Source of the DNA: Escherichia phage vB_EcoM_3HA14
Strand: one strand, 5' to 3'
Sequence record: MN342151.1
Length of the DNA: 64,000 nt
In this document: positions 1 to 64,000 of the stretch, piece after piece
Layout: each line of letters begins with the position of its first letter
Position numbering within the stretch: position 1 is the stretch's first letter
Notes under the pieces: generated by a model
What the model saw: only the letters and a program-made list of their open reading frames with translations
The model's database searches: none
Told to the model about the DNA's origin: nothing
Made by a program: the position numbers and the translations under genes

Positions 1-2
1 AT

Positions 3-2192
3 ATTAAGATTAACGCCAAAACTAAACGTGCTCTTGATAATGAGTACCTCAAGCTTAAGAAGTGTGGTGTTGACACTTATGAAACCTACATGCGAGCTAA
101 AGAAACATCCTTCTGGATGAGTCAGCAAGCTATCAACGGTTGGAAAGCTGATGTAGAACTTATGCAGTTCCACGTTAAAGAACTTGACAAGTTAACTAAC
201 GAGTTGGCTGCTGAGGTTGAACCACACCTTCCACCAACTATTAAGACAAAAGGTAAAGTCACAGGTGAAGAATTTGCCAAGTCTTGGAACGAGTATGTAG
301 ATACATTTGGTCACGTTGATGGTTTGAAAAGGATTACCAAGTACCCTAAGACAAAGTATCGTGAACAGATGCGTGAAGGTGAGTTGAAGCAGTACCCTAT
401 CAAGCCGTATGGTAAGCCAACTACAAAGATTTTTAATGTTGAGAAGCGCAACTGCTACACTCCAACTAACACGGTCACAAAAGAAGAGTACCCTGAAGGT
501 TTTGTAGCAATGAAAGATGCTCGTGCAGTTTGTAATGAACTGAATGAGAAGATTGGCAAGAAGTGTAAAGATTGGAAGCCAGTTAAGACTGTGAAAACTG
601 TGAAGTACTACAACGTTCACGTTGTTAATCACTTTGAGTTAGAGTCTAGTCGCTACACTGGTTTGATTGATGCACCATTCACACCAATTGAGTTTGAAGT
701 TTCACGAATGACTCAGGTAGCTGTGGTGAAGGATTACTTAAAATCCGTTGGCTGGATTCCTGATGATTGGAACTATAAAAAAGATTCTGACGGTCGTCCT
801 ATCAAGGTTTGCAGGTTCAAAGACAACAAAAAGATGATTCGCAAACATCCTAAGTGGGATGAGATGGTTGAACGTTGTGGGTTGAACTATATTGAGCATG
901 AAGGTGTCTACTACATCGAGCATAACTGGTCTGTTAAGAAGTACACAGATGTGCTTGAGCCTTGCTTGATTAGGACTTCACCAAAGCTTACAGAATCTTC
1001 TTATGATACAATCGAAGGTGAGCTTGGACAGAAGATTGCGAAGTACTATACTTTGATGCACCGACGCAGGACTATCGAGAACTCAAAGGATGATGAGAAA
1101 GGTTGGCTGAACCAGATTCGTCCAGATGGTCGTTTGAGTGCAGGTGCAATGGTGTTTGGTACTTCTACTGGACGTATGACTCAGTATGGTATTGTGAACG
1201 TACCTTCTGGTGCTGCTGTGTACGGTGAGCCAATGAGGGCAGTGTGGATTTGTGAAGAGGGAACCAACGTAGTATCTGTTGATATGAACTCTGCACAGCT
1301 TGTACTACTCTGTAACTTCATGGGTGATAAAGACTTCACCAAAGCGGTAACAGAGGGTAAAGAAGAGATTGAGTTTGTCCGTCAAGAGGATGGAAGATAC
1401 TACTGTAAACACTTTGACCAGTATCTGAATCCAGAGATTGACAAGTATCTGCGTTACGACTCTGAAAACGATTTGTACGTAGTTTACTCAGGGACTGATG
1501 CTCACACTCTGAACAGTATCTACTTCAGCCTTAATGATGAGCAAGATATCTTGACTTGTCGTGCTACTCAGGATGAGAATCTTCTTCATGAGATTAGCAA
1601 GGGACGTAAGAAAGCTAAGAATGGTATCTATGCTTTGTTGTTCGGTGCAGGTGATGAGAAGTTTGCTAAAACAATTAAAGCAGCAACTACTCAGGAAGGT
1701 GCATTGACTAAGCAGACTTACTTTGTGCGTTTACCGAAGATTAAGAAACTGTTAGACAACTTGGAAGCTGATTTCAAAGCAACTAAGAAAGCACTTGAAG
1801 AGGTGTTTGGTAAAACTGCTGCAATCTCTAAAGGTGGTTTTGTGAAGGTTGCTGGGGCTTGGCTGTGGTGTAAGTCTCCACACAAACTCTTGAACTATTT
1901 GCTGATGGGTTCAGAAGCACAAGTTCAGAATGAAGCAATCAACCTTGCATGTCGTCGTATGATTGACGAAGGTTTGATGAAGTTGAATGGTCGTAAACCA
2001 GCTATTGGTGCTCGCTTACTCTGTGCTTACCACGATGAAACAAGCTGGGAATGTCCAGAGAGCATGACAGCAGATGTGAAAGCAGTAACTGACTGGTATT
2101 ATGGTCAAGCATCTAAGAACCTTGGGCTAAGAAAAGAGACATTGGTCACAGGTGCAGGGAAAGTTGGTAAATCGTGGCTTGAAGTCCACTAA
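3..2192 (+). CDS. DNA polymerase, family A (5'-truncated; gene continues upstream of window)
   Basis: Reading frame is open from window position 3 with no upstream stop. Pol A-like motifs seen: VSVDMNSAQL (motif A-like), RKKAKNGIYALLFGAG (motif B-like), LLCAYHDE (motif C-like). Confidence 0.85.
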   Translation: MKINAKTKRALDNEYLKLKKCGVDTYETYMRAKETSFWMSQQAINGWKADVELMQFHVKELDKLTNELAAEVEPHLPPTIKTKGKVTGEEFAKSWNEYVDTFGHVDGLKRITKYPKTKYREQMREGELKQYPIKPYGKPTTKIFNVEKRNCYTPTNTVTKEEYPEGFVAMKDARAVCNELNEKIGKKCKDWKPVKTVKTVKYYNVHVVNHFELESSRYTGLIDAPFTPIEFEVSRMTQVAVVKDYLKSVGWIPDDWNYKKDSDGRPIKVCRFKDNKKMIRKHPKWDEMVERCGLNYIEHEGVYYIEHNWSVKKYTDVLEPCLIRTSPKLTESSYDTIEGELGQKIAKYYTLMHRRRTIENSKDDEKGWLNQIRPDGRLSAGAMVFGTSTGRMTQYGIVNVPSGAAVYGEPMRAVWICEEGTNVVSVDMNSAQLVLLCNFMGDKDFTKAVTEGKEEIEFVRQEDGRYYCKHFDQYLNPEIDKYLRYDSENDLYVVYSGTDAHTLNSIYFSLNDEQDILTCRATQDENLLHEISKGRKKAKNGIYALLFGAGDEKFAKTIKAATTQEGALTKQTYFVRLPKIKKLLDNLEADFKATKKALEEVFGKTAAISKGGFVKVAGAWLWCKSPHKLLNYLLMGSEAQVQNEAINLACRRMIDEGLMKLNGRKPAIGARLLCAYHDETSWECPESMTADVKAVTDWYYGQASKNLGLRKETLVTGAGKVGKSWLEVH

Positions 2193-2197
2193 TAGTA

Positions 2198-2232
2198 TTG
2201 ACAAGGTGCTCATGGAAGAGTACCTTATACTA
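2198..2232 (+). promoter_or_regulatory. Possible sigma70-type promoter upstream of first small early gene
   Basis: TTGACA at 2198-2203; -10 candidates TACCTT/TATACT downstream with imperfect spacing; followed by AGGAG RBS and ATG at 2254. Confidence 0.25.
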
Positions 2233-2253
2233 TATATTGTATAGGAGACTTGT

Positions 2254-2454
2254 ATGACTATTTCAGAAATTGAAGTTCAACTGCAATGTGCTGGATATTC
2301 TCAAAGTGAGATTGAGGCTATGTGCATCATCATTTGCAGTAGCCATAAGCACCTCAAGCTTTCTAATGAAAATCTTCGCAAGGTTGATATTTTTATTGCT
2401 GGAGGTAAGATTATCAAGGATAAGACAGGCTACCTTAAAGGTGAACGTCTATGA
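2254..2454 (+). CDS. hypothetical protein (66 aa)
   Basis: ORF with AGGAG RBS 7 nt upstream; first gene after polymerase. Confidence 0.35.
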   Translation: MTISEIEVQLQCAGYSQSEIEAMCIIICSSHKHLKLSNENLRKVDIFIAGGKIIKDKTGYLKGERL

Positions 2455-2660
2455 GCCATCGTGGAAGAACTCATCTCGCCATGATGCAAGGTGCTTCAAA
2501 AGAGACTATCAAGAATCGGAAGAAAACTCTTTTTGACAGAATGAATAGACTCATCGATAATGCAAGCCTACCTAACTCTGAAAAGGTTTTCTTGAAAGGG
2601 AATCTGAAGAGTATTGCACAGGAACTTATTGACATTGAATTTTGGAGACACCAAAAATGA
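2451..2660 (+). CDS. hypothetical protein (69 aa)
   Basis: Start overlaps preceding stop (ATGA), suggesting translational coupling. Confidence 0.35.
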   Translation: MSHRGRTHLAMMQGASKETIKNRKKTLFDRMNRLIDNASLPNSEKVFLKGNLKSIAQELIDIEFWRHQK

Positions 2661-2848
2661 CATACGAAGAAGCTCTCGAAGCTATGAAACAGGGCAAGAA
2701 AGTTCGAAATGAAAATTTCACATCTGATGAGTTCTTTGAAATAAAAGACGGAAAGGTTGTATGTGAAATGGGTTACCCAATGGCTGCATGGTACAAGGGG
2801 GAACCTTGGCAGAAAACTGGATGGAGTATCTTTAATGAAACTTTATAG
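2657..2848 (+). CDS. small protein with DUF2829-like N-terminal motif (candidate Tad2-like)
   Basis: Chose internal ATG 2657 with GGAG RBS. N-terminus MTYEEALEAMKQGKKVRNENF resembles the conserved start recalled for DUF2829 phage proteins; assignment from memory only. Confidence 0.4.
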   Translation: MTYEEALEAMKQGKKVRNENFTSDEFFEIKDGKVVCEMGYPMAAWYKGEPWQKTGWSIFNETL

Positions 2849-2967
2849 CATTTGGGGAAGAGTTGGTGAAGGTTATGACTGGACTCTTCTTAAAACAAAT
2901 GTTAAAAGTAACGAGATAGCTTACTACAAAATCTATTACCATAAAACTTTTAGAGAGGTAGAGTATC

Positions 2968-3219
2968 GTGAGCAATAAAGAGCAAGAAGCTTTAGCAATC
3001 TTCAAGAGCGAAGACAAATCAATAGCTTTTGTCTCAGAGGCTTGGTGCAGGGATTTGGGGTATGATTGGTATCTCTTCTTATGCGCTAAGAAAGATGTTA
3101 AACCAGTTGATGAAACCCGATTCAAAGAACTGTATAATATCTGCCAAGAGGGTTATGAAGAACATTACGAAGGTTCTTTGAATCCTGTAAATTCAAAAGC
3201 TTCAGATTTATTTTATTGA
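2968..3219 (+). CDS. hypothetical protein (83 aa)
   Basis: ORF in co-directional early gene block. Confidence 0.35.
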   Translation: MSNKEQEALAIFKSEDKSIAFVSEAWCRDLGYDWYLFLCAKKDVKPVDETRFKELYNICQEGYEEHYEGSLNPVNSKASDLFY

Positions 3220-3229
3220 GAGGTTTGAA

Positions 3230-3475
3230 ATGTTAAAATTATTGATACCAGCTTTAGTAGTCCTACTGGTTGGATGTAACCCTTCTTATGAGAATAAGGA
3301 TGCTTCTTACAGACTTCCTCCAGAAATGCAAGACTGCAAGATTTATAAACTTAATGGTGATGCCATTAGCAGGGATGTTATTGTAGTTCGCTGCCCAAAT
3401 TCTCAGACGACAACTTCTTACAAGTATGGGAAGAATAGTCAGTCACACACCACAGTTTTTGATGGGGGATATTAA
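3230..3475 (+). CDS. putative lipoprotein (81 aa)
   Basis: N-terminus MLKLLIPALVVLLVGCN has a signal sequence plus lipobox (LVGC); GAGG RBS upstream. Confidence 0.5.
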   Translation: MLKLLIPALVVLLVGCNPSYENKDASYRLPPEMQDCKIYKLNGDAISRDVIVVRCPNSQTTTSYKYGKNSQSHTTVFDGGY

Positions 3476-3476
3476 T

Positions 3477-3683
3477 ATGCAGGTTCTGGTAAACTTTATC
3501 TATAAGTATGAAAACATCTTCAGCACTATGACTGTAGCTCAACGCAATCCAGTTATTCCACGAGAAGGGGAGACTGTTGAGATTAATGATTGGAACTACA
3601 GAGTTGAAGAGGTCAAGCATAAACTTAAAGATGGTTATGACCACCAAGTTGTAAATGTGTATTTAAAAGGTAAGTGGCAATGA
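3477..3683 (+). CDS. hypothetical protein (68 aa)
   Basis: ORF-track start at 3426 overlaps the lipoprotein gene; internal ATG 3477 has a GGGGGA RBS and abuts the upstream stop. Confidence 0.35.
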   Translation: MQVLVNFIYKYENIFSTMTVAQRNPVIPREGETVEINDWNYRVEEVKHKLKDGYDHQVVNVYLKGKWQ

Positions 3684-4213
3684 GTGAAAAAAGGTTATTC
3701 AAAGAGTCCTACAGTAATCTGAAGATGGGTTATCAAGGCTACTCAATACCTTGGTATGAAGATAAGAAAAAACAGTATTCAAACCCTTTTATATATCAAC
3801 CTGTAAAACTCTCTGTACTGGAGTTTTGGCATGAAACTGGAGCTACGCCATACCAATTTGACAACATGGAATATGCGCGTATTTGTAAAAGTCTTGGTGC
3901 AAGACAAGTTGATAATATCATTGAACATTTGAAGGATTTGTATAAAGATTTTGCTGGATACTTATACGAGAAACAGTTTGGGGAGTGCTTAAAATACCCA
4001 GATGGGTCACTTGTTCTGCTCTCATACATGTCTAATGGTAACATAAAAATTGCATACAAAGACCTGTGTGATAACTACTATGATTTTTATACTAGATTGA
4101 GACTACCATACCCAGATAGCTCCTTTTCCTTATCTAGCAATGCAATGACGCACTCTGGGAATATTGTTTCTGTTGAAAAATTAAAAAAGACGTGGGAGAA
4201 GAAAAATAAATGA
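3674..4213 (+). CDS. hypothetical protein (179 aa)
   Basis: Long ORF; start overlaps the previous stop. Confidence 0.45.
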   Translation: MAMSEKRLFKESYSNLKMGYQGYSIPWYEDKKKQYSNPFIYQPVKLSVLEFWHETGATPYQFDNMEYARICKSLGARQVDNIIEHLKDLYKDFAGYLYEKQFGECLKYPDGSLVLLSYMSNGNIKIAYKDLCDNYYDFYTRLRLPYPDSSFSLSSNAMTHSGNIVSVEKLKKTWEKKNK

Positions 4214-5310
4214 CAATTCTGTACAAACAAAATAAAGATGGTTCTTTCAACGTCTGGTCATGTGTTGCTGTAGGTGATAAAGTCGTCACAACTTATGGTA
4301 AAGAAAATGGCAAGATGATGTTTGAAGAGTACACAGCAGAGCCAAAGAACATCGGTAAGAAGAATGAGCGTAATGCTGAACAGCAAGCTCTTTTTGAAGT
4401 TGCTGCTAAGTACAAGAAGCAGGTTGACCGTAAAGGGTATGCTTACACAAAATCTGAAGCAGAGAATGTTGAAAAGGTTGGTGTACAGCTTGCTCAGGAT
4501 GCTTCCAAGATAAGTCACAAGAAGTATCTGGTATTTCCTGCCGATGCTCAACCTAAACTTGATGGGGTTCGTTGCAGGATTTCAAGAGATGCTGACTCAG
4601 AAAGTTTTACGGCATATTCTCGTGAGAACACGGTATACAACATTCCTGTAGAGTTGATTCCTGATGTTCTTCTTATGCTGAAACTGCACAAAGATGTTGA
4701 AGATTTCGATGGTGAGATTTATGCTCATGGTTGGGACTTGGAAGATATTGTATCTATGATTAAGAATGCTGACAATCCAGACCGTCACCTTCTTAAATTC
4801 TACTGGTATGATATCTGTGACAAGACTAAATCTTGGCCTGAGCGTCGTGAAGTTATTGATAATTCACCAATCGTTGAACTCGGTGATGCTTGCAGGGTTG
4901 TACCTGTTCAGACAATCCGTGTTAACTCTTGGGAAGAATTTGATAATGCTCATGACAACTGGGTTAAACTCAAGTTTGAAGGGGCAATGTATCGGTCAAT
5001 CTCACCAGATTCGTTCTATGAGTGTGGTCATCGCTCTTACTTCCTGATTAAGCACAAGAAGATGCACACACAGGAATTTAAAGTAACGGGTGTAAAGACT
5101 GATAAACGTGGTCATGGTAAGTTCGTTGTAGAGACTCTTCCTAACGTCTTTGTAGATGTTTCATGGAAAACTACACACGAGAAGAAAAAGTATCTTGCTG
5201 AACATCCTGAAGAGTTTATCGGGAAGCCTTTAACGGTTCAGTTCCAGAAGATGACTCGTAAGGGTTCTTTACAGTTCCCTGTTGGGCTAGTAATTCGAGA
5301 CTATGAATAG
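4210..5310 (+). CDS. ATP-dependent DNA ligase
   Basis: Adenylation motif I KxDG present as PKLDGVRC; size (366 aa) fits compact phage ligases. Confidence 0.8.
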   Translation: MTILYKQNKDGSFNVWSCVAVGDKVVTTYGKENGKMMFEEYTAEPKNIGKKNERNAEQQALFEVAAKYKKQVDRKGYAYTKSEAENVEKVGVQLAQDASKISHKKYLVFPADAQPKLDGVRCRISRDADSESFTAYSRENTVYNIPVELIPDVLLMLKLHKDVEDFDGEIYAHGWDLEDIVSMIKNADNPDRHLLKFYWYDICDKTKSWPERREVIDNSPIVELGDACRVVPVQTIRVNSWEEFDNAHDNWVKLKFEGAMYRSISPDSFYECGHRSYFLIKHKKMHTQEFKVTGVKTDKRGHGKFVVETLPNVFVDVSWKTTHEKKKYLAEHPEEFIGKPLTVQFQKMTRKGSLQFPVGLVIRDYE

Positions 5311-5318
5311 AGGTTAGT

Positions 5319-5468
5319 ATGTTTAGCACAATTATCCTGTTTGTTTTTGTTGTTTTATCATTATCTTACTTCATAAGTAAACTTTTAAGCATAACATACA
5401 AAGCAGCCTTAGCCCTTACTCTGTTGTCATTTGCAGTAAATGCAGCAGTTAGAATGTATTTAGTATAA
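5319..5468 (+). CDS. small hydrophobic protein (49 aa)
   Basis: Not in ORF track (under 60 aa). ATG 5319; product MFSTIILFVFVVLSLSYFISKLL... is largely hydrophobic. Confidence 0.3.
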   Translation: MFSTIILFVFVVLSLSYFISKLLSITYKAALALTLLSFAVNAAVRMYLV

Positions 5469-5473
5469 AATTG

Positions 5474-5501
5474 TTGACATGAGTAACCTGACGGGTATAC
5501 T
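5474..5501 (+). promoter_or_regulatory. sigma70-like promoter inside a palindrome
   Basis: TTGACA (5474-5479), 16-nt spacer, TATACT (5496-5501). Flanked by inverted repeat CTGACGGG...CCCGTCAG with inner CTATATAG palindromes; GGAGG RBS before ATG 5546. Confidence 0.5.
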
Positions 5502-5545
5502 ACCTATATAGAAAATTATATAGGAACCCGTCAGAAACCTCGGAG

Positions 5546-5932
5546 GTGTTTATGAAAAAGTTACTTGTTGGTGTCATTGCTATTGGTATGAGTTTTAGTG
5601 CAGCAGCTATGAAGATGCCTGAAGCAAACTTTAATGGTGTCGCTTTAGAATCTTGTAAGATTGTACAGAAAATCGCTTCAAATGCTGGAGAGTTGACTAA
5701 ACCGTTGTCTGCTCAGACTGTTCAAGAAATGACTGATAAGATGGTTGACTACAACTACCATTTTATGGGAGATTACTATGACAGATTAGCAGATGAGATG
5801 GTTACTCAGAACGTTGACCTTCTTGATAGCAAAGGTATTGAGACTGTAGAAGATGTGAAAGACAATTTTATGCGTGAGTCTTTCAAAGGTGTTCAATACT
5901 TTATTGAAAATCGTCACTGCATGGGTTTATAA
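5546..5932 (+). CDS. secreted or periplasmic protein (128 aa)
   Basis: N-terminal signal-peptide-like segment MFMKKLLVGVIAIGMSFSAAA; own promoter and strong RBS. Confidence 0.5.
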   Translation: MFMKKLLVGVIAIGMSFSAAAMKMPEANFNGVALESCKIVQKIASNAGELTKPLSAQTVQEMTDKMVDYNYHFMGDYYDRLADEMVTQNVDLLDSKGIETVEDVKDNFMRESFKGVQYFIENRHCMGL

Positions 5933-5934
5933 TC

Positions 5935-6138
5935 ATGAAGAAGAACATCTGTAGAGCAGACTACGGTGAAGTAGTCGATGATGACGGAGTAGTTATTTAC
6001 AGAGTTTGGGCAAGTGATTATTCAACCGTTGTAGAGTCTTTAGATAACTACATCAATGGGACTCGTGAAAACGTCAGAGCAACTAATCTTGATTCGTTAA
6101 TAGACACTTCTCGAAAACGGAGAAAGAAAGATGAATGA
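5935..6138 (+). CDS. hypothetical protein (67 aa)
   Basis: ORF in early block. Confidence 0.35.
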   Translation: MKKNICRADYGEVVDDDGVVIYRVWASDYSTVVESLDNYINGTRENVRATNLDSLIDTSRKRRKKDE

Positions 6139-6430
6139 AGTCTTTGACCCATATGCACCTCAAGATTCTTGGGAGGCTGATAGAGAGGCTGAAATGGAGA
6201 ATTATGTCTGTCCAATGGATATAGAAGAGATGAAAGACTTTGTATCTTTCAGATTCTCTAAAGAGATTGAGAAGCTAAAACTTTCTCAGGCTCAAGTAGC
6301 AACTGTTTGTGAAATCTCACAGAGTCGTGTATCAAATATCATTAACGACCCTCAAAAGATTTCTTTAGAGTACATGCTTAATGCTTGTACAAAACTTGGT
6401 GTAAATTTTAACTTAAGGCTGGCAGATTAA
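6131..6430 (+). CDS. putative HTH DNA-binding protein (99 aa)
   Basis: C-terminal segment LSQAQVATVCEISQSRVSNIIN resembles an XRE-type helix-turn-helix. Confidence 0.45.
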   Translation: MNEVFDPYAPQDSWEADREAEMENYVCPMDIEEMKDFVSFRFSKEIEKLKLSQAQVATVCEISQSRVSNIINDPQKISLEYMLNACTKLGVNFNLRLAD

Positions 6431-6431
6431 T

Positions 6432-6791
6432 ATGAAACGTGAAAATGCAATCTTTAACGATAACTTTGCAATTGGCTTCTATGGTAAACCAACTCCAGCA
6501 GAGAAGCTTTATGGTAATGCAATTCTGGAGACCTTGAAAGAGGTTTACACAACTGGTGGTATGAAGCATACTGAAGCAAACCGTGTAAGAGGTTATATGG
6601 CAATTGGCTCTGCAATCTCTAACATCAAACTTGAAACTACAAGTGCTAAAAAGGTACGAGACCACTTCATCAAAGAGTTGTCAGAGAACCTAGATGGTGT
6701 TGAAGTCAAGGCTGTCTGGTTAGATGTTGATGGTCACAACTATACAACTTTTGTGTTTAAAAATGAGGATATCAAATGTCTCTTCCCTTAA
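6432..6791 (+). CDS. hypothetical protein (119 aa)
   Basis: ORF in early block. Confidence 0.4.
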   Translation: MKRENAIFNDNFAIGFYGKPTPAEKLYGNAILETLKEVYTTGGMKHTEANRVRGYMAIGSAISNIKLETTSAKKVRDHFIKELSENLDGVEVKAVWLDVDGHNYTTFVFKNEDIKCLFP

Positions 6792-7279
6792 AACTCGATT
6801 TATACTTTGGGTACAGTGTATTGCAAGGCAGCATACTATCACTACCAAAGTCAGATTATCGTTGTGATTTAGGTTCTGTGAAACGTGCATCACACTTTAA
6901 CAACAATATCTTAGGCTTGCAGACACTTCACAGGTGGCTTGAGGAAGATGGACGGTTAAATGAATATCTTCACCAACTAGAACTAGCCAAAGAAGAGGGG
7001 CATATGGGTTGGAATTTACTACCCCATCTGTACAAACCTGCAAGTCCTATGGAGATACGCTATAACGAACAATCTGTTGATAGTTATAACAAATATAATA
7101 TAACTATTGGCTCAAGACCTTGGAAGGAGTATGGAAAGCTCCGTGAAATCATTATACAGACTATTGGAAAGCGTGTAGCAAAAGGTATTGCTTATGATGA
7201 AAAGGTTGACTGGAATACACAAAAGTGTATAAAATTCTTCAAGTACGATAATGACAAAGATACTTTTGTAGAGGTTTAA
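6776..7279 (+). CDS. hypothetical protein (167 aa)
   Basis: ORF in early block. Confidence 0.4.
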   Translation: MSLPLKLDLYFGYSVLQGSILSLPKSDYRCDLGSVKRASHFNNNILGLQTLHRWLEEDGRLNEYLHQLELAKEEGHMGWNLLPHLYKPASPMEIRYNEQSVDSYNKYNITIGSRPWKEYGKLREIIIQTIGKRVAKGIAYDEKVDWNTQKCIKFFKYDNDKDTFVEV

Positions 7280-7280
7280 C

Positions 7281-7796
7281 ATGAAAATTGGAATTACCCT
7301 TTGCCAGCCTGAAGCAGAGTTCTTGAAATCAATGTTGTCTGAGCATATGAAGTCCACAAATCACACTGAGAAGACATTCTTGATTGACACTAACTATGAT
7401 GCAGGAACTATTGAGTTCATTGATGAAGACACTGCTGATTCTCTGTGTGTTCTTCCTGCTCACTTATTTACTCCAGAGCTACGTGAAAGTCGTTCTATTG
7501 AAGTTAATCTGGAGCCAAGTATTGAACTGTACTCAGATACACAGTATCCAAGAAGCTTTAAAGCATTGCTAAACATCTTCGTAGCTGATATTGTAGAGAT
7601 TGTTAAACAGACTGAAGGTGGTCATGTAGTAACTGCTGAGTATGAACAAGGCACTATCAAACTGACAGGTGACTTTGGTTCTATGAGTTTCTTAGACTTT
7701 GTTCCAAAACACTTTGAAGACTTTCTATCAAGTGAAGTTGATGACCTCGATTTCATACTAAAATTTGAACGCACTTTTAAGGTAAACAAAAAATGA
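7281..7796 (+). CDS. hypothetical acidic protein (171 aa)
   Basis: ORF; product rich in D/E. Confidence 0.4.
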   Translation: MKIGITLCQPEAEFLKSMLSEHMKSTNHTEKTFLIDTNYDAGTIEFIDEDTADSLCVLPAHLFTPELRESRSIEVNLEPSIELYSDTQYPRSFKALLNIFVADIVEIVKQTEGGHVVTAEYEQGTIKLTGDFGSMSFLDFVPKHFEDFLSSEVDDLDFILKFERTFKVNKK

Positions 7797-8065
7797 AAAT
7801 CTTAAGCGGAGTATCACAGTGTTACATGAATGATGGTGAGCCAGTTAAATGCTGCCATTGTGGAGGTGAGAACTTCCAAGGTGAAGTTTCAGAGATTGTC
7901 TCTGGCAATATCGCTGAAGAGTACACCCGTTGCTGTGGATGTGGAAAGATTTTATCTTTTTGGGCTTATGGAAGTTATGAACCACAACCTCACCTTATTT
8001 ACCATCCAAACAGGATTGTGAAGCGTGTTCTGAACTGGTTCATTATCAAAGGATTTACAAAATGA
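7793..8065 (+). CDS. Cys-rich zinc-ribbon-like protein (90 aa)
   Basis: Paired CxxC-like motifs (CCHCGG ... CCGCG). Confidence 0.4.
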   Translation: MKILSGVSQCYMNDGEPVKCCHCGGENFQGEVSEIVSGNIAEEYTRCCGCGKILSFWAYGSYEPQPHLIYHPNRIVKRVLNWFIIKGFTK

Positions 8066-8607
8066 TTAAGTTAATTTTTGCAAGTGGTATTAACGGGGAG
8101 TTTGGCACAGCTACTGGAATGCCTTGGCCTCGTAATAAACAAGATATGGCAGAGTTTAAGAAGCAGACTGTTAACCAGTTAGTCTTGATGGGTAGCGAAA
8201 CTTGGAAGACTCTTGGGAGCAAGCCTTTGCCAAACCGTGAGAATATTGTCTTGACAAACTCTCTTGACTTTTACGGTCTGGACTTTAAAGATGACTCTCA
8301 TTGTAAAGCAAGAGTTAAGCCTGAAGCTTTTGGGGCTTTCCTGAAGTATATTGATAGCTCTATTGATGAAGATGTTTTAGTAATCGGTGGAGCCAATATC
8401 TTAATCTCAGCTTTGCCGTATGCTGACGTAGTTTTCCACAGTGTTATTAAGGAAGTTACTGAAGAGGCTACTGTCAAGCTACCTTATGAGGGTTTCTTCC
8501 AGTACTTGTATGACACAGAGTTATTTGCTAAAGTACAGTCCAAACCTTCAGAAGATAAGTCTGTTGTGTTTGATACCTATGTTCCACAAGTAAGAGGACG
8601 TTTCTAA
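8062..8607 (+). CDS. folA: dihydrofolate reductase
   Basis: N-terminus MIKLIFASGINGEFG..MPW...LVLMGSETW..LG..PLPNRENIVLT matches the DHFR family pattern; sits next to thymidylate synthase. Confidence 0.8.
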   Translation: MIKLIFASGINGEFGTATGMPWPRNKQDMAEFKKQTVNQLVLMGSETWKTLGSKPLPNRENIVLTNSLDFYGLDFKDDSHCKARVKPEAFGAFLKYIDSSIDEDVLVIGGANILISALPYADVVFHSVIKEVTEEATVKLPYEGFFQYLYDTELFAKVQSKPSEDKSVVFDTYVPQVRGRF

Positions 8608-8608
8608 T

Positions 8609-9508
8609 ATGTCACAAGCAGATGTAAGCTACAAAGCTATTTTAAACCATGTTTTATCAGTTGGTGAGTTGCGTAAAACCCGAACTGGCTCAGTGATTTC
8701 AACCTTTGCTCCACCTGAGTTCCGTTTTGATATGCGTAGTGGATTTCCATTAATCACCTCAAAACAAACATTCATGCGTCAAGTCCTCGGTGAAGCATTA
8801 TGGTTTATGAACGGTGAAAACCAACTAGGCCATTTGCGTTACAGAACTTGGGGAGAGAACGACGGAGAGCGTTGGACTATCTGGACAGATGATTTTAAAC
8901 GTTGGTTGAAAACAACCTATGCTACAGAGAATGATTGGCTGGAGGATGCTGGAGGAAGAATCTATGGAGTCCAATGGAGAGCCTACGAAGGTCATGGTGG
9001 CGTTGTTGTAGACCAGTTGAGTAATCTTGTAGAGAAGATGAGAAAGTCTCCTACAGACCGTTACATGCTCGTTAACGCATGGAATGCAGCAGATATCTCA
9101 AGTAACTCTATGGCATTAGCACCTTGCCATGTACTTTTTCAGATTTATATCTCGAACACTAATGAGGTGGATTTGAAATGGTATCAGCGTTCTTGTGATA
9201 CGTTCTTAGGGTTACCATTTAACATTGCTTCCTATGCCTTTATCTTGGAAGTGTTGTGTAAACTGACGGGATATACACCGCGATATCTGGTAGGGACTTA
9301 TGGTGATACTCAAATCTATCAGAACCATATGTCACAGGTTTTTCAGCTTCTTGGCAATGAAGAGTTCCCAGCACCTAAGTTTGAAATTCATCAAGATTTG
9401 AAGTCTCTTGAAGACTTGAGACATATGACAGCAGATGACTTCCTAGGTGGGTTGAAAGGGTATAAACATGCTGGTAAGATTGAAGCACCTTTATCAGTAG
9501 GTAAGTAG
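8609..9508 (+). CDS. thyA: thymidylate synthase
   Basis: Catalytic-site region ALAPCHVLFQ and QRSCDTFLGLPFNIASYA closely match ThyA conserved blocks. Confidence 0.9.
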   Translation: MSQADVSYKAILNHVLSVGELRKTRTGSVISTFAPPEFRFDMRSGFPLITSKQTFMRQVLGEALWFMNGENQLGHLRYRTWGENDGERWTIWTDDFKRWLKTTYATENDWLEDAGGRIYGVQWRAYEGHGGVVVDQLSNLVEKMRKSPTDRYMLVNAWNAADISSNSMALAPCHVLFQIYISNTNEVDLKWYQRSCDTFLGLPFNIASYAFILEVLCKLTGYTPRYLVGTYGDTQIYQNHMSQVFQLLGNEEFPAPKFEIHQDLKSLEDLRHMTADDFLGGLKGYKHAGKIEAPLSVGK

Positions 9509-9512
9509 AAAC

Positions 9513-9545
9513 AAAAAAGGCTCCCGTAAAAAGGAGCCTTAGAAT
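9513..9545. terminator. probable bidirectional rho-independent terminator between convergent genes
   Basis: Stem GGCTCC/GGAGCC with short loop; A-run upstream and T-rich downstream gives a T-tract on both strands. Confidence 0.5.
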
Positions 9546-9919
9546 TATTTCTTTTTAGTGCTTTGGGTATTTTGTTCTGTAATTGCTTGCAAAGCTGATA
9601 CAGATTGTGCTAAGTTGTTAACACTGTCAGAGAACTTATCAAGGGTCTTAGTCAACTTAGCGTTTTCTCCCTTAACATTCTCTAGCTGAACTTTCTGGTT
9701 CTCCATCCCTAATTGTAGGAGCTTCATATCAGATTGTAAGTCACGAATAGCTGAATAGTTACCTTTTGAGTAACCATCCAACTGCTGTAACTTATTTGTG
9801 ATAGACACTTCCTGTTTACCATCAGAGACCTGCATTGTAGTGTACATACCAATTACACTGAAAATACCTACAACGATTGCACCAATATTATTCTTAAAAG
9901 CATCTTCAAGCCACTTCAT
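9545..9919 (-). CDS. membrane-anchored coiled-coil protein (124 aa)
   Basis: N-terminal hydrophobic segment IGAIVVGIFSVIGMY followed by heptad-like Q/L/K-rich region. Confidence 0.45.
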   Translation of the reverse strand: MKWLEDAFKNNIGAIVVGIFSVIGMYTTMQVSDGKQEVSITNKLQQLDGYSKGNYSAIRDLQSDMKLLQLGMENQKVQLENVKGENAKLTKTLDKFSDSVNNLAQSVSALQAITEQNTQSTKKK

Positions 9920-10113
9920 TATTTCTCACCTTTAAAAGCCTTTTCCAAGGTATCTACAAATTCATCATCAATAGGTGTATCTGTTTTGCTCGCAAGGTAT
10001 CTTGCAAGCTTAAAGAACACTTTTTCAATCATGTATTCACTGAGAAGAGAAAAAAGAAGCTTCCAAAAGAATGCCCCAAGGTTTTTCATGAGGATTGCTA
10101 GAATGGTTGGCAT
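9919..10113 (-). CDS. small membrane protein (64 aa), holin-like candidate
   Basis: Hydrophobic N-terminal half, charged C-terminus; start overlaps downstream gene. Confidence 0.35.
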   Translation of the reverse strand: MPTILAILMKNLGAFFWKLLFSLLSEYMIEKVFFKLARYLASKTDTPIDDEFVDTLEKAFKGEK

Positions 10114-10199
10114 TTAATCACCTTACTTCTTGAGCCAAGATGGTGAGAATACCTACTAAGAAATATTAACACCATCTTGACAGTTAGTCAACAAGGTAA

Positions 10200-12578
10200 T
10201 TATGCAGTTCTTACCCAAGCCATTAATTTAATGTAAGTGTTCTGAACACTGAATGCTGCACCAGAACCAGTTGCACCAGTGTTACCACTAAATGTGTGGT
10301 TGTGAGCACCAATACCTACACCGTGACCGTGAGCACCTACCCAACTTGTTCTCCCTGTCCAAGTTCTTGATGCGTAGAAGTTGACAGGTGTACCATAAGT
10401 GAATTGTGAACCAGTATAACCTCTAGAGGCTTGTGAACCTGAGATAGCGAATGCCCCACTTGCTGTATAGAAGCTGTTTGCATCACTTCTGAAGAAACCA
10501 AAGTCACCAGAGATTTCCATGTTACCTCTGTCATGGTCGTGAGCACCTTGAGCGTCTGTGTACTTAGTACCATAATCAAATGTACTTGTTGTTCCAGAGA
10601 AGCTATGAGTGTGCGCAGGAATATGACCAACACTTAGAGCCACCGTATCAGAACCACCAAGACCTTTCACATCGGAACCATTTGCAGAACCAATCCTAAT
10701 AGTTCTGTTTGCACCTTCTGTCAAGTAAGTCCAAGTAGTGCCTGGGAAAGCTGTATTTGGGTTGACATTAGAAGCAAAGAACGTCACAATACCAACTGGA
10801 TACACTTTCTTAAGGTCTGTAGAATCAGTTACCGCAGAGGCAATACGTTGGTCTACTTCAGCCTTGGTGTAAGCACCAAGTTCAGAGGGTGTAGGTTTGT
10901 CTTGGTCTGTGTAGATTTTAGCCCAAACCTCTTCAAAACCAAATCCATCCCTTGCTGTTCTATAATAGATTCCAGTATTCTTGTAGTTAAATTTAAACTG
11001 TGCAGTCGGTGTAGATGTACCAACTCCAAGGTGCATTTGGTAAACTAAGTGAGTAGACCCACCAGTTGAATTTGTAACACTGTACAAACCTGTTTTTGAA
11101 TTCCAAGCAATACCTGTTGCATCACCTACTTCTGTTCCCGTTCCAGATACACCAGACAACATATATCTTGAGTTTGCAGCAGATTGTGTGTAGTATCTTG
11201 AGTCAAAGTTTGACCAATCTGTAGGCTGAACCTGACCAGTTACTGATACGCTTCTGTTGAACATGAAAGTGTCAGCAATTTCTAACTGTACACCACCACT
11301 TGAATAGTTGTACAGGAACAGAGAATTTGGCCTACTGCCTTCACCGTTACCAATATACCAACGTCTGTTGCCGTCTGCATTAGCGCCAACAATATACAGT
11401 GATGAATTAGCTGTCCCACTTTGCAATGTGAAAGCCGCATCTGTAGTAACAATAGTTTGTGGGTTAGTAAAAACGTTTGCAGCATTAGTTCTTGCAAGCA
11501 CGTTCGTTAAAGAGCTTGGAACATATCTTGTATCAAAGTTTGCGAAGTCACTTGGTTTTACCTGACCAGATACATTAATAGCTTTGTTAAATGAAAACTC
11601 TGTAGCAATTTTCAAGTTAACATTTGTCATCTGGTTTGCTAAAACAATCTCAGACTGCGTACCATCTGGTTGACCCACATACCAAGCACCTGTCCCAGCA
11701 CTGTTGTAACCACGCATAAATAATGCAGCATTCTCTGAAGCCGCTCTTAAGTTAAGTGCATTACTATCTGCAATAACATAAGTCTTCCCGTTGAAGTTGT
11801 TAACCCCAACAAAGTTATTACTTGCATTAAGTCTTGCAAATCTCTGGTCAGCAGCAGTCTGTGTAAAGAATCTTGCATCAAGGTTGTTCCAGTTATTAGG
11901 CTGAACCTGACCATTGATTTCAAAGTTCTTGTCAACACTAACAGAGTTTGTACCAAGAGTCAACGTAGCACCTTTGCTGTTAACTAATGTAACATCAGTC
12001 CCAGAAGTCAAGTTACCAACTGTGAATCTCAAAGCATTATTTGAGTCTCTTGCTTCAATATATGCTCCACCATCTGGTAAGATACTTTTAAGTGTCAAAC
12101 CAACACCGTTGATATTAATGATTTGTCTTGCCAAGAAAGTATTTTCAGTTTCCTTCATAGCATATCTTGCATCATTTTCAGTGTTAGTTCTCATACCTAA
12201 TTCATTAGGAGATGGTTTATTAAGTGTGTGATAAACTGTTGCAGACCTTGTGGCATCATTTACAGTTAATCTTAAAGCACTTGCATTAATTCTAAAGGTC
12301 TTGGCAGTGTCACCGAGAATAACTTCAGAAGAACCTGTTGGGTCTAATAAGTCTTTTCCACCGTATCTTAATTTAACGATGCCAAGATTTCCTGTCATAT
12401 CCCCACCAGTTAGTTGTAAGAATCTTTCTAGTTTGAAAGAGGCAAGGAAATTTGCATAGGTCATTTTACGGTCTTCATCACCTAGCATATCAGACCTTTT
12501 GATAATTCTTAGGTGAAGTAAATCTTCTGAGCGAACTGTATCAATACTGTTTAGCTCACTTAGCTTATATTCAGCCAT
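10200..12578 (-). CDS. tail fiber protein (792 aa)
   Basis: Large S/T/N/G-rich protein with repetitive N-rich segments and C-terminal His-x-His boxes (HIPAHTHSF, HDHD, HGHGVGIGAHNHTF); first gene of the tail module. Confidence 0.7.
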   Translation of the reverse strand: MAEYKLSELNSIDTVRSEDLLHLRIIKRSDMLGDEDRKMTYANFLASFKLERFLQLTGGDMTGNLGIVKLRYGGKDLLDPTGSSEVILGDTAKTFRINASALRLTVNDATRSATVYHTLNKPSPNELGMRTNTENDARYAMKETENTFLARQIININGVGLTLKSILPDGGAYIEARDSNNALRFTVGNLTSGTDVTLVNSKGATLTLGTNSVSVDKNFEINGQVQPNNWNNLDARFFTQTAADQRFARLNASNNFVGVNNFNGKTYVIADSNALNLRAASENAALFMRGYNSAGTGAWYVGQPDGTQSEIVLANQMTNVNLKIATEFSFNKAINVSGQVKPSDFANFDTRYVPSSLTNVLARTNAANVFTNPQTIVTTDAAFTLQSGTANSSLYIVGANADGNRRWYIGNGEGSRPNSLFLYNYSSGGVQLEIADTFMFNRSVSVTGQVQPTDWSNFDSRYYTQSAANSRYMLSGVSGTGTEVGDATGIAWNSKTGLYSVTNSTGGSTHLVYQMHLGVGTSTPTAQFKFNYKNTGIYYRTARDGFGFEEVWAKIYTDQDKPTPSELGAYTKAEVDQRIASAVTDSTDLKKVYPVGIVTFFASNVNPNTAFPGTTWTYLTEGANRTIRIGSANGSDVKGLGGSDTVALSVGHIPAHTHSFSGTTSTFDYGTKYTDAQGAHDHDRGNMEISGDFGFFRSDANSFYTASGAFAISGSQASRGYTGSQFTYGTPVNFYASRTWTGRTSWVGAHGHGVGIGAHNHTFSGNTGATGSGAAFSVQNTYIKLMAWVRTA

Positions 12579-12623
12579 TTATAAATCCTCTTTCTAGGGG
12601 CTGTGTAGCCCCTTATAAAATAA

Positions 12624-13799
12624 TTACGCAGTTCTCTTCCAAACATATACAACATAAGAAGGTTGCTCAATATTAAATGCTTGTCCAGCACCAAATGCAC
12701 CAGTTGTACCTGAGTGAGTGTGCTCAGAAGATTGAACTGTCACAGTACCTGAGTGTCCATGTGAACCAATTGCAACACTGTGTCCATGTGCTCCGATATA
12801 CACACTGTGAGAGTGGTTACCACCAACTGAAGAATTAACGTTGAAGGTATGTGTGTGAACCCCATCAAAGTCTGTATATGACGCATTACCAACACCTGCA
12901 TCAGCCGTTGCCGTAATAGCATTCACACCACCCCTGTCAGAACCCCTCAATGGAATCCTGTGGCTGTGACTACCAGCACTGCTTACAGAACCATTAACGT
13001 TATGAGCGTGGCTTCCAGAGTCGTTTGTGGCCTTAGAACCATAATCAAAACTTGATGTGCTCTTAGTCCCATAGTCAAAGTTAGAAATTACTACTGTTGC
13101 ATTGTGGGAGTGTCCACCACCAGTTAGTAATACAGAGTGTGTGTGACTTGGAATGTTATTTTGTGTAAGTGTTACAGTAGCAGAACCAAATACTGATTCT
13201 ACAGGTCTTGTATCTGTGTCATAACCGACAAGAGACCTTCCTTTAGAAACTAACTCCCAAGTACCACCACAAAGTAAATATGTAGATGGGTTTGCAGGGT
13301 TAACTGACAAATGAATAGTACCGATTGGATAGCTATTCTGGATAGCTCTATATAAAGCATTCACAGCTTTTGCAGTAGCATACTTATCAGCGTCTTCAGA
13401 GTAAGAGTTTGAATATGTCCAGTTTTGAATATTAGACAAACCTACTTGAATCTTGTTAGTGTTGTGAGGGTTATTCTTGTCATTAATGTGATTCTGAATA
13501 AGGGCATTAACTTCATCACTTGATAGAATATTAAGGTTCTGTCTAGCCTCTTCAACACTAACCACGTCTGACAAGTTATTAGCAGCCACTAATTGGAGCG
13601 CGTTAATAACATTACCAAGTTCTACGTGAACCTTTGTAACACCGTGTGGGTTATTTCTCAAAGATGCGTGTGGAGCAAGTAATTGCTCAAGTGTGCATCG
13701 TTTATCCTCAATACCTTGCTTAAGGTGAAAGATATCACTTAAATCAATAGGCAACGAGGCTTGAGGCAATGCACTAATTTGAATTTCACCTACTGGCAT
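12624..13799 (-). CDS. tail fiber protein 2 (391 aa)
   Basis: C-terminal third is dominated by repeated HxH boxes (HTHSV, HSHNA, HAHNV, HSHR, HTHTF, HSHSV, HGHSV, HGHSG, HTHSG); adjacent to the long fiber gene. Confidence 0.7.
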   Translation of the reverse strand: MPVGEIQISALPQASLPIDLSDIFHLKQGIEDKRCTLEQLLAPHASLRNNPHGVTKVHVELGNVINALQLVAANNLSDVVSVEEARQNLNILSSDEVNALIQNHINDKNNPHNTNKIQVGLSNIQNWTYSNSYSEDADKYATAKAVNALYRAIQNSYPIGTIHLSVNPANPSTYLLCGGTWELVSKGRSLVGYDTDTRPVESVFGSATVTLTQNNIPSHTHSVLLTGGGHSHNATVVISNFDYGTKSTSSFDYGSKATNDSGSHAHNVNGSVSSAGSHSHRIPLRGSDRGGVNAITATADAGVGNASYTDFDGVHTHTFNVNSSVGGNHSHSVYIGAHGHSVAIGSHGHSGTVTVQSSEHTHSGTTGAFGAGQAFNIEQPSYVVYVWKRTA

Positions 13800-13801
13800 T
13801 A

Positions 13802-14101
13802 TTAGCTCCCTTTATATTCGTATGTGTAAAGGTTAGTCGTGCTAGTGGGTGCAGTTCCTGTTACTGTGTCAATTAATTCCCAACCATTGGAAACTAAATC
13901 AGGTTGCTCCGTAGCAAATGAACGAACCTCTCCAACCGTACCATTTACTTTGTTAAGCAAATAGTTGATAATATAGTTAAACCACTGACGACCCATAGGT
14001 TCACCCCTTAATAGGCCAGTGGCTTGAATTTCTGGAGGTGGTAAAACTTTAAGCTGGTTACCATCAGCATCAACTGTATCTGTAGACCATGAAAGAGACA
14101 T
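13802..14101 (-). CDS. hypothetical tail protein (99 aa)
   Basis: Small ORF between baseplate and fiber genes. Confidence 0.4.
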
Positions 14102-14997
14102 TATGAACTTCCTTCTTGTTGAGATTTATCTTTTCTGCCTTTGACGATTTGGGCGACTTCTGCCATAATCCCATAATCACCACCTGCTACTGTTTCTTTA
14201 CCAGCAATGAAATAGTCGTTGCTATTGTTTGTTTTGCTGACTTTCAAATAATCTTTACTGGTACTTCCACCAGTTTTATCCACTCTTACATAACCATCTC
14301 TTACACCTGCATCTGCAAAACTACCTAATTTATTTGCTTCTAGAGAGCCACCTGTGTTGTTCGTAATAAGACCCTTGTTAGTGTTTGTTACAAACCAGTT
14401 ATTGTTCTCATCAGTAATTGCCAGAGATGAATCAGCAACCTCTACAGGAGTCCAAGCAGTACCATTTAAGGTAACATCTCTAAGGATAACTGCTGAACCA
14501 ATAGTTGTTGCAGCAATCTTAGAAAGTGTGTATGCTGTATCTAACACGTTATTACGAGTGTTTACACGGATAACAATTCCACCAGTCATTGGCGTAATGT
14601 GCTCAAAAATCTGGCTGAATGATGCGTTGTAAAGAGTCATAACAGCTCTTTGTAAGAAGCTTGGTGTGGTGTCAGAACGTCTTAAGAAAATTTGAATGTA
14701 GAGGATAGCTCTGTAAGTGTCATCATCAGCACCAATAGGTCTAGGGACTTTAATCAAAGCCCCGATGTTATCAAGTTGTGTGCCAACACCTACACGAATA
14801 TTTCTTTCAGTATATAACTGATTACTGATATCCTCTAATAATTGTAACTCATCTGTGATAGATTTCAATAGACTTGTGTAAATAAACTTATCTTTGAATT
14901 GAGTTACAGTTCTTTCGTCCAATGTTTTCTCATAAAAGTTTTCAATCTTTTTAAACATTGTTACTCCTTGGTAATTGTATACTGTGAGCTTTCCCAA
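14101..14997 (-). CDS. putative baseplate protein (298 aa)
   Basis: Position in baseplate block next to fiber genes. Confidence 0.4.
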
Positions 14998-16430
14998 ACA
15001 GTGTACTGGTCACCATCAATAGTGATTCTTGAAGTTGTGTACTGCCCCTCAGCAGGTGGAATTGCTTGGTTATTTGAAAGTGCAACCTTAATCTCATTAA
15101 TCTCGATACCTTGAATCACATCATAGATATGTCCATAGATTCTGTTAGGGATTACATCGTTACCAACTTTCAAAGTTCTACCGTAGGCATTAATACCTTG
15201 AACAATTCTGTCATGAATATCCTGTTCAGGGATGTTAAGAGTTTCTTCATCGTAAAGAGAGTAAGTAACCTTGACAAAAACGTATTTAGGCATTGGTCTA
15301 CTAAAGTAAACGTCGTGAGGGAGAGAACCTAAGTCATATGCAGTCCCAAAGATTGAACCATATGGGCGAATACCAGCAGGTTTCGTGTCCCAGATTGCCT
15401 GTGCAATATTATCATTCTGACCACCAACTACAACAATCTTAAAAGACTTCGGAGGAAGACCATCAGAGTTTGTTGTCTCAGTATCATTTTCTACACCAGA
15501 AGCATCAGACACACCTTGAACTCTCTTGACAGCAGCTACAATAGCATCTAGAGTACCTACACCAGTAACAGCCAAAGATTCTAAGTAACGCTGTCTCAGT
15601 TCTGTGTCAGTTTCCTCATCACGACCTGTTGTCAAGTCATATCTGTTGAAAACACTATCGAGACCATCTACAGTTGTTTCAATCTCAATCAAGGTTCCTG
15701 CCAGAGTCTGGATGGCTCCAGTTTCATCTGCTACAACGTCACTAATTGAAGTAATCTTTGTAAATGTTAAGAATGTCGTTGCGGTAACAACCATAGGGTT
15801 AGTTCTGGCAATGATATCTCCAGTGTCTTTATAGATTCTCAGAACTGAACCATCATTAGTAACTTCAGCCTTTGCAATAATACCACCATTAATAGCATCT
15901 GCAAGTTTCTGTAGCAATGTTGTAATGGTATCAGAACTAGTCGGCTGATATGAATACTCAATGTTGTCAATGATAATAACATAGTTTGCATCTGTTCGTA
16001 AAGAGTTAACTTCTAAGTTTGCCTCTACACAGTAAGATGGAGTCAGTGTGAAAGTTGACACAGGGTAAAAGATATTACCTGCTGTGCTTCTTAATCTTGT
16101 AGTGGCTGGTACAGGAGCACCAGAATTACCAGTGAACTCAGCTTGGCCTCTTGTAGCCTGTGCCACATATCTGTATACAGCATTCAAAGCTGTTACATCA
16201 TCTAAACTGAATCCTTCAGCTTTGTCAATAGTACCACCATCATAGATTTCTGACAAGATTTCATGAACGTCTGCAAGACCTCGGCAAACAGAAGCTAAGA
16301 ATAACCCAAGTTCGCTATCTTCAGAAACATCAAGGTTTGGTGAGATATCTCTATACAGACTTGCTTTAACATCATCCAAGATTTCTTGATATCTTTTTGT
16401 TTGTAAACCTGTAGTTGTTAATCCAGCCAT
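14961..16430 (-). CDS. putative baseplate wedge protein (J/gp6-like, 489 aa)
   Basis: Size and position downstream of a gp25/W-sized gene, as in P2/T4-type baseplate modules; inferred from synteny. Confidence 0.45.
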
Positions 16431-16845
16431 TAAATGTTTACCTCTGTATTAATTTCAACATCGTCAGCAGTTGTCGTTGCATTAAATCTTACTGACACTT
16501 TTCTCATTGCATTATCCATTGTTGAAGAGTAGTTGTAGATGTTTGTTACATCTCTCGTTTCAACAAGGTAACCTTTCATATAATTATCAAAAATAGAGGT
16601 CTTCTGCTTGAACTTAGCAAGCTGTAAATAAGGGAATCCAGCAGATGTATTAAAGAATACCTCTCCAGCCCTTAGAAGACACCTAATATGTAATCTTTGA
16701 GCTACCTGAGTAGCTTTATCGTCTTCTGGGATAATTCTAATCTGATTACCCGTAATTTTTAAATCTCCGTGAGCAACGTATACAGAATCATTTCCTAATT
16801 TAGCTACGTAGTCACCACCAAGATTGATTGCAAAATCTGTTTTCA

Positions 16846-16846
<1 letters not shown>
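16430..16846 (-). CDS. putative baseplate wedge protein (W/gp25-like, 138 aa)
   Basis: Size and synteny between spike-like and J-like genes. Confidence 0.45.
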
Positions 16847-19607
<2,761 letters not shown>

Positions 19608-19608
<1 letters not shown>

Positions 19609-21845
19609 TATTCATCCTCTGGGTAGCTAGAGTTTAACAGAATATCTTCCTGACTCTTATCAGTGATATCCACCATCTTAGTAGCAATCTGCTTACCATC
19701 CAGATTAAAGGAAACGTTAAGCGTCTGCTTAGTTTGCAATGGTAGTCCAGAAGGAGTCATCATCATAGGTGTCTGGTTAAACTTGTTTGCAAAGTTATTT
19801 AGAGACTCAGACAGGTTGTTCATGATAATATCCCAATTTGACAAACCATTATCAACTCTCTGAATATTTCCAGAAGTGTCTGTGGTATATTGTGCAAACT
19901 GAAGTTGTCCATTCTGGTCAAAGAACATTGGACGTTTTGGATTAGTGATTCCTGAGATAGCTTCATTGAAAGGATTAGGTGTGTTAACCTCGTTAAATCT
20001 CTTTCCAGCATTCTTGTCAACTGAACCAGATAACATTAATGCAGAACCACCTACACCAAGAGCCATTCTGGTTGCTGATACACCAGCCGTTGTAGCTGCT
20101 GTTTCTGCTGCTGTAGTTAATCCAAACTTCTGTGCAATCTTAGCTAAGATACCTTCTTCAAAGATACTCTTGACAAATGCTACAGTACCACCAAAGATTT
20201 TAGCGACTTTTGTAATAGCTGCAATTGAGACACCAATAGCGGTGAACGTAGCAACTAACTCAGCAGAATCCTTGATTAGTTTCTGTTGACTAGCATCTAA
20301 TTCCTTGAAATAGCCCATTGAGGTATAGTACAATGAAGAAATGCGGTACATGATATCTGTCACGAAGTCTAGAAGGTTACTAGCACCTTTTAAAAGGTAA
20401 CCAATACCTGTACCAAGTGCTTCAGATGTACCAAGGGAACCTTGCAAGAACATTGCAACTGAGTTAGAGAGTTGTGAAATACCTTCGCTAGAGTTGTTAA
20501 ACAAAGCTACAAGGGTGTTATCCCACATTGCCTTTGCTTGACCCATAGAGGTAGCTGTCTGCTTAGAAACTGCATTCATACCACCTGCTGCTTCAACAAG
20601 CTCTCTCATTTTTTCTGAGACTTTTGGTAGAACGTCTTTTGCAAGAAGCTGACCATCTTTCATCATCTTGTCAAGTTCTTGTGGAGTTTTACCAATAGCA
20701 TCAGAGAATAACTGAACAGCACCTGCCAAACGGTCACCTAACTGTCCACGAAGTTCTTCAGCCTGAATCTTACCTTTAGATGCCATTTGCTGGAAAGCAA
20801 CCATGATACCTTTCAAGTCTTCATCAGAAGCACCACGGATACGTGAGAACATAGCAGCATTCTTATAGAACTCTTGAGTCCCTTTAAAACCTAACTCTGG
20901 TTGAGCACCAGCAGCGAAGTTTGAGTACTGCTTCATAGTGTCTGTGTAGTTCTGACCAATCTGGTGAGAGAACGTAGCAGCGAACATTCTAGCTTGCTGT
21001 GTATCCCCTCCAAAGATAGCTGTTGAGGCTAACTGTGCAGACTGTCTCTTTACACCTGCATCAATAGTCTTCTGAGCTAATTCCAACATAGCATACGCTG
21101 AAACAAAACCACCTACAAGCTGTCTTAGTGAAGAGTTTGCTCTGTCTTGTAACCAAGCTGACTCTCTGACTGCCTTAAGTCTAGCATTTTCTGCAATAAC
21201 CCAACGTTTGGTAGTGTCAATGAGTTTCTTAACTTCCATTTCATACTCACCGACTTTACCACTACCTTTGTACTTATTATAGATTCCTTGTAAGCTTCCT
21301 CTGAAGGAAGTAGCCATTTGGTTACCTTGTCCACCAATTGTTTCAAGACGACGAGTCAAACCAGAATAGAAGTTGTTATTAAACATTCTTTCCATTTGTC
21401 TTTGAGCAATATCAGGTCTAACTCTAGGTGAACCACCACCCCCAACCGGAGGGATAGTGTTACCACGGCCTCTACCAACTCCACCACGAACATTGACTTT
21501 ACCTTCAACATTCATAGCTTGTCTTAGAGCCTTATTAATTTCTTTGGCTGTTTTCTTACCCTGTGTTTCTAATCTACGAAGTGATTTTACACCTTGTGAA
21601 TCTAAATTCATAGCATTGTTTAGGGATTTATTGATTCTGCCTGAAGCAGTCTGAGCGTTTTTTACAAGTCTGTTTAGAGCGTCTTGTGAACTTCTATTAG
21701 GCTTCACATCAAAGGCTTTATTGATATTGCGTTCGATACGTTGAGCAGACTGCATAGCCATTTTCTCAACTCTTTGCAAACCCTTAACAACCTTTTCACT
21801 GAATCCAAGTTCAACAATAAAACTATCAACTGTATATTGTGCCAT
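19608..21845 (-). CDS. tail tape measure protein (745 aa)
   Basis: Long helical A/Q/K-rich protein with Gly-rich segment, directly after the chaperone pair. Confidence 0.7.
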
Positions 21846-22072
21846 TAAATTTTACCTGCTTTTCTGAGTTCGTTGTAAGCCATTTCTTCTTTATATGACT
21901 TCTGGATTTCTAAATACTGACGTAGAGATAATAAATCAACGAAGGTCATATCAAAAAGTTGGTTGAGTGTTTCTTTACACCCATCCATACCATAAATAGC
22001 AAGCACAAATTTCATCTCATCTGCTTCATCATAAGTTGCCTTTACAGCCCCGTCAGTCAGCGGGGTCTGCAT
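21845..22072 (-). CDS. tail assembly chaperone, frameshift-extension (T) segment
   Basis: Lies in the -1 frame relative to the upstream 133-aa ORF; that frame stays open back to a TTTTTTC heptamer inside the upstream ORF. Confidence 0.5.
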   Translation of the reverse strand: MQTPLTDGAVKATYDEADEMKFVLAIYGMDGCKETLNQLFDMTFVDLLSLRQYLEIQKSYKEEMAYNELRKAGKI

Positions 22073-22080
22073 AGAATAAC

Positions 22081-22482
22081 TTAAGCTTCCTGCTGAGAAG
22101 TTAGGCTTTTGAAAATGCTTGCCTCGAAAAAACTTCCGAAGTTTGCCTCCAAAGCAAAAGCTAAGAAGTCAATAAATTCACCGTAGTTCGCTTGGAAGTA
22201 ACTATCAATTTTCAGTGGGAAGTCATTAACTGTTGCCCCCTGAAATAGTGTCTCTGCCATTGCATCAATATCTAGTTCATCAACCTTTTCAAAGCAAGCT
22301 TCAACGAGTTCTTTAAATGGGATTTTAGCTTCCCCATCTTTAGAGGTTAAACCAGAGAACATCTGTGCAAATGCTGGTACAACTGCTTTACCAAGTTTCA
22401 TAGAGATACGAATACCATCTCTTGCTCCAAGAAGAATAATAGTTACCTTCTTGCCGTTAATCATTTTAGTTTCAGTCTTCAT
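22081..22482 (-). CDS. tail assembly chaperone (G-like, 133 aa)
   Basis: Sits between tube and tape measure; contains slippery TTTTTTC heptamer 45 nt before its stop. Confidence 0.55.
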   Translation of the reverse strand: MKTETKMINGKKVTIILLGARDGIRISMKLGKAVVPAFAQMFSGLTSKDGEAKIPFKELVEACFEKVDELDIDAMAETLFQGATVNDFPLKIDSYFQANYGEFIDFLAFALEANFGSFFEASIFKSLTSQQEA

Positions 22483-22512
22483 TGTGATTCCTTAAAAGTT
22501 ATGCTATAAAAA

Positions 22513-22547
22513 CACAAAAGGGGAAGACCTTTTACAGTCTCCCCCTT
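22513..22547 (-). terminator. rho-independent terminator (attenuator candidate) after tail tube gene
   Basis: On - strand: GGGGAGAC ... GTCTTCCCC stem followed by TTTTGTGTT. Confidence 0.5.
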
Positions 22548-22558
22548 ATTAGGATTTG

Positions 22559-23005
22559 TTAAACGCTTGACGCAGGGATTGTTGAAGTGTAGTCTAACTT
22601 CTCACAACCGAAAATCCAAGTTTTCGAGTTCTGGTCACGACCTAATTCAATCTGTGGAAGCTCTTGCAACCAAGCATTAATACCTGTTGCCAGAACTGAA
22701 CCAGATGGGTCGTAAATTACAAAGTTAGATGAGATATCTTCTTCAAGTTCCATGTCATCTTGTTTAGCTTGAATTGCAGAAAGCATCTGGTTTGATAGAG
22801 AAGTCTGCATTAGCTCAATCTCAATCGTACCTGTCTTGTCTGCATTTCTTGTCAGAGCTACTTGACCACCTGCACCTACAACTGGCGTAACAAGTGGAGA
22901 AGTTCTCTGAAGACGCAAGAATGAGTCTGGTGCAAAACCTTCAATGGCAATGCCATTCCAGCTACAAACTACATCTTTAGGGGAATATTGCTGATACATA
23001 GCCAT
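22559..23005 (-). CDS. tail tube protein (148 aa)
   Basis: Small ORF immediately downstream of sheath-sized gene, followed by a terminator and the chaperone pair. Confidence 0.55.
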   Translation of the reverse strand: MAMYQQYSPKDVVCSWNGIAIEGFAPDSFLRLQRTSPLVTPVVGAGGQVALTRNADKTGTIEIELMQTSLSNQMLSAIQAKQDDMELEEDISSNFVIYDPSGSVLATGINAWLQELPQIELGRDQNSKTWIFGCEKLDYTSTIPASSV

Positions 23006-23019
23006 TCCTAATTACTCCT

Positions 23020-24372
23020 TTATTCGTAAGCCACTGTGCCTTTCAAGTCAACATCCAAGATAGCCCCTGCAAGAATACCGTGGAAGGTAACGTCTTTCAG
23101 GATACGTGCTTTCTTATCTGCCAATGCAACTTGTGAGGCTTTAGGAACAGTAACGGTGTAAGTTGACAAAAAGTTTCTGTTAACTGCTCGCTGAAGAGAT
23201 GTTTCAATGACCTGACGAATACGGGTAATACCAGTATCATCATAAGTAATCTTACCACCCTTCTGATTAATTAGCAAGTCTCTCAGAGATGTTTTCAAAT
23301 CAGATTCAAGCCAATCAACACCACGTACAATATCAATCCATTCACCACCAGAAGTGATACCTCTACGCACTACAGGAACCCCACCATCGAGGTCAATGAA
23401 GTTACAGCTACGGGTATCCAAAGCTGACTTCTGAATGCTTGTCAGTGGTCTCTGGTTAGCAGGTTGTAGAGATGCTGCAACACCAGTTAATTGAGCGTTA
23501 CCCCAAGCAATTGAACCTGCATCATATGGAGCACCATATGCGATGTAAGCCATTTCTGGGTAGTCATACTCGGCTGTGTGATGCCACAAGCAAACTGTAC
23601 GAGTGTACTTGCTCTTAGCTAACTGTGCCGGAACATCTGTTGCAGAGGTCAAATCAGTGCCTTGCAGAGCCTTAACGTCAGCATTAGCTGTGAAGAAAAT
23701 CTTCTTACGAGCCTGAATCTCTGAAGCCATTGCCAAGACAAACTGTTGAGTTCTGTCTTCTGCTGAGATGAAGTACCAATCTGTTGAATATGTCTCAATG
23801 GATGCCAGAGCAGCGGAAGCCGTGTCAGCAGTTGTTGCTGCAATAGACGTTGTAGGTGTAATAGATGTTACTTTTACGAAGTCATTATCACCAGCTTTAG
23901 TAATAATCATCGTCGCAGAAGCACCAGTACCTGTTACACTAGCATTAACACCATCTTTAATTGTTGGGCTTGCTTCAATCTGTGATTTAAACTCATTCAA
24001 GACAATAAGTGCTGTGTCGTTTTCTTTTGCAGTGTACTGGAATGGCTGAGAAACACCACCACCGATAGCAACTGTCAATGAATATTCACTTCCTTCAGCC
24101 ACTGTGTCAGGAATAGAAACAGTATATTGCATAGTTCTTCTACCAATATACAGTTGAGTTACTTTTGGAGTTTGGCTCCATAGCTGTTTTGCAGCTTTAT
24201 ACGCAGCAGTACTTTCATCAAAGTCTTCAGCTACTTCTGTTAATGAAGTATAACCACGGATTCTTTCTTCAAAGTTATCTGTTGAAGCAAGGAATAATGG
24301 TAAACCAAAACCTTCTCTTGTAGTTCCTGCTGTGTTCAATGTAATATCTACATTAACAATTGGATTCCACAT
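23020..24372 (-). CDS. tail sheath protein (450 aa)
   Basis: Size and position upstream of tube, chaperones and tape measure indicate a contractile tail. Confidence 0.6.
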   Translation of the reverse strand: MWNPIVNVDITLNTAGTTREGFGLPLFLASTDNFEERIRGYTSLTEVAEDFDESTAAYKAAKQLWSQTPKVTQLYIGRRTMQYTVSIPDTVAEGSEYSLTVAIGGGVSQPFQYTAKENDTALIVLNEFKSQIEASPTIKDGVNASVTGTGASATMIITKAGDNDFVKVTSITPTTSIAATTADTASAALASIETYSTDWYFISAEDRTQQFVLAMASEIQARKKIFFTANADVKALQGTDLTSATDVPAQLAKSKYTRTVCLWHHTAEYDYPEMAYIAYGAPYDAGSIAWGNAQLTGVAASLQPANQRPLTSIQKSALDTRSCNFIDLDGGVPVVRRGITSGGEWIDIVRGVDWLESDLKTSLRDLLINQKGGKITYDDTGITRIRQVIETSLQRAVNRNFLSTYTVTVPKASQVALADKKARILKDVTFHGILAGAILDVDLKGTVAYE

Positions 24373-24972
24373 TTATTTTACCCCTTTGGAGTCTACATCT
24401 AGATGGATAGTATATTCTGGTGGCTCCTGTCCTTCCTCGTAAACCAATTCACCATCCACAATGACACGTTCAATAATACTTCCACGTTCATCTTTTAATA
24501 CTGAATTTTTTACAAGGGTTACAACAAGAGGTGCAGAATTTTCAAAATCTGTGTTGAGATAAGTATAATCATTCGGGATAGCCCCTGTATCAAGTACTGA
24601 AGCACCTGTCATGTCAGCTAGATAATCTCTTGTAGTACTCATCTCTAATCTTTGTTTTAGCTCAAGCATAATACTGTGAGCACCTTTACCATTTACAGTA
24701 ATCAGTACAGGAATCTGGAAAGCAATTCTGTAACAAACTACATCATCTTCCACGAACTTATCAAGGACCCAACCATAAGGTGTGGTAGCATCTTGACAGT
24801 ATACTGTAATAAAAGGTTGGTCTGGTTTCAGACCTTTATCATTGGAATTATCTGAAGGGTAAGCCCTAATAACGTTTGGTCTGTTATTCTTGTCTCTCGC
24901 TAAACGGTGACCAATAACATCAACCAAAACTCGGACAATACCTTTCTCAAGTTCTGCTGTTTCTAACTGCAT
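24373..24972 (-). CDS. putative tail completion protein (199 aa)
   Basis: Synteny between head and sheath genes. Confidence 0.4.
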   Translation of the reverse strand: MQLETAELEKGIVRVLVDVIGHRLARDKNNRPNVIRAYPSDNSNDKGLKPDQPFITVYCQDATTPYGWVLDKFVEDDVVCYRIAFQIPVLITVNGKGAHSIMLELKQRLEMSTTRDYLADMTGASVLDTGAIPNDYTYLNTDFENSAPLVVTLVKNSVLKDERGSIIERVIVDGELVYEEGQEPPEYTIHLDVDSKGVK

Positions 24973-25348
24973 TCATCTTATCCCTTCTAATAATGATATA
25001 CTCATAATGGGATGTGTGAGCTAATTGTTCAGACCAATCCATTGTCATAAAGACTTCGTATTCGTGTCCCTTAATCATGACAATATCAGCTTCAGTCCAA
25101 TCAACATCATCAGATGTTCTTAACTCAGCTACAGTGAAAAGGATTCTTGTATCTGTCAGTCTGATACCTTCAGGTAAAACAATCTGTGTACCATTCTTTA
25201 CAGAACCCTTAATATAAGGTTGAATATTACCTTTGCAGTTAATTGATACAACATCCTGTGAAGCTACCCAATCACCATCTTCATTGTAATGACCATCTTC
25301 AGATACCTTTCTTTTAACTACAAAGCTGTGTCTATTTAAGAGTCTCAT
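24947..25348 (-). CDS. putative head-tail joining protein (133 aa)
   Basis: Synteny. Confidence 0.4.
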   Translation of the reverse strand: MRLLNRHSFVVKRKVSEDGHYNEDGDWVASQDVVSINCKGNIQPYIKGSVKNGTQIVLPEGIRLTDTRILFTVAELRTSDDVDWTEADIVMIKGHEYEVFMTMDWSEQLAHTSHYEYIIIRRDKMNAVRNSRT

Positions 25349-25827
25349 TTTTTAATACCTTTCTTAGTAGAGATTTTATAAGCAAGGTTATCTCGTAAAT
25401 CTCCAGTTTCTACAAGAGGGGCATTGAAGCCTTTCTTTTTAACTGTAGATGGAGCGTTAGGAGGCAATATAGCCGTATTACCAAAACCTCTTTTAATTGC
25501 TTTCTGAGCACTCTTTGCAAATGCTTCTAAAGTATCTGAGGGGTCAGTATTAAGACTGTTTAATTGCTTATAGAGATTCTTCTTAGTCTGCTCTAACAAG
25601 GTCTGTCTGTGTAACATCATAGTAATTTCAAACAACCTACGATATACTTTACCTGAAGCTGCTGGTACACCAATAACTTCATGCAAGTACATTAAAGCAG
25701 AGTAAGAAAAACCAGAGCTATGTTGACCTTGTTCCTGAAAATACCCAACTTGAGCATTAGCCGTATGCAAGTTCTTCATAGCCCCGACTAATTTAGCTCT
25801 AGCGGGGTGAATAACCCTTTTAACCAT
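25345..25827 (-). CDS. putative head-tail connector protein (160 aa)
   Basis: Synteny. Confidence 0.4.
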   Translation of the reverse strand: MVKRVIHPARAKLVGAMKNLHTANAQVGYFQEQGQHSSGFSYSALMYLHEVIGVPAASGKVYRRLFEITMMLHRQTLLEQTKKNLYKQLNSLNTDPSDTLEAFAKSAQKAIKRGFGNTAILPPNAPSTVKKKGFNAPLVETGDLRDNLAYKISTKKGIKK

Positions 25828-26276
25828 TATTCATCTCGCTCGATAATAAATACACCATTGACACGTTCACAGTAATCTCTACCGTAGTATCTAACAGCAT
25901 CGCCATATTCAGTATATTTCTTGACAGAGCAAGGATTTTGACGACGCATGTCAATATCACACTGGTTAATACCACCCGCATAAGGGAGGCCACTAACAGA
26001 GCTTTTAACTAGGTCGTCATAGACAGCTTTCAGAGATTTGAATCTGGAAGAGTTTCGTAAATAAACACCACCAACTTTCTCATCTCCCATCTTGGCTACT
26101 TGAAAGAGTAAATATTTAAGAGCTTTGATGGCTGCTTTCTTTTCATCCTTTCCAGATTCTTGGTAGAACCACTCTAGCACCGATTGGTCAATGAGGATTT
26201 CATTGTTGTCAGTATCGGTGCAGAGGATTCGAACTCTATCAAGAGGGTTATTAGCGGGGTCGCCTGTATAACACAT
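25827..26276 (-). CDS. putative head completion protein (149 aa)
   Basis: Synteny; directly downstream of capsid gene. Confidence 0.4.
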   Translation of the reverse strand: MCYTGDPANNPLDRVRILCTDTDNNEILIDQSVLEWFYQESGKDEKKAAIKALKYLLFQVAKMGDEKVGGVYLRNSSRFKSLKAVYDDLVKSSVSGLPYAGGINQCDIDMRRQNPCSVKKYTEYGDAVRYYGRDYCERVNGVFIIERDE

Positions 26277-26298
26277 TTATAACCCTCCTTTCAAGTTA

Positions 26299-27402
26299 TT
26301 ACTCAGCGTCTGAACGAACGTCAACAAGCAGTTGAGGACGTGTGCAGTATGGCAGCATGTAAGAGTGGGCTTCGAAGTCAATACCTTCGTCACGGTCTTT
26401 CTCATATTCGAACACATACAGTTCCTGACCCAGAGTGTTTGCATACCCCATCTTAGGACATGGAGCGTAAGCAACTTCGAAGATGTTGTTAGCTTCACCC
26501 AACATTGCTACGTTAGGGAATGCGTGACCTACACCAATATTAGTGTCAGATACACCATCAATGCTAACCAGAGTATGAGTCTTACCACGCTTGTCTTTGA
26601 ACTTACCGTTGTACTGTACGAATACAACACCACCGTAGTAGAAGCGGTTCATGTGAGCCTGAACACCATCAGTACCACCAGTTCTCAGAGAACCAGTAAT
26701 CTGTTGCCAAGCCAGCGGAGTCTGCTGTGCAAGGTATGCGTCACGAATCTTAGGATGCTTGATAAGCTTGCTGAAGAAAGTTCTGTCAACAACGATGTGA
26801 ATTTCTTCACCGTTGATTACAGTACCTGTCTTAGCTTCATCTTCCATGTGCATACGCAGGTCTTCAATGTGCGCATCGATATCAGAGTTCGGGTTGTCCA
26901 AGTCGAAGTAGATAGTCTTCTTAGTTACATCGAACTGCTTGTACAGGTCTGCGTACAGAACACCGTTAGCGTCGATAACTTTACCCTTCAGGGCTTGCAT
27001 AAACAAGAACTCACGAGTAATATCAAACTTGGTACGAATCTTCATCAGCTTCTTAGCACGTACAACTGCTTCAGTAGTCAGTTCATTTGCAGTGCCTGGC
27101 TGACGAACACCCTGAATCTCATCAGGAGTGATGCTCTCAACTTCCTTGAAGTACATCATCGGGAAGCTAATCTGACGAACACGCTCAGGAGCGCTAGTCT
27201 CAGCTTTACGGCTGGTACGGTCTACCGCATCCAGTAAGCTGATATCCCAATCAGTCAAGTCCATCAGGAAAGTAGTCTGTGTTTGTGGAGCAGAACGGAA
27301 CAGTCCCAGACCAGAGATATATCCGTAAGTATTTGGAATAGACTGGACTTCACCAGTTAAGTCAGCAAGGAAAAATCTGCTTTTTTCAGAATTAGTCAAC
27401 AT
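26299..27402 (-). CDS. major capsid protein (367 aa)
   Basis: Position after protease/scaffold and decoration-like gene; the segment is visibly more GC-rich than its neighbours, consistent with a highly expressed gene. Confidence 0.65.
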   Translation of the reverse strand: MLTNSEKSRFFLADLTGEVQSIPNTYGYISGLGLFRSAPQTQTTFLMDLTDWDISLLDAVDRTSRKAETSAPERVRQISFPMMYFKEVESITPDEIQGVRQPGTANELTTEAVVRAKKLMKIRTKFDITREFLFMQALKGKVIDANGVLYADLYKQFDVTKKTIYFDLDNPNSDIDAHIEDLRMHMEDEAKTGTVINGEEIHIVVDRTFFSKLIKHPKIRDAYLAQQTPLAWQQITGSLRTGGTDGVQAHMNRFYYGGVVFVQYNGKFKDKRGKTHTLVSIDGVSDTNIGVGHAFPNVAMLGEANNIFEVAYAPCPKMGYANTLGQELYVFEYEKDRDEGIDFEAHSYMLPYCTRPQLLVDVRSDAE

Positions 27403-27433
27403 TGTAAAATTCTCCAGAATGTCTTATTATTAA

Positions 27434-27811
27434 TTACAGGCCAGTTGGGACGAAATCAATACCTTTCGCCTTAAGAGCAGACTTGACAGCAGCAGCATCA
27501 ACACTATCTGCCAGAGTTAGCATGTCTTTCAGTTCAGCGTCACGGTAAATACCAACAACTTTTAACTGACCGTGGTAAGACAGTTGTAGGTCTGCGTAGA
27601 AGTTAACGATACATACAGAATCTGCCTGAGCTTCTTCACCTGCTGCAACTTTAGTACCATCAGCTTTCAGAACTTCACCTACACGATACTCAGTGCTGGC
27701 TACTGGAGCGTACTCTTTACGCGAGTGACCAGTTGGTGTAATCTGTTCCCAAAGGATGATATCGTTCAGAGGTTCTCTGTTACCTAATTTAGTAAAACCT
27801 TGATATGCCAT
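27434..27811 (-). CDS. putative head decoration or accessory protein (125 aa)
   Basis: Small gene between protease/scaffold and capsid genes. Confidence 0.4.
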   Translation of the reverse strand: MAYQGFTKLGNREPLNDIILWEQITPTGHSRKEYAPVASTEYRVGEVLKADGTKVAAGEEAQADSVCIVNFYADLQLSYHGQLKVVGIYRDAELKDMLTLADSVDAAAVKSALKAKGIDFVPTGL

Positions 27812-27823
27812 TATTTGTGTTCC

Positions 27824-29170
27824 TTATTTGATAAGAGTTTTCAAAGCATTCTGGAGAGCCAGTTTGCGTTGGTCAGCGTTAGCATTAGCATTTGCTTCTG
27901 GAGCGGTGTCTTTACCGTCATCCACTTCTGCTTCGCCGTCATTGCCAAGTTCTTCCATAGCGTTTGAGTGTTCCAGAACAGCACCAGCAGTTTCTTTCAG
28001 CTTAGTGATTTCAGAATCCTTCTCAGACATGGCAGAAGCATGGGACGCGATAGTTTCATTAAGTTTCTGGTTAGCACCTTCCATAGCATTCATAAACAGA
28101 ACACTCAGAGGGTTGTCAAGACCAGCACCTAAAATAGCTGTTGCAGCTTCTTTTGCATCAAACCCAAAAGCTTCAGCAGATGCAGAAATCTTACCAGTTA
28201 AATCTGTAAGAACTGCTTCCTGTTCCTTAGCTTTCATTTGAGCAACCTGAAGACGCAGAGCTTCTAGTTCTTGCTTTTCTTGTTCAGTCATTTCTTCACC
28301 TGAATTGTTTGTGTTTAAACTTACAGGAGCTTCTTCAGAACCTTGTAAGTAATTTAAGAAATCATCTTGAGACATGATAGAGTTAATTAAACCAAGTTCA
28401 AGAGCTTCCTGAGCAGAATAAACATTCGCCTCAGTATTCTTTACAGCTTCTTCAGAGATATTACGCGAGTCTGCAACAAAACTAGTAAAAGTCTTGTAAG
28501 TGTCATCAATTCTCTTTTGAAGTCTATTCTTGCTTTCTTCTGATAATGCTTGGAATGGGGAACCCATACCTTTAAATTCACCAGCTTTAATAACGTTAAT
28601 AGTTACGCCATTCTTTTCAAATGCTTTAGTTAATTCTTGGTGAACCATAATCACACCAATTGAACCAACATCTGCATCTGGTGATGCAATAATTTCTTCA
28701 GCGGAAGATGCAAGAGCGTATGCAGCAGAGCAAGCAAACTCATCTACATAAGCAATAATTTTCTTTTGGCCTCTTGAAGCCATGATGTGACGTGCCAACT
28801 CAAAACAACCTGACGCTTCACCACCACCTGAATCAACGTGCAGCACGATAGTCTTAATAGACTCATCTGCTAGGGCTTCGTCAAAGCCTCTGCGTAAACC
28901 TTCATAAGAACTTAGTCCACCAGTACACATTGCATCCATGAAGGTCATACGATGTGTTAGGCCACCCATAATAGGGATGATAGCAATGTCTTCTTTAACT
29001 TTTAAAAGACTTCTTGCTTCACCTTTTGGCTTATCGAAGTTTACTGCTGCTTGTACCTCACCTAACAAGCGGTTATTAACATAAGTCGCTGCTGAGTGGG
29101 CTAATGATTCTGTAGCTAGTAAAGGTTGGTTGAATAATCTGTCAGCAAGTCTGAAGATATTCGAACTCAT
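27824..29170 (-). CDS. prohead protease (ClpP/S49-like) fused to scaffold-like C-terminus
   Basis: N-terminal region (IVLHVDSGGGEASG...IAYVDEFACSAAYALASSAEE...VGSIGV) resembles SppA/ClpP-type peptidases; C-terminal A/E/K/Q-rich coiled coil typical of scaffolds. Confidence 0.65.
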   Translation of the reverse strand: MSSNIFRLADRLFNQPLLATESLAHSAATYVNNRLLGEVQAAVNFDKPKGEARSLLKVKEDIAIIPIMGGLTHRMTFMDAMCTGGLSSYEGLRRGFDEALADESIKTIVLHVDSGGGEASGCFELARHIMASRGQKKIIAYVDEFACSAAYALASSAEEIIASPDADVGSIGVIMVHQELTKAFEKNGVTINVIKAGEFKGMGSPFQALSEESKNRLQKRIDDTYKTFTSFVADSRNISEEAVKNTEANVYSAQEALELGLINSIMSQDDFLNYLQGSEEAPVSLNTNNSGEEMTEQEKQELEALRLQVAQMKAKEQEAVLTDLTGKISASAEAFGFDAKEAATAILGAGLDNPLSVLFMNAMEGANQKLNETIASHASAMSEKDSEITKLKETAGAVLEHSNAMEELGNDGEAEVDDGKDTAPEANANANADQRKLALQNALKTLIK

Positions 29171-29181
29171 TTTTACTCACC

Positions 29182-29514
29182 CTATTTATTTAAGTCAATG
29201 GATACTGAAGAGATAACATAAATTCCTTCTTCAGCAAAGAACTGAGGGCTACTTAGAGCACCTGTTGCCACGCACTTAGAGTTGTCATCCCATAAGCTAA
29301 AATGAGAAACTGTAGCAGAAGCCGGAACAGTAATATTAACTGTGTCTTCTGAAGCAATTAATCCATTATTAGGTTCTGAGAAGAAGATAGCCACTGGCTG
29401 AGTAACCTTGTTTGCTGTAGGGTCTGCCGTTGGGTCTACATTGTGTAATACAATAGTTGTCGGGGTTAGTGTGGCTAGGATTTTATTCTTACCATCAATC
29501 GTTAATGTTCCCAT
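29182..29514 (-). CDS. hypothetical head protein (110 aa)
   Basis: ORF between portal and protease. Confidence 0.4.
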   Translation of the reverse strand: MGTLTIDGKNKILATLTPTTIVLHNVDPTADPTANKVTQPVAIFFSEPNNGLIASEDTVNITVPASATVSHFSLWDDNSKCVATGALSSPQFFAEEGIYVISSVSIDLNK

Positions 29515-30014
29515 TAATTAAACCTTACTTTTTGTTTAAGGATTGTTGAATGGTTACCAGATTCATCTACCACATTTACAATCATATCATAAACTTTACC
29601 TTTGACAAGTACTTTGTAATCATTTTGTGAAAAAATGTACTCAAGTCTGTTAGACTCTTTATTTACTGTCATTGGAGATTGGAATGCTGTATCAATGGTA
29701 ATGAATGCAGCTTCAACACTATTAACGTTAACACGTTTATTCTCACAGTTATATAACTTTACACCCAAAAGGCATGAACTGTCAAATGGAATTTTAACAA
29801 TTTCGTTACAATTGTTTGAAATAAACTGTTTTCCGCTCATTGGAGCATCAAGTAACCTGCAAATAGTGAAAACGTCAGAGGTTCCACCATCACTAATATA
29901 CCCTGAAAGGCTGACCCTTGAGCCAGCCTCTACAGTTAATTCATCAGTGATAATTAAGACACCTCTATAAGAATGCACTCGCGTAGCATTGGAAATAGAG
30001 ATAACTTCTGCCAT
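29514..30014 (-). CDS. hypothetical head protein (166 aa)
   Basis: Start overlaps portal stop. Confidence 0.4.
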   Translation of the reverse strand: MAEVISISNATRVHSYRGVLIITDELTVEAGSRVSLSGYISDGGTSDVFTICRLLDAPMSGKQFISNNCNEIVKIPFDSSCLLGVKLYNCENKRVNVNSVEAAFITIDTAFQSPMTVNKESNRLEYIFSQNDYKVLVKGKVYDMIVNVVDESGNHSTILKQKVRFN

Positions 30015-31480
30015 TATTTGTTTGCCTTATTAGCTGTGCTTGGGTCTCTAGCTGAAGGAGTATTAGCAGTCCCTTCTCCAGCAGTTTGATAACCATCACC
30101 AGAACGACTTTGAGTGTTTGGAGATAGTTTCTCAGATACTGGTTTAGACTCATCAGCAGGTTCAAGGTCAAGATATTCTCTAAGCTTGTCAGACAATGGC
30201 TTGTCAACTTCCAGAGCACCAACTGCAACTGTTTTCTGAATGAATGATGCAATAGCTTCAAGGTCTGGTGTCTCAATATCATCATACACAATTTCTACGT
30301 GTTCTTCATCATCCCACATATTTAGTGCATAAGTCTGAGCAACCAAATCACGGTTAATTACATTCTTCACTTGCTTCAGAAGAATATCAACTGACATTGC
30401 CAGTAAGCTTGTCTTAGAATCTGCCAGAGAGAATGAGCCATACTTTGACTGTCCCATAGCAAGAACATCAGACATAAACGCCATCATAATTTGCTTAGAG
30501 TATCTATCAATGATAGAACCTGTATCATAAGCTTTAGCACCCTGTCGAGAAACTAATGAGAACTCAAAGATATCTTCTTTAGTTTCTGGGTCGATAAATC
30601 TAGGCCAAATTAAACCTGCTCTGTCATTAGCAATTAAATCATTTACTACTTCTTGGCAGTATTTAACAAAAGCTTTCTTTTCAGGTTCTGCATCTTCACC
30701 TAAGTAATCAGGTGGAAGACCAATCTTTGGCATACCTACTAAGTCTCTGGAAACACCAACTGCTTCAAACTCTTCAATTTGAACTTTGTATTTCCAAGGA
30801 ACATAAGCATTAAGCAATGGTGAACGTCCCTCTGGGTTACCATATTCATCGTCATACTTGAACAATAAGAATTTACTTCTGGGAAGCTTTCTTGTCAATG
30901 GTTGTTCACCAAGATTAATTGCTCCTGCAATATGGGAGACATTACGCAGGTTCTGTCTAACACCAATGACTTTTCTATAGTCAGAGTCAAAGTACCATTT
31001 ATCTAATGTAGTCTGATTACGGATTGGTAATTTAGCCCAACCAATTAAACCATCATTATATTTTGAAGGGTACTTACCTTTCTTACCTTGACGTTTCTTA
31101 TAAACTTTCTCGTTTACACAGAAACCGTAAGTACAGAATGACATTACAGAGTTAATAAAGTCAGCCCAATCGTGCTCCATGTCATTCATTAGTGAGTTAA
31201 AGAAATTAGCCCTTTCAATCATCTTGGCATCTTTCTCTTTTCCCTTCGGTGGTACGAATCTCCAGTTAACCTTTCTGACAAACATCTTAATAATATTTAC
31301 AGAGGCTGCTACTGAAGGGTCTCTCATCATAAGTTGGAAAGTCTTAATACTTTCTGGGAATCTTAAAGCCTGTCTAGGTTCTTCATAGATTCTTCCTGAG
31401 CGAACTTTAAGGCCAAGACTCCCAACCTCACCCATTCTGAATGGAGGAAGGCTTTCTTGTGTTTCTGTGATATCTGCCAT
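30014..31480 (-). CDS. portal protein (488 aa)
   Basis: Immediately downstream of large terminase; size typical; acidic C-terminus. Confidence 0.65.
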   Translation of the reverse strand: MADITETQESLPPFRMGEVGSLGLKVRSGRIYEEPRQALRFPESIKTFQLMMRDPSVAASVNIIKMFVRKVNWRFVPPKGKEKDAKMIERANFFNSLMNDMEHDWADFINSVMSFCTYGFCVNEKVYKKRQGKKGKYPSKYNDGLIGWAKLPIRNQTTLDKWYFDSDYRKVIGVRQNLRNVSHIAGAINLGEQPLTRKLPRSKFLLFKYDDEYGNPEGRSPLLNAYVPWKYKVQIEEFEAVGVSRDLVGMPKIGLPPDYLGEDAEPEKKAFVKYCQEVVNDLIANDRAGLIWPRFIDPETKEDIFEFSLVSRQGAKAYDTGSIIDRYSKQIMMAFMSDVLAMGQSKYGSFSLADSKTSLLAMSVDILLKQVKNVINRDLVAQTYALNMWDDEEHVEIVYDDIETPDLEAIASFIQKTVAVGALEVDKPLSDKLREYLDLEPADESKPVSEKLSPNTQSRSGDGYQTAGEGTANTPSARDPSTANKANK

Positions 31481-31492
31481 TCTTTCTACCTA

Positions 31493-33109
31493 TTATCGTC
31501 TTAGCCCCTGATATGGATTACTCTTCATAATATCTGTATGAGCACCCATTGAAGGTGGCTTGAATAGTTTAACTTCGTTTAGACTGTTGAAAGCATCACT
31601 GGTAGCATCCACTTGGTCATCCTTAGTACGACCGTCACCACAAAAACCTTCTAGTTCTTGGAAATATGCTTCATTCCAAGAGCCTCTAACAATTTTGACA
31701 AGTCCTGCCTCAGAAGCAGCAGAGAAACCCGCAAAACGGGTGACTTTATCTTTATTTGTTGGTTTAGCTCTTGCTCGGAAACCTTTCTCAGCAAGTTTTC
31801 TAATAAGGGAGGTTGCGTAGGATTTACCAGCAGCGCCGGGGTCTTGAGGGATAAAAATACCTGTGCGCTTACCATCACCTTCAGCAGTTTGGTTAATTTG
31901 TGTTTCAACTCCAGAAGGTCTATCTCTAAATCTTACTACGTTAATCACATAATAGCAACCATCTTTTTTAGATTTACCCATTTTAACACCTGCTGTCCAG
32001 TCAGGGTTAGGGTTAACCTCAGAAGGTAATGTTGCTGCTAAGTCCCATGCTCTTACGTCAAATACGTCTGCTGGAACACTATCAACAATTTCACACCATT
32101 GTCTTTGCCAGTAGTTTGAACCTTCAGCACGAGCTTTCCAGTTACCAAAACGTAAACGTGCAACGTTAACTGGTGTGTTGTTTTCTAATTTACCACGATA
32201 CTTAGGTTCAAGGAAATCTAGAATAGGGTTGTCATCAATTGTACCGGAAATAAAGGTATATGTTTGAGGAATCTCAAGAGGGAACATTTCAAGAATTTTA
32301 TCTCTATCCCAATCAGAAACCATGACACCATCATTCATAACATACCAACGAATCCTGCCGCACTTCTCTGGGTCTGGATATCCAGCATCATCTAGGAAAG
32401 GTTCTACCCAATCATAAATAAAGTGGTCTCTATCTGGGTTCATTGAGATTTTCATATATGAGTCACCTTCAGCGCCAGAACGTAAACGTGTCTGAAGATA
32501 TGAAATCTGTGAAGCCGAGAAGTGTGTACCTTCGTCGAAATAAATAGCTGAGTATTCGATACCTTGGTGACCTTCTGAGTGTTTCTCAAGTTCCAAATAA
32601 GTAAACTTGATAGTTGCTCCAGAAGGGAAAGTGATAGTCATTTTCTGTTCATGTGGAACTCCACCAAACTTACCAAATAACTTTTTAGCCGCAGGCCACA
32701 GACCACCTTGTAACTGTGTTGTATTTCGACGGAAATAAACAGCGTTATAGTTTGGGTCTTCAATAAACCTTAATGAGTCCATTAAAAGGGCAGCAGTCTT
32801 ACCAGCACCAGCAGCACCACCATATAGTACCAAGTCAGCATTAGTGTTCAAGAATACCTCTTGAGAGCCAGGCTGTGGAGCTACATAGTTCTTGTCAGTC
32901 ATCAATTTAAAGATGAGTCTTACTTGGTCTGGGGTGTATCTTAATAAAGTCAGAATTTGAGTTGGAAGGAATTTAGAGGGGTCTTTACCAAAGGATTTGA
33001 TAATATCTTTTACTTCTTCAGAAAGCCCCAACTCACCTGCTAGGACTTTCCTTACATCTTCCACTCGCTTCTGCTTAATAACATTTAAGTCCATTAAGCA
33101 CCTCTGCAA
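31493..33109 (-). CDS. terminase large subunit (538 aa)
   Basis: Walker A motif LYGGAAGAGKTAALL near N-terminus; C-terminal nuclease-sized domain; followed by portal. Confidence 0.85.
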   Translation of the reverse strand: MQRCLMDLNVIKQKRVEDVRKVLAGELGLSEEVKDIIKSFGKDPSKFLPTQILTLLRYTPDQVRLIFKLMTDKNYVAPQPGSQEVFLNTNADLVLYGGAAGAGKTAALLMDSLRFIEDPNYNAVYFRRNTTQLQGGLWPAAKKLFGKFGGVPHEQKMTITFPSGATIKFTYLELEKHSEGHQGIEYSAIYFDEGTHFSASQISYLQTRLRSGAEGDSYMKISMNPDRDHFIYDWVEPFLDDAGYPDPEKCGRIRWYVMNDGVMVSDWDRDKILEMFPLEIPQTYTFISGTIDDNPILDFLEPKYRGKLENNTPVNVARLRFGNWKARAEGSNYWQRQWCEIVDSVPADVFDVRAWDLAATLPSEVNPNPDWTAGVKMGKSKKDGCYYVINVVRFRDRPSGVETQINQTAEGDGKRTGIFIPQDPGAAGKSYATSLIRKLAEKGFRARAKPTNKDKVTRFAGFSAASEAGLVKIVRGSWNEAYFQELEGFCGDGRTKDDQVDATSDAFNSLNEVKLFKPPSMGAHTDIMKSNPYQGLRR

Positions 33110-33115
33110 ATAGAA

Positions 33116-33322
33116 TTATTCAGAAACTTCTTCAGATTCCTGTTTAGGTTCTACACCAAACTTTTCATCTACTAAATTAAGAAGTTTATCCATCGTTGCT
33201 TCTTGTGGGTTAATACCAGTTGCAACAATTAAACGTTCAGCCACAGCCATTACAGTTGCCTGAAGCATCTGAGCCTGTTTCTGAGTCTCATATAGTTCTT
33301 TGTAAACATTAGTCTCGTTCAT
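33116..33322 (-). CDS. hypothetical protein (68 aa), possible terminase partner
   Basis: Small ORF directly upstream of large terminase; too small to assign. Confidence 0.35.
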   Translation of the reverse strand: MNETNVYKELYETQKQAQMLQATVMAVAERLIVATGINPQEATMDKLLNLVDEKFGVEPKQESEEVSE

Positions 33323-33541
33323 TGTATTTCTCCAAAATTAAAGTTATAGTGATTCCCCTGAAAAAAGACGGTGCAGAGACCGTCAAGGAGAAACCACAAT
33401 GTATGCCAGAGACATACTGTATAGGTCTTCCCATAAAGTATAACTCTATAAAAAAGCCCTGTCTAAAAATACTCTCCGGTAGCGAAAGGGAGAATACTCA
33501 TAGCAGGGCATAATAACTTTGAGAGAGATATTAATATAAAT

Positions 33542-33617
33542 TGGAGTATCGGAAGGGACTCGAACCCTCATAAACCTGTTTTGCAGACAGGCACATAACC
33601 ATTTCTGACACCGACAC
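33542..33617 (-). tRNA. tRNA-Cys (GCA)
   Basis: Manual fold: acceptor GTGTCGG/CCGATAC, anticodon arm CCTGT-CTGCAAA-ACAGG, T-arm GAGGG-TTCGAGT-CCCTT, CCA encoded. Confidence 0.75.
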
Positions 33618-33623
33618 ATAATT

Positions 33624-33716
33624 TGGAGGAAGATACCAGACTTGAACTGGTACGCCGATTTCTCGGTTACTGGCAGTTTAGCAAACTGCTCCCTTACCTT
33701 TTAGGGTTAATCTTCC
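33624..33716 (-). tRNA. tRNA-Ser (GCT), long variable arm
   Basis: 93 nt; acceptor GGAAGAT/ATCTTCC perfect; anticodon loop TTGCTAA; long variable arm; T-loop TTCAAGT. Confidence 0.75.
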
Positions 33717-33717
33717 A

Positions 33718-34452
33718 TTATTTGTTCAGAGCTTCTTTCATCTCTGGAGTTGCGATAGTATCAATCACACCAGTTTTACATGAATCATCAAACCAGCTTG
33801 GTAGAACATTCGCAAGGAAACCATTAATATTTGTTTTCAGATATTCTGCAATCAGTGCTGCTTCATCTGCAATCATCTGAGTTACTTCGTTAGCATATGC
33901 AGTAATCTTTGCAATACCCTCATTAATCGCTGTAACGGCCTGTGTAGCGAGTTCAGAGATTGTATCTAGTCCTTGGTCGATTGCATCTTGCAAATCGCTT
34001 AGAACGCCATTTACAGCGTCTATGGAGGTATTAATCAAATCCATCGCTTTATTACCGTACTCGGTAGCTACGCCCATGATACCGCTAAACGGTGTACATC
34101 CAACCTGTTCACCTGCTGCTCCCATAACGTTAGAGTAACCTTTAGCTACTTGCATACGTTGTGAAAACTCATCTACAGACTTTTGTCCATACTCAGTAAG
34201 TGTACTTGTCGTTGAAGTTGTACTTCCAAGGCTTGTTGTGAAGCTTCCTAATAAGGCTGTTGTCAGTCCAGCAGCAACTAAAATCTGTTGTGTAGCTGGG
34301 TCTGTTACAGAACTAATTGAGTTAACTAATGATTGAGAGGCAGCTATAGTACCACCAAGAACTGCTGCACCAGTAATAAGAGGGTTTGAAAAACCATTAC
34401 CAGTTTTAAGGAGATTAAAAATCTCTTTACTTTGTTCTGTCATCTCTTTCAT
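33718..34452 (-). CDS. hypothetical Ala/Thr/Ser-rich protein (244 aa) within tRNA cluster
   Basis: ORF-track start (GTG at 34515) would run through a tRNA-Phe; ATG at 34452 has a GGTG RBS and avoids the tRNA. Confidence 0.5.
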   Translation of the reverse strand: MKEMTEQSKEIFNLLKTGNGFSNPLITGAAVLGGTIAASQSLVNSISSVTDPATQQILVAAGLTTALLGSFTTSLGSTTSTTSTLTEYGQKSVDEFSQRMQVAKGYSNVMGAAGEQVGCTPFSGIMGVATEYGNKAMDLINTSIDAVNGVLSDLQDAIDQGLDTISELATQAVTAINEGIAKITAYANEVTQMIADEAALIAEYLKTNINGFLANVLPSWFDDSCKTGVIDTIATPEMKEALNK

Positions 34453-34468
34453 TATGCACCTATAAAGT

Positions 34469-34545
34469 TGGTAGCCCATCGGGATTTGAACCCTGTTCTC
34501 ATGTTTTTCAGACACGCGCTTTAACCATATAAGCTAATTGAGCTA
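34469..34545 (-). tRNA. tRNA-Phe (GAA), atypical acceptor/D spacing
   Basis: Anticodon arm CGTGT-CTGAAAA-ACATG; D-arm GCTT-ATATGGTTA-AAGC; T-loop TTCAAAT; acceptor pairs only with a 1-2 nt offset and T-stem is weak. Confidence 0.55.
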
Positions 34546-34551
34546 TTAAAT

Positions 34552-34628
34552 TGGGGTGACCTACGGGAATCGAACCCGTATAGACCATGTTCACAGCATG
34601 GGTCATTATCCATTTATGATAAGGCCAC
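34552..34628 (-). tRNA. tRNA-His (GTG)
   Basis: Anticodon arm CCATG-CTGTGAA-CATGG; D-arm TCAT/ATGA; acceptor GTGGCCT/AGGTCAC; CCA encoded. Confidence 0.75.
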
Positions 34629-34659
34629 ATTTAAGGACTCTCGTAAGAATCCTTAGAAG

Positions 34660-34735
34660 TGGCAGCAGTATAAGGATTTGAACCTTAATCTTTCAGCTTC
34701 AGAGGCTGGAGCATTGCCAGTTATGCTATACTGCT
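34660..34735 (-). tRNA. tRNA-Gln (CTG)
   Basis: 76 nt; anticodon loop CTCTGAA; D-arm GCAT/ATGC; acceptor AGCAGTA/TACTGCT perfect. Confidence 0.7.
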
Positions 34736-34741
34736 AATATT

Positions 34742-34820
34742 TGGTACTCCATATCGGATTCGAACCGATACATAACACAGATTTTAAATCTGGCCTCTCT
34801 GCCAATTGGAGTAATGGAGC
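34742..34820 (-). tRNA. tRNA with Leu anticodon (TAA) but short variable arm
   Basis: Anticodon loop TTTAAAA; D-loop AATTGGCAGAG (Leu-like); variable region about 7 nt; discriminator A; T-arm ATCGG-TTCGAAT-CCGAT. Confidence 0.6.
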
Positions 34821-34822
34821 AT

Positions 34823-34898
34823 TGGCGGGGGATGATGGAATTGAACCATCTTCTTCGATTTCAAAGACCGAGGTTTTAACCTTGTAAACTAATCCCCT
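34823..34898 (-). tRNA. tRNA-Gln (TTG)
   Basis: Anticodon arm TCGGT-CTTTGAA-ATCGA; D-arm GTTT/AAAC; position 1:72 mismatched. Confidence 0.65.
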
Positions 34899-35124
34899 AA
34901 CGAACTCTTGAAAGAATATATGCGTTATTGCAAGTATCCTTATTTTCAGGTAGTGATGTTTCGAAGATAACTTGCTTAAGTTCTAATCCAGCAAAGTTAT
35001 AAACAACCTTTCTAACTTCTAACGGGTCACATTGCCAACCAACCGCTATAAAGAAAGTATCTCCAAATCTACCTGTTTCAATCTTGTGGTCATCTTTATG
35101 TTTTTCAACTATGAGTTTATACAT
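34897..35124 (-). CDS. hypothetical protein (75 aa) between tRNA genes
   Basis: ORF fills the gap between two tRNAs. Confidence 0.35.
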   Translation of the reverse strand: MYKLIVEKHKDDHKIETGRFGDTFFIAVGWQCDPLEVRKVVYNFAGLELKQVIFETSLPENKDTCNNAYILSRVR

Positions 35125-35142
35125 AATGTTACCTATTAAATT

Positions 35143-35219
35143 TGGTGCAGAATAGAGGATTCGAACCCCTAACTAACAACTTCGTAGGTTGCTGCTCTGT
35201 CCATTTGAACTAATTCTGC
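35143..35219 (-). tRNA. tRNA-Arg (ACG)
   Basis: Acceptor GCAGAAT/ATTCTGC perfect; anticodon arm GCAAC-CTACGAA-GTTGT. Confidence 0.75.
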
Positions 35220-35381
35220 AATATCCTTTTGAGATTCCTGTCTAGCTCTCTTCTTATCTCTTCTGAGAAAGCGTTTACGATGGTCTGTACGCCATTTGTA
35301 ATAATCTTCTTCACCATCATGCGCTGCACAGCAGCCACAACTTGCAATTTCAACTTTACCATGTCTACCATAAGGCTTCAT
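35169..35381 (-). CDS. hypothetical Cys-rich basic protein (70 aa)
   Basis: ORF whose 3' 51 nt overlap tRNA-Arg; CxC plus basic KRxRR-like segment. May be real or chance. Confidence 0.3.
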   Translation of the reverse strand: MKPYGRHGKVEIASCGCCAAHDGEEDYYKWRTDHRKRFLRRDKKRARQESQKDIAELVQMDRAATYEVVS

Positions 35382-35397
35382 AGGAATCTCCTAAAAT

Positions 35398-35475
35398 TGG
35401 TGTTCCAAGACGGATTCGAACCGTCACTAATACAAGGTTTGAGCTTGCATCCTCTGCCAATTGGGATACTGGAAC
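35398..35475 (-). tRNA. tRNA with Leu anticodon (CAA) but short variable arm
   Basis: Anticodon arm GCAAG-CTCAAAC-CTTGT; D-loop AATTGGCAGAG; variable region about 6 nt; discriminator A. Confidence 0.6.
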
Positions 35476-35476
35476 T

Positions 35477-35551
35477 TGGTACTCGCTGAAGGACTTGAAC
35501 CTTCTTCACCAACTTGTAAGGATGGGGCTTTACCATATAAACTAAGCGAGC
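35477..35551 (-). tRNA. tRNA-Val (TAC)
   Basis: Anticodon loop CTTACAA; T-arm GAAGG-TTCAAGT-CCTTC; separated by 1 nt from the neighbouring tRNA. Confidence 0.7.
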
Positions 35552-35646
35552 TTTGAAGAGGTCTGAAGCTGTGCCGCTAACTCAACTCCGTGGAATTTGT
35601 TACGGTCTTCAGTTGACTCAAGCGGTCTTTCACTTGACCTCAAAAT

Positions 35647-35723
35647 TGGTGCTGCTCACAGGACTCGAACCTGCATCTCCATCCTTACAAGGGATGTGCA
35701 ATAGCCAATTATACGAAAGCAGC
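35647..35723 (-). tRNA. tRNA-Thr (TGT)
   Basis: Anticodon arm CATCC-CTTGTAA-GGATG perfect; T-loop TTCGAGT. Confidence 0.75.
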
Positions 35724-35729
35724 ATTATT

Positions 35730-35804
35730 TGGAGCATCCAGAGGGAATCGAACCCTCAACCTCAGTTTGGAAGACTGTAATTTTCCCATTTAAACTATGG
35801 ATGC
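35730..35804 (-). tRNA. tRNA-Gly (TCC)
   Basis: Acceptor GCATCCA/TGGATGC perfect; anticodon loop CTTCCAA. Confidence 0.75.
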
Positions 35805-35810
35805 ACTAAT

Positions 35811-35886
35811 TGGTGGAGAAGCAGGGAATTGAACCCTGTACTTAAGTTTGCAAAACTTATGTTTTAACCATGTAAACTACATCCCC
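35811..35886 (-). tRNA. tRNA-Ala (TGC)
   Basis: Anticodon arm TAAGT-TTTGCAA-ACTTA perfect; D-arm GTTT/AAAC; G3:U70 wobble (Ala identity element) present. Confidence 0.8.
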
Positions 35887-35892
35887 ATTGTT

Positions 35893-35968
35893 TGGTACAG
35901 GTGGAGGGAATTGAACCCATCGTCTTACTGATTAAGAGTCAGCCGCATAACCATTTTGCTACACCTGC
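35893..35968 (-). tRNA. tRNA-Lys (CTT)
   Basis: Anticodon arm GCTGA-CTCTTAA-TCAGT; T-stem only 3 bp (GGG/CCC). Confidence 0.6.
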
Positions 35969-35975
35969 ATTAATT

Positions 35976-36052
35976 TGGTACACCTAGAGAGATTCGAACT
36001 CACACTGAGCAGATTCTAAGTCTGCTGCCTCTTCCAATTGGGCTATAGGTGC
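35976..36052 (-). tRNA. tRNA with Leu anticodon (TAG) but short variable arm
   Basis: 77 nt; anticodon arm GCAGA-CTTAGAA-TCTGC perfect; D-loop AATTGGAAGAG; 5-nt variable loop; discriminator A. Confidence 0.65.
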
Positions 36053-36305
36053 ATTAAATCTTTGTAGAGAACTGCTAAGACGCCAAAGCAACAATGGTAT
36101 CAAATGCCTTAACAATTCTCTAAAAAGACCTATTGGCCTCTGCATAGTCTTGCTTAATCCGGTGACTAGAACCTTTGGAGAGCTTGATACTATCTCTTCT
36201 CCGTGACACCTACTAGGTGCTTTACCAGTGCCGTGTACGCCAATACACGAAGAGGAAACCTGAAACACTTGCTCGAACAAATAGTCTCAGCTTTAAATCT
36301 TATTA

Positions 36306-36395
36306 GGCGGTAGATAAAGGAGTCGAACCCTCACCGTATCTCTACAATGGCAACTGTTTTCAAGACAGTTTGGCTTCCATTAGCCGCTACCTACC
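36306..36395 (-). tRNA. tRNA-Ser (TGA), long variable arm
   Basis: About 90 nt; anticodon arm ACTGT-CTTGAAA-ACAGT; long variable arm; 3' CC encoded but not the terminal A. Confidence 0.7.
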
Positions 36396-36408
36396 CCTAA
36401 TAAGACTT

Positions 36409-36491
36409 TGGCATGGGACGGAGGATTCGAACCCCTTTGAGTAAGTTTTGGAGGCTTACGCACATGCCTTAGTGTCTTAACATCGTCCCAT
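36409..36491 (-). tRNA. atypical tRNA-like gene, possibly tRNA-Trp (CCA)
   Basis: Perfect 7-bp acceptor ATGGGAC/GTCCCAT and T-arm. Anticodon stem GTAAG/CTTAC encloses a 9-nt loop CCTCCAAAA (CCA anticodon if the closing pair is unpaired); D region about 8 nt longer than canonical. Confidence 0.5.
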
Positions 36492-36656
36492 ACTATATTT
36501 CGAAGCTTACCCTGTTATCTCAACACTGTCAAGCTTCTTCTCAGATTATTTACATGTTCTGGAAAACATGAGATACAGACCACCTCCTTATGAGATTGAC
36601 TCTTTCAAGTCAATGCGGAGACCCATAAAGGTCGTCATAGTAATCTGCTAACTAAT

Positions 36657-36724
36657 TGGCAGTCAAGGTAGGAGTCGAACCTACTTACTATTAAAGGGAG
36701 CTACCCTTCAGCAACTATCCGACT
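36657..36724 (-). tRNA. tRNA-like element (truncated or non-canonical)
   Basis: Canonical T-arm GTAGG-TTCGACT-CCTAC and CCA end, but only about 68 nt to the best acceptor match; no convincing anticodon arm. Confidence 0.35.
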
Positions 36725-36785
36725 TTCGTTTATCTCTTAACGCGTATCCAAGATAACTTACTCGTGTTGTCTTGACCATTAAAAT

Positions 36786-36862
36786 TGGCACACCCTACAG
36801 GATTCGAACCTGTAACTGACGGTTTAGAAGACCGTTGCTCTATCCGTTTGAACTAAGGGTGC
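36786..36862 (-). tRNA. tRNA-Arg (TCT)
   Basis: Anticodon arm ACGGT-CTTCTAA-ACCGT perfect; T-arm ACAGG-TTCGAAT-CCTGT. Confidence 0.75.
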
Positions 36863-37066
36863 ATTATCTTTAAAGGCTCTCTTAGAAAACCCTTAAAGAT
36901 GCCCACTTTATTAATCATACCGTGGGCTAGTACGCCAAATTCTTTAACAGGGAGTTGGAATACCCTGCTGGTGTTTAGCCTATTAAGCTACTGCCAGAAA
37001 AACATTATCGTTTGCATTTATTTTTAAGTTTTTAAAATAGACGCTACGCTAACGAAAACTAAGGTT

Positions 37067-37095
37067 ATCTTAAAGTGGTCACATCTAAATGTCAA
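37067..37095 (-). promoter_or_regulatory. possible internal sigma70-like promoter in tRNA cluster spacer
   Basis: On - strand: TTGACA (37090-37095), 17-nt spacer, TAAGAT (37067-37072). Confidence 0.3.
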
Positions 37096-37109
37096 CAACT
37101 TTATGAAAT

Positions 37110-37187
37110 TGGTTGTAGGTGAGGGTATCGAACCCTCTTCTAACGGTTATCAGCCGTTTGCATTACCATTTATGCTAACCCACAATT
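37110..37187 (-). tRNA. tRNA-Ile (GAT)
   Basis: Anticodon arm AACGG-CTGATAA-CCGTT perfect; D-arm GCAT/ATGC. Confidence 0.75.
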
Positions 37188-37189
37188 GG

Positions 37190-37266
37190 AGGTTCAGGTG
37201 GGAATCGAACCCACATTCATAGGGCTTATGAAACCCTTGCATTACCTTATCTGCGACTGAACCATT
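37190..37266 (-). tRNA. tRNA-Met (CAT), elongator-like
   Basis: Acceptor GGTTCAG/CTGAACC perfect; anticodon arm AGGGT-TTCATAA-GCCCT; 1:72 paired, so not initiator-like. Confidence 0.7.
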
Positions 37267-37344
37267 ATAAGTTGCCCCTTTGTAGAGAACTGATTGAGTG
37301 GGTGTTTCCAGCCGCGCATGTGTTCTTCAGTTAAGGGGCGAATT

Positions 37345-37421
37345 TGGTAGAAGTGGAGGGATTCGAACCCGTCGCCTGTCAGATTAAAAGTCTGCCGCAT
37401 CACCATTCTGCTACACTTCCA
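37345..37421 (-). tRNA. tRNA-Lys (TTT)
   Basis: Anticodon region GCAGA-CTTTTAA-TCTGA; weak T-stem like the CTT isoacceptor. Confidence 0.65.
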
Positions 37422-37606
37422 TTAAATCATCTTTGCAGTAACCTACGCAAACCTTGCTAAAGGGTTTGTAGAGTCATCTCTTATAAGCTAATCTAGAATC
37501 ATGCTCAAGAGACTCTTCGGCACTCATGGGACGACTGGTTAGCTCCATAAGTCACTGCAAAGAGGATTACCAGACCGTATTTATCTTAAGTGCTTCCATT
37601 ACACCA

Positions 37607-37643
37607 ACACGCCGTAACGTGTGAAGGAATCGAACCTTCGCCT
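37607..37643 (-). ncRNA. orphan T-arm-like hairpin with adjacent stem-loop (tRNA-like module without acceptor or anticodon)
   Basis: Sense strand GAAGG-TTCGATT-CCTTC followed by ACACG-TTACGG-CGTGT; no pairing acceptor found within 100 nt. Confidence 0.3.
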
Positions 37644-37844
37644 TTTCTTTACCAGAGAAATAGATTGTTTATTGTTTGCTGTAAACGGTCTTCTGTAAAA
37701 TTGTTGGAACCAGACCAAGTTTTAAATTTTTCAAATTAAATTGGCTTGAAATATTAAAATTGCTTGCTGTATTTGGTCTTCTGCTCCTTTAAAGAATACT
37801 CGTAAGAACTCTTTAAGGGAGGGGCTAAAAAGCCCTCTCAAATT

Positions 37845-37921
37845 TGGCGGTTACGAAGGGATTCGAACCCTCATCATCCTCCGTGACAGGGAGGTATTTT
37901 GACCAGTTAAACTACATAACC
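37845..37921 (-). tRNA. tRNA-Asp (GTC)
   Basis: Anticodon arm CCTCC-CTGTCAC-GGAGG perfect; T-arm GAGGG-TTCGAAT-CCCTT. Confidence 0.75.
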
Positions 37922-37927
37922 TTTATT

Positions 37928-38015
37928 TGGTGCGCCGTGAAGGAGTCGAACCTCCCGAGTCATAATGACAAGTGATTTACAGTCACCACCGCTTCCATCT
38001 ACGGGATAACGACGC
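37928..38015 (-). tRNA. tRNA-Tyr (GTA), long variable arm
   Basis: 88 nt; anticodon arm GGTGA-CTGTAAA-TCACT; variable-arm hairpin TGTCA..TGACT. Confidence 0.7.
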
Positions 38016-38083
38016 ATTTTATTCTATTCAGGCTAAGGACTTGCACCTTACAAATCGGTGAGCAATCGCTTCTCTCCCAAATC

Positions 38084-38161
38084 TTGGCGGTTAGTCAGGG
38101 ATTCGAACCCTGTACCATTCGGTTAACAGCCGACCGCACATGCCTTATGTGCTTCCTAACC
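38084..38161 (-). tRNA. tRNA-Asn (GTT)
   Basis: Anticodon loop CTGTTAA; D-arm GCAC/GTGC; T-arm CAGGG-TTCGAAT-CCCTG. Confidence 0.7.
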
Positions 38162-38245
38162 ATGTTAGTATTACCAGACCGTATCTTTTCATTTTTTGCC
38201 TATAAAAAATTTTAAGTGTTTGCTGTAAACGGCCTTCTGTAAATT

Positions 38246-38322
38246 TGGAGGCGGGTGTAGGAGTCGAACCTACCGATAACATGCTAATGAGACATGTGAG
38301 ACACCCTTTCTCTATACCCGCA
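38246..38322 (-). tRNA. tRNA with CAT anticodon (Met or Ile2), 1:72 mismatch
   Basis: Anticodon arm CATGT-CTCATTA-GCATG; first acceptor pair unpaired (T:C). Confidence 0.6.
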
Positions 38323-38409
38323 ATTCTTAATGACCAGACCAAATCTTTTTTGGATTTCTATGCGCGAAATTGAAAAGTTTGTTTGCTGTAATTGGTCTTC
38401 TGTCAAAAC

Positions 38410-38487
38410 TGGCATTCCCGAAGGGACTTGAACCCTCAAACCACACCTTGAAAGGGTGTTGACTTTACCTAATTTGTCTACGGGAAT
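38410..38487 (-). tRNA. tRNA-Glu (TTC)
   Basis: Acceptor ATTCCCG/CGGGAAT perfect; anticodon arm ACACC-CTTTCAA-GGTGT perfect. Confidence 0.75.
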
Positions 38488-38493
38488 ATAATT

Positions 38494-38573
38494 TGGTCTC
38501 CGTTGAAGGATTTGAACCTTCGACCCCTTGCTCCCAAAGCAAGTGCTGCTAAACCAAACTGAGCTAAACGGAG
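38494..38573 (-). tRNA. tRNA-Pro (TGG)
   Basis: Acceptor CTCCGTT/AACGGAG perfect; anticodon arm CTTGC-TTTGGGA-GCAAG perfect. Confidence 0.75.
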
Positions 38574-38610
38574 ATAATCTTTTTAACAACCTATGTAACA
38601 ACTATAACAC

Positions 38611-38640
38611 TATTTTTTAGTGTCTGTCAAGAGGTTTTTT
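38611..38640 (-). promoter_or_regulatory. candidate sigma70-like promoter for the tRNA cluster
   Basis: On - strand: TTGACA (38635-38640), 18-nt spacer, TATAGT (38611-38616), about 40 nt upstream of tRNA-Pro. Confidence 0.4.
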
Positions 38641-38738
38641 AAAATAATTTGATTTATTTCAGAAAACTTCTTTTTCGTTTCTATGTAGAACATATTAAAG
38701 GGTATTAAACACTTTGTCAATACCCTTTTTAAAACTTT

Positions 38739-40154
38739 TTACCAATCGTAGCGTTCAACCATTACTGCTTTGAGCATTACGCTGATAGGGTCAAACTTCT
38801 CACCACCAAGCAAAGCTTTTAAAGTGGCTGGAGAGAAACCAGATACCATTGCTACACCGTTATCCTTTACAGACACTTCGCAAGTACCGTTACGGTTTGC
38901 TAAGTACCAGAATACCAGTTGTGGCATCTCATATCCAGCTTTCTTGTACTTTTCTTGAATTGCTTCAAAGTTAGTACGACCATCTGCTCCATCAACCTGA
39001 TTAAACTGCATATCAGAGAAGATGATAAGCTTACTAGGCATCTCTTTCTGAGTCAAGTTGTTTTTAACACCAATCTCAAGGATTCTTGCAAAAGCAGCTT
39101 GTAGGTCAGTTGAACCATACTCTACATGACTCTTCACTTGACGTAAGCGAGTCTGTAAATCACCACTCAATGTGATGAAGTGAGGTCTGCTAGAGTAAAC
39201 CATCAATTCATCTTTAAAGCAACCTGTATTACGTTCTGAAACGTACAGGGCTAAAGATACACCAATGTCTAGCGCTGTAACAGAACCATGTCGCTCCCAA
39301 GTCATAGATGAAGATACATCTGCCATGCACAGAATGTTCTCACCCTCTTTCATCCAGTTTGGTAAAGCTTTCCACTGCTCATTTGCAACGGTTGCATTAC
39401 CATAACCGACTGACTTTGTAATGTCATAAGGGTAGACTGCACCAGCATTAATCTTTGTCTCACCTTTAGTCAGTGCTGCAATGTATGCTGCATAACGCTC
39501 ACCATCTTTACGACTGAAGAGTTTTTGATAACGTGCAGCAGCCAGTGAAGGAAGCTTGCTGTAATCAATCTCTCCGAACTCATTTGCTGAAATCTTTTGT
39601 TCAACAGTATCAGACAGTGCTGACAGAAGAACTCGATACTGCTTCTCTGAAAGATTTGCAAACTTACAGAAACGACGAACAAAACGCATGTGTCGTGATT
39701 TTACTCGTGGTAACCATTTTGCTGCCAGAGCCGATGTTGCAGGGTCTAACAGTGCAGCTTCTAAATGCTTGAAAGCATCTGTTTCGTAACGTGTACCAAC
39801 AAAGATTTTAAAGTCGTCATAACGACCTAAATCAGAAATCTTGTCCATGATACGTAACACTTGGAACTCATCAAGAATCCCGTCAGAGATTGCTTTAGTA
39901 AGAGTATAACGGAACGCTTTACGCTCACCCATACCTTCTCGTGCATCTCGCATATGTAACAGGATTCGAACTGCTACATCAATATCTTCTCGCATTGCCT
40001 TGTAAAACAAGTTTGGAAGAACTTCTACATTTGTTCTGCTTGAACCAGCAGCTTTGTAGAAATCTACCAGTGCAGACATTGAAGAGGTGTGGTTAACAGC
40101 ACCGTTTTCAGTTAAACCTGCATGTAAATGCGAGTGCTTAAATAATTCGCTCAT
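38739..40154 (-). CDS. vWA-domain protein (471 aa), possibly TROVE/Ro60-like
   Basis: C-terminal half has vWA hallmarks: hydrophobic strand then DVSSSM (MIDAS DxSxS) and LIIFSDMQFN; N-terminal about 270 aa helical. Directly upstream of and co-oriented with the tRNA cluster. Confidence 0.55.
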   Translation of the reverse strand: MSELFKHSHLHAGLTENGAVNHTSSMSALVDFYKAAGSSRTNVEVLPNLFYKAMREDIDVAVRILLHMRDAREGMGERKAFRYTLTKAISDGILDEFQVLRIMDKISDLGRYDDFKIFVGTRYETDAFKHLEAALLDPATSALAAKWLPRVKSRHMRFVRRFCKFANLSEKQYRVLLSALSDTVEQKISANEFGEIDYSKLPSLAAARYQKLFSRKDGERYAAYIAALTKGETKINAGAVYPYDITKSVGYGNATVANEQWKALPNWMKEGENILCMADVSSSMTWERHGSVTALDIGVSLALYVSERNTGCFKDELMVYSSRPHFITLSGDLQTRLRQVKSHVEYGSTDLQAAFARILEIGVKNNLTQKEMPSKLIIFSDMQFNQVDGADGRTNFEAIQEKYKKAGYEMPQLVFWYLANRNGTCEVSVKDNGVAMVSGFSPATLKALLGGEKFDPISVMLKAVMVERYDW

Positions 40155-40230
40155 ATTAATTCTCTCTCGTTAGAATGTTTTGGTGAGACAGACTCTAACG
40201 TTTGATTTAGAACCTGTCAACACCTTTTTA

Positions 40231-40599
40231 TTATTTTTTCAGAGTTGCTACAGCAGAGAACGTTGGTTTGTTCTCCTGTGCTCCCTGATTCCCATTATCT
40301 GTAGTCTTTTTGTCTACAGCGATGGCTTTCATCTCACCTGCTGAGTGAGTCATGATAACTTTACCAGCTTCCATCATTGATTTGACTTGGATATCTTTTT
40401 GAGTCAAACCAAACTCAGCAAGCTTTACAGGGTCTCTTGTAACAATGGCCTCAAACAGTTTTGCAGCATACTCTGCTGAGTTATCAATAGTCAACTGTGC
40501 CTTGACCAGTGAACTCTTGTTACGTGAGCCTTTGGGTCTACCTGATGGGTTACCAGATTGACCTTTCTTGAATTGGCCTTTGTTTGTTCGTTTCGTCAT
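40231..40599 (-). CDS. basic DNA-binding-like protein with GNPxGRPKG motif (122 aa)
   Basis: N-terminus KKGQSGNPSGRPKGSRNK; GAGGTG RBS upstream. Confidence 0.45.
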   Translation of the reverse strand: MTKRTNKGQFKKGQSGNPSGRPKGSRNKSSLVKAQLTIDNSAEYAAKLFEAIVTRDPVKLAEFGLTQKDIQVKSMMEAGKVIMTHSAGEMKAIAVDKKTTDNGNQGAQENKPTFSAVATLKK

Positions 40600-40989
40600 T
40601 CTTCACCTCTTTTAAGAACTCTTAAAAGGCTTTTAAGATAAGAGATAGATATCCAGAAAGATATCTGTTTAAATAGCCTTTTTAGAAGAGTCTTTTAAGT
40701 AATCTTCTAAGTATTTATTAGGCTACACGTTGTCAAGAGGAATGTCAAGTAAATTTTTTAGTTGCAATACTTCTTGACTTGTTGTATGGATTACTGTACC
40801 ATCTTACTAAAGCTGTAGGTCTGCCTTTATCTACAAAGGAGACTTAATGAGAAACAATTCAAAATTGAAGACAGGTAATAATACCAATCACTGTAAGGAA
40901 TCAAAGCGGGTAGAATTACTCTATTACAAATCCTCTGAAATTGGTTTGTACCTATACTTTCAAAATTATAGACGACAAGAGGATTATTT

Positions 40990-41223
40990 ATGTGTAGCTC
41001 CCAACTAGAAATCACAGATATTATTGATTTATACCAAACTGCAAAGAGTCATGGGTATATCACTTCAATTGGAAAGAATAAGCACTATGATGCACTAACT
41101 GGTATGTATTTCAGAGCAATAGCTCAATCTAGTGAACAGGTTCTAATGGTTTCTTCCAGTGAATTTGCTTCATTTCTCTATTGCAGCAAGATTATCAATC
41201 GTAGGAGAACTGATAAATGTTAA
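40990..41223 (+). CDS. hypothetical protein (77 aa)
   Basis: First ORF of + strand block; AGAGGA RBS. An alternative 55-aa ORF from ATG 40847 (RBS AAAGGAGA) overlaps in another frame. Confidence 0.3.
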   Translation: MCSSQLEITDIIDLYQTAKSHGYITSIGKNKHYDALTGMYFRAIAQSSEQVLMVSSSEFASFLYCSKIINRRRTDKC

Positions 41224-41807
41224 ACGTGAGTTTTAATTATAATGGTGATGGGTCTGTATCAATCACTTCACCATATTCTGATGACCTTCTTAAAGAGTTG
41301 GTTAATCAATGTGAAAGAGGTATGCACTATGTACCTAATTCATTTAAACAGAAAACAATTGCAAATAACTTGATGCGTGTTACTGTTCAGTCCATGAACC
41401 CAGATTATAGCATTGATGGTGAAAGTCCATATTCACTCATGGCTCTAGGTGCTAATAGTGAATTTAAACTGGTATGTCATGATTCAGAAACATTCTTCAA
41501 AGTATTCTCAAATCTTATCCACAATGCTAAATACAGTTATGTGGCTGGTTCAACATCGTTCTCTCCAGCAAACTACACATGTGTTGTGATTGATAACCTC
41601 AGAGAGTCTGAAGAGGCATCCACAGAGATTTCTTTCGATGTGAACACCTCTCCAGAGTCCACTCCAAGTAATGACTTTGACATGAACTATGCGTTATCTC
41701 TGAGTAAGAAATCTGATTTCATTGAATACGTCAATGGATTTGGATTTAAGTTGGATGAGACAATGAATCTCAAAAAACTTAAAAACATGCTTAAGACTAT
41801 GGCTTAA
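41217..41807 (+). CDS. hypothetical protein (196 aa)
   Basis: ORF followed by a clear terminator. Confidence 0.45.
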   Translation: MLNVSFNYNGDGSVSITSPYSDDLLKELVNQCERGMHYVPNSFKQKTIANNLMRVTVQSMNPDYSIDGESPYSLMALGANSEFKLVCHDSETFFKVFSNLIHNAKYSYVAGSTSFSPANYTCVVIDNLRESEEASTEISFDVNTSPESTPSNDFDMNYALSLSKKSDFIEYVNGFGFKLDETMNLKKLKNMLKTMA

Positions 41808-41814
41808 GTTTTAT

Positions 41815-41836
41815 GGGGCGAAAGCCCCTTTTATTT
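41815..41836 (+). terminator. rho-independent terminator
   Basis: GGGGC-GAAA-GCCCC followed by TTTTATTT. Confidence 0.6.
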
Positions 41837-41850
41837 GTTAAGGATAGATA

Positions 41851-42219
41851 ATGAAGGCAAAGAGTGGAAAAGACTTTTATTGCTTCCTACAATCTTATGT
41901 CCAAAGTGTTCAAGAAGGTGACAGGTATAATCTTGATGATGTACTTCCGACACCCTTAACATGGCGTGATAGCAAATGGCCTGAGAAGGATATCAACCCT
42001 ACCGAAACATATTCCGAATACACACCTAAAATTCCTCTACCAGATACTGAAGAACTTCTTTACCCAATGTTTCATATCGTTGGTCTTGGTACATTTTTGA
42101 TGGATATTCAATATGTGATGGGTAAAGGCTATAAGATTGACGGAGTTGTTGTAGGTGATGTTTCACCGCAGCACAAAGGTTATTTTAGACTAAATGCAAG
42201 ATTAGAGGCTAAGAAATGA
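41851..42219 (+). CDS. hypothetical protein (122 aa), paralog of the N-domain of the next gene
   Basis: Shares order and motifs with residues 1-125 of the downstream protein (KxYxDFKEFV, LPxxYxxxWPExDI, YTP, EELLY, FMDLQY). Confidence 0.5.
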   Translation: MKAKSGKDFYCFLQSYVQSVQEGDRYNLDDVLPTPLTWRDSKWPEKDINPTETYSEYTPKIPLPDTEELLYPMFHIVGLGTFLMDIQYVMGKGYKIDGVVVGDVSPQHKGYFRLNARLEAKK

Positions 42220-43100
42220 TTAAAGCAAAGACATATCCAGATTTTAAAGAGTTCGTTAAGGATTTTGTAGCGAATGTTAAAGCTGGCAAAAGATACGACT
42301 TCAGAAAGTATCAGGAGGCTGTTCTGCCTCTGACATATAGCTCACCGTGGCCTGAGTCTGATATTCCAGAAGTTACTGACTTCAATTACACGCCAGACTA
42401 CACAGTTCCATTTAGTGAAGAACTCTTATATTCAGTTGGTGCTCAGATGAGGACTGCTGACTTCTTCATGGACTTGCAGTATGCAATCATCAATGGGAAA
42501 GATGTTGATACAGTTTATTGTGAATGGTTGGCAAGGGTTAAACCTTTCTCCATGCTTAATGCAAAGTTGAAGGATGCAATCACACCTCCAGTTATTACAC
42601 AGCAGCCAACTGACCAAACTGTTAACGAGGGTGGAACACTTACACTTTCAGTTGTTGCTACTGGTGCAACTGGTTATCAGTGGAAGAAAGGTGCATCAAA
42701 CATCTCTGGAGCAACCTCTGCAACATATACTAAGAATGGCGTAGTCCCTACTGATGCTGGCGCATACACCTGTGTAGTTTCTGGTGAAGGTGGCTCAAGT
42801 GTTAATTCCAACGCTGCCACAGTAACTGTGAATGCACTGCCTGTGATTACACAGCAACCTACTAACCAAGAGATTACAGAGGGAGATACACTCACCCTTA
42901 GCATCGTAGCCACTGGTGCAACTGGTTATCAGTGGAAGAAAGATGATGTAGATATCCCTTCAGCAACATCTGCAACATATGAAAAGACACCGACTTCTAA
43001 AGCTGATGATGAAGGTACTTACTCTTGTGTTGTAACTGGTGTAGGTGGCTCAATCACATCCCAATCTGCCAAGGTGGTTATTAACGCAGTAGGAGGTTGA
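42216..43100 (+). CDS. protein with two tandem Ig-like domains (294 aa)
   Basis: C-terminal half is two about 82-aa repeats (PVITQQPT.Q...TLTLS.VATGATGYQWKK...SATSATY...Y.CVV.G.GGS) with alternating beta-strand pattern; N-domain paralogous to the upstream gene. Confidence 0.6.
   Translation: MIKAKTYPDFKEFVKDFVANVKAGKRYDFRKYQEAVLPLTYSSPWPESDIPEVTDFNYTPDYTVPFSEELLYSVGAQMRTADFFMDLQYAIINGKDVDTVYCEWLARVKPFSMLNAKLKDAITPPVITQQPTDQTVNEGGTLTLSVVATGATGYQWKKGASNISGATSATYTKNGVVPTDAGAYTCVVSGEGGSSVNSNAATVTVNALPVITQQPTNQEITEGDTLTLSIVATGATGYQWKKDDVDIPSATSATYEKTPTSKADDEGTYSCVVTGVGGSITSQSAKVVINAVGG
42583..43080 (+). repeat. tandem direct duplication (about 2 x 246 bp) encoding the two Ig-like domains
   Basis: Nucleotide-level repeat with an identical core ACTGGTGCAACTGGTTATCAGTGGAAGAAAG in both copies. 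Confidence 0.7.
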
Positions 43101-43567
43101 TAATGCAACTCTCAAGTAAAGGCTTAGAAGCCATTAAGTTCTTTGAAGGGCTTCGCTTAGAAGCTTATAAAGACTCTGCTGGAATCCCCACAATCGGCTA
43201 TGGAACAATCCGTATCAACGGAAGACCTGTTACGATGGGTATGAAAATTACTGCCGAGCAAGCTGAACAATATCTCCTTGCAGATGTTGAGAACTATGTA
43301 GGTGCAGTAAACAAAGCAATCAAGGTTCCAACTACTCAGAATGAGTTTGATGCACTTGTTGTAGAGACTTACAACATTGGTATCGATGCTATGCAGGATT
43401 CAACTTTTATCAAGCGTCACAATGCTGGTAATAAAGCTGGGTGTGCAGAAGCTATGCAGTGGTGGAACAAGATTACAGTGAATGGTCAAAAAGTAACTTC
43501 CAAGGGTCTACAAAATAGACGTAGTTTGGAAGCCAAGATTTACCTTGACGCTGTTTATCCAAAATAG
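43097..43567 (+). CDS. endolysin, T4-lysozyme-like (glycoside hydrolase family 24)
   Basis: N-terminal catalytic region EGLRLEAYKDSAGIPTIGYGT matches the T4 lysozyme pattern (catalytic Glu, Asp, Thr spacing). Confidence 0.85.
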   Translation: MIMQLSSKGLEAIKFFEGLRLEAYKDSAGIPTIGYGTIRINGRPVTMGMKITAEQAEQYLLADVENYVGAVNKAIKVPTTQNEFDALVVETYNIGIDAMQDSTFIKRHNAGNKAGCAEAMQWWNKITVNGQKVTSKGLQNRRSLEAKIYLDAVYPK

Positions 43568-43575
43568 TAGATTAA

Positions 43576-43600
43576 GAGGCTCCTTCGGGAGCCTTTTTTA
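43576..43600 (+). terminator. rho-independent terminator after endolysin
   Basis: AGGCTCC-TTCG-GGAGCCT followed by TTTTTTATTTC. Confidence 0.6.
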
Positions 43601-43617
43601 TTTCTATGGAGAAAACT

Positions 43618-44016
43618 ATGAAGCTTTGGGCGAATGATAATGGTACTTTCAAGTACACAAGAAGTGGTATGAAGGTTCGTATTGCAGGAACCAAGTTGAT
43701 TACTATGGGTGACAAGGTGTTCACAAAGTTTGTTGTTGAGGTCATTGAACGCTCACCTATCACAATGGCTAACAAAGGCTTCTTTGCTGGTGAACTGTAC
43801 AACGTGGATGACAATGGTATGTTCTCACCTTTAGGTGAAAGTTCTCTTGATATTATTTCAGAACACCCCTTGACAAGAGAGCAGTTATCAGGTTACTATA
43901 AATTTCTACTTGAGCAGAAGAAGAAGTTACACCAGAGTGAGGCTACATACCATAACAATGAGTGTATCAAACTTCTGGATAAAATTGAGAAAGCTGAGAG
44001 AGGTTATTATGGATAA
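43618..44016 (+). CDS. hypothetical protein (132 aa)
   Basis: ATG 43618 chosen because GGAG RBS lies 6 nt upstream. Confidence 0.45.
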   Translation: MKLWANDNGTFKYTRSGMKVRIAGTKLITMGDKVFTKFVVEVIERSPITMANKGFFAGELYNVDDNGMFSPLGESSLDIISEHPLTREQLSGYYKFLLEQKKKLHQSEATYHNNECIKLLDKIEKAERGYYG

Positions 44017-44389
44017 GATTGATGTATTGGTTGACACATCCGGTCACGATTTAGATGAGTCTGGTGATTTTGCAAAAGCAATTATTTTCCAAGACAATGG
44101 AAGACTGAAATTGCAGTTTGAGTCAGGTAGCATACTATCATACCGTGGTGATGATGCAGATGGTTGTCCAATTTTTGGATGGTTTGACCTGAATTTTCAC
44201 AAATATGCTTACCACTACCCAGATGGTCAGGAAGATTGGACTACACAGGCTATCTTTGATGAACTGAATGGTGTACCTTTGGAAGATGAGGTTACAGAAC
44301 CAACTCTTCTAACTTTCACCTTCATCAAAGAAGAAAAAGTCGGTGATATCTCCGTAACAGAAGCATTGCAAGTTACACAGGTAGTTTGA
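44009..44389 (+). CDS. hypothetical protein (126 aa)
   Basis: Internal ATG with GAGAGG RBS overlapping the previous stop; the longer ORF-track start would overlap the upstream gene by about 100 nt. Confidence 0.4.
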   Translation: MDKIDVLVDTSGHDLDESGDFAKAIIFQDNGRLKLQFESGSILSYRGDDADGCPIFGWFDLNFHKYAYHYPDGQEDWTTQAIFDELNGVPLEDEVTEPTLLTFTFIKEEKVGDISVTEALQVTQVV

Positions 44390-44390
44390 T

Positions 44391-44684
44391 ATGAGTAAAG
44401 TACAGGTTATCTTTCCAATTAATGACTTCAGCTATGAAGCTGAGTTTGACCTGTACGAAGAACTCACTGATGATGTTATCTGGAGTGTGGTATCAAAGGC
44501 CATTAAGAAACTTTATGGTGGCCTTTTAAACCCTAATAACCCAAAAGTGTCAACAAAGCAAGTTTCCGAGCCATACACTAGCTATGATGCTGAAAAGAGT
44601 AAGTTCGAGATTACTTGCTATGACCTTCTGGTATCTGATAACAAAATCAACTACTTCTTCGTCAGAGAATACGCAGATGCTTAA
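44391..44684 (+). CDS. hypothetical protein (97 aa)
   Basis: ORF. Confidence 0.4.
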   Translation: MSKVQVIFPINDFSYEAEFDLYEELTDDVIWSVVSKAIKKLYGGLLNPNNPKVSTKQVSEPYTSYDAEKSKFEITCYDLLVSDNKINYFFVREYADA

Positions 44685-45021
44685 GCTCCACATCGTTGTT
44701 TATAAGAATTTTGCAGATATACAAGAAGCCCTGTCAACAAGGCTGGACAAATGTCAGCAAAGACTATTTCTGATGTTTGATATGCTTGACTATAAACAAC
44801 CTGATAAGCTTGTGTATAAAGATGGTACAGTAATCTTTAAAAGTGAAGAGTCAGTGACCATCTTTGTTAAGCATGATATGCCAGCTAAAAATATAGGGAT
44901 GCTTGAGTTCTACATCTACCAATCCACAGGTATGCGTGGTGAGAGCATCAAAATAGATTCTATTGAGGTCTTTGAAAAACCGAAGACACCACTTAAAAAG
45001 TATTTAGTGAGGAAGTTATAG
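44677..45021 (+). CDS. hypothetical protein (114 aa)
   Basis: Start moved to internal ATG that overlaps the previous stop. Confidence 0.4.
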   Translation: MLKLHIVVYKNFADIQEALSTRLDKCQQRLFLMFDMLDYKQPDKLVYKDGTVIFKSEESVTIFVKHDMPAKNIGMLEFYIYQSTGMRGESIKIDSIEVFEKPKTPLKKYLVRKL

Positions 45022-45022
45022 T

Positions 45023-45616
45023 ATGAGTGTACACATTAAAGAAAATGGTGGAGTTGATTCTCCACAAGTTGCATTAGTCCAACACTACGGCAATGTTCAG
45101 GGTGTGCTTGCTGCGTTCCAGCCAAACATTAACTCACCAGCAAAAGTTGTCAAATTGACTATGGATGTGAACAACATCTCTGCATGTATCATTGAAGATG
45201 TGCAGTACTTTAAGTTCTCATCTAAAGAAGTTGATGAAGCACTCCTGAAGTACCGTTTAGACCTTGAAAAAGACATTAACCACCAAGAGGTTGTGAAACT
45301 GTTTGGTGACCTACATGATATGCTTGATAAAGTCCACAAGCGTACATATTACATGAATGGTGGTTCAGTTATCACCACGTACACCTCCCCATTCACTAAA
45401 GAGGTCATCTTAACCGATGATGAGCAGTTCTTTGTTATGACTGCCTCAAGCTCAGATTGGTGGATGAAGAACACAGGTATGAAGACGATTATTGAAGCTA
45501 TTCGTCAACATATCCCAAACTTCAGCCCTTGGAAGGGTGCTTCTGATGACTTCATAGCTATCCTTGAAGATGTTCGAAGCAGAAAAAGTAAGTTACTGCC
45601 TAGAAAATATACTTGA
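45023..45616 (+). CDS. hypothetical protein (197 aa)
   Basis: ORF. Confidence 0.45.
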   Translation: MSVHIKENGGVDSPQVALVQHYGNVQGVLAAFQPNINSPAKVVKLTMDVNNISACIIEDVQYFKFSSKEVDEALLKYRLDLEKDINHQEVVKLFGDLHDMLDKVHKRTYYMNGGSVITTYTSPFTKEVILTDDEQFFVMTASSSDWWMKNTGMKTIIEAIRQHIPNFSPWKGASDDFIAILEDVRSRKSKLLPRKYT

Positions 45617-45686
45617 CAGTGATATCTAGAATTTTGTATGATGGGAGCTATCGAAAGGTGGTTCCCTTTTTTATTGGAGAGATAAA

Positions 45687-46427
45687 ATGGTTAAAGTTAA
45701 AGAGACAGACACAATTTACATCTATGTAAAAGCTTCACCAGCCCAAAGAACTAAGGCATTTGTTACGTATGTGTCTGATAGCGGGGTTGTGTACTTCCGA
45801 CCTATGAAGACATTACATTTCAAGATTTATCCAGCAACATCACTTGGTCCAGAAGCACACTTATGGGCTGGTAAAGTCTATTCGACCACTGATATTGAAA
45901 ACTTAACCTTCACAGGAAGCTTCAGAAAGATTCTGGGTATTTCTTTACAAGATACTGTGGTAGGGGATGAAGAAGAGTCTGAAAAGGCAACTTTTGAGGC
46001 AACTCCGACTATGAAGAAAGAGGCAACTCCAAAGGTTAGAACGGCTGATGTTACTATAGAGGCTCCTACACACAGACTTGATGATTTACCTGAGCAAGAA
46101 TCTCGATACCAAACTAAAGAAGACGGTCATCAAACTCTAGTTGTAGATAACGTCAGAGATTACTTCAAGTATTTCTGTGATGCGAATCCACATAGTCATG
46201 CTTGGACTACACCACAAAAGAAATTTGACTCTGTGTTGACCAGCACTTGTGAAGATGCTAAAAAGAATGTGGAAGAGTTAAAAGAAGCAATCAGTGTCAC
46301 AGACCATGTGGTTAATAAGAATGGCATTGAGTACACAGTCAGGATGATGTTAAAAGCTGGTTTCACACCTTATCAGATTGCTGAAGAGATTCAAAGGCAA
46401 TTCTACAACGCAATGGTGAAAGAATGA
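45687..46427 (+). CDS. hypothetical protein (246 aa)
   Basis: ORF with GGAGAGA RBS. Confidence 0.45.
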   Translation: MVKVKETDTIYIYVKASPAQRTKAFVTYVSDSGVVYFRPMKTLHFKIYPATSLGPEAHLWAGKVYSTTDIENLTFTGSFRKILGISLQDTVVGDEEESEKATFEATPTMKKEATPKVRTADVTIEAPTHRLDDLPEQESRYQTKEDGHQTLVVDNVRDYFKYFCDANPHSHAWTTPQKKFDSVLTSTCEDAKKNVEELKEAISVTDHVVNKNGIEYTVRMMLKAGFTPYQIAEEIQRQFYNAMVKE

Positions 46428-46642
46428 AAAAGTTTACAACTCTAGGTGAATACTGGAAGCTCTCTGTTTCTGAGCAGTACAGACGAGCTAAGAAGACTAA
46501 ACAGTGTTATGGCAAATTTGCCAGAGGTGATATCTTAGTATGTACTGAAGAATCACTTAAGAATGTTACTCCAAGGGGTAAGACATTCCAGAGAATGATT
46601 GACAGAGAGTGGAATGCACGATTAAAGAGGATTGAACAATGA
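46424..46642 (+). CDS. hypothetical protein (72 aa)
   Basis: Coupled start/stop overlaps. Confidence 0.4.
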   Translation: MKKFTTLGEYWKLSVSEQYRRAKKTKQCYGKFARGDILVCTEESLKNVTPRGKTFQRMIDREWNARLKRIEQ

Positions 46643-47145
46643 TTTACGAAGATTCAAGAGACCAGATTTCTTATGAGCAATCTAAGCACCATGTATCTTT
46701 CAAGATTGTGAAAGCAAACGGTGAAGAAGGTACTATTTCACACTTCGGAGGTGAAAATTGGTTTGGTACAGGATGCTTTGAAGGTTACAGCAGAGAGTAC
46801 TTGAAAGCTTTCTACAGAGACTTCTCAGCAGACTACAACGAACTTATCAATCTTGAAAATAAGCGTAGAAATGCTGAACATAATACCAGAGGGTGGGCAG
46901 GAATAGCAATCATGTTATCTGTATTCCTTGCTATGATTTGTGTAATCTCCTTCGGTGGCATGTACATGCAGGATTTAACGTTTAACCAAGCTGAGAAGAA
47001 AATTTCTGAGATTTGGTTCTTGTATGTGATTCCAATAGTTGGTATCATCCTCTCATGTTTGAGAATGACAACTTACAAGAAGAAGATTGTAGAGTTTGAG
47101 AGTAAGTTTGAAGAGGTAAGTAAAGAATGCAACCTAAAATTTTAG
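46639..47145 (+). CDS. membrane protein (168 aa)
   Basis: Two hydrophobic segments in C-terminal half (WAGIAIMLSVFLAMICVISFGG; IWFLYVIPIVGIILSCL). Confidence 0.45.
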   Translation: MIYEDSRDQISYEQSKHHVSFKIVKANGEEGTISHFGGENWFGTGCFEGYSREYLKAFYRDFSADYNELINLENKRRNAEHNTRGWAGIAIMLSVFLAMICVISFGGMYMQDLTFNQAEKKISEIWFLYVIPIVGIILSCLRMTTYKKKIVEFESKFEEVSKECNLKF

Positions 47146-47215
47146 TAGTTTGTATCCGCTATGCTATTGCGGAAATGATTAACCAGAAAATCTTAAAAGA
47201 TATCTCGGAGGGTAA

Positions 47216-47425
47216 ATGATTAGAACACCTGTCAAGCCTTTTGGCTTTAACACTCTGGAAGAGTTCAAAGAGTACCTTGAGAAAGGTTTCTACAACGAAC
47301 AACCAGTAACAGTGATTAAATCTGACTTAGCACAGCTTGTTGACATTGCTATTGCAGCAACTGAGACTAAGAAGAAAGATAAAAAGACTTCTTCAAAGAA
47401 AGATAAAGAATCTGCTGAAGAGTAA
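47216..47425 (+). CDS. hypothetical Lys-rich protein (69 aa)
   Basis: ORF with GGAGGG RBS. Confidence 0.35.
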   Translation: MIRTPVKPFGFNTLEEFKEYLEKGFYNEQPVTVIKSDLAQLVDIAIAATETKKKDKKTSSKKDKESAEE

Positions 47426-47467
47426 TCTGTCAAGGGGTGTAAAAGCCCCTGTTTAGAGGTAGCGAAA

Positions 47468-47911
47468 ATGGAACTTAAGAAGTATGAAGTAGTAGAGCTT
47501 GTAAACTATGCAACGAGAGAGCATGTAGCATTTGGTACAGTCAGAAACATTGAACAAGGCCGTTATCCATTCTCAGTAGAACTCACTAATGATTTCATCA
47601 TTGGTGAAGGTGATAAAGGAATGACATTTAAGTGCGGGGAGATTATCACGTTTGATAAAAACTTCTTGTACAGAGGTATAGCACATGCTGACCACAAAGT
47701 TTTTGATATCCAGATTGCAATGTTTGATGAGAAAGATGTAAGTGGGGTTTGCACATACAGTATCCTTCAAGAAGATATTGCAAAAGAAATCTTAGAAATG
47801 TCTGTTAAGATTGATAATGCACTAGAACCATTGCTTCCATACTTAAAATCTGGTAAGTTATCTAGACAAGCACTTTTGAATATCATTGATATAAAAATTT
47901 CTAAAGGTTGA
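47468..47911 (+). CDS. hypothetical protein (147 aa)
   Basis: ORF. Confidence 0.45.
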   Translation: MELKKYEVVELVNYATREHVAFGTVRNIEQGRYPFSVELTNDFIIGEGDKGMTFKCGEIITFDKNFLYRGIAHADHKVFDIQIAMFDEKDVSGVCTYSILQEDIAKEILEMSVKIDNALEPLLPYLKSGKLSRQALLNIIDIKISKG

Positions 47912-48210
47912 CTATGACTCCACAATCCAGAGGTGTTAAAGGTATCCACCCTCCAAAGGGTGGTTGGAAAGATAACACTTTCTACATCGTTGAAGTTGCT
48001 TACAAGCCACTTAACATGATTCATAAAGCGATGTTCTACACAGGGTTCTGTGATGATAACGGTGTACCTGCTGGTTACAACTGGCTTATGAATGGTGGTT
48101 ATGAAGAACTTTGCAGTATTCAAGAAGCTTATTACTTGAAAGCTATTGCAGAGTTACCTGATGAGTTTCAAATTGAGAGAGATGAGGATTGGAAAGATGA
48201 AGAATGTTAA
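47908..48210 (+). CDS. hypothetical protein (100 aa)
   Basis: ORF. Confidence 0.4.
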   Translation: MTMTPQSRGVKGIHPPKGGWKDNTFYIVEVAYKPLNMIHKAMFYTGFCDDNGVPAGYNWLMNGGYEELCSIQEAYYLKAIAELPDEFQIERDEDWKDEEC

Positions 48211-48661
48211 AGAGACAGTACGCAAAGCTTTGCTTAACAACGGGACTAAAGATGATATGTACAAAGATATCGTTGCAGAATTTGGTTGTTCAAGACATGC
48301 TGCAAAGGTTCTTCTTCATAGCTTTATCTGGGAGTGCTCAGAAGCTTACATGGTTCATGCAGCTTTTTCAGAATCTCACTTACAAGCCGATAAAGACTTG
48401 TTAGCACCATATGACTTACGTGAACAAGAGCATGAAAGTGACATTAAAACAAACACTGTGTACATGATTAGAGACACTCATACAGATTTGGTAGTAGCAA
48501 CTATCAAGATTGAGAGGGAAGTTCCTGATTGTGGTTTTGAAGGTGATATTAATAGTGCAGATTTAGACACGGTATTCAGTCGTGGTGGAAGATGGTTGGT
48601 AGGTTATGATGGTTATATCACAGTTGATTATCAACGTTCAAAGTATCAGATTAAAGTGTGA
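48197..48661 (+). CDS. hypothetical protein (154 aa)
   Basis: Start moved to internal ATG (MKNVKET...) overlapping the previous stop. Confidence 0.4.
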   Translation: MKNVKETVRKALLNNGTKDDMYKDIVAEFGCSRHAAKVLLHSFIWECSEAYMVHAAFSESHLQADKDLLAPYDLREQEHESDIKTNTVYMIRDTHTDLVVATIKIEREVPDCGFEGDINSADLDTVFSRGGRWLVGYDGYITVDYQRSKYQIKV

Positions 48662-49329
48662 TTATGGGACACCTACTGAAGAAGAGTTGGAAGAACTTAA
48701 CAGATATGGTTCCCCATCTGAAGAGGAAGAGAAAGAACTCCGAAGAATGGGAAGCAATTACTAAGAAATGCTTTAAGGATTTGATAGAGATGAAAAAGTT
48801 TAAACTTGACAGGAAGTATCTGGTACTGAGTGTGAATGATATTAACACTTATCTGTCAGAGGGTGAGCAAGAGTATCTTAATAACATTGTTGAAATACTC
48901 TACAATGCACGTATAGAGGATTGTAAAGACCAACTTGAAGGTATCTTTATCAAGAAGTCTTATCCGTTCTATGAAGATACTTTGAAGAAACTTGAGATGT
49001 ATGTTAAGCAGCAGAACCGTAAAGAGTTCTCTATGATTTCTCTTGGTGGACAACAAATGCTGGTTATGGAAGATATAAACCCTAAAAGAACCAACAAAGG
49101 TGTTTGTATCAAGGTCACAGGTAAAGAAGAATTTGTTGAATATGACATACTCAGACACATTATAGATGGTTTGGGTGCTGTACTGAACATGAATGAATAC
49201 CATATTAGTTCACACCCGATTAAGGGTGACCAGATAATGATTCAGGTAAGAGAACGTCATAATGGGTTCACACACTTCTTCCAGACTTCTAAAACTTCAT
49301 TGCAAACTATGCTTAGTGAAGTGATGTAA
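48658..49329 (+). CDS. hypothetical protein (223 aa)
   Basis: Last gene of + block; followed by terminator. Confidence 0.45.
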   Translation: MIMGHLLKKSWKNLTDMVPHLKRKRKNSEEWEAITKKCFKDLIEMKKFKLDRKYLVLSVNDINTYLSEGEQEYLNNIVEILYNARIEDCKDQLEGIFIKKSYPFYEDTLKKLEMYVKQQNRKEFSMISLGGQQMLVMEDINPKRTNKGVCIKVTGKEEFVEYDILRHIIDGLGAVLNMNEYHISSHPIKGDQIMIQVRERHNGFTHFFQTSKTSLQTMLSEVM

Positions 49330-49337
49330 AACTATAC

Positions 49338-49361
49338 AGCCCCTTAATTGGGGCTTTTATT
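49338..49361 (+). terminator. rho-independent terminator closing the + strand block
   Basis: AGCCCC-TTAATT-GGGGCT followed by TTTATTT. Confidence 0.6.
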
Positions 49362-49364
49362 TAG

Positions 49365-50870
49365 TAAAATTTACGAAATTTATAATTTTTATAAAATTTG
49401 GGATTCACTCCGTTCATCTTGGGTCACCATGATATGTGATAAAATATCTATACCCCTTCTAAACACCCTTTCTAAGCATCATCTCTATATAGTATTATAT
49501 AGTATCTATATAGCCTCTTAGTCCCTAAATAGTGCTCTCTATATAGCCCTCTATAAAGCCTTCTAAGCCTCCCATTAATCAACCCTATACAATCACCTTC
49601 CTAACCTCTTCATAGCCCCTTAGAAGCCCCTATACTCATCTTAATCTCTAGGTAAACGATAGTACCCTATATAGCAGAATCACTAGGTATTACTAAGCCT
49701 CTATATAGACTGTTATATAGCACTAAACAGGTATTCCCTGTAAATGCTTATCCTACAAGGTCTAACACGGTACTAACAAGGTCTCTTATAAGCCTGTTAA
49801 TTCCTGTTTTATATAAGATAGTGTATAGATAGTTATTCAGAATTATAAAATTTTTATAAAATAGACTAGGTAGGTTACTTTTTAGGTTCTTTGGAGAATC
49901 TGAAAAATATCTACAGAGTGTGTATATCTGCTTGGTAGCCCTTAACAGCCCTGTAACATCCCCTTTGCAAAATCTTAAAATATCATTAACAATCTCTTAA
50001 CAACTCTCCCAAGCTCTTAACATCTCTTCAAAGTTCTTAACAGTCTCTTAACAGAACTAACAAGAGCTTAACCATTCTGTAACATTACTAACAAGAGTCT
50101 AACAAGTTGCTTATAAGTTGCTAAATAGTTAAATCTTAAGAGTTATTTTGTTAAGATAATTAACAAGATGCTAACAAGTTCTAAACCTTTTTAACAGTCT
50201 CTTAACATGGTCACTATCTCTTGGTCTATAGTTCCCTTCCTCTTCTTAGTGATTCTCTATAAAGCCCTCTTAAAAGCTCTCTGTAGCTCTGTATAGCCTC
50301 TTCTAAGCTTCTCCCTAGTAACTACACCCCAACTACCTGTATAGCTCTTTATAGGGCTTTCTAGGGGCTTATACAGGGACTTCAAAGAGTCTAACAAGCT
50401 TTTAACATACCACTAACAAGGATTTAACAAGGGGCTAACAAGTCTCTAATAAGCATAACTATGTAGCATTTGTTAAGATTTTGTTAAGAGAATGTAAAGG
50501 GGGCTAACTTTTACGTTACTTTTAAGGTTCTTTTACGTTACTTTGAAGACTCCATAACATACTTTAAAGCTATTATCAAGCCCCTTTGTAACCATTCACA
50601 AGATACTAACGAGATAATAAAGCTTATACCCTTATAAGATTCTTTTAAGGCTCTAGAAAGCTCTATAAAGGGCTTTTAAGAGTAGGTTAATATGATTGCT
50701 TAAGATGAGATGATAAGCCCGTATAGAGCGTTATAGAGCGTTTTAGGGATTGCCCTTCCCTTTCGGGTTATGGGCTTATATTTAAGGGAATTTATAGTTG
50801 ATTTGATAAGAGGATATAGAGTAAGCTATAGAGTTATTGTTCTAAATGTCTGGTAAGATTCTAGGAAGAC
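49365..50870. other. about 1.5 kb ORF-free, repeat-dense non-coding region
   Basis: No ORF of 60 aa or more on either strand. Dense in short reiterated words: CTATATAG palindromes, TAACAAG, CTCTTAACA (about 7 copies in 49980-50060), CTATAAAGCCCTCT; AATTATAAAATTTTTATAAAAT near-palindrome at about 49376 and 49840. Flanked by convergent terminators. Confidence 0.6.
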
Positions 50871-50872
50871 GT

Positions 50873-50897
50873 AAAAAAGCCCCATCTAAGGGGCTGT
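50873..50897 (-). terminator. rho-independent terminator closing the - strand small-gene block
   Basis: On - strand: AGCCCC-TTAGATG-GGGCT followed by TTTTTT. Confidence 0.6.
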
Positions 50898-50936
50898 AAA
50901 GGTGTCTGGGGCTATTTGCCCCGTTGCGGCGACTTG

Positions 50937-51188
50937 TTAGTTATTGAAGCCGTCAACTTCATAGTAAAGCGTGATAAGAGAATCACCCCAATAGTAAGAG
51001 GATTTGCCATCCTTTAAGACTTCTTGTTTTACTTCTTTCCAGAACCACTCAGATTGATTGTAGTCCTGAATAGTTGCTTTTAGACACATATCAACCATGC
51101 CAAAAACATCGCCAGTTCCAACCATATCAAATTTAACATCTAATACATGGAAGCCAAAATTGTTAACAGTTGCGTGGATAGTAGCCAT
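50937..51188 (-). CDS. hypothetical small protein (83 aa)
   Basis: ORF immediately after a conserved leader cassette. Confidence 0.5.
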   Translation of the reverse strand: MATIHATVNNFGFHVLDVKFDMVGTGDVFGMVDMCLKATIQDYNQSEWFWKEVKQEVLKDGKSSYYWGDSLITLYYEVDGFNN

Positions 51189-51253
51189 TTTCAGATTCTC
51201 CAGTTTAGGAATTTAGGTTAGTGGGGAAGTCTCCCTCCCCGTTGAAAGTAATA

Positions 51254-51517
51254 TTAATTCATTGCTGCATAAGTTGCAAGTCTTTTTTCATTGTATTTTG
51301 TAAGAATCTCACAAGATAAAACGTCATACTTTGCAACGGCTTCAGATTTAGTTAAACCAAAATGGCTTACAATTTCACCATTCATGAATCCGACTACTTC
51401 ATAAGATTCTGCGATGATTTCACCGTTGAACCAATCACTTTCAATACGTTTGCAAAGTTGGATATCTTCTTTGTCAGTACCGATTTGTAACAGGATAGTG
51501 ATTTCTTGATTATTCAT
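51254..51517 (-). CDS. hypothetical small protein (87 aa)
   Basis: ORF directly after leader cassette. Confidence 0.5.
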   Translation of the reverse strand: MNNQEITILLQIGTDKEDIQLCKRIESDWFNGEIIAESYEVVGFMNGEIVSHFGLTKSEAVAKYDVLSCEILTKYNEKRLATYAAMN

Positions 51518-51577
51518 TTTCTAGTCTCCAGTTTAGGATTGTTGGGGAAGGTCATTCCCTCCCCGTTGATAAGTACT

Positions 51578-52105
51578 TTATAGATTTGTGATGATTTCGT
51601 CAAGGGAATTTTCTAAGTTTTTTAAAGATTGTTCGTAAAGCCTAATTCCCCTATTTAATGCTTCCCCTAACGTAATTTTAAAATTAGTTGTTGGGTAGTC
51701 ACTTGTAAAGATGTTTTCCACTTCATAGAGTGGGTATTGTTGGTTACCCGTTCCCATAGCATACATCCCTGTATAATGGATTGCAATAAAAAGATTATGG
51801 GACTTAATAGAGCGCTCATAAGCCATTTTAAAGCGGTTTAACTCGTTTTTAGTTGCCTTAATAGCCATTTCGTGAATTTCTGCGACTATAGCCATATAAT
51901 CATTCAGAATGAGAGAAATAGCCCCCATAAAGTTGTTAGCTGTTACCGCTTTTACATTTGGTCGGTGTACATAAAACTTCTTATCTTCCCCTTTTGTGAT
52001 AACTGCAAAAACTTTGCTCTTTAAGGTAAATTCCCAAGTATCTTTACAAGGCTTGCTCATCACTTCACGGCTACGGATTGCATTAACAGCATTAAACTTA
52101 TTCAT
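51578..52105 (-). CDS. hypothetical protein (175 aa)
   Basis: ORF directly after leader cassette. Confidence 0.5.
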   Translation of the reverse strand: MNKFNAVNAIRSREVMSKPCKDTWEFTLKSKVFAVITKGEDKKFYVHRPNVKAVTANNFMGAISLILNDYMAIVAEIHEMAIKATKNELNRFKMAYERSIKSHNLFIAIHYTGMYAMGTGNQQYPLYEVENIFTSDYPTTNFKITLGEALNRGIRLYEQSLKNLENSLDEIITNL

Positions 52106-52169
52106 TCTAGATTCTCCAGTTTAGGAATTTTGTTTAGTGGGGAAGTTTCCCTCCCCGTTGATGAATACT

Positions 52170-52310
52170 TTACTTGTTTTGATTCTGCATTGCAAGTAGT
52201 TTTTTATCAAAAACTTTATCTGAGATTTCACCAATGATGAGCATTGCTAATGGCAACACAACAGAAACAATCATACCGCAAAGGATAGGGTTTTTAATGA
52301 TATCTAGCAT
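52170..52310 (-). CDS. small membrane protein (46 aa)
   Basis: Not in ORF track. Hydrophobic product MLDIIKNPILCGMIVSVVLPLAMLIIGE...; C-terminus ...LAMQNQNK identical to the end of gene 55622..55969; preceded by a truncated cassette. Confidence 0.35.
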   Translation of the reverse strand: MLDIIKNPILCGMIVSVVLPLAMLIIGEISDKVFDKKLLAMQNQNK

Positions 52311-52506
52311 TTTGTGATTCTCCAGTTTAGGAAGTTGCCTTTTGAAGATACTATATAGATATGATTAGACCTTTGCAAGTACTTTTTACGCTTATCTATA
52401 AAGAATCTATTAAGTTAATCCCTTTTAGATAAACCCCCTCGAACAAAGTTACACTTGTCAAGGGGCATTGTCAATAGTTTTTCAAAAGATTTTTATAAGT
52501 TGTTGA

Positions 52507-52848
52507 TTAGCTTATAAAGATTTTTTCTGGCTTAACATAGGTTAATGACTGTTTTTTAAGCAAATCAGACCAAATGAGCGCGGCAATGTGACTATATCCC
52601 TTTTCTCTTAACTCCTGCATAGCTGATTTGCGAGTTTCGAAACGTGTAGCATAGTATTCAGTGTTAAGGGTAGTTTTATTCCCTTCATTGTCAACATGTA
52701 CAATCTGCATCACTTGAAACGGGCTTACATCTTCTCCCCTGTTCCATTGCTCAAAGTACTTGAGACACTGCATAGGTTTCATTTTGTCGTTAACTTGGGT
52801 AGACCATGACGAATTTTCTTTATCGGTGATAATTGTTACATAGGCCAT
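52507..52848 (-). CDS. hypothetical protein (113 aa)
   Basis: ORF after long-type cassette. Confidence 0.5.
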   Translation of the reverse strand: MAYVTIITDKENSSWSTQVNDKMKPMQCLKYFEQWNRGEDVSPFQVMQIVHVDNEGNKTTLNTEYYATRFETRKSAMQELREKGYSHIAALIWSDLLKKQSLTYVKPEKIFIS

Positions 52849-52933
52849 TTTCAGATTCTCCAGTTTAGGATTGTTGGTAAAGCTCTTTCTCTGGGGCTTA
52901 AGATACTAGCTTTTAAACCCCATGTAAAGCACT

Positions 52934-53131
52934 TTAATAAATTCTATCCATCAAATTATTCACGGCCATAATTGCATTATCTTTGAAGTGTGGATGACTG
53001 CTATTCTGTGAGAATAGTATTTCTCCATTGTATACTATTTTTAGGTCTATCTTTGAACCTTCCATGTTAAGGTTACACTCTACACCTTTTAAACACCACA
53101 AGGTAGAAAGTTTTTGCATCAGTGATAACAT
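52934..53131 (-). CDS. hypothetical small protein (65 aa)
   Basis: ORF after long-type cassette. Confidence 0.45.
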   Translation of the reverse strand: MLSLMQKLSTLWCLKGVECNLNMEGSKIDLKIVYNGEILFSQNSSHPHFKDNAIMAVNNLMDRIY

Positions 53132-53222
53132 TTTAGATTCTCCAGTTTAGGATTGTTGGTAAAGCTCTTTATCTGGGGCTTATCTTATCTAACTATAAAC
53201 CCCATGTAAAGCACTTTATTAG

Positions 53223-53444
53223 TTATTTGTAGTAATAGTATGTAAAATCATTTATCAGGCTTCCAGCCTCATCATTATACTGCTTATGACTAGCCAGATA
53301 ACCGCCATTAGCTAGAATTTCATCAATCAACTTTTTAGCGTCATCGTTGGGAATTCTAACAGGGTTATTAAACGGCTGTAAATAGGTACGACGAACATTT
53401 GAGAATTTAAAATCAATGGTTTTTACGTTAAGAACTTGCAACAT
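53223..53444 (-). CDS. hypothetical small protein (73 aa)
   Basis: ORF-track start at 53522 reads through the cassette in frame; true start taken as the ATG at 53442-53444 that abuts the cassette, as in all other copies. Confidence 0.45.
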   Translation of the reverse strand: MLQVLNVKTIDFKFSNVRRTYLQPFNNPVRIPNDDAKKLIDEILANGGYLASHKQYNDEAGSLINDFTYYYYK

Positions 53445-53522
53445 TTTTTGAATCTCCAGTTTAGGATTGTTGGGATGTTTCCCGTTGATGAATACTTTAC
53501 TTTCTTGCGTTTTCAGTGTCAA

Positions 53523-53753
53523 CTACTTTTCTATAAGAATCTCATATTCACCATTCACACTATCAAAGTAAATACCTTCATCATCTTCTGACTTATAGTA
53601 ACATTGGATATCATCCGATGTTGGGTAGTCTTGCCTTGCTATCTGACAGGCAACAATAGCATTATTTTCGCTACCTGTAAACTCTTCTAAACCTTTAAAG
53701 TCACATTGTGAACCATTGCAGATAGATAAGATAAGATAGATTGTTGTAAGCAT
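53523..53753 (-). CDS. hypothetical small protein (76 aa)
   Basis: ORF without its own cassette; N-terminus MLTTIYLILSICNGSQC is hydrophobic and Cys-containing. Confidence 0.4.
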   Translation of the reverse strand: MLTTIYLILSICNGSQCDFKGLEEFTGSENNAIVACQIARQDYPTSDDIQCYYKSEDDEGIYFDSVNGEYEILIEK

Positions 53754-53770
53754 CTTTTAAGCCTCTTGTA

Positions 53771-53793
53771 AGCCCCTGTGCGGGGCTTTTCTA
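53771..53793 (+). terminator. terminator-like hairpin oriented for the + strand, inside the - strand gene island
   Basis: AGCCCC-TGTGC-GGGGCT followed by TTTTCT on the + strand; no T-tract on the - strand. Confidence 0.35.
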
Positions 53794-53816
53794 GTGAACT
53801 GGCATGATTCTATGGT

Positions 53817-54374
53817 TTATGCTGTTAATTCGTTTATAGCCGTTTCTGCTACGTTACATTGCATTGTGTCAAAGATATCACAATATACATTGCTCATCTC
53901 ATCACTACGTTGGACTATTGCCGCAATGTTGCGTAATTCATCCGGTATATAACCCAAGTTCCTATTATTCAGGTTAGGGACAAAGAAAGGCGCATACATA
54001 GCATTAAATTCAGTTGTGTAAACCTTTTTAATCCATTCTTTATCGAAATATTCTGTAAAGCTTGCTACGTCGCTCATGTTCTCACAGCTCCAGTCATCTT
54101 GTAAATCATCTTCTGGAATATCCAGTTCCAAGATAACAAGCTTTTGTGACTTCATTTGATAGGCTGCTGTAATGCTTGCGCTATCAAGCGCGTTTCTAAT
54201 ACCTTCATCTATGATTTGTTCGTCATCCAGATTTTCTACATCATAGAACTTACTAACAGGGTAGACATAAAAACATCCATCCATATCAGAGCAATTCCAG
54301 ACTCCTGATGGTTTATCACCGCCATTAATAAGGTTTACAAAGTTTTCTTGTGTAGTACCATGAAAGCATTTCAT
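53817..54374 (-). CDS. hypothetical protein (185 aa) with N-terminal H-G-T and G-x-F-Y motifs
   Basis: MKCFHGTT...GCFYVYP pattern is reminiscent of ADP-ribosyltransferase or Tpt1-like folds; speculative. Preceded by long-type cassette. Confidence 0.45.
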   Translation of the reverse strand: MKCFHGTTQENFVNLINGGDKPSGVWNCSDMDGCFYVYPVSKFYDVENLDDEQIIDEGIRNALDSASITAAYQMKSQKLVILELDIPEDDLQDDWSCENMSDVASFTEYFDKEWIKKVYTTEFNAMYAPFFVPNLNNRNLGYIPDELRNIAAIVQRSDEMSNVYCDIFDTMQCNVAETAINELTA

Positions 54375-54458
54375 TTTTGATTCTCCAGTTTAGGATTGTT
54401 GGTAAAGCTCTTTATCTGGGGCTTATCTTAGCTAACTATAAACCCCATGTAAAGGACT

Positions 54459-54707
54459 TTATTTAGTTTTCTTTGTAAAGATTAGTTTAACGGCAACAGT
54501 TGGTAACTCTTCAATACTTGTGAACAAAGTCACTTTTTGAGTCTTGACATTATAGCCATACTTTGAACCATAAGCCGTAAAACGGTTTACAATGTAACTG
54601 TAAGTTTTTGCAGTGTTATCTGGCATATGATATAAAAACGGCTTGCCAAGGTTATCAAGTTGTGTTAAGAGTCGGCAAGTGTCAGGGATATTCAACATAT
54701 TAAACAT
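54459..54707 (-). CDS. hypothetical small protein (82 aa)
   Basis: ORF after short-type cassette. Confidence 0.5.
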   Translation of the reverse strand: MFNMLNIPDTCRLLTQLDNLGKPFLYHMPDNTAKTYSYIVNRFTAYGSKYGYNVKTQKVTLFTSIEELPTVAVKLIFTKKTK

Positions 54708-54792
54708 TTTCAGATTCTCCAGTTTAGGATTGTTGGGGCTTATAACTTGCCCCGTTGATGAGTACTCTACTACTATGCTTTTGCAATGTCAA

Positions 54793-55200
54793 TCAAATCT
54801 CTGAATAAATTGCATCGCAGATTTCACGGAAAACTTCCACCGGTAAGTTACGCTGTAACCATGTTGCAAAGAAATCAGCAATTGCAAAGTTTGCATCAAA
54901 ATCAACACATAGCCACACTTTAACAGCAAATCTAAACATTTTCAAGTCAAGTTCTTTATTCATTACTTTTGACTTTGACAGCATTTCCTTCATCTCATAT
55001 TGAGCACCGTCAATTATAGCTCCTGCTGCTACATCTTGCAAGGATTCTTTAAGCTGTTTTGTGTCTACTACTGCGCCCTGAATTTTACCGATGATATTAT
55101 GTAGTGTTTCGTCTGGTGCTGCTGATGTTACAATGTTGATGCGGTTAATGGTCAAACGTGCTTTCAAAATTGCAACTTCTTTGTGATTAACATTAGTCAT
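54793..55200 (-). CDS. hypothetical protein (135 aa)
   Basis: ORF after long-type cassette. Confidence 0.5.
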   Translation of the reverse strand: MTNVNHKEVAILKARLTINRINIVTSAAPDETLHNIIGKIQGAVVDTKQLKESLQDVAAGAIIDGAQYEMKEMLSKSKVMNKELDLKMFRFAVKVWLCVDFDANFAIADFFATWLQRNLPVEVFREICDAIYSEI

Positions 55201-55289
55201 TTTCTAGTCTCCAGTTTAGGTTAGTTTTAGATAAATCTCTTTATCTGGGGCTATCTTAGCAACTTGATAACCCCATGTAAAGCAATTTA

Positions 55290-55562
55290 TTAGACTAAAT
55301 ACAATTTTTTACCGCTAACAATAATATAACTTACACCACTATTACTATAAACATCTTGATAAATTCTGCGTAACTTTCCAAGGTATCGAACTTTCCAAGA
55401 TGTAGGAATTTTCTTTCCATATCCTGTAGCGGTTTTTTGTAAACCTGCTACTTGCCAATCTAATAGGTGCTGTTCTGCTCTTAACTCTTCAAAGTTTAAT
55501 ACACCGTCTACATAGTGTTTTAAAGTTACGTTCAAAGTGCGACCGTCATTAGTAGTATACAT
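55290..55562 (-). CDS. hypothetical small protein (90 aa)
   Basis: ORF after short-type cassette. Confidence 0.5.
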   Translation of the reverse strand: MYTTNDGRTLNVTLKHYVDGVLNFEELRAEQHLLDWQVAGLQKTATGYGKKIPTSWKVRYLGKLRRIYQDVYSNSGVSYIIVSGKKLYLV

Positions 55563-55621
55563 TTTCAGATTCTCCAGTTTAGGATTGTTGGGGCTTCTAT
55601 CTTGCCCCGTTGATGAATACT

Positions 55622-55969
55622 TTACTTGTTTTGATTCTGCATTGCAAGCTCTTTTTTATTAATTTCTTGTGCTATCACGATATAATAATCTTTTAGGTTT
55701 ATGTCTTGAATTGACTCTAGAAGTATGTCATAATCACTGATTAATTTAAAATCACCGTCTAGAATGTTATCAATCCGGTATGTCTCTGCTTTAAATCGAA
55801 AGCTCATCTCTAAACGTTTCAATTGTTCTAAGCTCAAACGCTCTAAAAAGCCCCGTACAAGATTTATTTTTAAATCCCTTGTAAGTGCCTTATTAGCTAT
55901 ACTGTGCGCTTGCAAAGCTTTATAGAGCGCCACAATAGAGATAAAAATAGCAGTGTATGTGATTAACAT
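55622..55969 (-). CDS. membrane-anchored protein (115 aa)
   Basis: N-terminal TM-like MLITYTAIFISIVALY; C-terminal ...ELAMQNQNK shared with the 46-aa gene at 52170..52310. Confidence 0.45.
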   Translation of the reverse strand: MLITYTAIFISIVALYKALQAHSIANKALTRDLKINLVRGFLERLSLEQLKRLEMSFRFKAETYRIDNILDGDFKLISDYDILLESIQDINLKDYYIVIAQEINKKELAMQNQNK

Positions 55970-56259
55970 TTGTTTTTACCTTTGTGGAATAGTTTACCAG
56001 TGTGACTAATTTCATATGAATCAACCATATCTCTAGTAGTCTTAATAGATGACTTATTAGTGTTATCATATATATCAACCTGAAGCAATGGTTTTTTGTA
56101 TTCTTTGCAAAAGTTCCATACACAAATTATTACTTCTTTTTTGTTAATCTTTCCATGATACCACTCTACGGCTTCAGAAGTACGGCGCATGGATTCAATG
56201 AATTGGATATTGCTTAATAGCTGGCTTAATTTAGTTCTAACGTTTGCGGCAATAAACAT
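55963..56259 (-). CDS. hypothetical protein (98 aa)
   Basis: ORF after long-type cassette. Confidence 0.5.
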   Translation of the reverse strand: MFIAANVRTKLSQLLSNIQFIESMRRTSEAVEWYHGKINKKEVIICVWNFCKEYKKPLLQVDIYDNTNKSSIKTTRDMVDSYEISHTGKLFHKGKNKC

Positions 56260-56343
56260 TTTAGGTTCTCCAGTTTAGGATTGTTTGTAAAGCTCTTTAT
56301 CTGGGGCTATCTTATCAACTTGATAACCCCATGTAAAGCACTT

Positions 56344-56856
56344 TTAGATATTAAAGATATTCATAACAGAATCTTTCAAGGCTTCTAAACGTTCCATTAC
56401 TTCAGATTCTCCATCGGAGTTCGACACTTCCTCTTCTAATCGTGATTCTAAATCTTCCCCGTCAAGATAGCACCAATCGAAGCCATAAGCAAGAGAAAAG
56501 CTATTTAATACTGTATTACCTTCTTTATCTTCTACCTTTGCAAATAGCACGTAGCTGTTAGCCTCTAAATCTCTTTGTAATTCATCTTGTAAGCTCTTGT
56601 AAGCCTCTATAGATGGATTTTCGCGGCCTTGTTTAGCATAATCACTCATCAATTGTGAAAGGCTGTAATGCTGTGGAATTGCATATTTGTACCCGTTACG
56701 CTCTGGATTTTTAAGTTTGATTGTAACCCCGCCTTTGTGCTCATCGGTAAACTTCCAATTCTCCACACAATGGGATGCTTCACAAATATTAACAGCTTCA
56801 TAGATGATAGTGAATTTTTCTTTTTGGACTTCAAAGGTAGCTTCAACAAAATTCAT
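56344..56856 (-). CDS. hypothetical acidic protein (170 aa)
   Basis: ORF after long-type cassette. Confidence 0.5.
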   Translation of the reverse strand: MNFVEATFEVQKEKFTIIYEAVNICEASHCVENWKFTDEHKGGVTIKLKNPERNGYKYAIPQHYSLSQLMSDYAKQGRENPSIEAYKSLQDELQRDLEANSYVLFAKVEDKEGNTVLNSFSLAYGFDWCYLDGEDLESRLEEEVSNSDGESEVMERLEALKDSVMNIFNI

Positions 56857-56947
56857 TTTAGATTCTCCAGTTTAGGACTATTGGTTAGTAAAGCTCTTTA
56901 TCTGGGGCTTATATTATCTAACTATAAACCCCATGTAAAGCACTTTA

Positions 56948-57205
56948 TCAGATTAAATTGTCAGTTAATGATAAGTGCATTTTATAACCTTTCTTCGTGT
57001 AGACGTTAGTTCTACCGATTGCTTTTACACCTTTGAAAAGGTCATAGGAACTACGTTTTAAAGTAATTTCCTTATCACATTTTACGCCCCATCTTACAGC
57101 AGATTCTTTTCCGTTGTCAACCACTTTACCATTTAGTTTTTTAGCAGTTGCGCGAGCGTCATCACGAGATTTTGCAGATACAATGATGTTTTTGATAGTA
57201 GCCAT
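56948..57205 (-). CDS. hypothetical small basic protein (85 aa)
   Basis: ORF after long-type cassette. Confidence 0.5.
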   Translation of the reverse strand: MATIKNIIVSAKSRDDARATAKKLNGKVVDNGKESAVRWGVKCDKEITLKRSSYDLFKGVKAIGRTNVYTKKGYKMHLSLTDNLI

Positions 57206-57296
57206 TTTTGATACTCCAGTTTAGGTTATTGTTTGGTAAAGCTCTTTATCTGGGGCTTATCTTATCTAACTATAAACCCCATGTAAAGGACTTTAT

Positions 57297-57677
57297 TTAG
57301 TTAATTTTGAAAACTGTAACGTAGCCGTCACTACCAATAGTTTGAGATACTCCAGCTTTCTCTACATCATACCCCATTTTATCAAGATGGTACATTGCAT
57401 CTTCATACCCATATTTACCGCCTTGATAGCGTCTTTTTTCACAGCGTATCACAGTTTTACCACGTCCTGCAATAGCATTTATTATAGCTTTTTCACCGGA
57501 TAGTGTACCGTCAAGCATAGTAGCTTTGTAGTGGTTAATACGGTTACCATTAACATCATACTTAAAATTGTAAGCGTGAACAACAATTATTTTTCCTTTG
57601 AAGTTTTCTTTCATAGTTTCCTCTAAGATACTACGAAAGTTTTCTTTGTTGATAAATTTAGGCGCACGATATTTCAT
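57297..57677 (-). CDS. hypothetical protein (126 aa)
   Basis: ORF after long-type cassette. Confidence 0.5.
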   Translation of the reverse strand: MKYRAPKFINKENFRSILEETMKENFKGKIIVVHAYNFKYDVNGNRINHYKATMLDGTLSGEKAIINAIAGRGKTVIRCEKRRYQGGKYGYEDAMYHLDKMGYDVEKAGVSQTIGSDGYVTVFKIN

Positions 57678-57761
57678 TTTAGATTCTCCAGTTTAGGATT
57701 GTTGGTAAAGCTCTTTATCTGGGGCTTAAGATACCAGCTTTTAAACCCCATGTAAAGTACT

Positions 57762-57923
57762 TTATGCAATAATTTTTATAAAATCTTTCATGGTTATTTT
57801 GTCGCTATTTGTAAGGGCTATACAGTCATTACCCATAGCAGACTTATAGAGATAGAAGACTTTACCAATTTTTGGGTATCCGTCTAAATCTTTGTATTGT
57901 ATTAAATCGTTTTCTTTAATCAT
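57762..57923 (-). CDS. hypothetical small protein (53 aa)
   Basis: Not in ORF track. ATG at 57921-57923; product MIKENDLIQYKDLDGYPKIGKVFYLYK...; no cassette of its own. Confidence 0.3.
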   Translation of the reverse strand: MIKENDLIQYKDLDGYPKIGKVFYLYKSAMGNDCIALTNSDKITMKDFIKIIA

Positions 57924-57935
57924 TGTCAAGCCTTT

Positions 57936-58142
57936 TTAAACGTTGTAATAATAAATTGCTGTATGCCTTGTGTAATGCCTTGTGTGAGTTGTCAAATAAC
58001 AATCAGACCTGATTGACGTATCAACATATTCATCAAAATCCTTTTCTGAGATACGTTGCCAAACATCACAAATTAGCATATAGAAACGACGTTTATTTGT
58101 TTTGTTGTTGTCAACAATCATTAACTCACGTTGATATAACAT
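57936..58142 (-). CDS. hypothetical small protein (68 aa)
   Basis: First gene of the island; preceded by short-type cassette at 58143-58200. Confidence 0.45.
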   Translation of the reverse strand: MLYQRELMIVDNNKTNKRRFYMLICDVWQRISEKDFDEYVDTSIRSDCYLTTHTRHYTRHTAIYYYNV

Positions 58143-58393
58143 TTTTAGATTCTCCAGTTTAGGATTGTTGGGATGTTTCCCGTTGATGCAAATACTATAA
58201 GACTGGATTTATGAAGTCAACAAAAATTTTTAAAATATTTTTGATGTTTCGTGAATAGAACGCACGTATGCGGGTACACTAAAACAGAAACCTAGTCAAG
58301 AATTATTTTTGAGTTCTCTACAAATTTCTCTCTTGACTTTTGGGAGGAAGGGGAGTAAGAGGGGATGGTGGGGCTGGTTTCCTACAGCTACCT

Positions 58394-58600
58394 ACCTGCA
58401 CAATTTGAAAATGAATTTTCCCTTTGGAGTCCAACTGCATCTGCACAGATTGAAAATGAAAAAGCTCTTTGGAGTCTAAACCTGCACAAATTTGAAATGA
58501 ATTTTCCCTTTGGAGTTCAGCTAAAGAAATCTGTCCAGAGTTCTATGCAACTATACCTGCACAAATTTAAAATGAAAAAGCCCTCCTTACCTGAGATTTT
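58394..58600. repeat. four direct repeats of about 40-45 bp in intergenic region
   Basis: CCTGCACA(A/G)ATTTGAAAATGAA-(TTTTCCC or AAAAGCTC)-TTTGGAGT at about 58394, 58440, 58481, 58555; two alternating subtypes. ORF 58365..58643 across them is probably not coding. Confidence 0.65.
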
Positions 58601-58623
58601 TAAACTCAAACTTTGGAGGGCTT
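58573..58623 (-). terminator. possible terminator after macro-domain gene (large loop)
   Basis: On - strand: AAGCCCTCC ... GGAGGGCTT 9-bp stem with about 28-nt loop, followed by TTTTTCATTTT. Confidence 0.3.
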
Positions 58624-58647
58624 GTCTATGTCTAGCTAGGTGACTTA

Positions 58648-59499
58648 TTAGTTACGTGCTTCAACATAGCTTACGTTTTCATGTGTGATATAATCTTCTG
58701 CAAACTCTTCTGTAGTCGCATTGATATATACACTTGCATCATCACTAAACGTTACCGCTCTGTGGTGGTGGCCTTGTAACGGGTGGGTAACTTGAGCGTT
58801 ACTTCGATTGTACTTCTCAACCGGAGGGTAACTGGTGTGTACCTTGCCATTACGCTTCACCTTGAGGGTAACTTTATCCTTGCCTACCACAGCAACACCA
58901 TCAAAGTATTGAGGCTCACTGAAGTTCTCCCAACCAGTAACAGGATTAGTCAACTGACTGTACATCTTATCTTCATAGACATACATATAAACGTCAACAT
59001 CCTTCATAGTCTGGTTGATAATGGACAGTACAGCCATGCTATCAAGACCACCAATCCCTGCACCAACCATTGGAAGCCCAACTTTCTTAAGTTGGTTAAC
59101 TTTACAGTAGTTATTAAGACGCTGTAAAGCTGCTTCTAAGGCGTTGTATCGTGCATCTTTGCCAGTGATAACCTGAGTGTAAAGGTTAGCAATTCGACCC
59201 TGCTTAAAACGTGCTACAGAGATGTTACCAAGCATTAGATGCTTAGGGTTATGATTTTCACCACCTACTGTAGCATAAACTTCAGCGTCAGTTTCATAAG
59301 CTTTTGGGTAGCGTTTAGCAATTGTTGCTGCGATACCTGCACCCATCAAGTTCATGCAGTTACAGCCGTGACCAATGATATCAAACTTCTTACCATCAAA
59401 GTCTTTAAAGATATCACCTTTAATAATTTTTACGATACCCATATTAGTAATGCTCCCAACGTTCGTTATCTTCAGATGGTTTAACTCGGTTACCTTCAT
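58648..59499 (-). CDS. macro-domain protein (TARG1/DarG-like ADP-ribose-binding or hydrolase fold) with C-terminal extension
   Basis: GDIF...DIIGHGCNCMNLMGAGIAATIAKRYP and VGLPMVGAGIGGLD match the Gly-rich ADP-ribose-binding loops of macro domains; about 110 aa extra C-terminal region with a His-rich patch. Confidence 0.6.
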   Translation of the reverse strand: MKVTELNHLKITNVGSITNMGIVKIIKGDIFKDFDGKKFDIIGHGCNCMNLMGAGIAATIAKRYPKAYETDAEVYATVGGENHNPKHLMLGNISVARFKQGRIANLYTQVITGKDARYNALEAALQRLNNYCKVNQLKKVGLPMVGAGIGGLDSMAVLSIINQTMKDVDVYMYVYEDKMYSQLTNPVTGWENFSEPQYFDGVAVVGKDKVTLKVKRNGKVHTSYPPVEKYNRSNAQVTHPLQGHHHRAVTFSDDASVYINATTEEFAEDYITHENVSYVEARN

Positions 59500-59644
59500 G
59501 GTCTACCCATAAAGCACCACAACCTTCACAGATTACTGGCATTGCTGAACCAGCTTCAAACTCTGCTTTTGTAAAGAGACCTTTTAAGTCTCCTGTATCT
59601 CTGCCAAACATATCAATAGAACACTTAGTGCAGAAGTCAGCCAT
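59444..59644 (-). CDS. zinc-ribbon-like small protein (66 aa)
   Basis: CxxC ... CxxC pairs (CTKCS, CEGCG). Confidence 0.35.
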   Translation of the reverse strand: MADFCTKCSIDMFGRDTGDLKGLFTKAEFEAGSAMPVICEGCGALWVDHEGNRVKPSEDNERWEHY

Positions 59645-59861
59645 TTAAGATTACCTCTTGAATAATAGTACGATTACTCTTAAAAGTCTTCTTGAAATCT
59701 TCAACATTTGAGCGGCAAAATTCACTATTCAAGTAATTTGTATAGCTCTTGTTTTCATGTGAGAAGATTTCAGTAAATGGTACTACTTCATTGCGACCTA
59801 CATAAACGCCAGTTGCAATAATCTGACGAGTCTTTTTATTTCTGATTAACAGAATTTTCAT
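59637..59861 (-). CDS. hypothetical small protein (74 aa)
   Basis: ORF. Confidence 0.4.
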   Translation of the reverse strand: MKILLIRNKKTRQIIATGVYVGRNEVVPFTEIFSHENKSYTNYLNSEFCRSNVEDFKKTFKSNRTIIQEVILNG

Positions 59862-60165
59862 ACATCACCTTTTCAGTTATCTCAAACAGGTCAACATGTT
59901 CGATGCTTTCAATATGGATACCAACTTTTGCATAGCGTTCTTTAACATTCTCTGCATTAAGCCATATCAGACACCAATGATTCTCTATGGATTCTTCAAG
60001 CTTGTCAACACAATCTTTAAAAGATTTCATATCTCCACGAGTGCCAATGAATGCAACAACCCCATAGAGAAATTCTTTACCACTGTGACAGACTTGTGCT
60101 GTACCAATTTCCTTTTCACCGTCTGAGAAGACGGCTACATAATTCTTACCATCTAGTTGCATCAC
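59836..60165 (-). CDS. hypothetical protein (109 aa)
   Basis: ORF. Confidence 0.4.
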   Translation of the reverse strand: MMQLDGKNYVAVFSDGEKEIGTAQVCHSGKEFLYGVVAFIGTRGDMKSFKDCVDKLEESIENHWCLIWLNAENVKERYAKVGIHIESIEHVDLFEITEKVMYENSVNQK

Positions 60166-60171
60166 TAACCC

Positions 60172-60441
60172 TCACTTCCTCGTTTTAAGGACTGCATAGA
60201 TTTCTTTAGAATCTTCCCCGAACCATGTGTAGTGATTCTCGTTGATTTCAGGATGGTTGTCAACACGTATTTTGCAATCTCTTCCAACATGTTTAAGTTG
60301 TGCAGAAACACCCTGCATAAAGATGTGACAAGTTACATCATCCATAACCGTTGGCATAATGTCAAATCTCATGTAAGTGTTACTTGGTCTTGGTAACAGA
60401 AGATAACCTTCCACAAAAAATGTTTCATTCTTCTCTGTCAT
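60172..60441 (-). CDS. hypothetical protein (89 aa)
   Basis: ORF. Confidence 0.4.
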   Translation of the reverse strand: MTEKNETFFVEGYLLLPRPSNTYMRFDIMPTVMDDVTCHIFMQGVSAQLKHVGRDCKIRVDNHPEINENHYTWFGEDSKEIYAVLKTRK

Positions 60442-60707
60442 TACTGCTTATTCCCTAACAAAATCATATCAATTAAATTGTTTGCCTTAATAGTACATTC
60501 ATAGTAACCATCACGATAAAACTCAAGAGCACTTGCAAGGTCTTCACCTTTAGTACCTTTAACCTCATACCGTGCTTCTTCTTGAGTGTACTTGTCACTC
60601 TCACTTACTTGGGAGTTTTTGAAGGTACTGTTCACTTTGTTCGTTGAACACCCTGACATAAGGCTCAGTAGCACAATCATTAATAAAGACTGTCTTAGTT
60701 TTTTCAT
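60441..60707 (-). CDS. lipoprotein (88 aa), o-spanin-like candidate
   Basis: Signal sequence with lipobox LMSGC; its start lies inside the 3' end of the upstream membrane-protein gene in another frame. Confidence 0.4.
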   Translation of the reverse strand: MKKLRQSLLMIVLLSLMSGCSTNKVNSTFKNSQVSESDKYTQEEARYEVKGTKGEDLASALEFYRDGYYECTIKANNLIDMILLGNKQ

Positions 60708-60948
60708 AGTTCAATACCTCTTTGGTGTGTTTGTTTTTAGCAAGCACATCTTTCAAATCATTTTTGTAATTGGAGCTAAGATTTGATAAACCCTCTTGAT
60801 AAGCATCTTTAGCAACACTCACAAGTCTCTGGTTAGTTAACTCCTTTTCATTAACTTGGCTGGTCTTGTAAGTGTAACCTCCCCAAGCACCAACACCTGT
60901 TAAGAAAATGATTACAAAAGCTGCTTGACAAAATTCTTTAAACGTCAT
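60601..60948 (-). CDS. N-terminally anchored membrane protein (115 aa), i-spanin-like candidate
   Basis: N-terminal TM-like FVIIFLTGVGAWGG followed by charged coiled-coil-like region; overlaps the lipoprotein gene by about 107 nt. Confidence 0.4.
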   Translation of the reverse strand: MTFKEFCQAAFVIIFLTGVGAWGGYTYKTSQVNEKELTNQRLVSVAKDAYQEGLSNLSSNYKNDLKDVLAKNKHTKEVLNYEKTKTVFINDCATEPYVRVFNEQSEQYLQKLPSK

Positions 60949-60964
60949 TTAACTTCTCCTAGAA

Positions 60965-60990
60965 ATGAAAAAGGCTCCCGAAGGAGCCTC
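60965..60990 (-). terminator. rho-independent terminator
   Basis: On - strand: GAGGCTCC-TTCG-GGAGCC followed by TTTTTCATTT. Confidence 0.55.
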
Positions 60991-61000
60991 TATAATAACT

Positions 61001-61465
61001 TTAACCAAGAACTTTCGCAAGGACATTTGCTGCCATTGTTGAGGCTTTTGAAGCAGCAGCTACGCCAGCCTTAATGGTATTGTCCTTAATCGCAGAAACC
61101 GTTGCAGTATCTGTGAAGAGGTAAGTGGTAGTCTGAGAACCACTTGTAAAGGAAAGCATAAGAGCAGTTTCCAGATTGAAAGAACGGTAAGGAGCACCGG
61201 ATTGTACAATCCCTTTTGCACCTAACTCTGAAGCCATACCCATATCATAGATAGTCATCAGATTTTCTTTATGAGCAGTAGTTGAACCAACACCCTTAAC
61301 GTGTTTTGTGACATTCAACATTGCACGATACTCACGAATGTTACCATCAGCTTTCACGTTTACTGCACGAAAGATTTTACCATCGAAATTACTTTTGATA
61401 ATCTCACGAACTACCTGTGATTTGTTACCGGAAGCATCGATAGCTACTGTAATAATGTTTTGCAT
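61001..61465 (-). CDS. hypothetical protein (154 aa)
   Basis: ORF followed by terminator. Confidence 0.45.
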   Translation of the reverse strand: MQNIITVAIDASGNKSQVVREIIKSNFDGKIFRAVNVKADGNIREYRAMLNVTKHVKGVGSTTAHKENLMTIYDMGMASELGAKGIVQSGAPYRSFNLETALMLSFTSGSQTTTYLFTDTATVSAIKDNTIKAGVAAASKASTMAANVLAKVLG

Positions 61466-61476
61466 GGTTTACTCTC

Positions 61477-62172
61477 TCAGTTTTTAACAAGCATTGTTTT
61501 GATGTGTGGTAAGATTCTTTCAACCTTCTCCACGTTCTTCACTGTATCTTCTATAAAGCATACTACATCATAGTAAGGTAGAATGCAAGACTGAAGCATA
61601 CGAACTTTCAAACTTTCTGCACTAATCTCATTGTCACCAAATCCACGCATAAACAGTAGGAAATCACTGTCTACATTCTCATTCAGGAAAAGATGTGTGA
61701 CAACTCTTTGTGATTCACCACGAGCGGTTAAGAATCCTATATCAGCATTTCTTGATATACCACACAGAATGTTAAAAACATATGTTGGTTTAGCTCTGCA
61801 AGATTCTACCAAATCAGTATACTGTGAGTAAGTACCATCAGTTAGCAGAGTTGCATTAAGCTCCTTATTAAAGCTTGTAAGAACACCGTCAATGTCTGCT
61901 AAGACCATTTTACGTTTTTCTTCCAAGTTCTTTGCAACCAAGATAAGGCTGTTACGACCAACATATACAGTTTTACCTGTTAGCAAATCCTGACAAGGAA
62001 TCTGTGTCTTTGTTGAGTGGAAGTCTTCAAAGCTACACACAACATATCTTGCTGTATCTGCAAAGTCAGCTTTAGCAATATCTGACCAACTTGCAGAACT
62101 GATATCTAAATCAAGTGGCTTAATATCATAAGCATGACACAGAACCATATCAAATTGTTTTGATTCGCTCAT
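61477..62172 (-). CDS. HAD-family phosphatase-like protein (231 aa), possible 5'-nucleotidase
   Basis: Motif I-like VLADIDGVL (hhhDxDGxL) at residue about 100; later FIEDT resembles motif IV. Confidence 0.4.
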   Translation of the reverse strand: MSESKQFDMVLCHAYDIKPLDLDISSASWSDIAKADFADTARYVVCSFEDFHSTKTQIPCQDLLTGKTVYVGRNSLILVAKNLEEKRKMVLADIDGVLTSFNKELNATLLTDGTYSQYTDLVESCRAKPTYVFNILCGISRNADIGFLTARGESQRVVTHLFLNENVDSDFLLFMRGFGDNEISAESLKVRMLQSCILPYYDVVCFIEDTVKNVEKVERILPHIKTMLVKN

Positions 62173-62722
62173 ATTTTACCTTTTTAATGTTTGTTGCAAA
62201 CTCACATTGAGCCAGCAGTTTCATGTTATTGTACACATCTTGAGAGTATTGTCTAGCCTTTGGAATCTTGTATTTGTAACCAGCATTATAAGAAGCTAGG
62301 ACACGCTTCATAGGGTACTTTCCATCTGGGTTACCATGAACCTTAGTCCAGAATAATAGCTCCTTATGAGCCTCTTTCGCTGAGTAATGGAAGTCACTTA
62401 CTAGCTTCTTCTTAGCAACCTTTGGAGATACCTTGTTACGCTTTACAACAGTCTTCAAGTGATTCTGGAAAACACCATAATCATGAGTCTTTTTATTTTC
62501 TAACATGACACCTAATTGTGACTCTTGTAAGGCTATAGCTGCTAAAGGGATTCCCCAACCTTTTCCCATCTGCCCTTCGCCATAGTTATATGCTTTTAAC
62601 ATATTAACTTTCTGGCTGATTGTAAGCTCTGGACAGTCAGATGCTGTAGCTAAATGTGCTGTAAAGAATAAGCACAAACCTAAAACAAATTTCTTCATTT
62701 GCACTCCTATTTTGTTAAACAT
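62150..62722 (-). CDS. secreted lytic transglycosylase-like protein (190 aa)
   Basis: N-terminal signal peptide (MKKFVLGLCLFFTAHLATA); AIALQESQLG resembles the SLT-domain catalytic Glu-Ser motif. Confidence 0.5.
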   Translation of the reverse strand: MFNKIGVQMKKFVLGLCLFFTAHLATASDCPELTISQKVNMLKAYNYGEGQMGKGWGIPLAAIALQESQLGVMLENKKTHDYGVFQNHLKTVVKRNKVSPKVAKKKLVSDFHYSAKEAHKELLFWTKVHGNPDGKYPMKRVLASYNAGYKYKIPKARQYSQDVYNNMKLLAQCEFATNIKKVKYERIKTI

Positions 62723-62754
62723 GCAGACAATTATACACTAACCTGCACATTTTT

Positions 62755-62785
62755 CAAATAAAAAAGGCTGCCGAAGCAGCCCCTT
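62755..62785 (-). terminator. rho-independent terminator
   Basis: On - strand: GGGGCTGC-TTCG-GCAGCC followed by TTTTTTATTT. Confidence 0.55.
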
Positions 62786-62799
62786 TAGGAATTTACTTA

Positions 62800-63921
62800 T
62801 TAAACTTCACGTTTACGCTGAGAAATCAGTTCACCAGCAGTACCTACAACTACGTGGAGTGCTTCTGAACCATCCCACTCTTTGATGACTTCGCGACGAC
62901 TATTTACAATCGCTGCAACTTCATAGCGGGAAGCTCGCATTTTCATGTCGTTGTAGTCAGTTGGTACTGAAACAACATCACGAGGATGAACACGAACTTT
63001 CAGGATAGTGTCACCAGAGAAGCTAGTTACATAATCCCAAGCACCAACGTGCAGACCCTGAGAGCAGGTTACATGACGATTATTATCAACCATCCAACGT
63101 GGCATCTCTACAATGTTACCCAAATCATTTGGAACTTTGCAGGTACGAGAGTCAAACAGTTTACCACTACGAGTTGTGACTTTCTTCCAGCCGATGATAT
63201 AACCTTCTTCATCAATTTCAACATCAAGGTGTGATACGAAGCCCCAAAGTTGTTCTACAGAGTCTTTTGATGGGTTTTCCATCAGTTTTTCGAAGAATGC
63301 AATCAGTCGAACAAAACCATTATCACCTTTCTTCATCATATCCAGAATACGGTCTACCAGAGTTGAGCGCATCTGAACAGCACCGTAATACAGGTTGTCA
63401 CCTTTGATGGTTACAGCACCTTGAGTGAAGTTCTCAATAGACTTGCGAATGTTCATCAGTTCAAAAGCTTTCTTGTACTCACCTGAAACAACAGCCATTA
63501 CAATATCAGTGTAGTTAGGATGAGTTGACTCAACAATCTCAGACTCTGCACCGAAAGTCATGATAACAGAATCACCAGTAATCATGTATTCAATCTGGCT
63601 GTTATTCTGCATTGCTTCATGCAGAGCATTCACAGGTTCTGCTTTGACTGCTTCTTTAACAGCTTTTGCAACAGGTTTCTGCTTAGATACTTTCTTGGTT
63701 GCTTTAGCTTTCTTAGCACTCTTTGCAATATCTTTCAGAGTCTTTGCAGGTTTTGCTTTGGTTTTCCCTGACAGCAGCGTTGCTTCATGACGCTCTACAG
63801 CACGACCTACCGAACGGGTTGAAGTGTTATACTTCAGAGCAATTGCAGTTTTGGTAAGTTTACCTTCTTTAACCAGTGCATAGATTTCTGCGTCGATTTG
63901 TGCTTTAGTCTTAGTAGTCAT
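62800..63921 (-). CDS. DNA-binding-like protein: N-terminal HTH-like segment, Lys/Ala-rich linker, about 270-aa C-terminal domain (373 aa)
   Basis: TKTAIALKYNTSTRSVGRAVER looks HTH-like; KAKPAKTLKDIAKSAKKAKATKKVSKQKPVAKAVKEAVKAEP is histone-H1-like low complexity; C-domain unassigned. Confidence 0.5.
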   Translation of the reverse strand: MTTKTKAQIDAEIYALVKEGKLTKTAIALKYNTSTRSVGRAVERHEATLLSGKTKAKPAKTLKDIAKSAKKAKATKKVSKQKPVAKAVKEAVKAEPVNALHEAMQNNSQIEYMITGDSVIMTFGAESEIVESTHPNYTDIVMAVVSGEYKKAFELMNIRKSIENFTQGAVTIKGDNLYYGAVQMRSTLVDRILDMMKKGDNGFVRLIAFFEKLMENPSKDSVEQLWGFVSHLDVEIDEEGYIIGWKKVTTRSGKLFDSRTCKVPNDLGNIVEMPRWMVDNNRHVTCSQGLHVGAWDYVTSFSGDTILKVRVHPRDVVSVPTDYNDMKMRASRYEVAAIVNSRREVIKEWDGSEALHVVVGTAGELISQRKREV

Positions 63922-64000
63922 TTCAATATCTCTCTTTGTTGTTTAAAATTACTTATTGGTTCGTATTCTAAGGGGCTTTTCAGCCCCTGTCAAACTATTT

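What the first reader, a model, noticed from the sequence alone, without database searches (positions are those of the whole stretch)
37569..38410. Conserved paired motifs reiterated in tRNA-cluster spacers
Four copies each of ACCAGACC(G/A) (about 37569, 37709, 38173, 38332) and of TTTGCTGTAA..GG(T/C)CTTCTG (about 37675, 37759, 38216, 38381) occur in the spacers. They are partly complementary to each other (AGACCG / CGGTCT) and always sit just 3' of a tRNA gene in the sense orientation. They may be processing signals, small-RNA genes or internal promoters.
Basis: seen in the sequence. Interest (0 to 1): 0.45.

Follow-up and report, generated by a model that had tools for sequence, protein, structure and literature searches.

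The report
Phage Y-like RNAs beside Ro-like gene
The repeated paired motifs are the two closing strands of four small structured RNA genes embedded in a phage tRNA array, right after a gene for a Ro60-shaped RNA-binding protein. The same RNA–protein pairing recurs in very different phages, so this looks like an undescribed branch of the Ro/Y-RNA system.

Summary
Both motifs occur four times in 37.5-38.4 kb, against 0.42 and 0.05 expected by chance. The tRNAs lie on the minus strand, so each motif pair is one RNA unit: 5'-outer stem / AGA / AGRCCRN / UUACAGCAA / variable / NYGGUCU / G / outer stem-3'. Both stems show compensatory changes.

Three units are short (72-82 nt). The fourth (132 nt) carries a tRNA-like insert (V, T, closed acceptor, D arms), as bacterial YrlA Y RNAs do.

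A covariance model built only from units found next to homologous genes in other phages (Listeria, Mycobacterium, Campylobacter, Staphylococcus, Bacillus, Fusobacterium and environmental contigs) retrieves exactly these four units. A sister genus with a 27-tRNA array but no Ro-like gene has none.

Rfam has no such family, and the canonical Ro-binding motif is replaced by ACAGCAA.

Best reading: Y RNA-like partners of a divergent phage Ro60, co-transcribed with the tRNAs and released by tRNA processing. Binding and function are inferred, not shown.

The family also closely resembles Dictyostelium Class I RNAs. That link is untested.

The parts
38331..38405 (-). Unit U1, a short Y-like RNA (75 nt, outer stem to outer stem). 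It starts 4 nt after the tRNA-Glu 3' end and ends 8 nt before the tRNA-Met 5' end.
   Evidence: Fold; R1 79.1 bits; independent model R2 35.2 bits, E 2.5e-5; covariation.
38171..38242 (-). Unit U2, a short Y-like RNA (72 nt). It starts 3 nt after tRNA-Met and ends 9 nt before tRNA-Asn.
   Evidence: Fold; R1 82.7 bits; R2 42.4 bits, E 5.6e-7. Its outer stem switches from UUAC/GUAA to UUGC/GCAA in orthologues.
37706..37787 (-). Unit U3, a short Y-like RNA (82 nt), 57 nt after tRNA-Asp.
   Evidence: Fold; R1 82.1 bits; R2 36.5 bits, E 1.3e-5.
37567..37698 (-). Unit U4, a long YrlA-like RNA (132 nt). It has the same closing stem and UUACAGCAA, plus an insert with a V hairpin, a T arm (GAAGGUUCGAUUCCUUC), a closed acceptor-like hairpin and a D arm (GUGUAAUGGAAGCAC).
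   Evidence: Rfam tRNA 28.8 bits on the insert. Alignment with long units of Faith1, Enterococcus and Bacillus phages. RNAalifold gives 25 pairs, 16 with compensatory changes. R2 30.4 bits.
38739..40154 (-). Gene for a 471-aa Ro60-fold protein (Pfam DUF2828 + DUF7788; PHROG 850 'RNA-binding protein'). It ends 165 nt upstream of the first tRNA. This is the proposed protein partner.
38692..38720 (-). Sigma-70-type promoter (TTGACA-17-TAATAT), overlapping a hairpin that follows the Ro-like gene.
   Evidence: consensus match only.
38601..38630 (-). Sigma-70-type promoter (TTGACA-18-TATAGT with TG), 28 nt upstream of tRNA-Pro. It is the likely start of the tRNA plus Y-like RNA transcript.
   Evidence: 11 of 12 consensus positions.
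37345..38573 (-). The stretch of the tRNA array that frames the units: tRNA-Pro, Glu, [U1], Met, [U2], Asn, Tyr, Asp, [U3][U4], Lys.
   Evidence: ARAGORN; Rfam.

Best explanation
The four motif pairs are four paralogous genes for small structured non-coding RNAs of a Y RNA-like family. Three are short (YrlB-like). One is long and carries a tRNA-like domain (YrlA-like).

Shown here:
- The structure and its covariation.
- The Ro60 fold of the adjacent gene product.
- The recurrence of the same RNA signature (closing stem starting AG, then YUUACAGCAA, variable region, closing strand ending CU, then G) next to homologues of that gene in phages of Proteobacteria, Firmicutes, Actinobacteria, Campylobacterota and Fusobacteria.
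- The joint absence of gene and RNA in a sister genus.

Inferred:
- The units are transcribed with the tRNAs from the two sigma-70-type promoters downstream of the Ro-like gene.
- They are cut out by the host tRNA-processing enzymes. RNase P at the 5' end of the next tRNA and RNase E or exonucleases after the previous tRNA's CCA would leave 3-9-nt tails that are trimmed back to the stem.
- The closing stem plus single-stranded ACAGCAA is the binding site for the Ro-like ring protein. It would take the place of the GGUCCGA / GNCGAAG element of canonical Y RNAs.
- The variable or tRNA-like module tethers or decoys a second factor. Known Ro/Y RNPs engage the exoribonuclease PNPase. In this phage the RNP would therefore act in quality control or protection of the phage's own tRNA pool, or in re-directing or blocking host RNA decay during infection.
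For: **Motif enrichment:**

**Common fold of all four copies, with ACAGCAA unpaired:**

**Covariation:** on 18 orthologous/paralogous units, 11 pairs are 100% paired and 5 have double changes. The covariation score is 0.508 against 0.19 in shuffles (0/500) and at most 0.15 for slid partners.

**Long units:** units from four phage groups align end to end, and RNAalifold recovers V, T, AS and D arms with 16 of 25 compensatory pairs.

**Protein fold:**

**Homologues:** in mycobacteriophages they are annotated 'Ro-like RNA binding protein'.

**Cross-phylum detection:** model R1 (Ounavirinae only) finds its best hits in Listeria, Campylobacter and Mycobacterium phages right beside the Ro-like gene. 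A signature scan gives 48 versus about 6 expected in GenBank loci. In 80 viral contigs it gives 88 on the gene strand, 17 on the opposite strand and 15-24 in shuffles, with 38 units within 500 nt of the gene. Model R2, built without any Ounavirinae sequence, retrieves exactly U1-U4 as the top four hits in 64 kb.

**Negative controls:** the Erwinia Kolesnikvirus genome has 27 tRNAs, no Ro-like gene and no unit. T4 and T5-like tRNA regions have none.

**Units without tRNAs nearby:** phages with the gene but no tRNAs close by (Faith1, Fusobacterium Fnu1), or only one tRNA about 2 kb away (Staphylococcus S-CoN_Ph8), still have units next to the gene.

**Precedent in the literature:** YrlA/YrlB are encoded beside Rsr on the same strand, one of them with a tRNA-like domain (PMC4201824). 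Thermus phage Ro60 binds two adjacent Yrl RNAs and host PNPase (PMC12135203). Highly transcribed unannotated non-coding regions lie within 2 kb upstream of the Listeria phage homologue, and its authors suggest they are Y RNAs (PMC12282133).
Against: - There are no expression or end-mapping data for this phage or any Ounavirinae, and no binding data for any DUF2828-type protein.
- The canonical Ro-binding motifs (GGUCCGA, GNCGAAN0-1G, CGAA) are absent. Rfam YrlA does not hit the units and Pfam TROVE does not hit the protein.
- The association is not universal under the strict scan. Only 36 of 80 environmental loci have a unit within 1.5 kb. The T4-like Vibrio and Aeromonas phages examined have at best a doubtful unit next to the gene.
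- The functional part (PNPase, tRNA quality control, anti-defence) rests wholly on analogy.
- The covariance-model E-values come from a shortened calibration and are rough.
Confidence: 0.7

Rival explanations
1. The units are functional small RNAs, but they work independently of the Ro-like protein. Examples would be tRNA-mimicking decoys for host tRNA-targeting nucleases, or regulatory sRNAs. On this view the gene linkage only reflects a shared early 'RNA module'.
For: U4 mimics a tRNA. The units sit in tRNA arrays in Ounavirinae, Bacillus and Sinorhizobium phages. Under the strict scan, 44 of 80 loci with the gene have no unit within 1.5 kb.
Against: Units cluster within 500 nt of the gene on its strand, even where no tRNAs are nearby. 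tRNA arrays without the gene lack them. The conserved part is the closing stem plus ACAGCAA, not the variable part that would give target specificity.
Confidence: 0.15
2. The units are only processing or punctuation structures, or transcript-stabilising hairpins, of the polycistronic tRNA precursor. They would have no life of their own.
For: U1 and U2 are wedged between tRNAs with 3-9-nt linkers. No promoters or terminators of their own were found.
Against: A conserved single-stranded 7-9-mer and a tRNA-like insert are not needed for punctuation. The Erwinia sister genus, T4 and a T5-like phage process large tRNA arrays without them. The same units occur away from tRNAs beside the Ro-like gene in Faith1, Staphylococcus and Fusobacterium phages.
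Confidence: 0.07
3. The units are decayed tRNA genes or tRNA-derived relics.
For: The U4 insert scores 28.8 bits against Rfam tRNA, just under the threshold of 29. Several GenBank records call it a tRNA pseudogene.
Against: U1-U3 have no tRNA features. The U4 insert is permuted (T arm, closed acceptor hairpin, D arm) and keeps compensatory changes across phyla. The flanking stem and motif are under selection across hosts from different phyla.
Confidence: 0.04
4. The units are miniature mobile elements, homing-endonuclease targets, or DNA-level protein-binding sites such as internal promoters or operators.
For: They are multi-copy with inverted-repeat ends. Homing endonuclease genes are common in phage tRNA clusters.
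Against: Positions are fixed and syntenic in all relatives. All copies are in one orientation, that of the Ro-like gene, with a strand bias of 88:17. G-U wobble pairs (A:U to G:U) preserve an RNA helix but not a DNA palindrome. No promoter consensus is conserved.
Confidence: 0.03

Closest known systems
Bacterial Y RNAs YrlA/YrlB with Rsr (Ro60), e.g. the Salmonella rsr-yrlBA-rtcBA operon; Rfam RF02553 (PMC4201824)
   Same: Several small RNAs are encoded within 2 kb of a Ro60-fold gene on the same strand. The 5' and 3' ends close in a stem, next to a short conserved element. One long member carries V, T, closed-acceptor and D arms in the same order as YrlA, and the others are short like YrlB. 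In the Listeria phage relative the gene also lies near an RtcB ligase.
   Different: The protein is DUF2828/DUF7788, not detected by Pfam TROVE. The conserved RNA element is YUUACAGCAA rather than GNCGAAN0-1G. Rfam YrlA gives no hit on the units and only 21 bits on the Faith1 long unit. Here the RNAs are embedded in a tRNA array.
Thermus phage phiLo Ro60 with Yrl1/Yrl2 (PMC12135203; PDB 9l5y/9kop)
   Different: phiLo Ro60 is a recognisable TROVE protein, and its Yrls were picked by a CGAA motif. It has no ACAGCAA motif, no tRNA-array embedding and no tRNA-like member.
Dictyostelid Class I RNAs (Rfam RF01414; PMC7919456)
   Same: They are 42-65 nt and multi-copy. They start with AAG, then have a 6-bp terminal stem with compensatory changes, then the 11-nt motif (Rfam consensus CCUUACAGCAA) directly after the 5' strand, a variable region, and the 3' strand ending CUGU. 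The phage family consensus is aaAGR-stem-yUUACAGCAA-variable-YCU-G-u, with a median length of 64 nt. RF01414 is the only non-tRNA Rfam model that repeatedly lands exactly on the units.
   Different: Scores are only 17-23 bits against a gathering score of 41.5. Class I RNAs are eukaryotic, apparently Pol III transcripts with a DUSE promoter, reported as unique to Dictyostelia, and known to bind the RRM protein Rnp1A. No Ro-like partner is known for them.
Phage T4 stable RNAs rnaC/rnaD (species 1 and 2) in the T4 tRNA cluster
   Same: Small stable non-tRNA RNAs encoded inside a phage tRNA cluster. From my own knowledge, they are co-processed with the tRNAs and their function is still unknown.
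   Different: No sequence or structure match (best R2 hit in the T4 region is 10.2 bits). No tblastn match to the Ro-like protein in the 8-kb T4 tRNA-cluster region fetched; the rest of the T4 genome was not searched.
Metazoan Y RNAs with Ro60
   Different: The conserved helix sequence (GGUCCGA/UUGAC with a bulged C) is absent. Transcription and processing routes are different.

Membership tests
Y RNA / YrlA-type RNAs (partners of Ro60) | Encoded within a few kb of a Ro60 orthologue, on the same strand | tested here: met
   The units lie 330-1170 nt downstream of the Ro60-fold gene on the same strand. The same holds in 8 other phage groups and in viral contigs.
Y RNA / YrlA-type RNAs (partners of Ro60) | 5' and 3' ends form a stem with an internal loop or bulge, supported by covariation | tested here: met
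   An outer 4-5 bp stem, an AGA/G internal loop and a 7-bp stem. Pairing is 100%, with 5 pairs showing double changes.
Y RNA / YrlA-type RNAs (partners of Ro60) | Conserved Ro-binding sequence (GGUCCGA in metazoa; GNCGAAN0-1G or CGAA in bacteria and phiLo) | tested here: not met
   The sequence has C-AGAAG-ACC at that place. Across the family the invariant element is ACAGCAA.
Y RNA / YrlA-type RNAs (partners of Ro60) | At least one RNA per genome has a tRNA-like domain (V, T, closed acceptor, D) | tested here: met
   U4, and the long units of Faith1, Enterococcus ZJGS2 and Bacillus Chewbecca. 14 of 77 units carry a GGTTCRA T loop.
Y RNA / YrlA-type RNAs (partners of Ro60) | Reaches the Rfam RF02553 gathering score (69 bits) | tested here: not met
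   No YrlA hit on the units at E up to 10. There is a 21.4-bit partial hit on Faith1 unit B.
Y RNA / YrlA-type RNAs (partners of Ro60) | Physically bound by the Ro60 orthologue; tethers PNPase or another effector | not testable with these tools
   Needs EMSA or RIP with the 471-aa protein.
Ro60 / TROVE proteins | HEAT-repeat ring followed by a vWA domain with a MIDAS motif | tested here: met
Ro60 / TROVE proteins | Matches the Pfam TROVE model or shows significant sequence similarity to solved Ro60 structures | tested here: not met
   Pfam gives only DUF2828 + DUF7788. The profile against PDB Ro60 chains gives E 0.36-1.6, in the vWA part only.
Dictyostelid Class I RNAs (RF01414) | Short terminal stem with compensatory changes, directly followed by the 11-nt motif | tested here: met
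   UUACAGCAA (9 of the 11 nt of CCUUACAGCAA) follows the 5' strand after 0-2 nt.
Dictyostelid Class I RNAs (RF01414) | Conserved AAG start and CUGU end | tested here: inconclusive
   The window units have AGAAG...GGUCUGG. The family consensus is aaAG...CU-G-u (G 65%, U 44%), and the Listeria units end in CUGU. Mature ends are unknown.
Dictyostelid Class I RNAs (RF01414) | Reaches the Rfam gathering score (41.5 bits) | tested here: not met
   17.6-22.8 bits.
Dictyostelid Class I RNAs (RF01414) | DUSE promoter, Pol III-type termination, dictyostelid host | tested here: not met
   This is a phage of enterobacteria, with sigma-70-type promoters and an embedded tRNA array.

The most novel reading that the evidence does not exclude
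The 'closing stem + YUUACAGCAA' RNAs and the DUF2828/DUF7788 Ro-like proteins would form one ancient RNP shared by phages, giant viruses and eukaryotes.

On this reading the dictyostelid Class I RNAs are its eukaryotic members. They are abundant, developmentally regulated, of unknown mechanism, and reported as unique to Dictyostelia. They would be Y-like RNAs of a DUF2828-type Ro paralogue.

One candidate partner is DDB_G0281243, a protein of unknown function that was pulled down with Class I RNA DdR-21 (bioRxiv 10.1101/2020.04.05.026054).

The evidence does not exclude this. The RNA architectures match feature for feature. The protein fold occurs in giant viruses of protists. I could not inspect any dictyostelid protein or genome, because the AlphaFold library was unavailable.
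Probability: 0.3. Interest if true: 0.9.

Novelty: new variant of a known kind. Interest (0 to 1): 0.72.

Why it matters
Ro60/Y-RNA particles are a conserved RNA-surveillance machine whose function outside a few model species is poorly understood. This analysis points to a second, sequence-divergent branch of that system. It has a DUF2828-type Ro ring and its own RNA family with a different recognition motif.

The protein occurs in about 1.4% of sequenced phages (704 of 50,697 records) across many host phyla, and often sits beside tRNA arrays or RNA-repair genes.

It gives a concrete, testable function to a widespread 'domain of unknown function' protein. It also explains unannotated spacers that are currently mis-annotated as tiny ORFs or tRNA pseudogenes. 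It predicts stable RNAs in well-used therapeutic and typing phages (the Felix O1 group).

It offers a compact model for how phages manipulate tRNA quality control or host RNA decay. If the Dictyostelium link holds, it would supply a mechanistic lead for a long-standing orphan RNA class.

Tried and rejected
- **Self-cleaving ribozymes:** I considered hammerhead, twister, pistol, hatchet, HDV-like/theta and hairpin, given the position just 3' of tRNAs. No core motifs are present and Rfam gives no hits.
- **Promoters:** sigma-70 or T5/T4-type promoters on either strand were rejected. Spacing is wrong (14 nt on the + strand) and no -10 element is conserved.
- **RNA anti-CRISPR or ToxI-like repeats:** rejected by inspection. 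There is no similarity to enterobacterial CRISPR repeats, and the units are not tandem.
- **Coding potential:** small CDSs are annotated over the units in some GenBank records. I rejected them because the indels are not multiples of three and the substitutions are compensatory.
- **Rfam YrlA:** tried on the whole cluster and on the units alone, with no hit.
- **Sequence searches of the protein against PDB:** not significant. Only structure comparison was decisive.
- **Dictyostelium protein side:** the AFDB library was unavailable, Avesson 2011 is not held, and DDB_G0281243 is mentioned in one preprint only.
- **Literature:** searches for the motif string, and for Felix O1 transcriptomics, found nothing relevant.
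- **Listeria expression data:** the most abundant non-coding region reported for phage CKA15 turned out to be a ROOL RNA, not the Y-like units. The paper therefore gives only indirect expression support.
- **Sub-threshold R2 hits in the window** (44815, 3902, 57904): these lack the full signature.
Full report
**What is there**

The window is an Ounavirinae (Felix O1-like, genus Mooglevirus) phage. It is 100% identical to Shigella phage Sf15 over 37400-38600. It carries 26 tRNA genes, all on the minus strand, between 33542 and 38573.

ACCAGACCR occurs four times in 37569-38341, against 0.42 expected. TTGCTGTANNNGGYCTTCTG occurs four times, against 0.05 expected.

Read on the tRNA-sense strand, each motif pair delimits one unit:

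5'-[4-5 bp outer stem ending in C]-AGA-[AGRCCRN]-UUACAGCAARCA-[variable hairpin]-[NYGGUCU]-G-[G + outer stem]-3'

The units, in sense order:

| Unit | Window coordinates (minus strand) | Length | Position |
|---|---|---|---|
| U1 | 38405->38331 | 75 nt | 4 nt after tRNA-Glu, 8 nt before tRNA-Met |
| U2 | 38242->38171 | 72 nt | 3 nt after tRNA-Met, 9 nt before tRNA-Asn |
| U3 | 37787->37706 | 82 nt | 57 nt after tRNA-Asp |
| U4 | 37698->37567 | 132 nt | 7 nt after U3 |

**Structure**

All four units fold alike, and ACAGCAA is unpaired in each. The units are conserved at the same positions in Felixounavirus, Mooglevirus and Suspvirus genomes.

I aligned 18 short units from six phages. All 11 proposed pairs are 100% paired, and five show changes on both sides. 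Examples are UUAC/GUAA to UUGC/GCAA within orthologous U2, and CCG/CGG versus CCA/UGG between paralogues. The covariation score is 0.508, against 0.19 in shuffles (0 of 500) and at most 0.15 when partners are slid.

U4 carries an insert that reads V hairpin, T arm (GAAGGUUCGAUUCCUUC), a closed hairpin, then a D arm (GUGUAAUGGAAGCAC). This is a tRNA opened at the anticodon end and closed at the acceptor end. Rfam tRNA scores the insert at 28.8 bits, against a gathering score of 29.

**The neighbour**

A 471-aa ORF (38739-40154, minus strand) ends 165 nt upstream of the first tRNA. It matches Pfam DUF2828 + DUF7788 and PHROG 850 'RNA-binding protein'. Sequence searches against solved structures are not significant.

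A confident AlphaFold model (pLDDT 89, pTM 0.89) settles the fold:
- By Foldseek, the nine best PDB hits are all full-length Ro60/TROVE proteins, with E from 4e-8 to 1e-6.
- The MIDAS residues are invariant in 40 homologues.

Homologues occur in 704 phage records. In mycobacteriophages (33-35% identity) they are annotated 'Ro-like RNA binding protein'. The fold is also present in giant viruses of protists.

**The link between RNA and protein**

Bacterial Ro60 (Rsr) has partner RNAs, YrlA and YrlB. They are encoded next to it on the same strand. YrlA has exactly the V / T / closed-acceptor / D layout seen in U4 (PMC4201824). I tested whether the window's units belong to a family that tracks the Ro-like gene.

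1. **Model R1.** This covariance model was built from Ounavirinae units only. In the window it finds only the four units. In Listeria, Campylobacter and Mycobacterium phages its best hits lie right beside the Ro-like gene.
2. **Reading those regions.** The Listeria phage has three units and Campylobacter CP30A has two, in both cases just upstream of the gene. Faith1 has three just downstream, and the middle one has a T/AS/D insert.
3. **Signature scan.** I scanned for a stem of at least 6 bp, then 0-3 nt, then ACAGCAA, then a closing strand. This gives 48 hits against about 6 expected. It adds Staphylococcus (3 units), Bacillus (3, two of them between tRNAs), Enterococcus (2), Sinorhizobium (1, directly after a tRNA) and Fusobacterium (1).
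4. **Viral contigs.** In 80 contigs encoding 38-85%-identical homologues, there are 88 units on the gene strand, 17 on the other strand and 15-24 in shuffles. Thirty-eight lie within 500 nt of the gene.
5. **Long units.** Long units from Ounavirinae, Faith1, Enterococcus and Bacillus phages align end to end. RNAalifold independently recovers the closing stem and the V, T, AS and D arms. Sixteen of 25 pairs are compensatory.
6. **Model R2.** This model was built from 28 short units of non-Ounavirinae phages only. Its top four hits in the 64-kb window are exactly U2, U3, U1 and U4 (42.4, 36.5, 35.2 and 30.4 bits; E 6e-7 to 3e-4). The next hit scores 20.9 bits.
7. **Negative controls.** The Erwinia Kolesnikvirus genome is in the same subfamily and has 27 tRNAs at the syntenic site. 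It has neither the gene nor any unit. T4 and T5-like tRNA regions have no unit.

The units therefore track the Ro-like gene, not tRNA arrays as such.

**How it probably works**

Shown: the structure, the family, and the genetic linkage to a Ro60-fold protein.

Inferred:
- **Transcription.** Two sigma-70-type promoters lie between the Ro-like gene and tRNA-Pro (38720->38692 and 38630->38601). None is conserved in front of individual units, and no terminators separate them. The units are therefore probably part of the tRNA precursor.
- **Release.** They would be freed by RNase P at the next tRNA's 5' end, and by RNase E or 3' exonucleases after the previous tRNA. This follows established E. coli tRNA operon processing.
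- **Binding site.** The invariant parts across phyla are the start and end of the closing stem (AG...CU, then G) and the single-stranded YUUACAGCAA. I propose this as the protein-binding module. It would replace the GGUCCGA / GNCGAAG element of canonical Y RNAs, which is absent here.
- **Function.** By analogy with Rsr-Y RNA-PNPase and with Thermus phage Ro60 (PMC12135203), the variable or tRNA-like module would engage a second factor. The frequent neighbourhood of tRNA arrays, and of RtcB or RNA ligase genes in the Listeria phage, points to tRNA quality control or repair, or to manipulation of host RNA decay.

Side evidence from homologues:
- The Listeria homologue is found in virions. Highly transcribed unannotated regions lie within 2 kb upstream of it (PMC12282133).
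- The LeBron homologue is moderately toxic when overexpressed (PMC13148394).

**Comparison with what is known**

The system works like Ro60/Y RNA but fails several membership criteria for the described families. Pfam TROVE does not match. Rfam YrlA gives no hit. The recognition motif is different. I found no paper describing the motif or the DUF2828 RNA partners. I therefore class it as a new variant of a known kind.

**An unexpected resemblance**

The only non-tRNA Rfam model that repeatedly lands exactly on the units is Dictyostelium Class I RNA, in the window and in the Listeria phage (17-23 bits).

| Feature | Dictyostelid Class I RNA | Phage family consensus |
|---|---|---|
| 5' end | AAG | aaAGR |
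| Terminal stem | 6 bp, compensatory changes | 6-9 bp, compensatory changes |
| Motif after the 5' strand | 11 nt (Rfam consensus CCUUACAGCAA) | yUUACAGCAA |
| Middle | variable region | variable region |
| 3' end | CUGU | YCU-G-u |
| Length | 42-65 nt | median 64 nt |
| Copies per genome | many | 1-4 |

The Class I description comes from PMC7919456.

One of four proteins pulled down with a Class I RNA, DDB_G0281243, has no known function. I could not inspect it. This remains a hypothesis.

**Limits**

- There are no expression or binding data for this phage.
- Covariance-model E-values are rough.
- The strict scan misses motif variants such as UUCAGCAA in some U2 and U3 copies.
- About half of the environmental loci, and the T4-like Vibrio and Aeromonas phages, show no convincing adjacent unit.

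Noticed in passing
window 37421-37566 (-): The 146-nt spacer between U4 and tRNA-Lys folds very stably (-49.5 kcal/mol, z = -5.07). Its long closing stem is conserved in six Ounavirinae, with six compensatory pairs. It lacks ACAGCAA, so it is a further candidate structured RNA.
   Followed up: partly
window 37788-37844 (-): Two adjacent hairpins lie between tRNA-Asp and U3 (z = -3.3). Their role is unknown.
   Followed up: no
window 36983-37170 (-): A sub-threshold Rfam hit to permuted tmRNA (36.5 bits against a gathering score of 47, E 9e-5) lies in the 247-nt spacer upstream of tRNA-Ile and overlaps that tRNA. A weaker alpha_tmRNA hit lies at 36929-37066.
   Followed up: no
window 37615-37689 (-), and relatives: The tRNA-like insert of U4 scores just under the Rfam tRNA threshold. 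This probably explains the 'tRNA-OTHER' or 'tRNA pseudo' features that some GenBank relatives carry over this stretch of the tRNA array.
   Followed up: partly
L002 5271-5447 and 5838-6095; L012 4483-4572 and 4702-4830: Small 'hypothetical protein' CDSs annotated in UAB_Phi87 and Staphylococcus phage S-CoN_Ph8 overlap the RNA units. They are probably spurious.
   Followed up: partly
L008 3422-3973 (Listeria phage cka15, record 26195-26746): A ROOL RNA (RF03087; 90.1 bits against a gathering score of 99.1, E 4e-17) coincides with the phage's most highly transcribed region (26,236-26,727). The published study left that region unidentified and tentatively discussed it as a Y RNA.
   Followed up: partly
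L008 4953-6473 (CKA15_055): The Listeria phage homologue of the Ro-like protein was detected by mass spectrometry in purified virions (57% coverage). The protein may therefore be delivered with the DNA (PMC12282133).
   Followed up: no
window 40231-40599 (-): The gene upstream of the Ro-like gene encodes a 122-aa DUF5681 protein (PHROG 4114). In the Erwinia phage, which lacks the Ro-like gene, a CDS of nearly the same length (366 nt, about 121 aa) sits at the corresponding position upstream of the tRNA array. I did not test whether the two are homologous.
   Followed up: no
L098 5110-5373 (phage T4 rnaD, rnaC): T4's two stable RNAs of unknown function sit in its tRNA cluster in the same way. 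rnaC ends in a T-arm-like CCGGGUUCGAAUCCCGG. They do not match the family model.
   Followed up: partly
window 33717-34468 (-): An ORF of about 245 aa sits inside the tRNA array between tRNA-Phe and tRNA-Ser. It is annotated as a hypothetical or membrane protein in relatives.
   Followed up: no

Follow-up and report, generated by a model that had tools for sequence, protein, structure and literature searches.

An Ig-less paralog of the Hex-Dec capsid-binding domain is encoded next to the Hoc-like head decoration protein of a FelixO1-type phage

Two paralogous genes lie upstream of the endolysin gene in the 64,000-nucleotide stretch of Escherichia phage vB_EcoM_3HA14 (MN342151.1) analyzed here (the window). 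The longer gene encodes a Hoc-like head decoration protein of FelixO1-type phages, known as Hex-Dec or gp20 (294 aa), and the shorter one a 122-aa paralog of its capsid-binding domain (CapBD) that carries no Ig-like domains. The long gene has already been published and solved, and its exact sequence has been discussed in print as gp94 of Shigella phage KPS64. The novelty is thus limited to the Ig-less paralog, which is not described in the two structural papers on the family (PMC11821841, PMC12609058). Our explanation is that of a three-gene late unit in which the long gene encodes Hex-Dec and the short gene a duplicated CapBD, and we consider it likely to be right as a whole.

A three-gene unit outside the structural module

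The source phage is a Mooglevirus (Ounavirinae, a FelixO1-like myophage), and the region is 98.7% identical by megablast to KPS64, where the counterparts of the two genes are annotated as gp93 (short, "hypothetical") and gp94 (long, "putative capsid decoration protein"). Both open reading frames lie on the plus strand exactly where the original prediction had placed them. The short one (41851..42219, 122 aa) is supported by the ORF call, BLASTP and a match to phrog_4463, and the long one (42216..43100, 294 aa) by the ORF, Pfam and PDB matches and an AF2 model. On the same strand, the long gene is divided into the CapBD (aa 1-120, 42216..42575), which includes R79 and R107 and is delimited by identity to Sf14 gp20 and by the model, and two Ig-like units, aa 125-208 (42588..42839) and aa 209-292 (42840..43091), each defined by the repeats, Pfam and the AF2 model. 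The third gene of the unit, also on the plus strand, encodes the endolysin (Phage_lysozyme / GH24, Pfam E=5e-39) at 43097/43103..43567; the start annotated in KPS64 is the ATG at 43103.

The stop codon of the short gene overlaps the Hex-Dec start in the tetranucleotide ATGA, with GAGG upstream of the Hex-Dec start, and the lysozyme start lies within a few bases of the Hex-Dec stop. A hairpin scan revealed a terminator-like GC hairpin with a T-run (GGGGCGAAAGCCCC TTTTATTTG; 41815..41828, plus strand), which ends an upstream gene of 196 aa and is followed by the short paralog, and a terminator-like hairpin with a 10-bp stem and a T-run (43574..43597, plus strand), which ends the unit; the short, Hex-Dec and lysozyme genes are bracketed by these two elements. 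The ATGA overlap, the GAGG motif, the close lysozyme start and the bracketing hairpins together suggest that the three genes form one co-translated unit.

A position beside the lysis gene and outside the structural module had been noted as unusual, and the gene map bears this out. The lysozyme ORF follows directly 3', while the major capsid protein (MCP) gene, located by tblastn at 26299..27402 on the minus strand with 94% identity to the FelixO1 MCP peptide, lies 14.8 kb from the Hex-Dec gene. This out-of-module location has already been reported, along with a variable Ig copy number of 1-4 (PMC11821841), and the Hex-Dec gene has been described as lying >10 kb outside the structural module (PMC12609058).

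The long protein as a member of the Hex-Dec family

The 294-aa protein is the Hoc-like Hex-Dec / gp20 head decoration protein. It is 100% identical to KPS64 gp94, which is named as a two-Ig variant in the Sf14 paper (PMC11821841), and its residues 1-120 are 100% identical at the amino acid level to residues 1-120 of Sf14 gp20. A phmmer search against the PDB retrieved 9ncf_S with E=1e-258 (Bas63 capsid, "Immunoglobulin-like domain protein", 460 aa) and 9c2d_S / 9c3a with E=5e-185 (Sf14 capsid, 372 aa). The AF2 model of the full protein has a pLDDT of 87, and its N-terminal domain adopts the CapBD fold, superposing on 9c2d_S with a TM score of 0.92 and an rmsd of 1.9 Å. The N-domain that the original prediction had described as shared between the two proteins, and had proposed for structure prediction, is the capsid-binding domain of Hex-Dec.

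Sf14 gp20, a Hoc-like decoration protein, has been observed both by cryo-EM and by virion MS. Its monomers occupy the centers of those hexamers of the T=9 capsid that are pentamer-proximal (quasi-three-fold), and they attach through the N-terminal 118 residues, the solved capsid-binding domain (PDB 9C2D), in which Arg79 and Arg107 form salt bridges with Asp221 on three MCP subunits. At the true three-fold hexamers Asp221 is displaced, which excludes gp20 from these sites, and the asymmetric map shows protrusions at quasi-three-fold hexamers only (PMC11821841). In the orthologue structures, 60 pentamer-proximal hexamers per T=9 capsid carry a Hex-Dec monomer (PMC11821841, PMC12609058). The Bas63 orthologue, named Hex-Dec, was likewise solved by cryo-EM (PDB 9NCF), and its CapBD is pseudo-C2 symmetric (PMC12609058). 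The FelixO1 orthologue gp36, which adjoins the lysin gp35, was found by MS in a 2010 virion proteome (PMC3185647).

R79 and R107 of the 294-aa protein and D221 of the MCP are all encoded in the window. CapBD homology, the contact residues and the C-terminal Ig array are all found in the 294-aa protein, which is therefore a member of the family formed by Sf14 gp20 and Hex-Dec (PDB 9C2D, 9C3A, 9NCF), with the same contact arginines; it also shares with the orthologues the gene position by the endolysin and the CapBD-plus-Ig architecture. Structure and location have been shown for orthologues with an identical CapBD (Sf14). By analogy, one copy of the CapBD of the present protein (120 residues, helical/beta) would occupy the center of each of the 60 pentamer-proximal hexamers in the T=9 head, anchored by R79 and R107 through salt bridges with MCP Asp221, and two flexible Ig-like domains would project outward as in T4 Hoc. 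These Ig domains probably mediate weak adhesion or aggregation, judging from the related systems, and an adhesion role has also been proposed in published work on Hex-Dec. We note that comparison of the two alignment halves of the CapBD by hhalign revealed no internal duplication at the sequence level (probability 0.2%); the pseudo-C2 symmetry of the domain is visible only in the structure.

In most GenBank records the gene is named "tail protein" or "tail fiber protein", and phrog_3995 carries the label "tail protein". Such an identity has next to no probability for the 294-aa protein, since in the cryo-EM structures the orthologous domain, which is 100% identical, is bound to capsid hexamers, and the Bas63 paper explicitly calls the "tail protein" label a mis-annotation (PMC12609058). 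A tail protein or tail fiber is ruled out by the solved capsid structures.

Comparison with other Ig-bearing decoration proteins places the 294-aa protein close to T4 Hoc and T5 pb10 in the way it works, while it belongs to neither family. T4 Hoc, like Hex-Dec, is a dispensable monomer at the hexamer center that displays a string of Ig-like domains, with a proposed role in adhesion to mucus or bacterial surfaces and in particle aggregation. The domain order is reversed, however: the capsid-binding domain of Hoc is C-terminal and that of Hex-Dec N-terminal, the latter being larger, topologically distinct and pseudo-C2 symmetric (PMC12609058). In fact, the 294-aa protein has no Hoc-type C-terminal CapBD but does have the tandem Ig display, together with hexamer binding as judged from its orthologues, and its sequence similarity to Hoc is confined to the Ig part (PHROG Hoc-like matches cover residues 119-288). 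T5 pb10 has one Ig domain as opposed to two. Its PDB match 5lxk covers Ig residues 133-207 only (5lxk and 8zvi both match within 131-207), and neither phmmer of the short protein nor Foldseek of either model gave a match to the pb10 N-domain.

The two C-terminal units were predicted to be Ig-like repeats of about 82 aa. The fold stands, whereas the length of each unit is 84 aa. Pfam Ig_3 (E=1.5e-19), Ig_2 and I-set all have two matches in the region, the AF2 model contains two beta-sandwich domains with a pLDDT of ~95, and Foldseek relates the region to tandem Ig modules such as those of Robo and MuSK. Units 1 and 2 share 61-66% amino acid identity, depending on the alignment, and 69% nucleotide identity, with a dS of ~0.8. 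The claimed tandem duplication at the nucleotide level is also borne out by direct repeats at 42583-42735 and 42835-42987 (153 nt, 75% identical, spacing 252 nt) and at 42752-42798 and 43007-43053 (47 nt, 77% identical, spacing 255 nt), and by a blastn match of 71.5% over 214 nt (E=2e-24). The duplication is therefore real at the DNA level but old (dS ~0.8). Tandem Repeats Finder did not report it at a score of >=30, because the repeat is too diverged and contains an indel.

Repeat copy number differs among related phages, from 1 to 4: one Ig unit in SP116 (210 aa), two in the window, FelixO1, SUSP1 and mio, three in Sf14 (gp20) and P0053, and four in Bas63 Hex-Dec. Published work likewise describes one to four Ig units in Felixounaviruses (PMC12609058). 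The Ig part of the 294-aa protein shares only 61% identity with its Sf14 counterpart, with saturated synonymous differences, while the CapBD is identical, and the GC content of the Ig segment is 0.44-0.46 as opposed to 0.39 for the window. The Hex-Dec gene is thus a mosaic of a CapBD identical to that of Sf14 and a diverged Ig part.

The short paralog: homology, fold and distribution

The short protein aligns with residues 2-119 of the long one with 37% identity over 123 columns (BLASTP, E=6e-17), and the Smith-Waterman score of 156 (z=23) compares with 28.7 +/- 5.5 when the short protein is shuffled 1000 times. The PHROG families of the two proteins, phrog_4463 and phrog_3995, match each other with E=2e-14 and 4e-16, and nucleotide identity between the two N-domains is only 51%. 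The proposed homology of the two N-domains is therefore firmly established. The short protein also matches the solved CapBD 9c2d_S directly (phmmer, E=1.7e-12). Its counterparts are KPS64 gp93, Sf14 gp21 (FDI99_gp021), FelixO1 ORF37, VpaE1 ORF40 and SUSP1 agp126.

The AF2 model of the short protein is of moderate confidence (pLDDT 70, pTM 0.68). Its only significant PDB matches in Foldseek are 9c2d_S and 9ncf_S (TM 0.58), its BFVD matches are exclusively Ounavirinae proteins, and the order helix / helix / two-strand is common to the short model and the long CapBD. The short protein is thus predicted to keep the CapBD fold, and both homology and fold place it with the CapBDs. Relative to the Hex-Dec family it consists of the CapBD only, ending at residue 122 with no Pfam domain and no Ig-like domains, and it lacks R79 and R107.

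The position of R79 is taken by G78 of the short protein and that of R107 by Q107. Across the families, R79 is invariant in the long proteins and replaced by an invariant glycine in the short ones, and R107 is replaced by Gln or His; both published capsid contacts are consequently gone from the short protein. K11, D82 and K119, which are invariant in the long family, are also replaced in the short family. The core common to both families consists of F, L, Y, P and G residues and the motifs WPE.DI, LLY, F.MD.QY and LNA.L. Net charge and pI do not separate short from long CapBDs.

The short gene is present in 232 of the 252 phage records that carry Hex-Dec, and the encoded proteins are 73-100% identical across Mooglevirus, Suspvirus and Felixounavirus. 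A dN/dS of 0.14 relative to FelixO1, at dS >1, points to purifying selection, and the family contains long invariant blocks, among them the strongly conserved and short-family-specific LLYPMFHIVGLGTFLMDIQYV. A divergent 87-kb metagenomic phage has the same gene order (195 aa, 122 aa, 298 aa, lysozyme), with a short copy that is only 48% identical.

More distant homologues of the same CapBD are gp38 of phiEa21-4, from the outgroup genus Kolesnikvirus, and the metagenomic proteins P0057-P0061, which carry other modules at the C-terminus (Big_2-type Ig, one Ig only, or a Lys-rich tail). The CapBD gene of phiEa21-4, whose locus is the one examined among these homologues, also lies between a 196-aa-type gene and the endolysin; its CapBD-Big_2 protein is the only one at that position, with no adjacent short paralog. 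The duplication therefore post-dates the split from Kolesnikvirus. An exhaustive HMM profile search of 1.84 billion representatives retrieved 12 proteins only. The CapBD domain family is thus very small, with no bacterial or other viral context that would inform on function.

The short gene is missing from ~20 of the 252 records, having been lost in one Felixounavirus clade. In mio, SP116 and Z31, the three records checked, a near-identical remnant of ~191 nt with 5' and 3' stubs is left, which retains the terminator hairpin and, of the short gene, 42 nt from the 5' end and 67 nt from the 3' end, the latter including the Hex-Dec ribosome-binding site; the start codon of the short gene has apparently been lost. 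The loss looks like a single internal deletion of ~256 nt, and the Hex-Dec CapBD is unchanged in these phages. In a CRISPRi-ART knock-down screen, SUSP1 agp126 scored "Not Fit", as did Hex-Dec and the endolysin. The screen itself says little on dispensability, since the scores of the endolysin and Hex-Dec point to false negatives. Our best guess, from the SUSP1 score together with the natural deletion in ~20 records, is that the short gene is dispensable under laboratory conditions.

Neither the text nor the supplements of the Sf14 paper refer to gp21 (PMC11821841). The Sf14 and Bas63 papers (PMC11821841, PMC12609058) make no mention of a CapBD-only paralog, the word "paralog" being absent from both, and a targeted literature search found no description of the short protein.

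Possible roles of the short protein

The FelixO1 virion proteins identified by MS do not include ORF37, although the 9.7-kDa gp23 was detected (PMC3185647). The VpaE1 study, as far as its main text goes, adds only gp54, gp58 and gp68 to the FelixO1 virion list, which implies that VpaE1 ORF40 was not detected in the virion proteome; the wV8 proteome paper deals essentially with the tail fiber only. No density on the remaining hexamers is described in either of the cryo-EM studies (PMC11821841, PMC12609058). The short protein is apparently not in the virion. As regards the methods, a 14-kDa protein at <=20 copies could escape virion MS, and the FelixO1 MS dates from 2010; a monomer lying on a true three-fold axis would also be blurred by icosahedral averaging.

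We tentatively propose that the short protein is an accessory of head decoration and not a stable, stoichiometric part of the virion. The short gene originated after the Kolesnikvirus split, when the capsid-binding domain was duplicated without the Ig part; its product keeps the fold and the hydrophobic core, while charged surface residues, both contact arginines included, were swapped. Co-expressed with Hex-Dec through the ATGA stop/start overlap, it may bind hexamer centers or the Hex-Dec CapBD weakly or transiently during head maturation, for instance by tuning or timing the loading of Hex-Dec. The positive evidence for such a transient or regulatory role consists of gene linkage and fold retention.

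A change of function away from head decoration, in which the CapBD scaffold binds a non-capsid host or phage partner, would account for the replacement of K11, R79, D82 and K119 on a conserved core, for the failure to detect the protein in virions and for the strong conservation of the short-family-specific block. We nevertheless regard it as unlikely: the short protein shows no similarity to another family in Pfam, NCBIfam or PADLOC and no other fold was matched in PDB or BFVD, and translation of the short gene is tightly coupled to that of Hex-Dec, a conserved feature that speaks for a related role. An anti-defense or enzymatic reading is similarly unsupported, as neither the short protein nor its upstream neighbors had a match in Pfam, NCBIfam or PADLOC.

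It is quite improbable, in our estimate, that the short paralog is a second decoration protein capping the 20 true three-fold hexamers that Hex-Dec avoids, and equally so that the two paralogs thereby share out both kinds of hexamer in the T=9 lattice. Retention of the CapBD fold, purifying selection and co-translation with Hex-Dec would all fit a cap. The three-fold hexamers are closed to Hex-Dec since Asp221 is shifted there, and the short family has altered exactly the residues that contact Asp221, as a change in site specificity would need; the replacement of R79 by Gly and of R107 by Gln would then be a specificity switch matching the shifted Asp221 geometry. Such a cap would have been missed through smearing of an on-axis monomer by icosahedral averaging, and 20 copies of a 14-kDa protein would easily be lost in shotgun MS. 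Against it stand the absence of ORF37 from the FelixO1 virion proteome and, by inference from the main text of the VpaE1 study, of its counterpart there, as well as the lack of density on other hexamers in both cryo-EM papers, which extends to the asymmetric map of Sf14. Moreover, the Felixounavirus clade that lost the short gene shows no compensating change in the Hex-Dec CapBD.

Deletion in one clade and the "Not Fit" score in SUSP1 might suggest that the short ORF is a decaying, functionless relic of the duplication. This is highly improbable and essentially refuted by the selection analysis: the ORF is intact in 232/252 records, has a dN/dS of 0.14 at dS >1 with long invariant blocks, and is kept at 48% identity in the divergent metagenomic lineage with the same gene order.

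Whichever role it plays, the short protein is a stand-alone duplicate of a decoration-protein anchor that is kept under selection in three or more Ounavirinae genera as well as a divergent metagenomic lineage. If it binds hexamers at all, it could serve as a naturally Ig-less control in tests of what the Ig fibers do, and phage display on T=9 heads might gain a second anchor module; the natural deletion clade (mio, SP116, Z31) provides ready-made comparison strains. A practical gain is that the "tail protein" label, widespread for both genes, can be corrected.

Megablast of the region returned 228 related records, from Escherichia, Salmonella, Shigella and Citrobacter phages. Self-blast of the window found no further copies of either domain elsewhere in it; in the same comparison, the 29-nt terminator hairpin recurs at 60968-60996, which is probably the "second place" seen in the megablast matches.

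The CapBD/Ig boundary of Hex-Dec

Comparison of the capsid decoration protein Hex-Dec (294 aa) with gp20 of phage Sf14 reveals that the capsid-binding domain (CapBD) is 100% identical between the two, whereas the Ig region (window 42576-43100) shares only 61% identity with Sf14 (locus L009), with synonymous differences saturated. The Ig segment is also richer in GC, at 0.44-0.46 compared with a mean of 0.39 across the window. Hex-Dec is a mosaic, and the contrast in identity together with the composition of the Ig segment suggests that sequence was exchanged by recombination at the CapBD/Ig boundary.

CapBD is also found with other C-terminal modules. Five metagenomic proteins (P0057-P0061) and gp38 of the Kolesnikvirus phiEa21-4 (L007:2336-2950) are distant CapBD homologues whose C-terminal modules differ, being Ig domains of the Big_2 type, one Ig unit or, in P0059, a low-complexity tail rich in Lys. 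The CapBD anchor appears to be a display scaffold open to reuse.

Possible truncation of Hex-Dec and deletion of the short paralog

In Shigella phage Z31, the Hex-Dec position (L002:2998-3570) is annotated as two short CDS of 405 and 168 nt, and in the CapBD-family protein P0054 the Ig similarity stops part-way into the first Ig unit. The split CDS and the loss of Ig similarity suggest natural truncation of Hex-Dec to CapBD-only or near-CapBD-only forms.

The gene for the short, Ig-less paralog is reduced to a remnant of ~191 nt in mio (L003:2807-2997), SP116 (L008:2306-2497) and Z31 (L002:2806-2997). In the remnant, the terminator survives along with 42 nt at the beginning of the gene and 67 nt at its end, while ~256 nt of internal sequence is missing; the start codon appears to be gone, as observed in mio. 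The remnants of the three phages are nearly the same in sequence, pointing to one inherited deletion.

Neighboring genes and the downstream hairpin

Upstream of the short paralog, on the plus strand, lie genes for a 196-aa protein (phrog_4034; window 41217-41807) and a 77-aa protein (phrog_5064; window 40990-41223), with no family or function detectable for either product. Their order is kept in most Ounavirinae loci examined, and in Kolesnikvirus the CapBD gene is likewise preceded by a 196-aa-type gene.

Between the decoration/lysis unit and the structural and packaging genes, the minus strand carries 26 tRNA genes in an array (window 33542-38573), whose transcription is divergent from that of the decoration/lysis unit. 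Immediately adjoining the array is the gene for a 471-aa vWA/DUF2828 protein (phrog_850; window 38739-40154, minus strand), named “RNA-binding protein” in PHROGs and RefSeq. A 122-aa DUF5681 protein (phrog_4114) is encoded at window 40231-40599, also on the minus strand; its SUSP1 homologue, AVU07_agp130, is among the few “Fit” genes in a CRISPRi-ART screen (PMC11879866, supplementary file 16).

We note that the terminator hairpin following the lysozyme gene (window 43571-43598) has an inverted copy 17 kb further downstream (window 60968-60996), with 96.6% identity over 29 nt. This second copy is probably the source of the “second place” in megablast matches.

What the first reader, a model, noticed from the sequence alone, without database searches (positions are those of the whole stretch)
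49365..50870. 1.5 kb ORF-free, repeat-dense region between convergent terminators
No ORF of 60 aa or more exists on either strand across about 1.5 kb, which is unusual in a tightly packed phage genome. The sequence is built from reiterated short words (CTATATAG palindromes, TAACAAG, CTCTTAACA, CTATAAAGCCCTCT) and a twice-occurring AT-rich near-palindrome (about 49376 and 49840). It sits where + and - transcription units converge. This fits an iteron-rich replication origin, a protein-binding array or a non-coding RNA locus.
Basis: seen in the sequence. Interest (0 to 1): 0.75.

Follow-up and report, generated by a model that had tools for sequence, protein, structure and literature searches.

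The report
Phage genome ends and packaging junction
The 1.5-kb gene-free stretch is where this Felix O1-like phage's linear DNA begins and ends: a 571-bp terminal repeat packed with evenly phased TTAACA words, plus two conserved flanks. This is a known kind of packaging region, though its internal design has not been described.

Summary
Window 49330-50936 has no ORF of 60 aa or more, lies between convergent terminators, and is very rich in short words (CTAACAAG 8 copies against 0.06 expected). The window is a Felix O1-like myovirus (Ounavirinae, Mooglevirus group). Relatives whose records are opened at the physical DNA ends (HP1, I14.1, Pr103Blw, SPJ41, REP10, Erwinia phage M7) place both ends inside this gap. 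Window 49934-50504 is therefore the single collapsed copy of a 571-bp direct terminal repeat (DTR). The rest of the gap is two conserved unique flanks. The DTR holds 20 TAACA words on one strand (1.3 expected), phased at about 10.4 bp. These words are invariant across 11 genomes while the spacers between them vary. Indels come only in 11- or 22-bp units, and the word orientation flips at the far end. The best reading is a T7-style concatemer junction whose word arrays assemble the packaging and cutting machinery. No small terminase is recognisable in this lineage. I found no support for a DnaA-type origin or a structured ncRNA. The DTR is already published for relatives; the array design is an undescribed detail. 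Interest is moderate to low.

The parts
49338..49355 (+). Intrinsic terminator that ends the + strand transcription unit (AGCCCC-loop-GGGGCT, then a T run).
   Evidence: Conserved in relatives and annotated as a terminator in Michonne and AYO145A.
49356..49399 (.). AT-rich tract that includes copy 1 of the conserved motif AAATTTTTATAAAAT (49383-49397). Part of the tract is deleted in Felixounavirus genomes.
   Evidence: (D15).
49400..49933 (.). Unique non-coding flank lying just inside the right-end copy of the terminal repeat (window orientation). It holds CTATATAG / CTCTATAAAGCC word arrays of 10-12-bp units at 49483-49720, the conserved inverted repeat TCACCATGATATGTGA near 49425-49440, and copy 2 of the AT-rich motif at 49848-49862.
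   Evidence: Conservation 0.80-0.96 across 11 genomes.
49920..49947 (+). Terminal-repeat boundary A. The virion DNA end falls between 49933 and 49934. The sequence GTATATCTGCTTGG|TAGCCCTTAACA is invariant in all 11 genomes.
   Evidence: The HP1 and I14.1 right ends both map to 49934. Alignment. This is the only segment still alignable with the Erwinia phages.
49934..50504 (.). Direct terminal repeat (DTR), 571 bp, present here as one collapsed copy.
   Evidence: It corresponds exactly to the HP1 570-bp, I14.1 581-bp and Pr103Blw 581-bp annotated terminal repeats. SPJ41 and REP10 also start here and hold two copies.
49943..50207 (+). TTAACA array I: 17 same-strand TAACA words with spacings of 9, 11, 20, 22, 33 and one of 61 bp.
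   Evidence: Words are invariant and spacers variable.
50255..50375 (.). Block of CTATAAAG / CTGTATAG / CTTTATAG words inside the DTR. It includes an internal inverted pair (50257-50278 and 50343-50364).
   Evidence: (D2, D6, I9).
50392..50443 (+). TTAACA array II: five (C/T)TAACA(A/T) words at exact 11-bp steps. Copy number varies by 11-bp units among relatives.
   Evidence: (D1).
50468..50504 (-). Terminal-repeat boundary B. Here the words are in inverted orientation (TTGTTAAG twice, then TGTAAAG, which is TGTTAAG in 7 of 11 genomes) at 11-bp steps, ending in GGGGGC. The virion DNA end falls between 50504 and 50505.
   Evidence: The HP1, I14.1 and Pr103Blw left ends map to 50504. Alignment. 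Longest inverted repeat in the region, I1.
50505..50870 (.). Unique non-coding flank lying just inside the left-end copy of the terminal repeat. It holds ACTTTTACGTT x3.5 (50507-50544), an invariant block at 50620-50685, TATAGAGCGT x2.5 (50722-50746), and the motifs TTGATAAG...CTATAGAGTTATTG at 50803-50838.
50751..50783 (.). GC-rich hairpin-forming element of about 33 nt that is 100% conserved (TTGCCCTTCCCTTTCGGGTTATGGGCTTATATT). Its role is unknown.
   Evidence: Alignment. The fold is not more stable than shuffles.
50878..50895 (-). Intrinsic terminator that ends the - strand transcription unit.
   Evidence: Annotated in Michonne and AYO145A.

Best explanation
The gap is the terminal-repeat (concatemer-junction) region of a phage that packages DNA with fixed ends and a short direct terminal repeat.

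Layout. Window 49934-50504 is that repeat, shown here as one copy because the assembly collapses the two ends. In window orientation the virion DNA starts at 49934 and ends at 50504 after a second pass through the repeat. Both neighbouring gene blocks are transcribed toward the ends and stop at the two terminators.

Proposed mechanism. About 23 TTAACA-type hexamers lie on one face of the helix across the repeat. They point inward from boundary A and flip orientation at boundary B. They are proposed to be binding sites for a sequence-specific packaging protein: a still unrecognised small-terminase equivalent, or a DNA-binding part of the large terminase. This protein would coat or wrap the repeat and position the terminase nuclease at the two boundaries. 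The repeat would then be duplicated during packaging, as in T7. The conserved flanks would carry accessory signals.

What is shown: the position of the ends by orthology, the enrichment, the phasing, the motif-specific conservation, the unit-length indels and the orientation flip.

What is inferred: who binds the words, that binding directs cutting, and how the repeat is duplicated.
For: Ends
- HP1 has an exact 570-bp repeat at both record ends, annotated as repeat_region. Its paper states direct repeats at both termini (PMC9120918).
- I14.1 has an exact 581-bp repeat. The paper reports PhageTerm DTRs for all six of its phages (PMC11737134).
- Pr103Blw's annotated 'short direct terminal repeat region' 1-581 equals window 49934-50504 (PMC8303462).
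- Ro111lw has a 613-bp DTR (PMC6454146).
- SPJ41 and REP10 start at the same point and hold two copies.
- Erwinia phage M7 has an exact 444-bp DTR with related end sequences.

Arrays
- TAACA occurs 20 times in the DTR against 1.3 in shuffles (maximum 6 in 2000 shuffles). No other 571-bp stretch of the window has more than 5.
- The long-range phase is 10.4 bp with Rayleigh power 10.0; the null 95% value is 6.9 and the 99.9% value 10.7.
- DTR periodicity exceeds all 215 background windows for TA, CT, AG and TAA.
- TAACA/TGTTA columns are invariant at 0.86, against 0.57 for the rest of the DTR.
- All DTR indels longer than 1 nt are 11 or 21-23 nt.
- Each of the 11 genomes keeps 18-24 sites.
- The same 9/11/20/22 spacing pattern is present in M7.

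Precedent: T7's left end has CCTAAAG heptamers at 13-bp steps at 175-340, next to its terminal repeat (the repeat's 160-bp length is from memory).

The whole gap aligns between genera better than the adjacent accessory genes do.
Against: - The ends of this particular phage were not measured. They are inferred from orthologous records 75-97% identical over the repeat.
- No binding protein was identified. There is no small terminase next to the large terminase gene.
- Unit-length indels can arise from replication slippage without any selection on phase.
- The inverted likeness of the two boundaries rests on short words that are common in this region, so its statistical weight is limited.
- M7's reported ends lie about 3 nt outside those of the coliphage records.
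- About 935 bp of conserved flank is more than a packaging signal alone is known to need, so other functions may overlap.
Confidence: 0.6

Rival explanations
1. The word arrays are iterons of a replication origin. A phage initiator binds the phased TTAACA words and opens a neighbouring AT-rich tract (49356-49399 or 49840-49865). The origin would coincide with, or overlap, the terminal repeat.
For: - Dense, phased, footprinted direct repeats.
- Two conserved AT-rich elements.
- The origin of Felix O1-like phages is unknown.
- From memory, T7 has replication-associated promoters close to its ends.
Against: - The words are 6-8 bp in an 11-bp register, not typical 17-22-bp iterons.
- No DnaA boxes.
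- No initiator-like gene next to the gap; its neighbours have unknown function.
- Half of AT-rich tract 1 is deleted in Felixounavirus genomes.
- The GC-skew turn follows the coding-strand switch.
- The arrays fill exactly the measured terminal repeat and flip orientation at its end, which points to end formation instead.
Confidence: 0.12
2. The arrays bind a protein that acts on the DNA ends after or during ejection rather than in packaging. Possibilities are end protection against host exonucleases, control of DNA entry (as proposed for the repeat-rich injection-stop region of T5), or a host nucleoid or response-regulator-type protein that binds tandem 10-11-bp repeats.
For: - The words sit at both virion ends, pointing inward from each end.
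- The helical phasing fits cooperative one-face binding.
- The PhageMaP authors suggest that Bas63 lacks a RecBCD inhibitor.
- The direct-repeat pattern resembles sites for tandem winged-helix binders. This is from memory and was not tested.
Against: No candidate protein was found, and no two-step ejection is known for this group. The hypothesis does not by itself explain why the arrays stop exactly at the repeat boundaries. It is compatible with, not exclusive of, a packaging role.
Confidence: 0.15
3. The region encodes one or more non-coding RNAs transcribed from internal promoters.
For: - Strong conservation without ORFs.
- The weak promoter-like match TTTACG-N16-TAAAAT at 49370-49397.
- An invariant GC hairpin at about 50751-50783.
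Against: - No Rfam family at E of 1 or less beyond chance-level hits.
- Six tested segments fold no better than shuffles, with z from +0.68 to -1.36.
- Promoter-like sites number 13, against 11.1 expected.
- The pattern of conserved short words with free spacers and unit indels is a DNA-site signature, not an RNA-helix signature.
Confidence: 0.05
4. The repeats are neutral by-products of slippage in a dispensable spacer that merely supplies homology for joining genomes into concatemers.
For: The indels are unit-length. Small palindromic elements insert here freely in relatives. A terminal repeat needs only identity between its two copies for annealing.
Against: - The words are invariant while the spacers diverge (0.86 against 0.57).
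- Site number and spacing pattern persist into a different genus that infects Erwinia.
- The gap is better conserved than the adjacent genes.
Confidence: 0.05

Closest known systems
Phage T7 terminal repeat and concatemer junction, with the short-repeat arrays flanking the repeat (from memory, Dunn and Studier's SRL and SRR)
   Same: - A short, fixed direct terminal repeat in a non-coding region.
- Dense arrays of one 6-7-bp word on one strand at regular steps beside and inside the repeat. T7 has CCTAAAG at 13-bp steps at 175-340, with further copies inside the first 160 bp.
- PhageTerm classifies Felix O1-like phages as T7-type short-DTR packagers.
   Different: - A myovirus of an unrelated family, with no phage RNA polymerase.
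- The repeat is 571 bp rather than 160 bp.
- The main array lies inside the repeat rather than beside it.
- The step is 11 bp, averaging 10.4 (helical phase), rather than 13 bp.
- The word orientation flips at the far boundary.
- Genes are transcribed toward the ends rather than inward from the left end.
- T7 has a known small terminase (gp18, from memory), whereas none is recognised here.
Published and annotated terminal repeats of Felix O1-like phages (Pr103Blw 581 bp, Ro111lw 613 bp, HP1 570 bp, I14.1 581 bp, M7 444 bp)
   Same: This is the orthologous sequence: window 49934-50504 aligns end to end with these repeats.
   Different: Those reports give only the length and the packaging class. 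None of the papers read here describes the word arrays, their phasing, the boundary motifs or the conserved flanks.
Repeat-rich non-coding 'injection stop signal' region in the terminal repeat of phage T5
   Same: A non-coding stretch of more than a kilobase, associated with a terminal repeat and crowded with direct and inverted repeats. This comparison is from memory and was not tested here.
   Different: T5's repeat is about 10 kb and carries genes. Two-step DNA transfer is not known for Felix O1-like phages. No sequence similarity was examined.
Plasmid centromere arrays such as parC of R1 (tandem 11-bp iterons bound by ParR)
   Same: Tandem words at 11-bp steps that would place a cooperative binder along one face of the helix. 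This is a likeness of working principle only, recalled from memory.
   Different: There are no partition genes, the phage is lytic, and the array sits in a terminal repeat. It is not a member of this family.

Membership tests
Short direct terminal repeat (T7-type fixed-end packaging) | The same sequence is present at both physical ends of the virion DNA. | tested here: met
   This was met in orthologous records: HP1 570 bp exact, I14.1 581 bp exact, M7 444 bp exact. Pr103Blw is annotated, and SPJ41 and REP10 hold two copies. For the window's own phage it is inferred by orthology, because no reads are available.
Short direct terminal repeat (T7-type fixed-end packaging) | Fixed, non-permuted ends at defined nucleotides. 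| tested here: met
   Independent records from different laboratories map to the same two window positions, 49934 and 50504. PhageTerm DTR calls are reported in PMC8303462, PMC6454146 and PMC11737134. M7's ends differ by about 3 nt.
Short direct terminal repeat (T7-type fixed-end packaging) | The repeat is duplicated from a single-copy concatemer junction by terminase cutting plus DNA synthesis. | not testable with these tools
   This needs analysis of replicating DNA and packaging intermediates.
T7-like short-word arrays at the terminal repeat | One short word reiterated on one strand at a regular step, beside or inside the repeat. | tested here: met
   Window: 20 TAACA in 571 bp, with 11 bp the commonest step. 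T7: CCTAAAG at 13-bp steps at 175-340.
Iteron-type replication origin | Iterons of about 17-22 bp next to an AT-rich unwinding element, with an initiator gene in cis. | tested here: not met
   The words are 6-8 bp in 11-bp units. AT-rich tracts exist. The neighbouring genes match only families of unknown function.
Iteron-type replication origin | Host DnaA boxes. | tested here: not met
   There is no TTWTNCACA match on either strand of 49330-50936.
Iteron-type replication origin | Replication initiates here. | not testable with these tools
   This needs marker-frequency or 2D-gel data. GC skew is confounded by coding-strand bias.
Structured non-coding RNA locus | A match to a described RNA family, or a fold more stable than chance with covariation. 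| tested here: not met
   Rfam gave only chance-level hits. Six segments had z from +0.68 to -1.36. The conservation pattern is word-wise, not helix-wise.
Structured non-coding RNA locus | Its own promoter and terminator. | tested here: inconclusive
   Promoter-like sites are not above shuffles, 13 against 11.1. Both strong terminators belong to the inward-facing gene blocks. No transcript data are available.
Small-terminase recognition (pac/cos-type) site | A small terminase or other identified DNA-recognition subunit that binds the site. | tested here: not met
   The large terminase (31493-33109) has no small-terminase neighbour. The 68-aa upstream ORF and the 265-aa ORF match only families of unknown function. 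The Felix O1 paper also reports no TerS.

The most novel reading that the evidence does not exclude
In a phage lineage with no recognisable small terminase, the terminal repeat itself is the packaging signal. It would be a scaffold of about 570 bp carrying about 23 invariant, helically phased TTAACA sites that an unidentified protein coats or wraps. The switch of site orientation at the far boundary would define where the two end-forming cuts fall. This would be a recognition design different from the compact pac and cos sites studied so far.
Probability: 0.3. Interest if true: 0.55.

Novelty: new member of a known kind. Interest (0 to 1): 0.35.

Why it matters
It tells annotators of Felix O1-like phages, which are widely used in Salmonella and E. 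coli typing, biocontrol and therapy, that this 1.5-kb 'empty' region is the genome terminus and packaging junction. It is not a gap, an origin or junk, so genomes should be opened at window 49934 and 50504 and not at rIIA.

It also gives exact candidate cut sites and a testable set of binding words for a packaging system whose DNA-recognition component is still unknown. For engineering, insertions here should respect the TTAACA words and their 11-bp register.

Tried and rejected
- Rfam scan of 48500-51800 at E of 1 or less: only chance-level hits.
- RNA folding of six conserved segments on both strands: none better than shuffles.
- Sigma-70 promoter scan: 13 sites against 11.1 expected, so no evidence for internal promoters.
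- DnaA-box search: none.
- GC skew: it turns near 50 kb, but it tracks the coding strand everywhere in the window, so it says nothing about an origin.
- Search for the protein that reads the arrays: the genes flanking the gap, the 68-aa ORF upstream of the large terminase, the first 98 residues of the large terminase and the 265-aa ORF among the tRNAs gave no DNA-binding or small-terminase match in Pfam or PHROGs. The Pharokka-annotated relative I14.1 also lists no small terminase.
- The PhageMaP paper on the relative Bas63 targeted genes and gave no data for this region in the passages found.
- Helical phasing of the two flanks: not clearly above the window background, so the phasing claim is limited to the repeat itself.
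- 'repeat_region' features in the Danish wastewater phage records: these proved to be short internal repeats, not terminal repeats.
- One literature search failed because a term was too short.
- The centromere (parC-like) idea: rejected as membership, because there are no partition genes and the phage is lytic.

Full report
**1.

Window 49330-50936 (1607 bp) contains no ORF of 60 aa or more on either strand. The only larger ORF-free stretch in the 64 kb (36281-38144) lies inside the cluster of 26 tRNA genes.

The gap is bracketed by two intrinsic terminators. One is on the + strand at 49338-49355 and one on the - strand at 50895-50878. Both have GC-rich 6-bp stems followed by T runs. The flanking genes are transcribed toward the gap.

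Short words are hugely over-represented compared with the rest of the window:

| Word | Copies in the gap | Expected |
|---|---|---|
| CTAACAAG | 8 (none on the other strand) | 0.06 |
| TAACAAG | 10 | 0.13 |
| CTATATAG | 5 | 0.06 |
| TCTTAACA | 5 | 0.04 |

Tandem-repeat and repeat-family tools find many arrays with units of 10-12 bp. The AT-rich element that occurs twice is also real: 49375-49397 and 49840-49862 are 87% identical over 23 nt.

**2. What genome this is**

The region matches more than 250 phage records of the subfamily Ounavirinae (Felix O1-like myoviruses). The best matches, at about 95%, are Shigella phages Sf13, Sf15 and Sf17 and the Citrobacter Moogle/Michonne group.

In all of these the equivalent stretch is unannotated, or carries only small doubtful 'hypothetical' ORFs and terminator features.

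In Felix O1 itself the region lies at about 12.3-13.9 kb. This should be one of the two convergent junctions between the 'transcriptons' described in the genome paper. That paper also inferred 'short terminal repeats' from the genome size and found no small terminase.

**3. The key result: the physical DNA ends lie inside the gap**

Several relatives' records begin or end within the region and hold it twice.

- Citrobacter phage HP1, a close Mooglevirus relative, annotates a repeat_region at 1-570 and at 88766-89335. The two copies are identical. [quoted passage not shown]
- E. coli phage I14.1 carries an exact 581-bp repeat at both ends. The paper reports PhageTerm DTRs for all six of its phages.
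- Both phages map their two ends to the same window positions, 49934 and 50504.
- Pr103Blw's annotated 'short direct terminal repeat region' (1-581) aligns end to end with window 49934-50504. PhageTerm gave 581 bp in its paper.
- Ro111lw has a 613-bp DTR.
- SPJ41 and REP10 also start at this point and hold two copies.
- Erwinia phage M7, from a different genus, has an exact 444-bp repeat whose ends carry related sequence, displaced by about 3 nt.

Hence window 49934-50504 (571 bp) is the direct terminal repeat, present once because the two ends collapse in assembly. Segment 49360-49933 is unique non-coding DNA just inside the right-end copy. Segment 50505-50870 is unique non-coding DNA just inside the left-end copy (window orientation).

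**4. Anatomy of the repeat**

Enrichment. The repeat holds 20 TAACA words on the + strand and 3 on the - strand. Dinucleotide shuffles give 1.3 (maximum 6 in 2000 shuffles), and no other 571-bp stretch of the window exceeds 5.

Phasing. Nearest-neighbour spacings are 11 bp (ten times), then 9, 20, 22 and 33 bp. Over the whole repeat the positions are coherent at a period of 10.4 bp. The Rayleigh power is 10.0, against a null 95% value of 6.9 and a 99.9% value of 10.7. The words therefore lie on one face of the helix. For the patterns TA, CT, AG and TAA, the repeat's power in the 10-11.2-bp band exceeds all 215 background windows. The flanks do not clearly stand out.

Orientation. Words read inward from boundary A (GG TAGCCC TTAACA GCCCTG TAACA ...). 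At boundary B they flip, so that read inward from that end the sequence is GCCCCC TTTACA TTCTC TTAACA AAATC TTAACA, again at 11-bp steps. I treat the inverted likeness of the two boundaries as suggestive only, because these words are common in the region.

**5. Phylogenetic footprint**

I aligned 11 genomes from three genera (Mooglevirus, Suspvirus, Felixounavirus).

- The whole gap is well conserved, with majority conservation of 0.8-0.98 per 30-nt bin.
- Within the repeat, the TAACA/TGTTA columns are invariant at 0.86 against 0.57 elsewhere, while the 4-6-nt spacers vary freely.
- Both boundaries are invariant: GTATATCTGCTTGG|TAGCCCTTAACA, and TGT(T/A)AAGGGGGC|TA.
- Every indel longer than 1 nt inside the repeat is 11 or 21-23 nt long. 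Each genome keeps 18-24 sites although the repeat length varies from 569 to 625 bp. Slippage between tandem units could produce such indels without selection, so this fits a phase constraint but does not prove one.
- The gap aligns between genera from end to end, whereas the upstream accessory genes hardly align at the DNA level.
- Against the Erwinia phages, only boundary A and the first 110 bp or so of the repeat still align.
- M7's repeat keeps the TTAACA words and the 9/11/20/22 spacing pattern. In the equivalent gap of the related Erwinia phage phiEa21-4, the second word family is TTAGAAG rather than CTATAWAG.

**6. How it most likely works**

Fixed-end phages with a short terminal repeat replicate as concatemers and are cut at defined sites, and the repeat is regenerated during packaging. 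This is established for T7. PhageTerm assigns the Felix O1-like phages Ro111lw and Pr103Blw to the direct-terminal-repeat class, Ro111lw explicitly as T7-like.

I therefore read the gap as the concatemer junction. The phased, footprinted TTAACA sites would be the binding array for the DNA-recognition component of packaging, and the two invariant boundaries would be the cut sites. The flanks carry further conserved elements of unassigned role: the CTATAWAG arrays, two AAATTTTTATAAAAT motifs, an ACTTTTACGTT array and a fully invariant GC hairpin at about 50751-50783.

The steps that are shown are the location of the ends by orthology, the enrichment, the phasing, the site-specific conservation and the orientation flip. 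The steps that are inferred are the identity of the binding protein, the link between binding and cutting, and the duplication mechanism.

The binding protein is unidentified. The large terminase (31493-33109) sits next to the tRNA genes without a small-terminase partner. Nearby small ORFs match only families of unknown function.

My confidence that this is the terminal-repeat region is about 0.95. My confidence that the arrays serve packaging recognition is about 0.45.

**7. Rivals**

- *Iteron origin.* This is not excluded, but it lacks DnaA boxes, an adjacent initiator gene and iterons of typical size. Part of one AT-rich tract is deleted in Felixounavirus genomes. GC skew follows the coding strand.
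- *Structured ncRNA.* There is no Rfam match and no fold better than shuffles. Promoter-like sites are at chance level.
- *End protection, ejection control or a host binding protein.* This is compatible with the geometry but has no specific support.
- *Neutral slippage product.* This is contradicted by the word-specific conservation across genera.

**8. Comparison with what is known**

The closest system is the T7 terminal region. I verified there that CCTAAAG heptamers recur at 13-bp steps at 175-340, just inside the terminal repeat (whose 160-bp length is from memory), with further copies within it.

The differences here are as follows:

- The phage family is unrelated.
- The repeat is longer.
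- The array lies mainly inside the repeat.
- The array is in helical phase.
- The word orientation flips at one boundary.
- Flanking genes are transcribed toward the ends.
- No small terminase is recognised.

The terminal repeat of Felix O1-like phages is already published and annotated in several records. None of the papers I read describes its internal architecture. My literature search was limited to the open-access library.

**9. Verdict**

The finding is real, but it is explained by a known kind of element: the genome terminus and packaging junction of a short-DTR phage. The origin and ncRNA ideas are not supported, and 'protein-binding array' is plausible in a packaging sense.

The novelty is modest. 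It is a new member of a known kind, with an undescribed and testable array design. Interest is 0.35.

Noticed in passing
Relatives aligned to window ~50075-50155 and ~50595 (L005 heid, L013 Silverhawkium, L014 UAB_Phi87): A 22-23-nt palindromic insert, GGGATTGGTAACAATACCAATT, sits at different positions of the terminal-repeat region in different phages (three sites in Silverhawkium). This looks like a tiny mobile hairpin element. It is absent from this window.
   Followed up: partly
Relatives aligned to window ~49346, ~50580, ~50860 and ~50885 (L001 Michonne, L004 nataliec, L014 UAB_Phi87, L011 SUSP1, L013 Silverhawkium, L010 Bas63): A second palindromic insert of about 26 nt, (T)AGGATTCGATAGAnTCCTATCTCAT, occurs at variable sites. 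In Michonne and Bas63 it lies inside the loops of the two bounding terminators. It is absent from this window.
   Followed up: partly
window 50751-50783: TTGCCCTTCCCTTTCGGGTTATGGGCTTATATT is 100% identical in all 11 aligned genomes. It can form a GC hairpin, but the fold is not more stable than shuffles. Its function is unknown.
   Followed up: partly
window 49383-49397 and 49848-49862: The near-palindromic motif AAATTTTTATAAAAT is invariant at both sites across genera. Copy 1 follows the + strand terminator, and copy 2 lies about 75 bp outside repeat boundary A. Neither has a convincing -35 element.
   Followed up: partly
window 51500-52210, and loci L004 and L005: Intergenic segments of about 70-120 nt between the small - strand genes recur several times within a genome; for example, window 52103-52173 matches three places in nataliec. 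They are probably reiterated promoter or terminator cassettes of the early region, like the 39- and 57-bp direct repeats noted in the Felix O1 paper.
   Followed up: no
window 31493-33322: The large terminase (Terminase_6N/6C) has no recognisable small-terminase partner. Its Terminase_6N match begins at residue 96, so the first ~95 residues have no Pfam match. The only upstream ORF before the tRNA genes is 68 aa (phrog_4397, unknown function).
   Followed up: partly
window 33542-38573: A cluster of 26 tRNA genes lies on the - strand, interspersed with small ORFs and one 265-aa DUF7217 protein at 33718-34515.
   Followed up: no
L006, L008 and L020 (PP892526.1): The GenBank taxonomy line of phage vB_EcoM_I14.1 says Demerecviridae, Tequintavirus (T5-like). 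However, the genome is collinear with Felix O1-like phages, and its terminal repeat is orthologous to the one here. The record is probably mislabelled.
   Followed up: no
L016 and L017 (Erwinia phage M7), against window 49931-49934 and 50504-50507: M7's reported ends lie about 3 nt outside the positions reported for the coliphage and Citrobacter phage records at both boundaries (TTA|GCC...). This could reflect short overhangs or a difference in method.
   Followed up: no
L015 2320-3509 (Erwinia phage phiEa21-4): The equivalent gap of about 1.2 kb keeps the TTAACA words (14 copies). Its second most frequent word family is TTAGAAG, in place of the CTATAWAG words seen here. This hints at a second DNA-protein pair that has diverged between genera.
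   Followed up: partly
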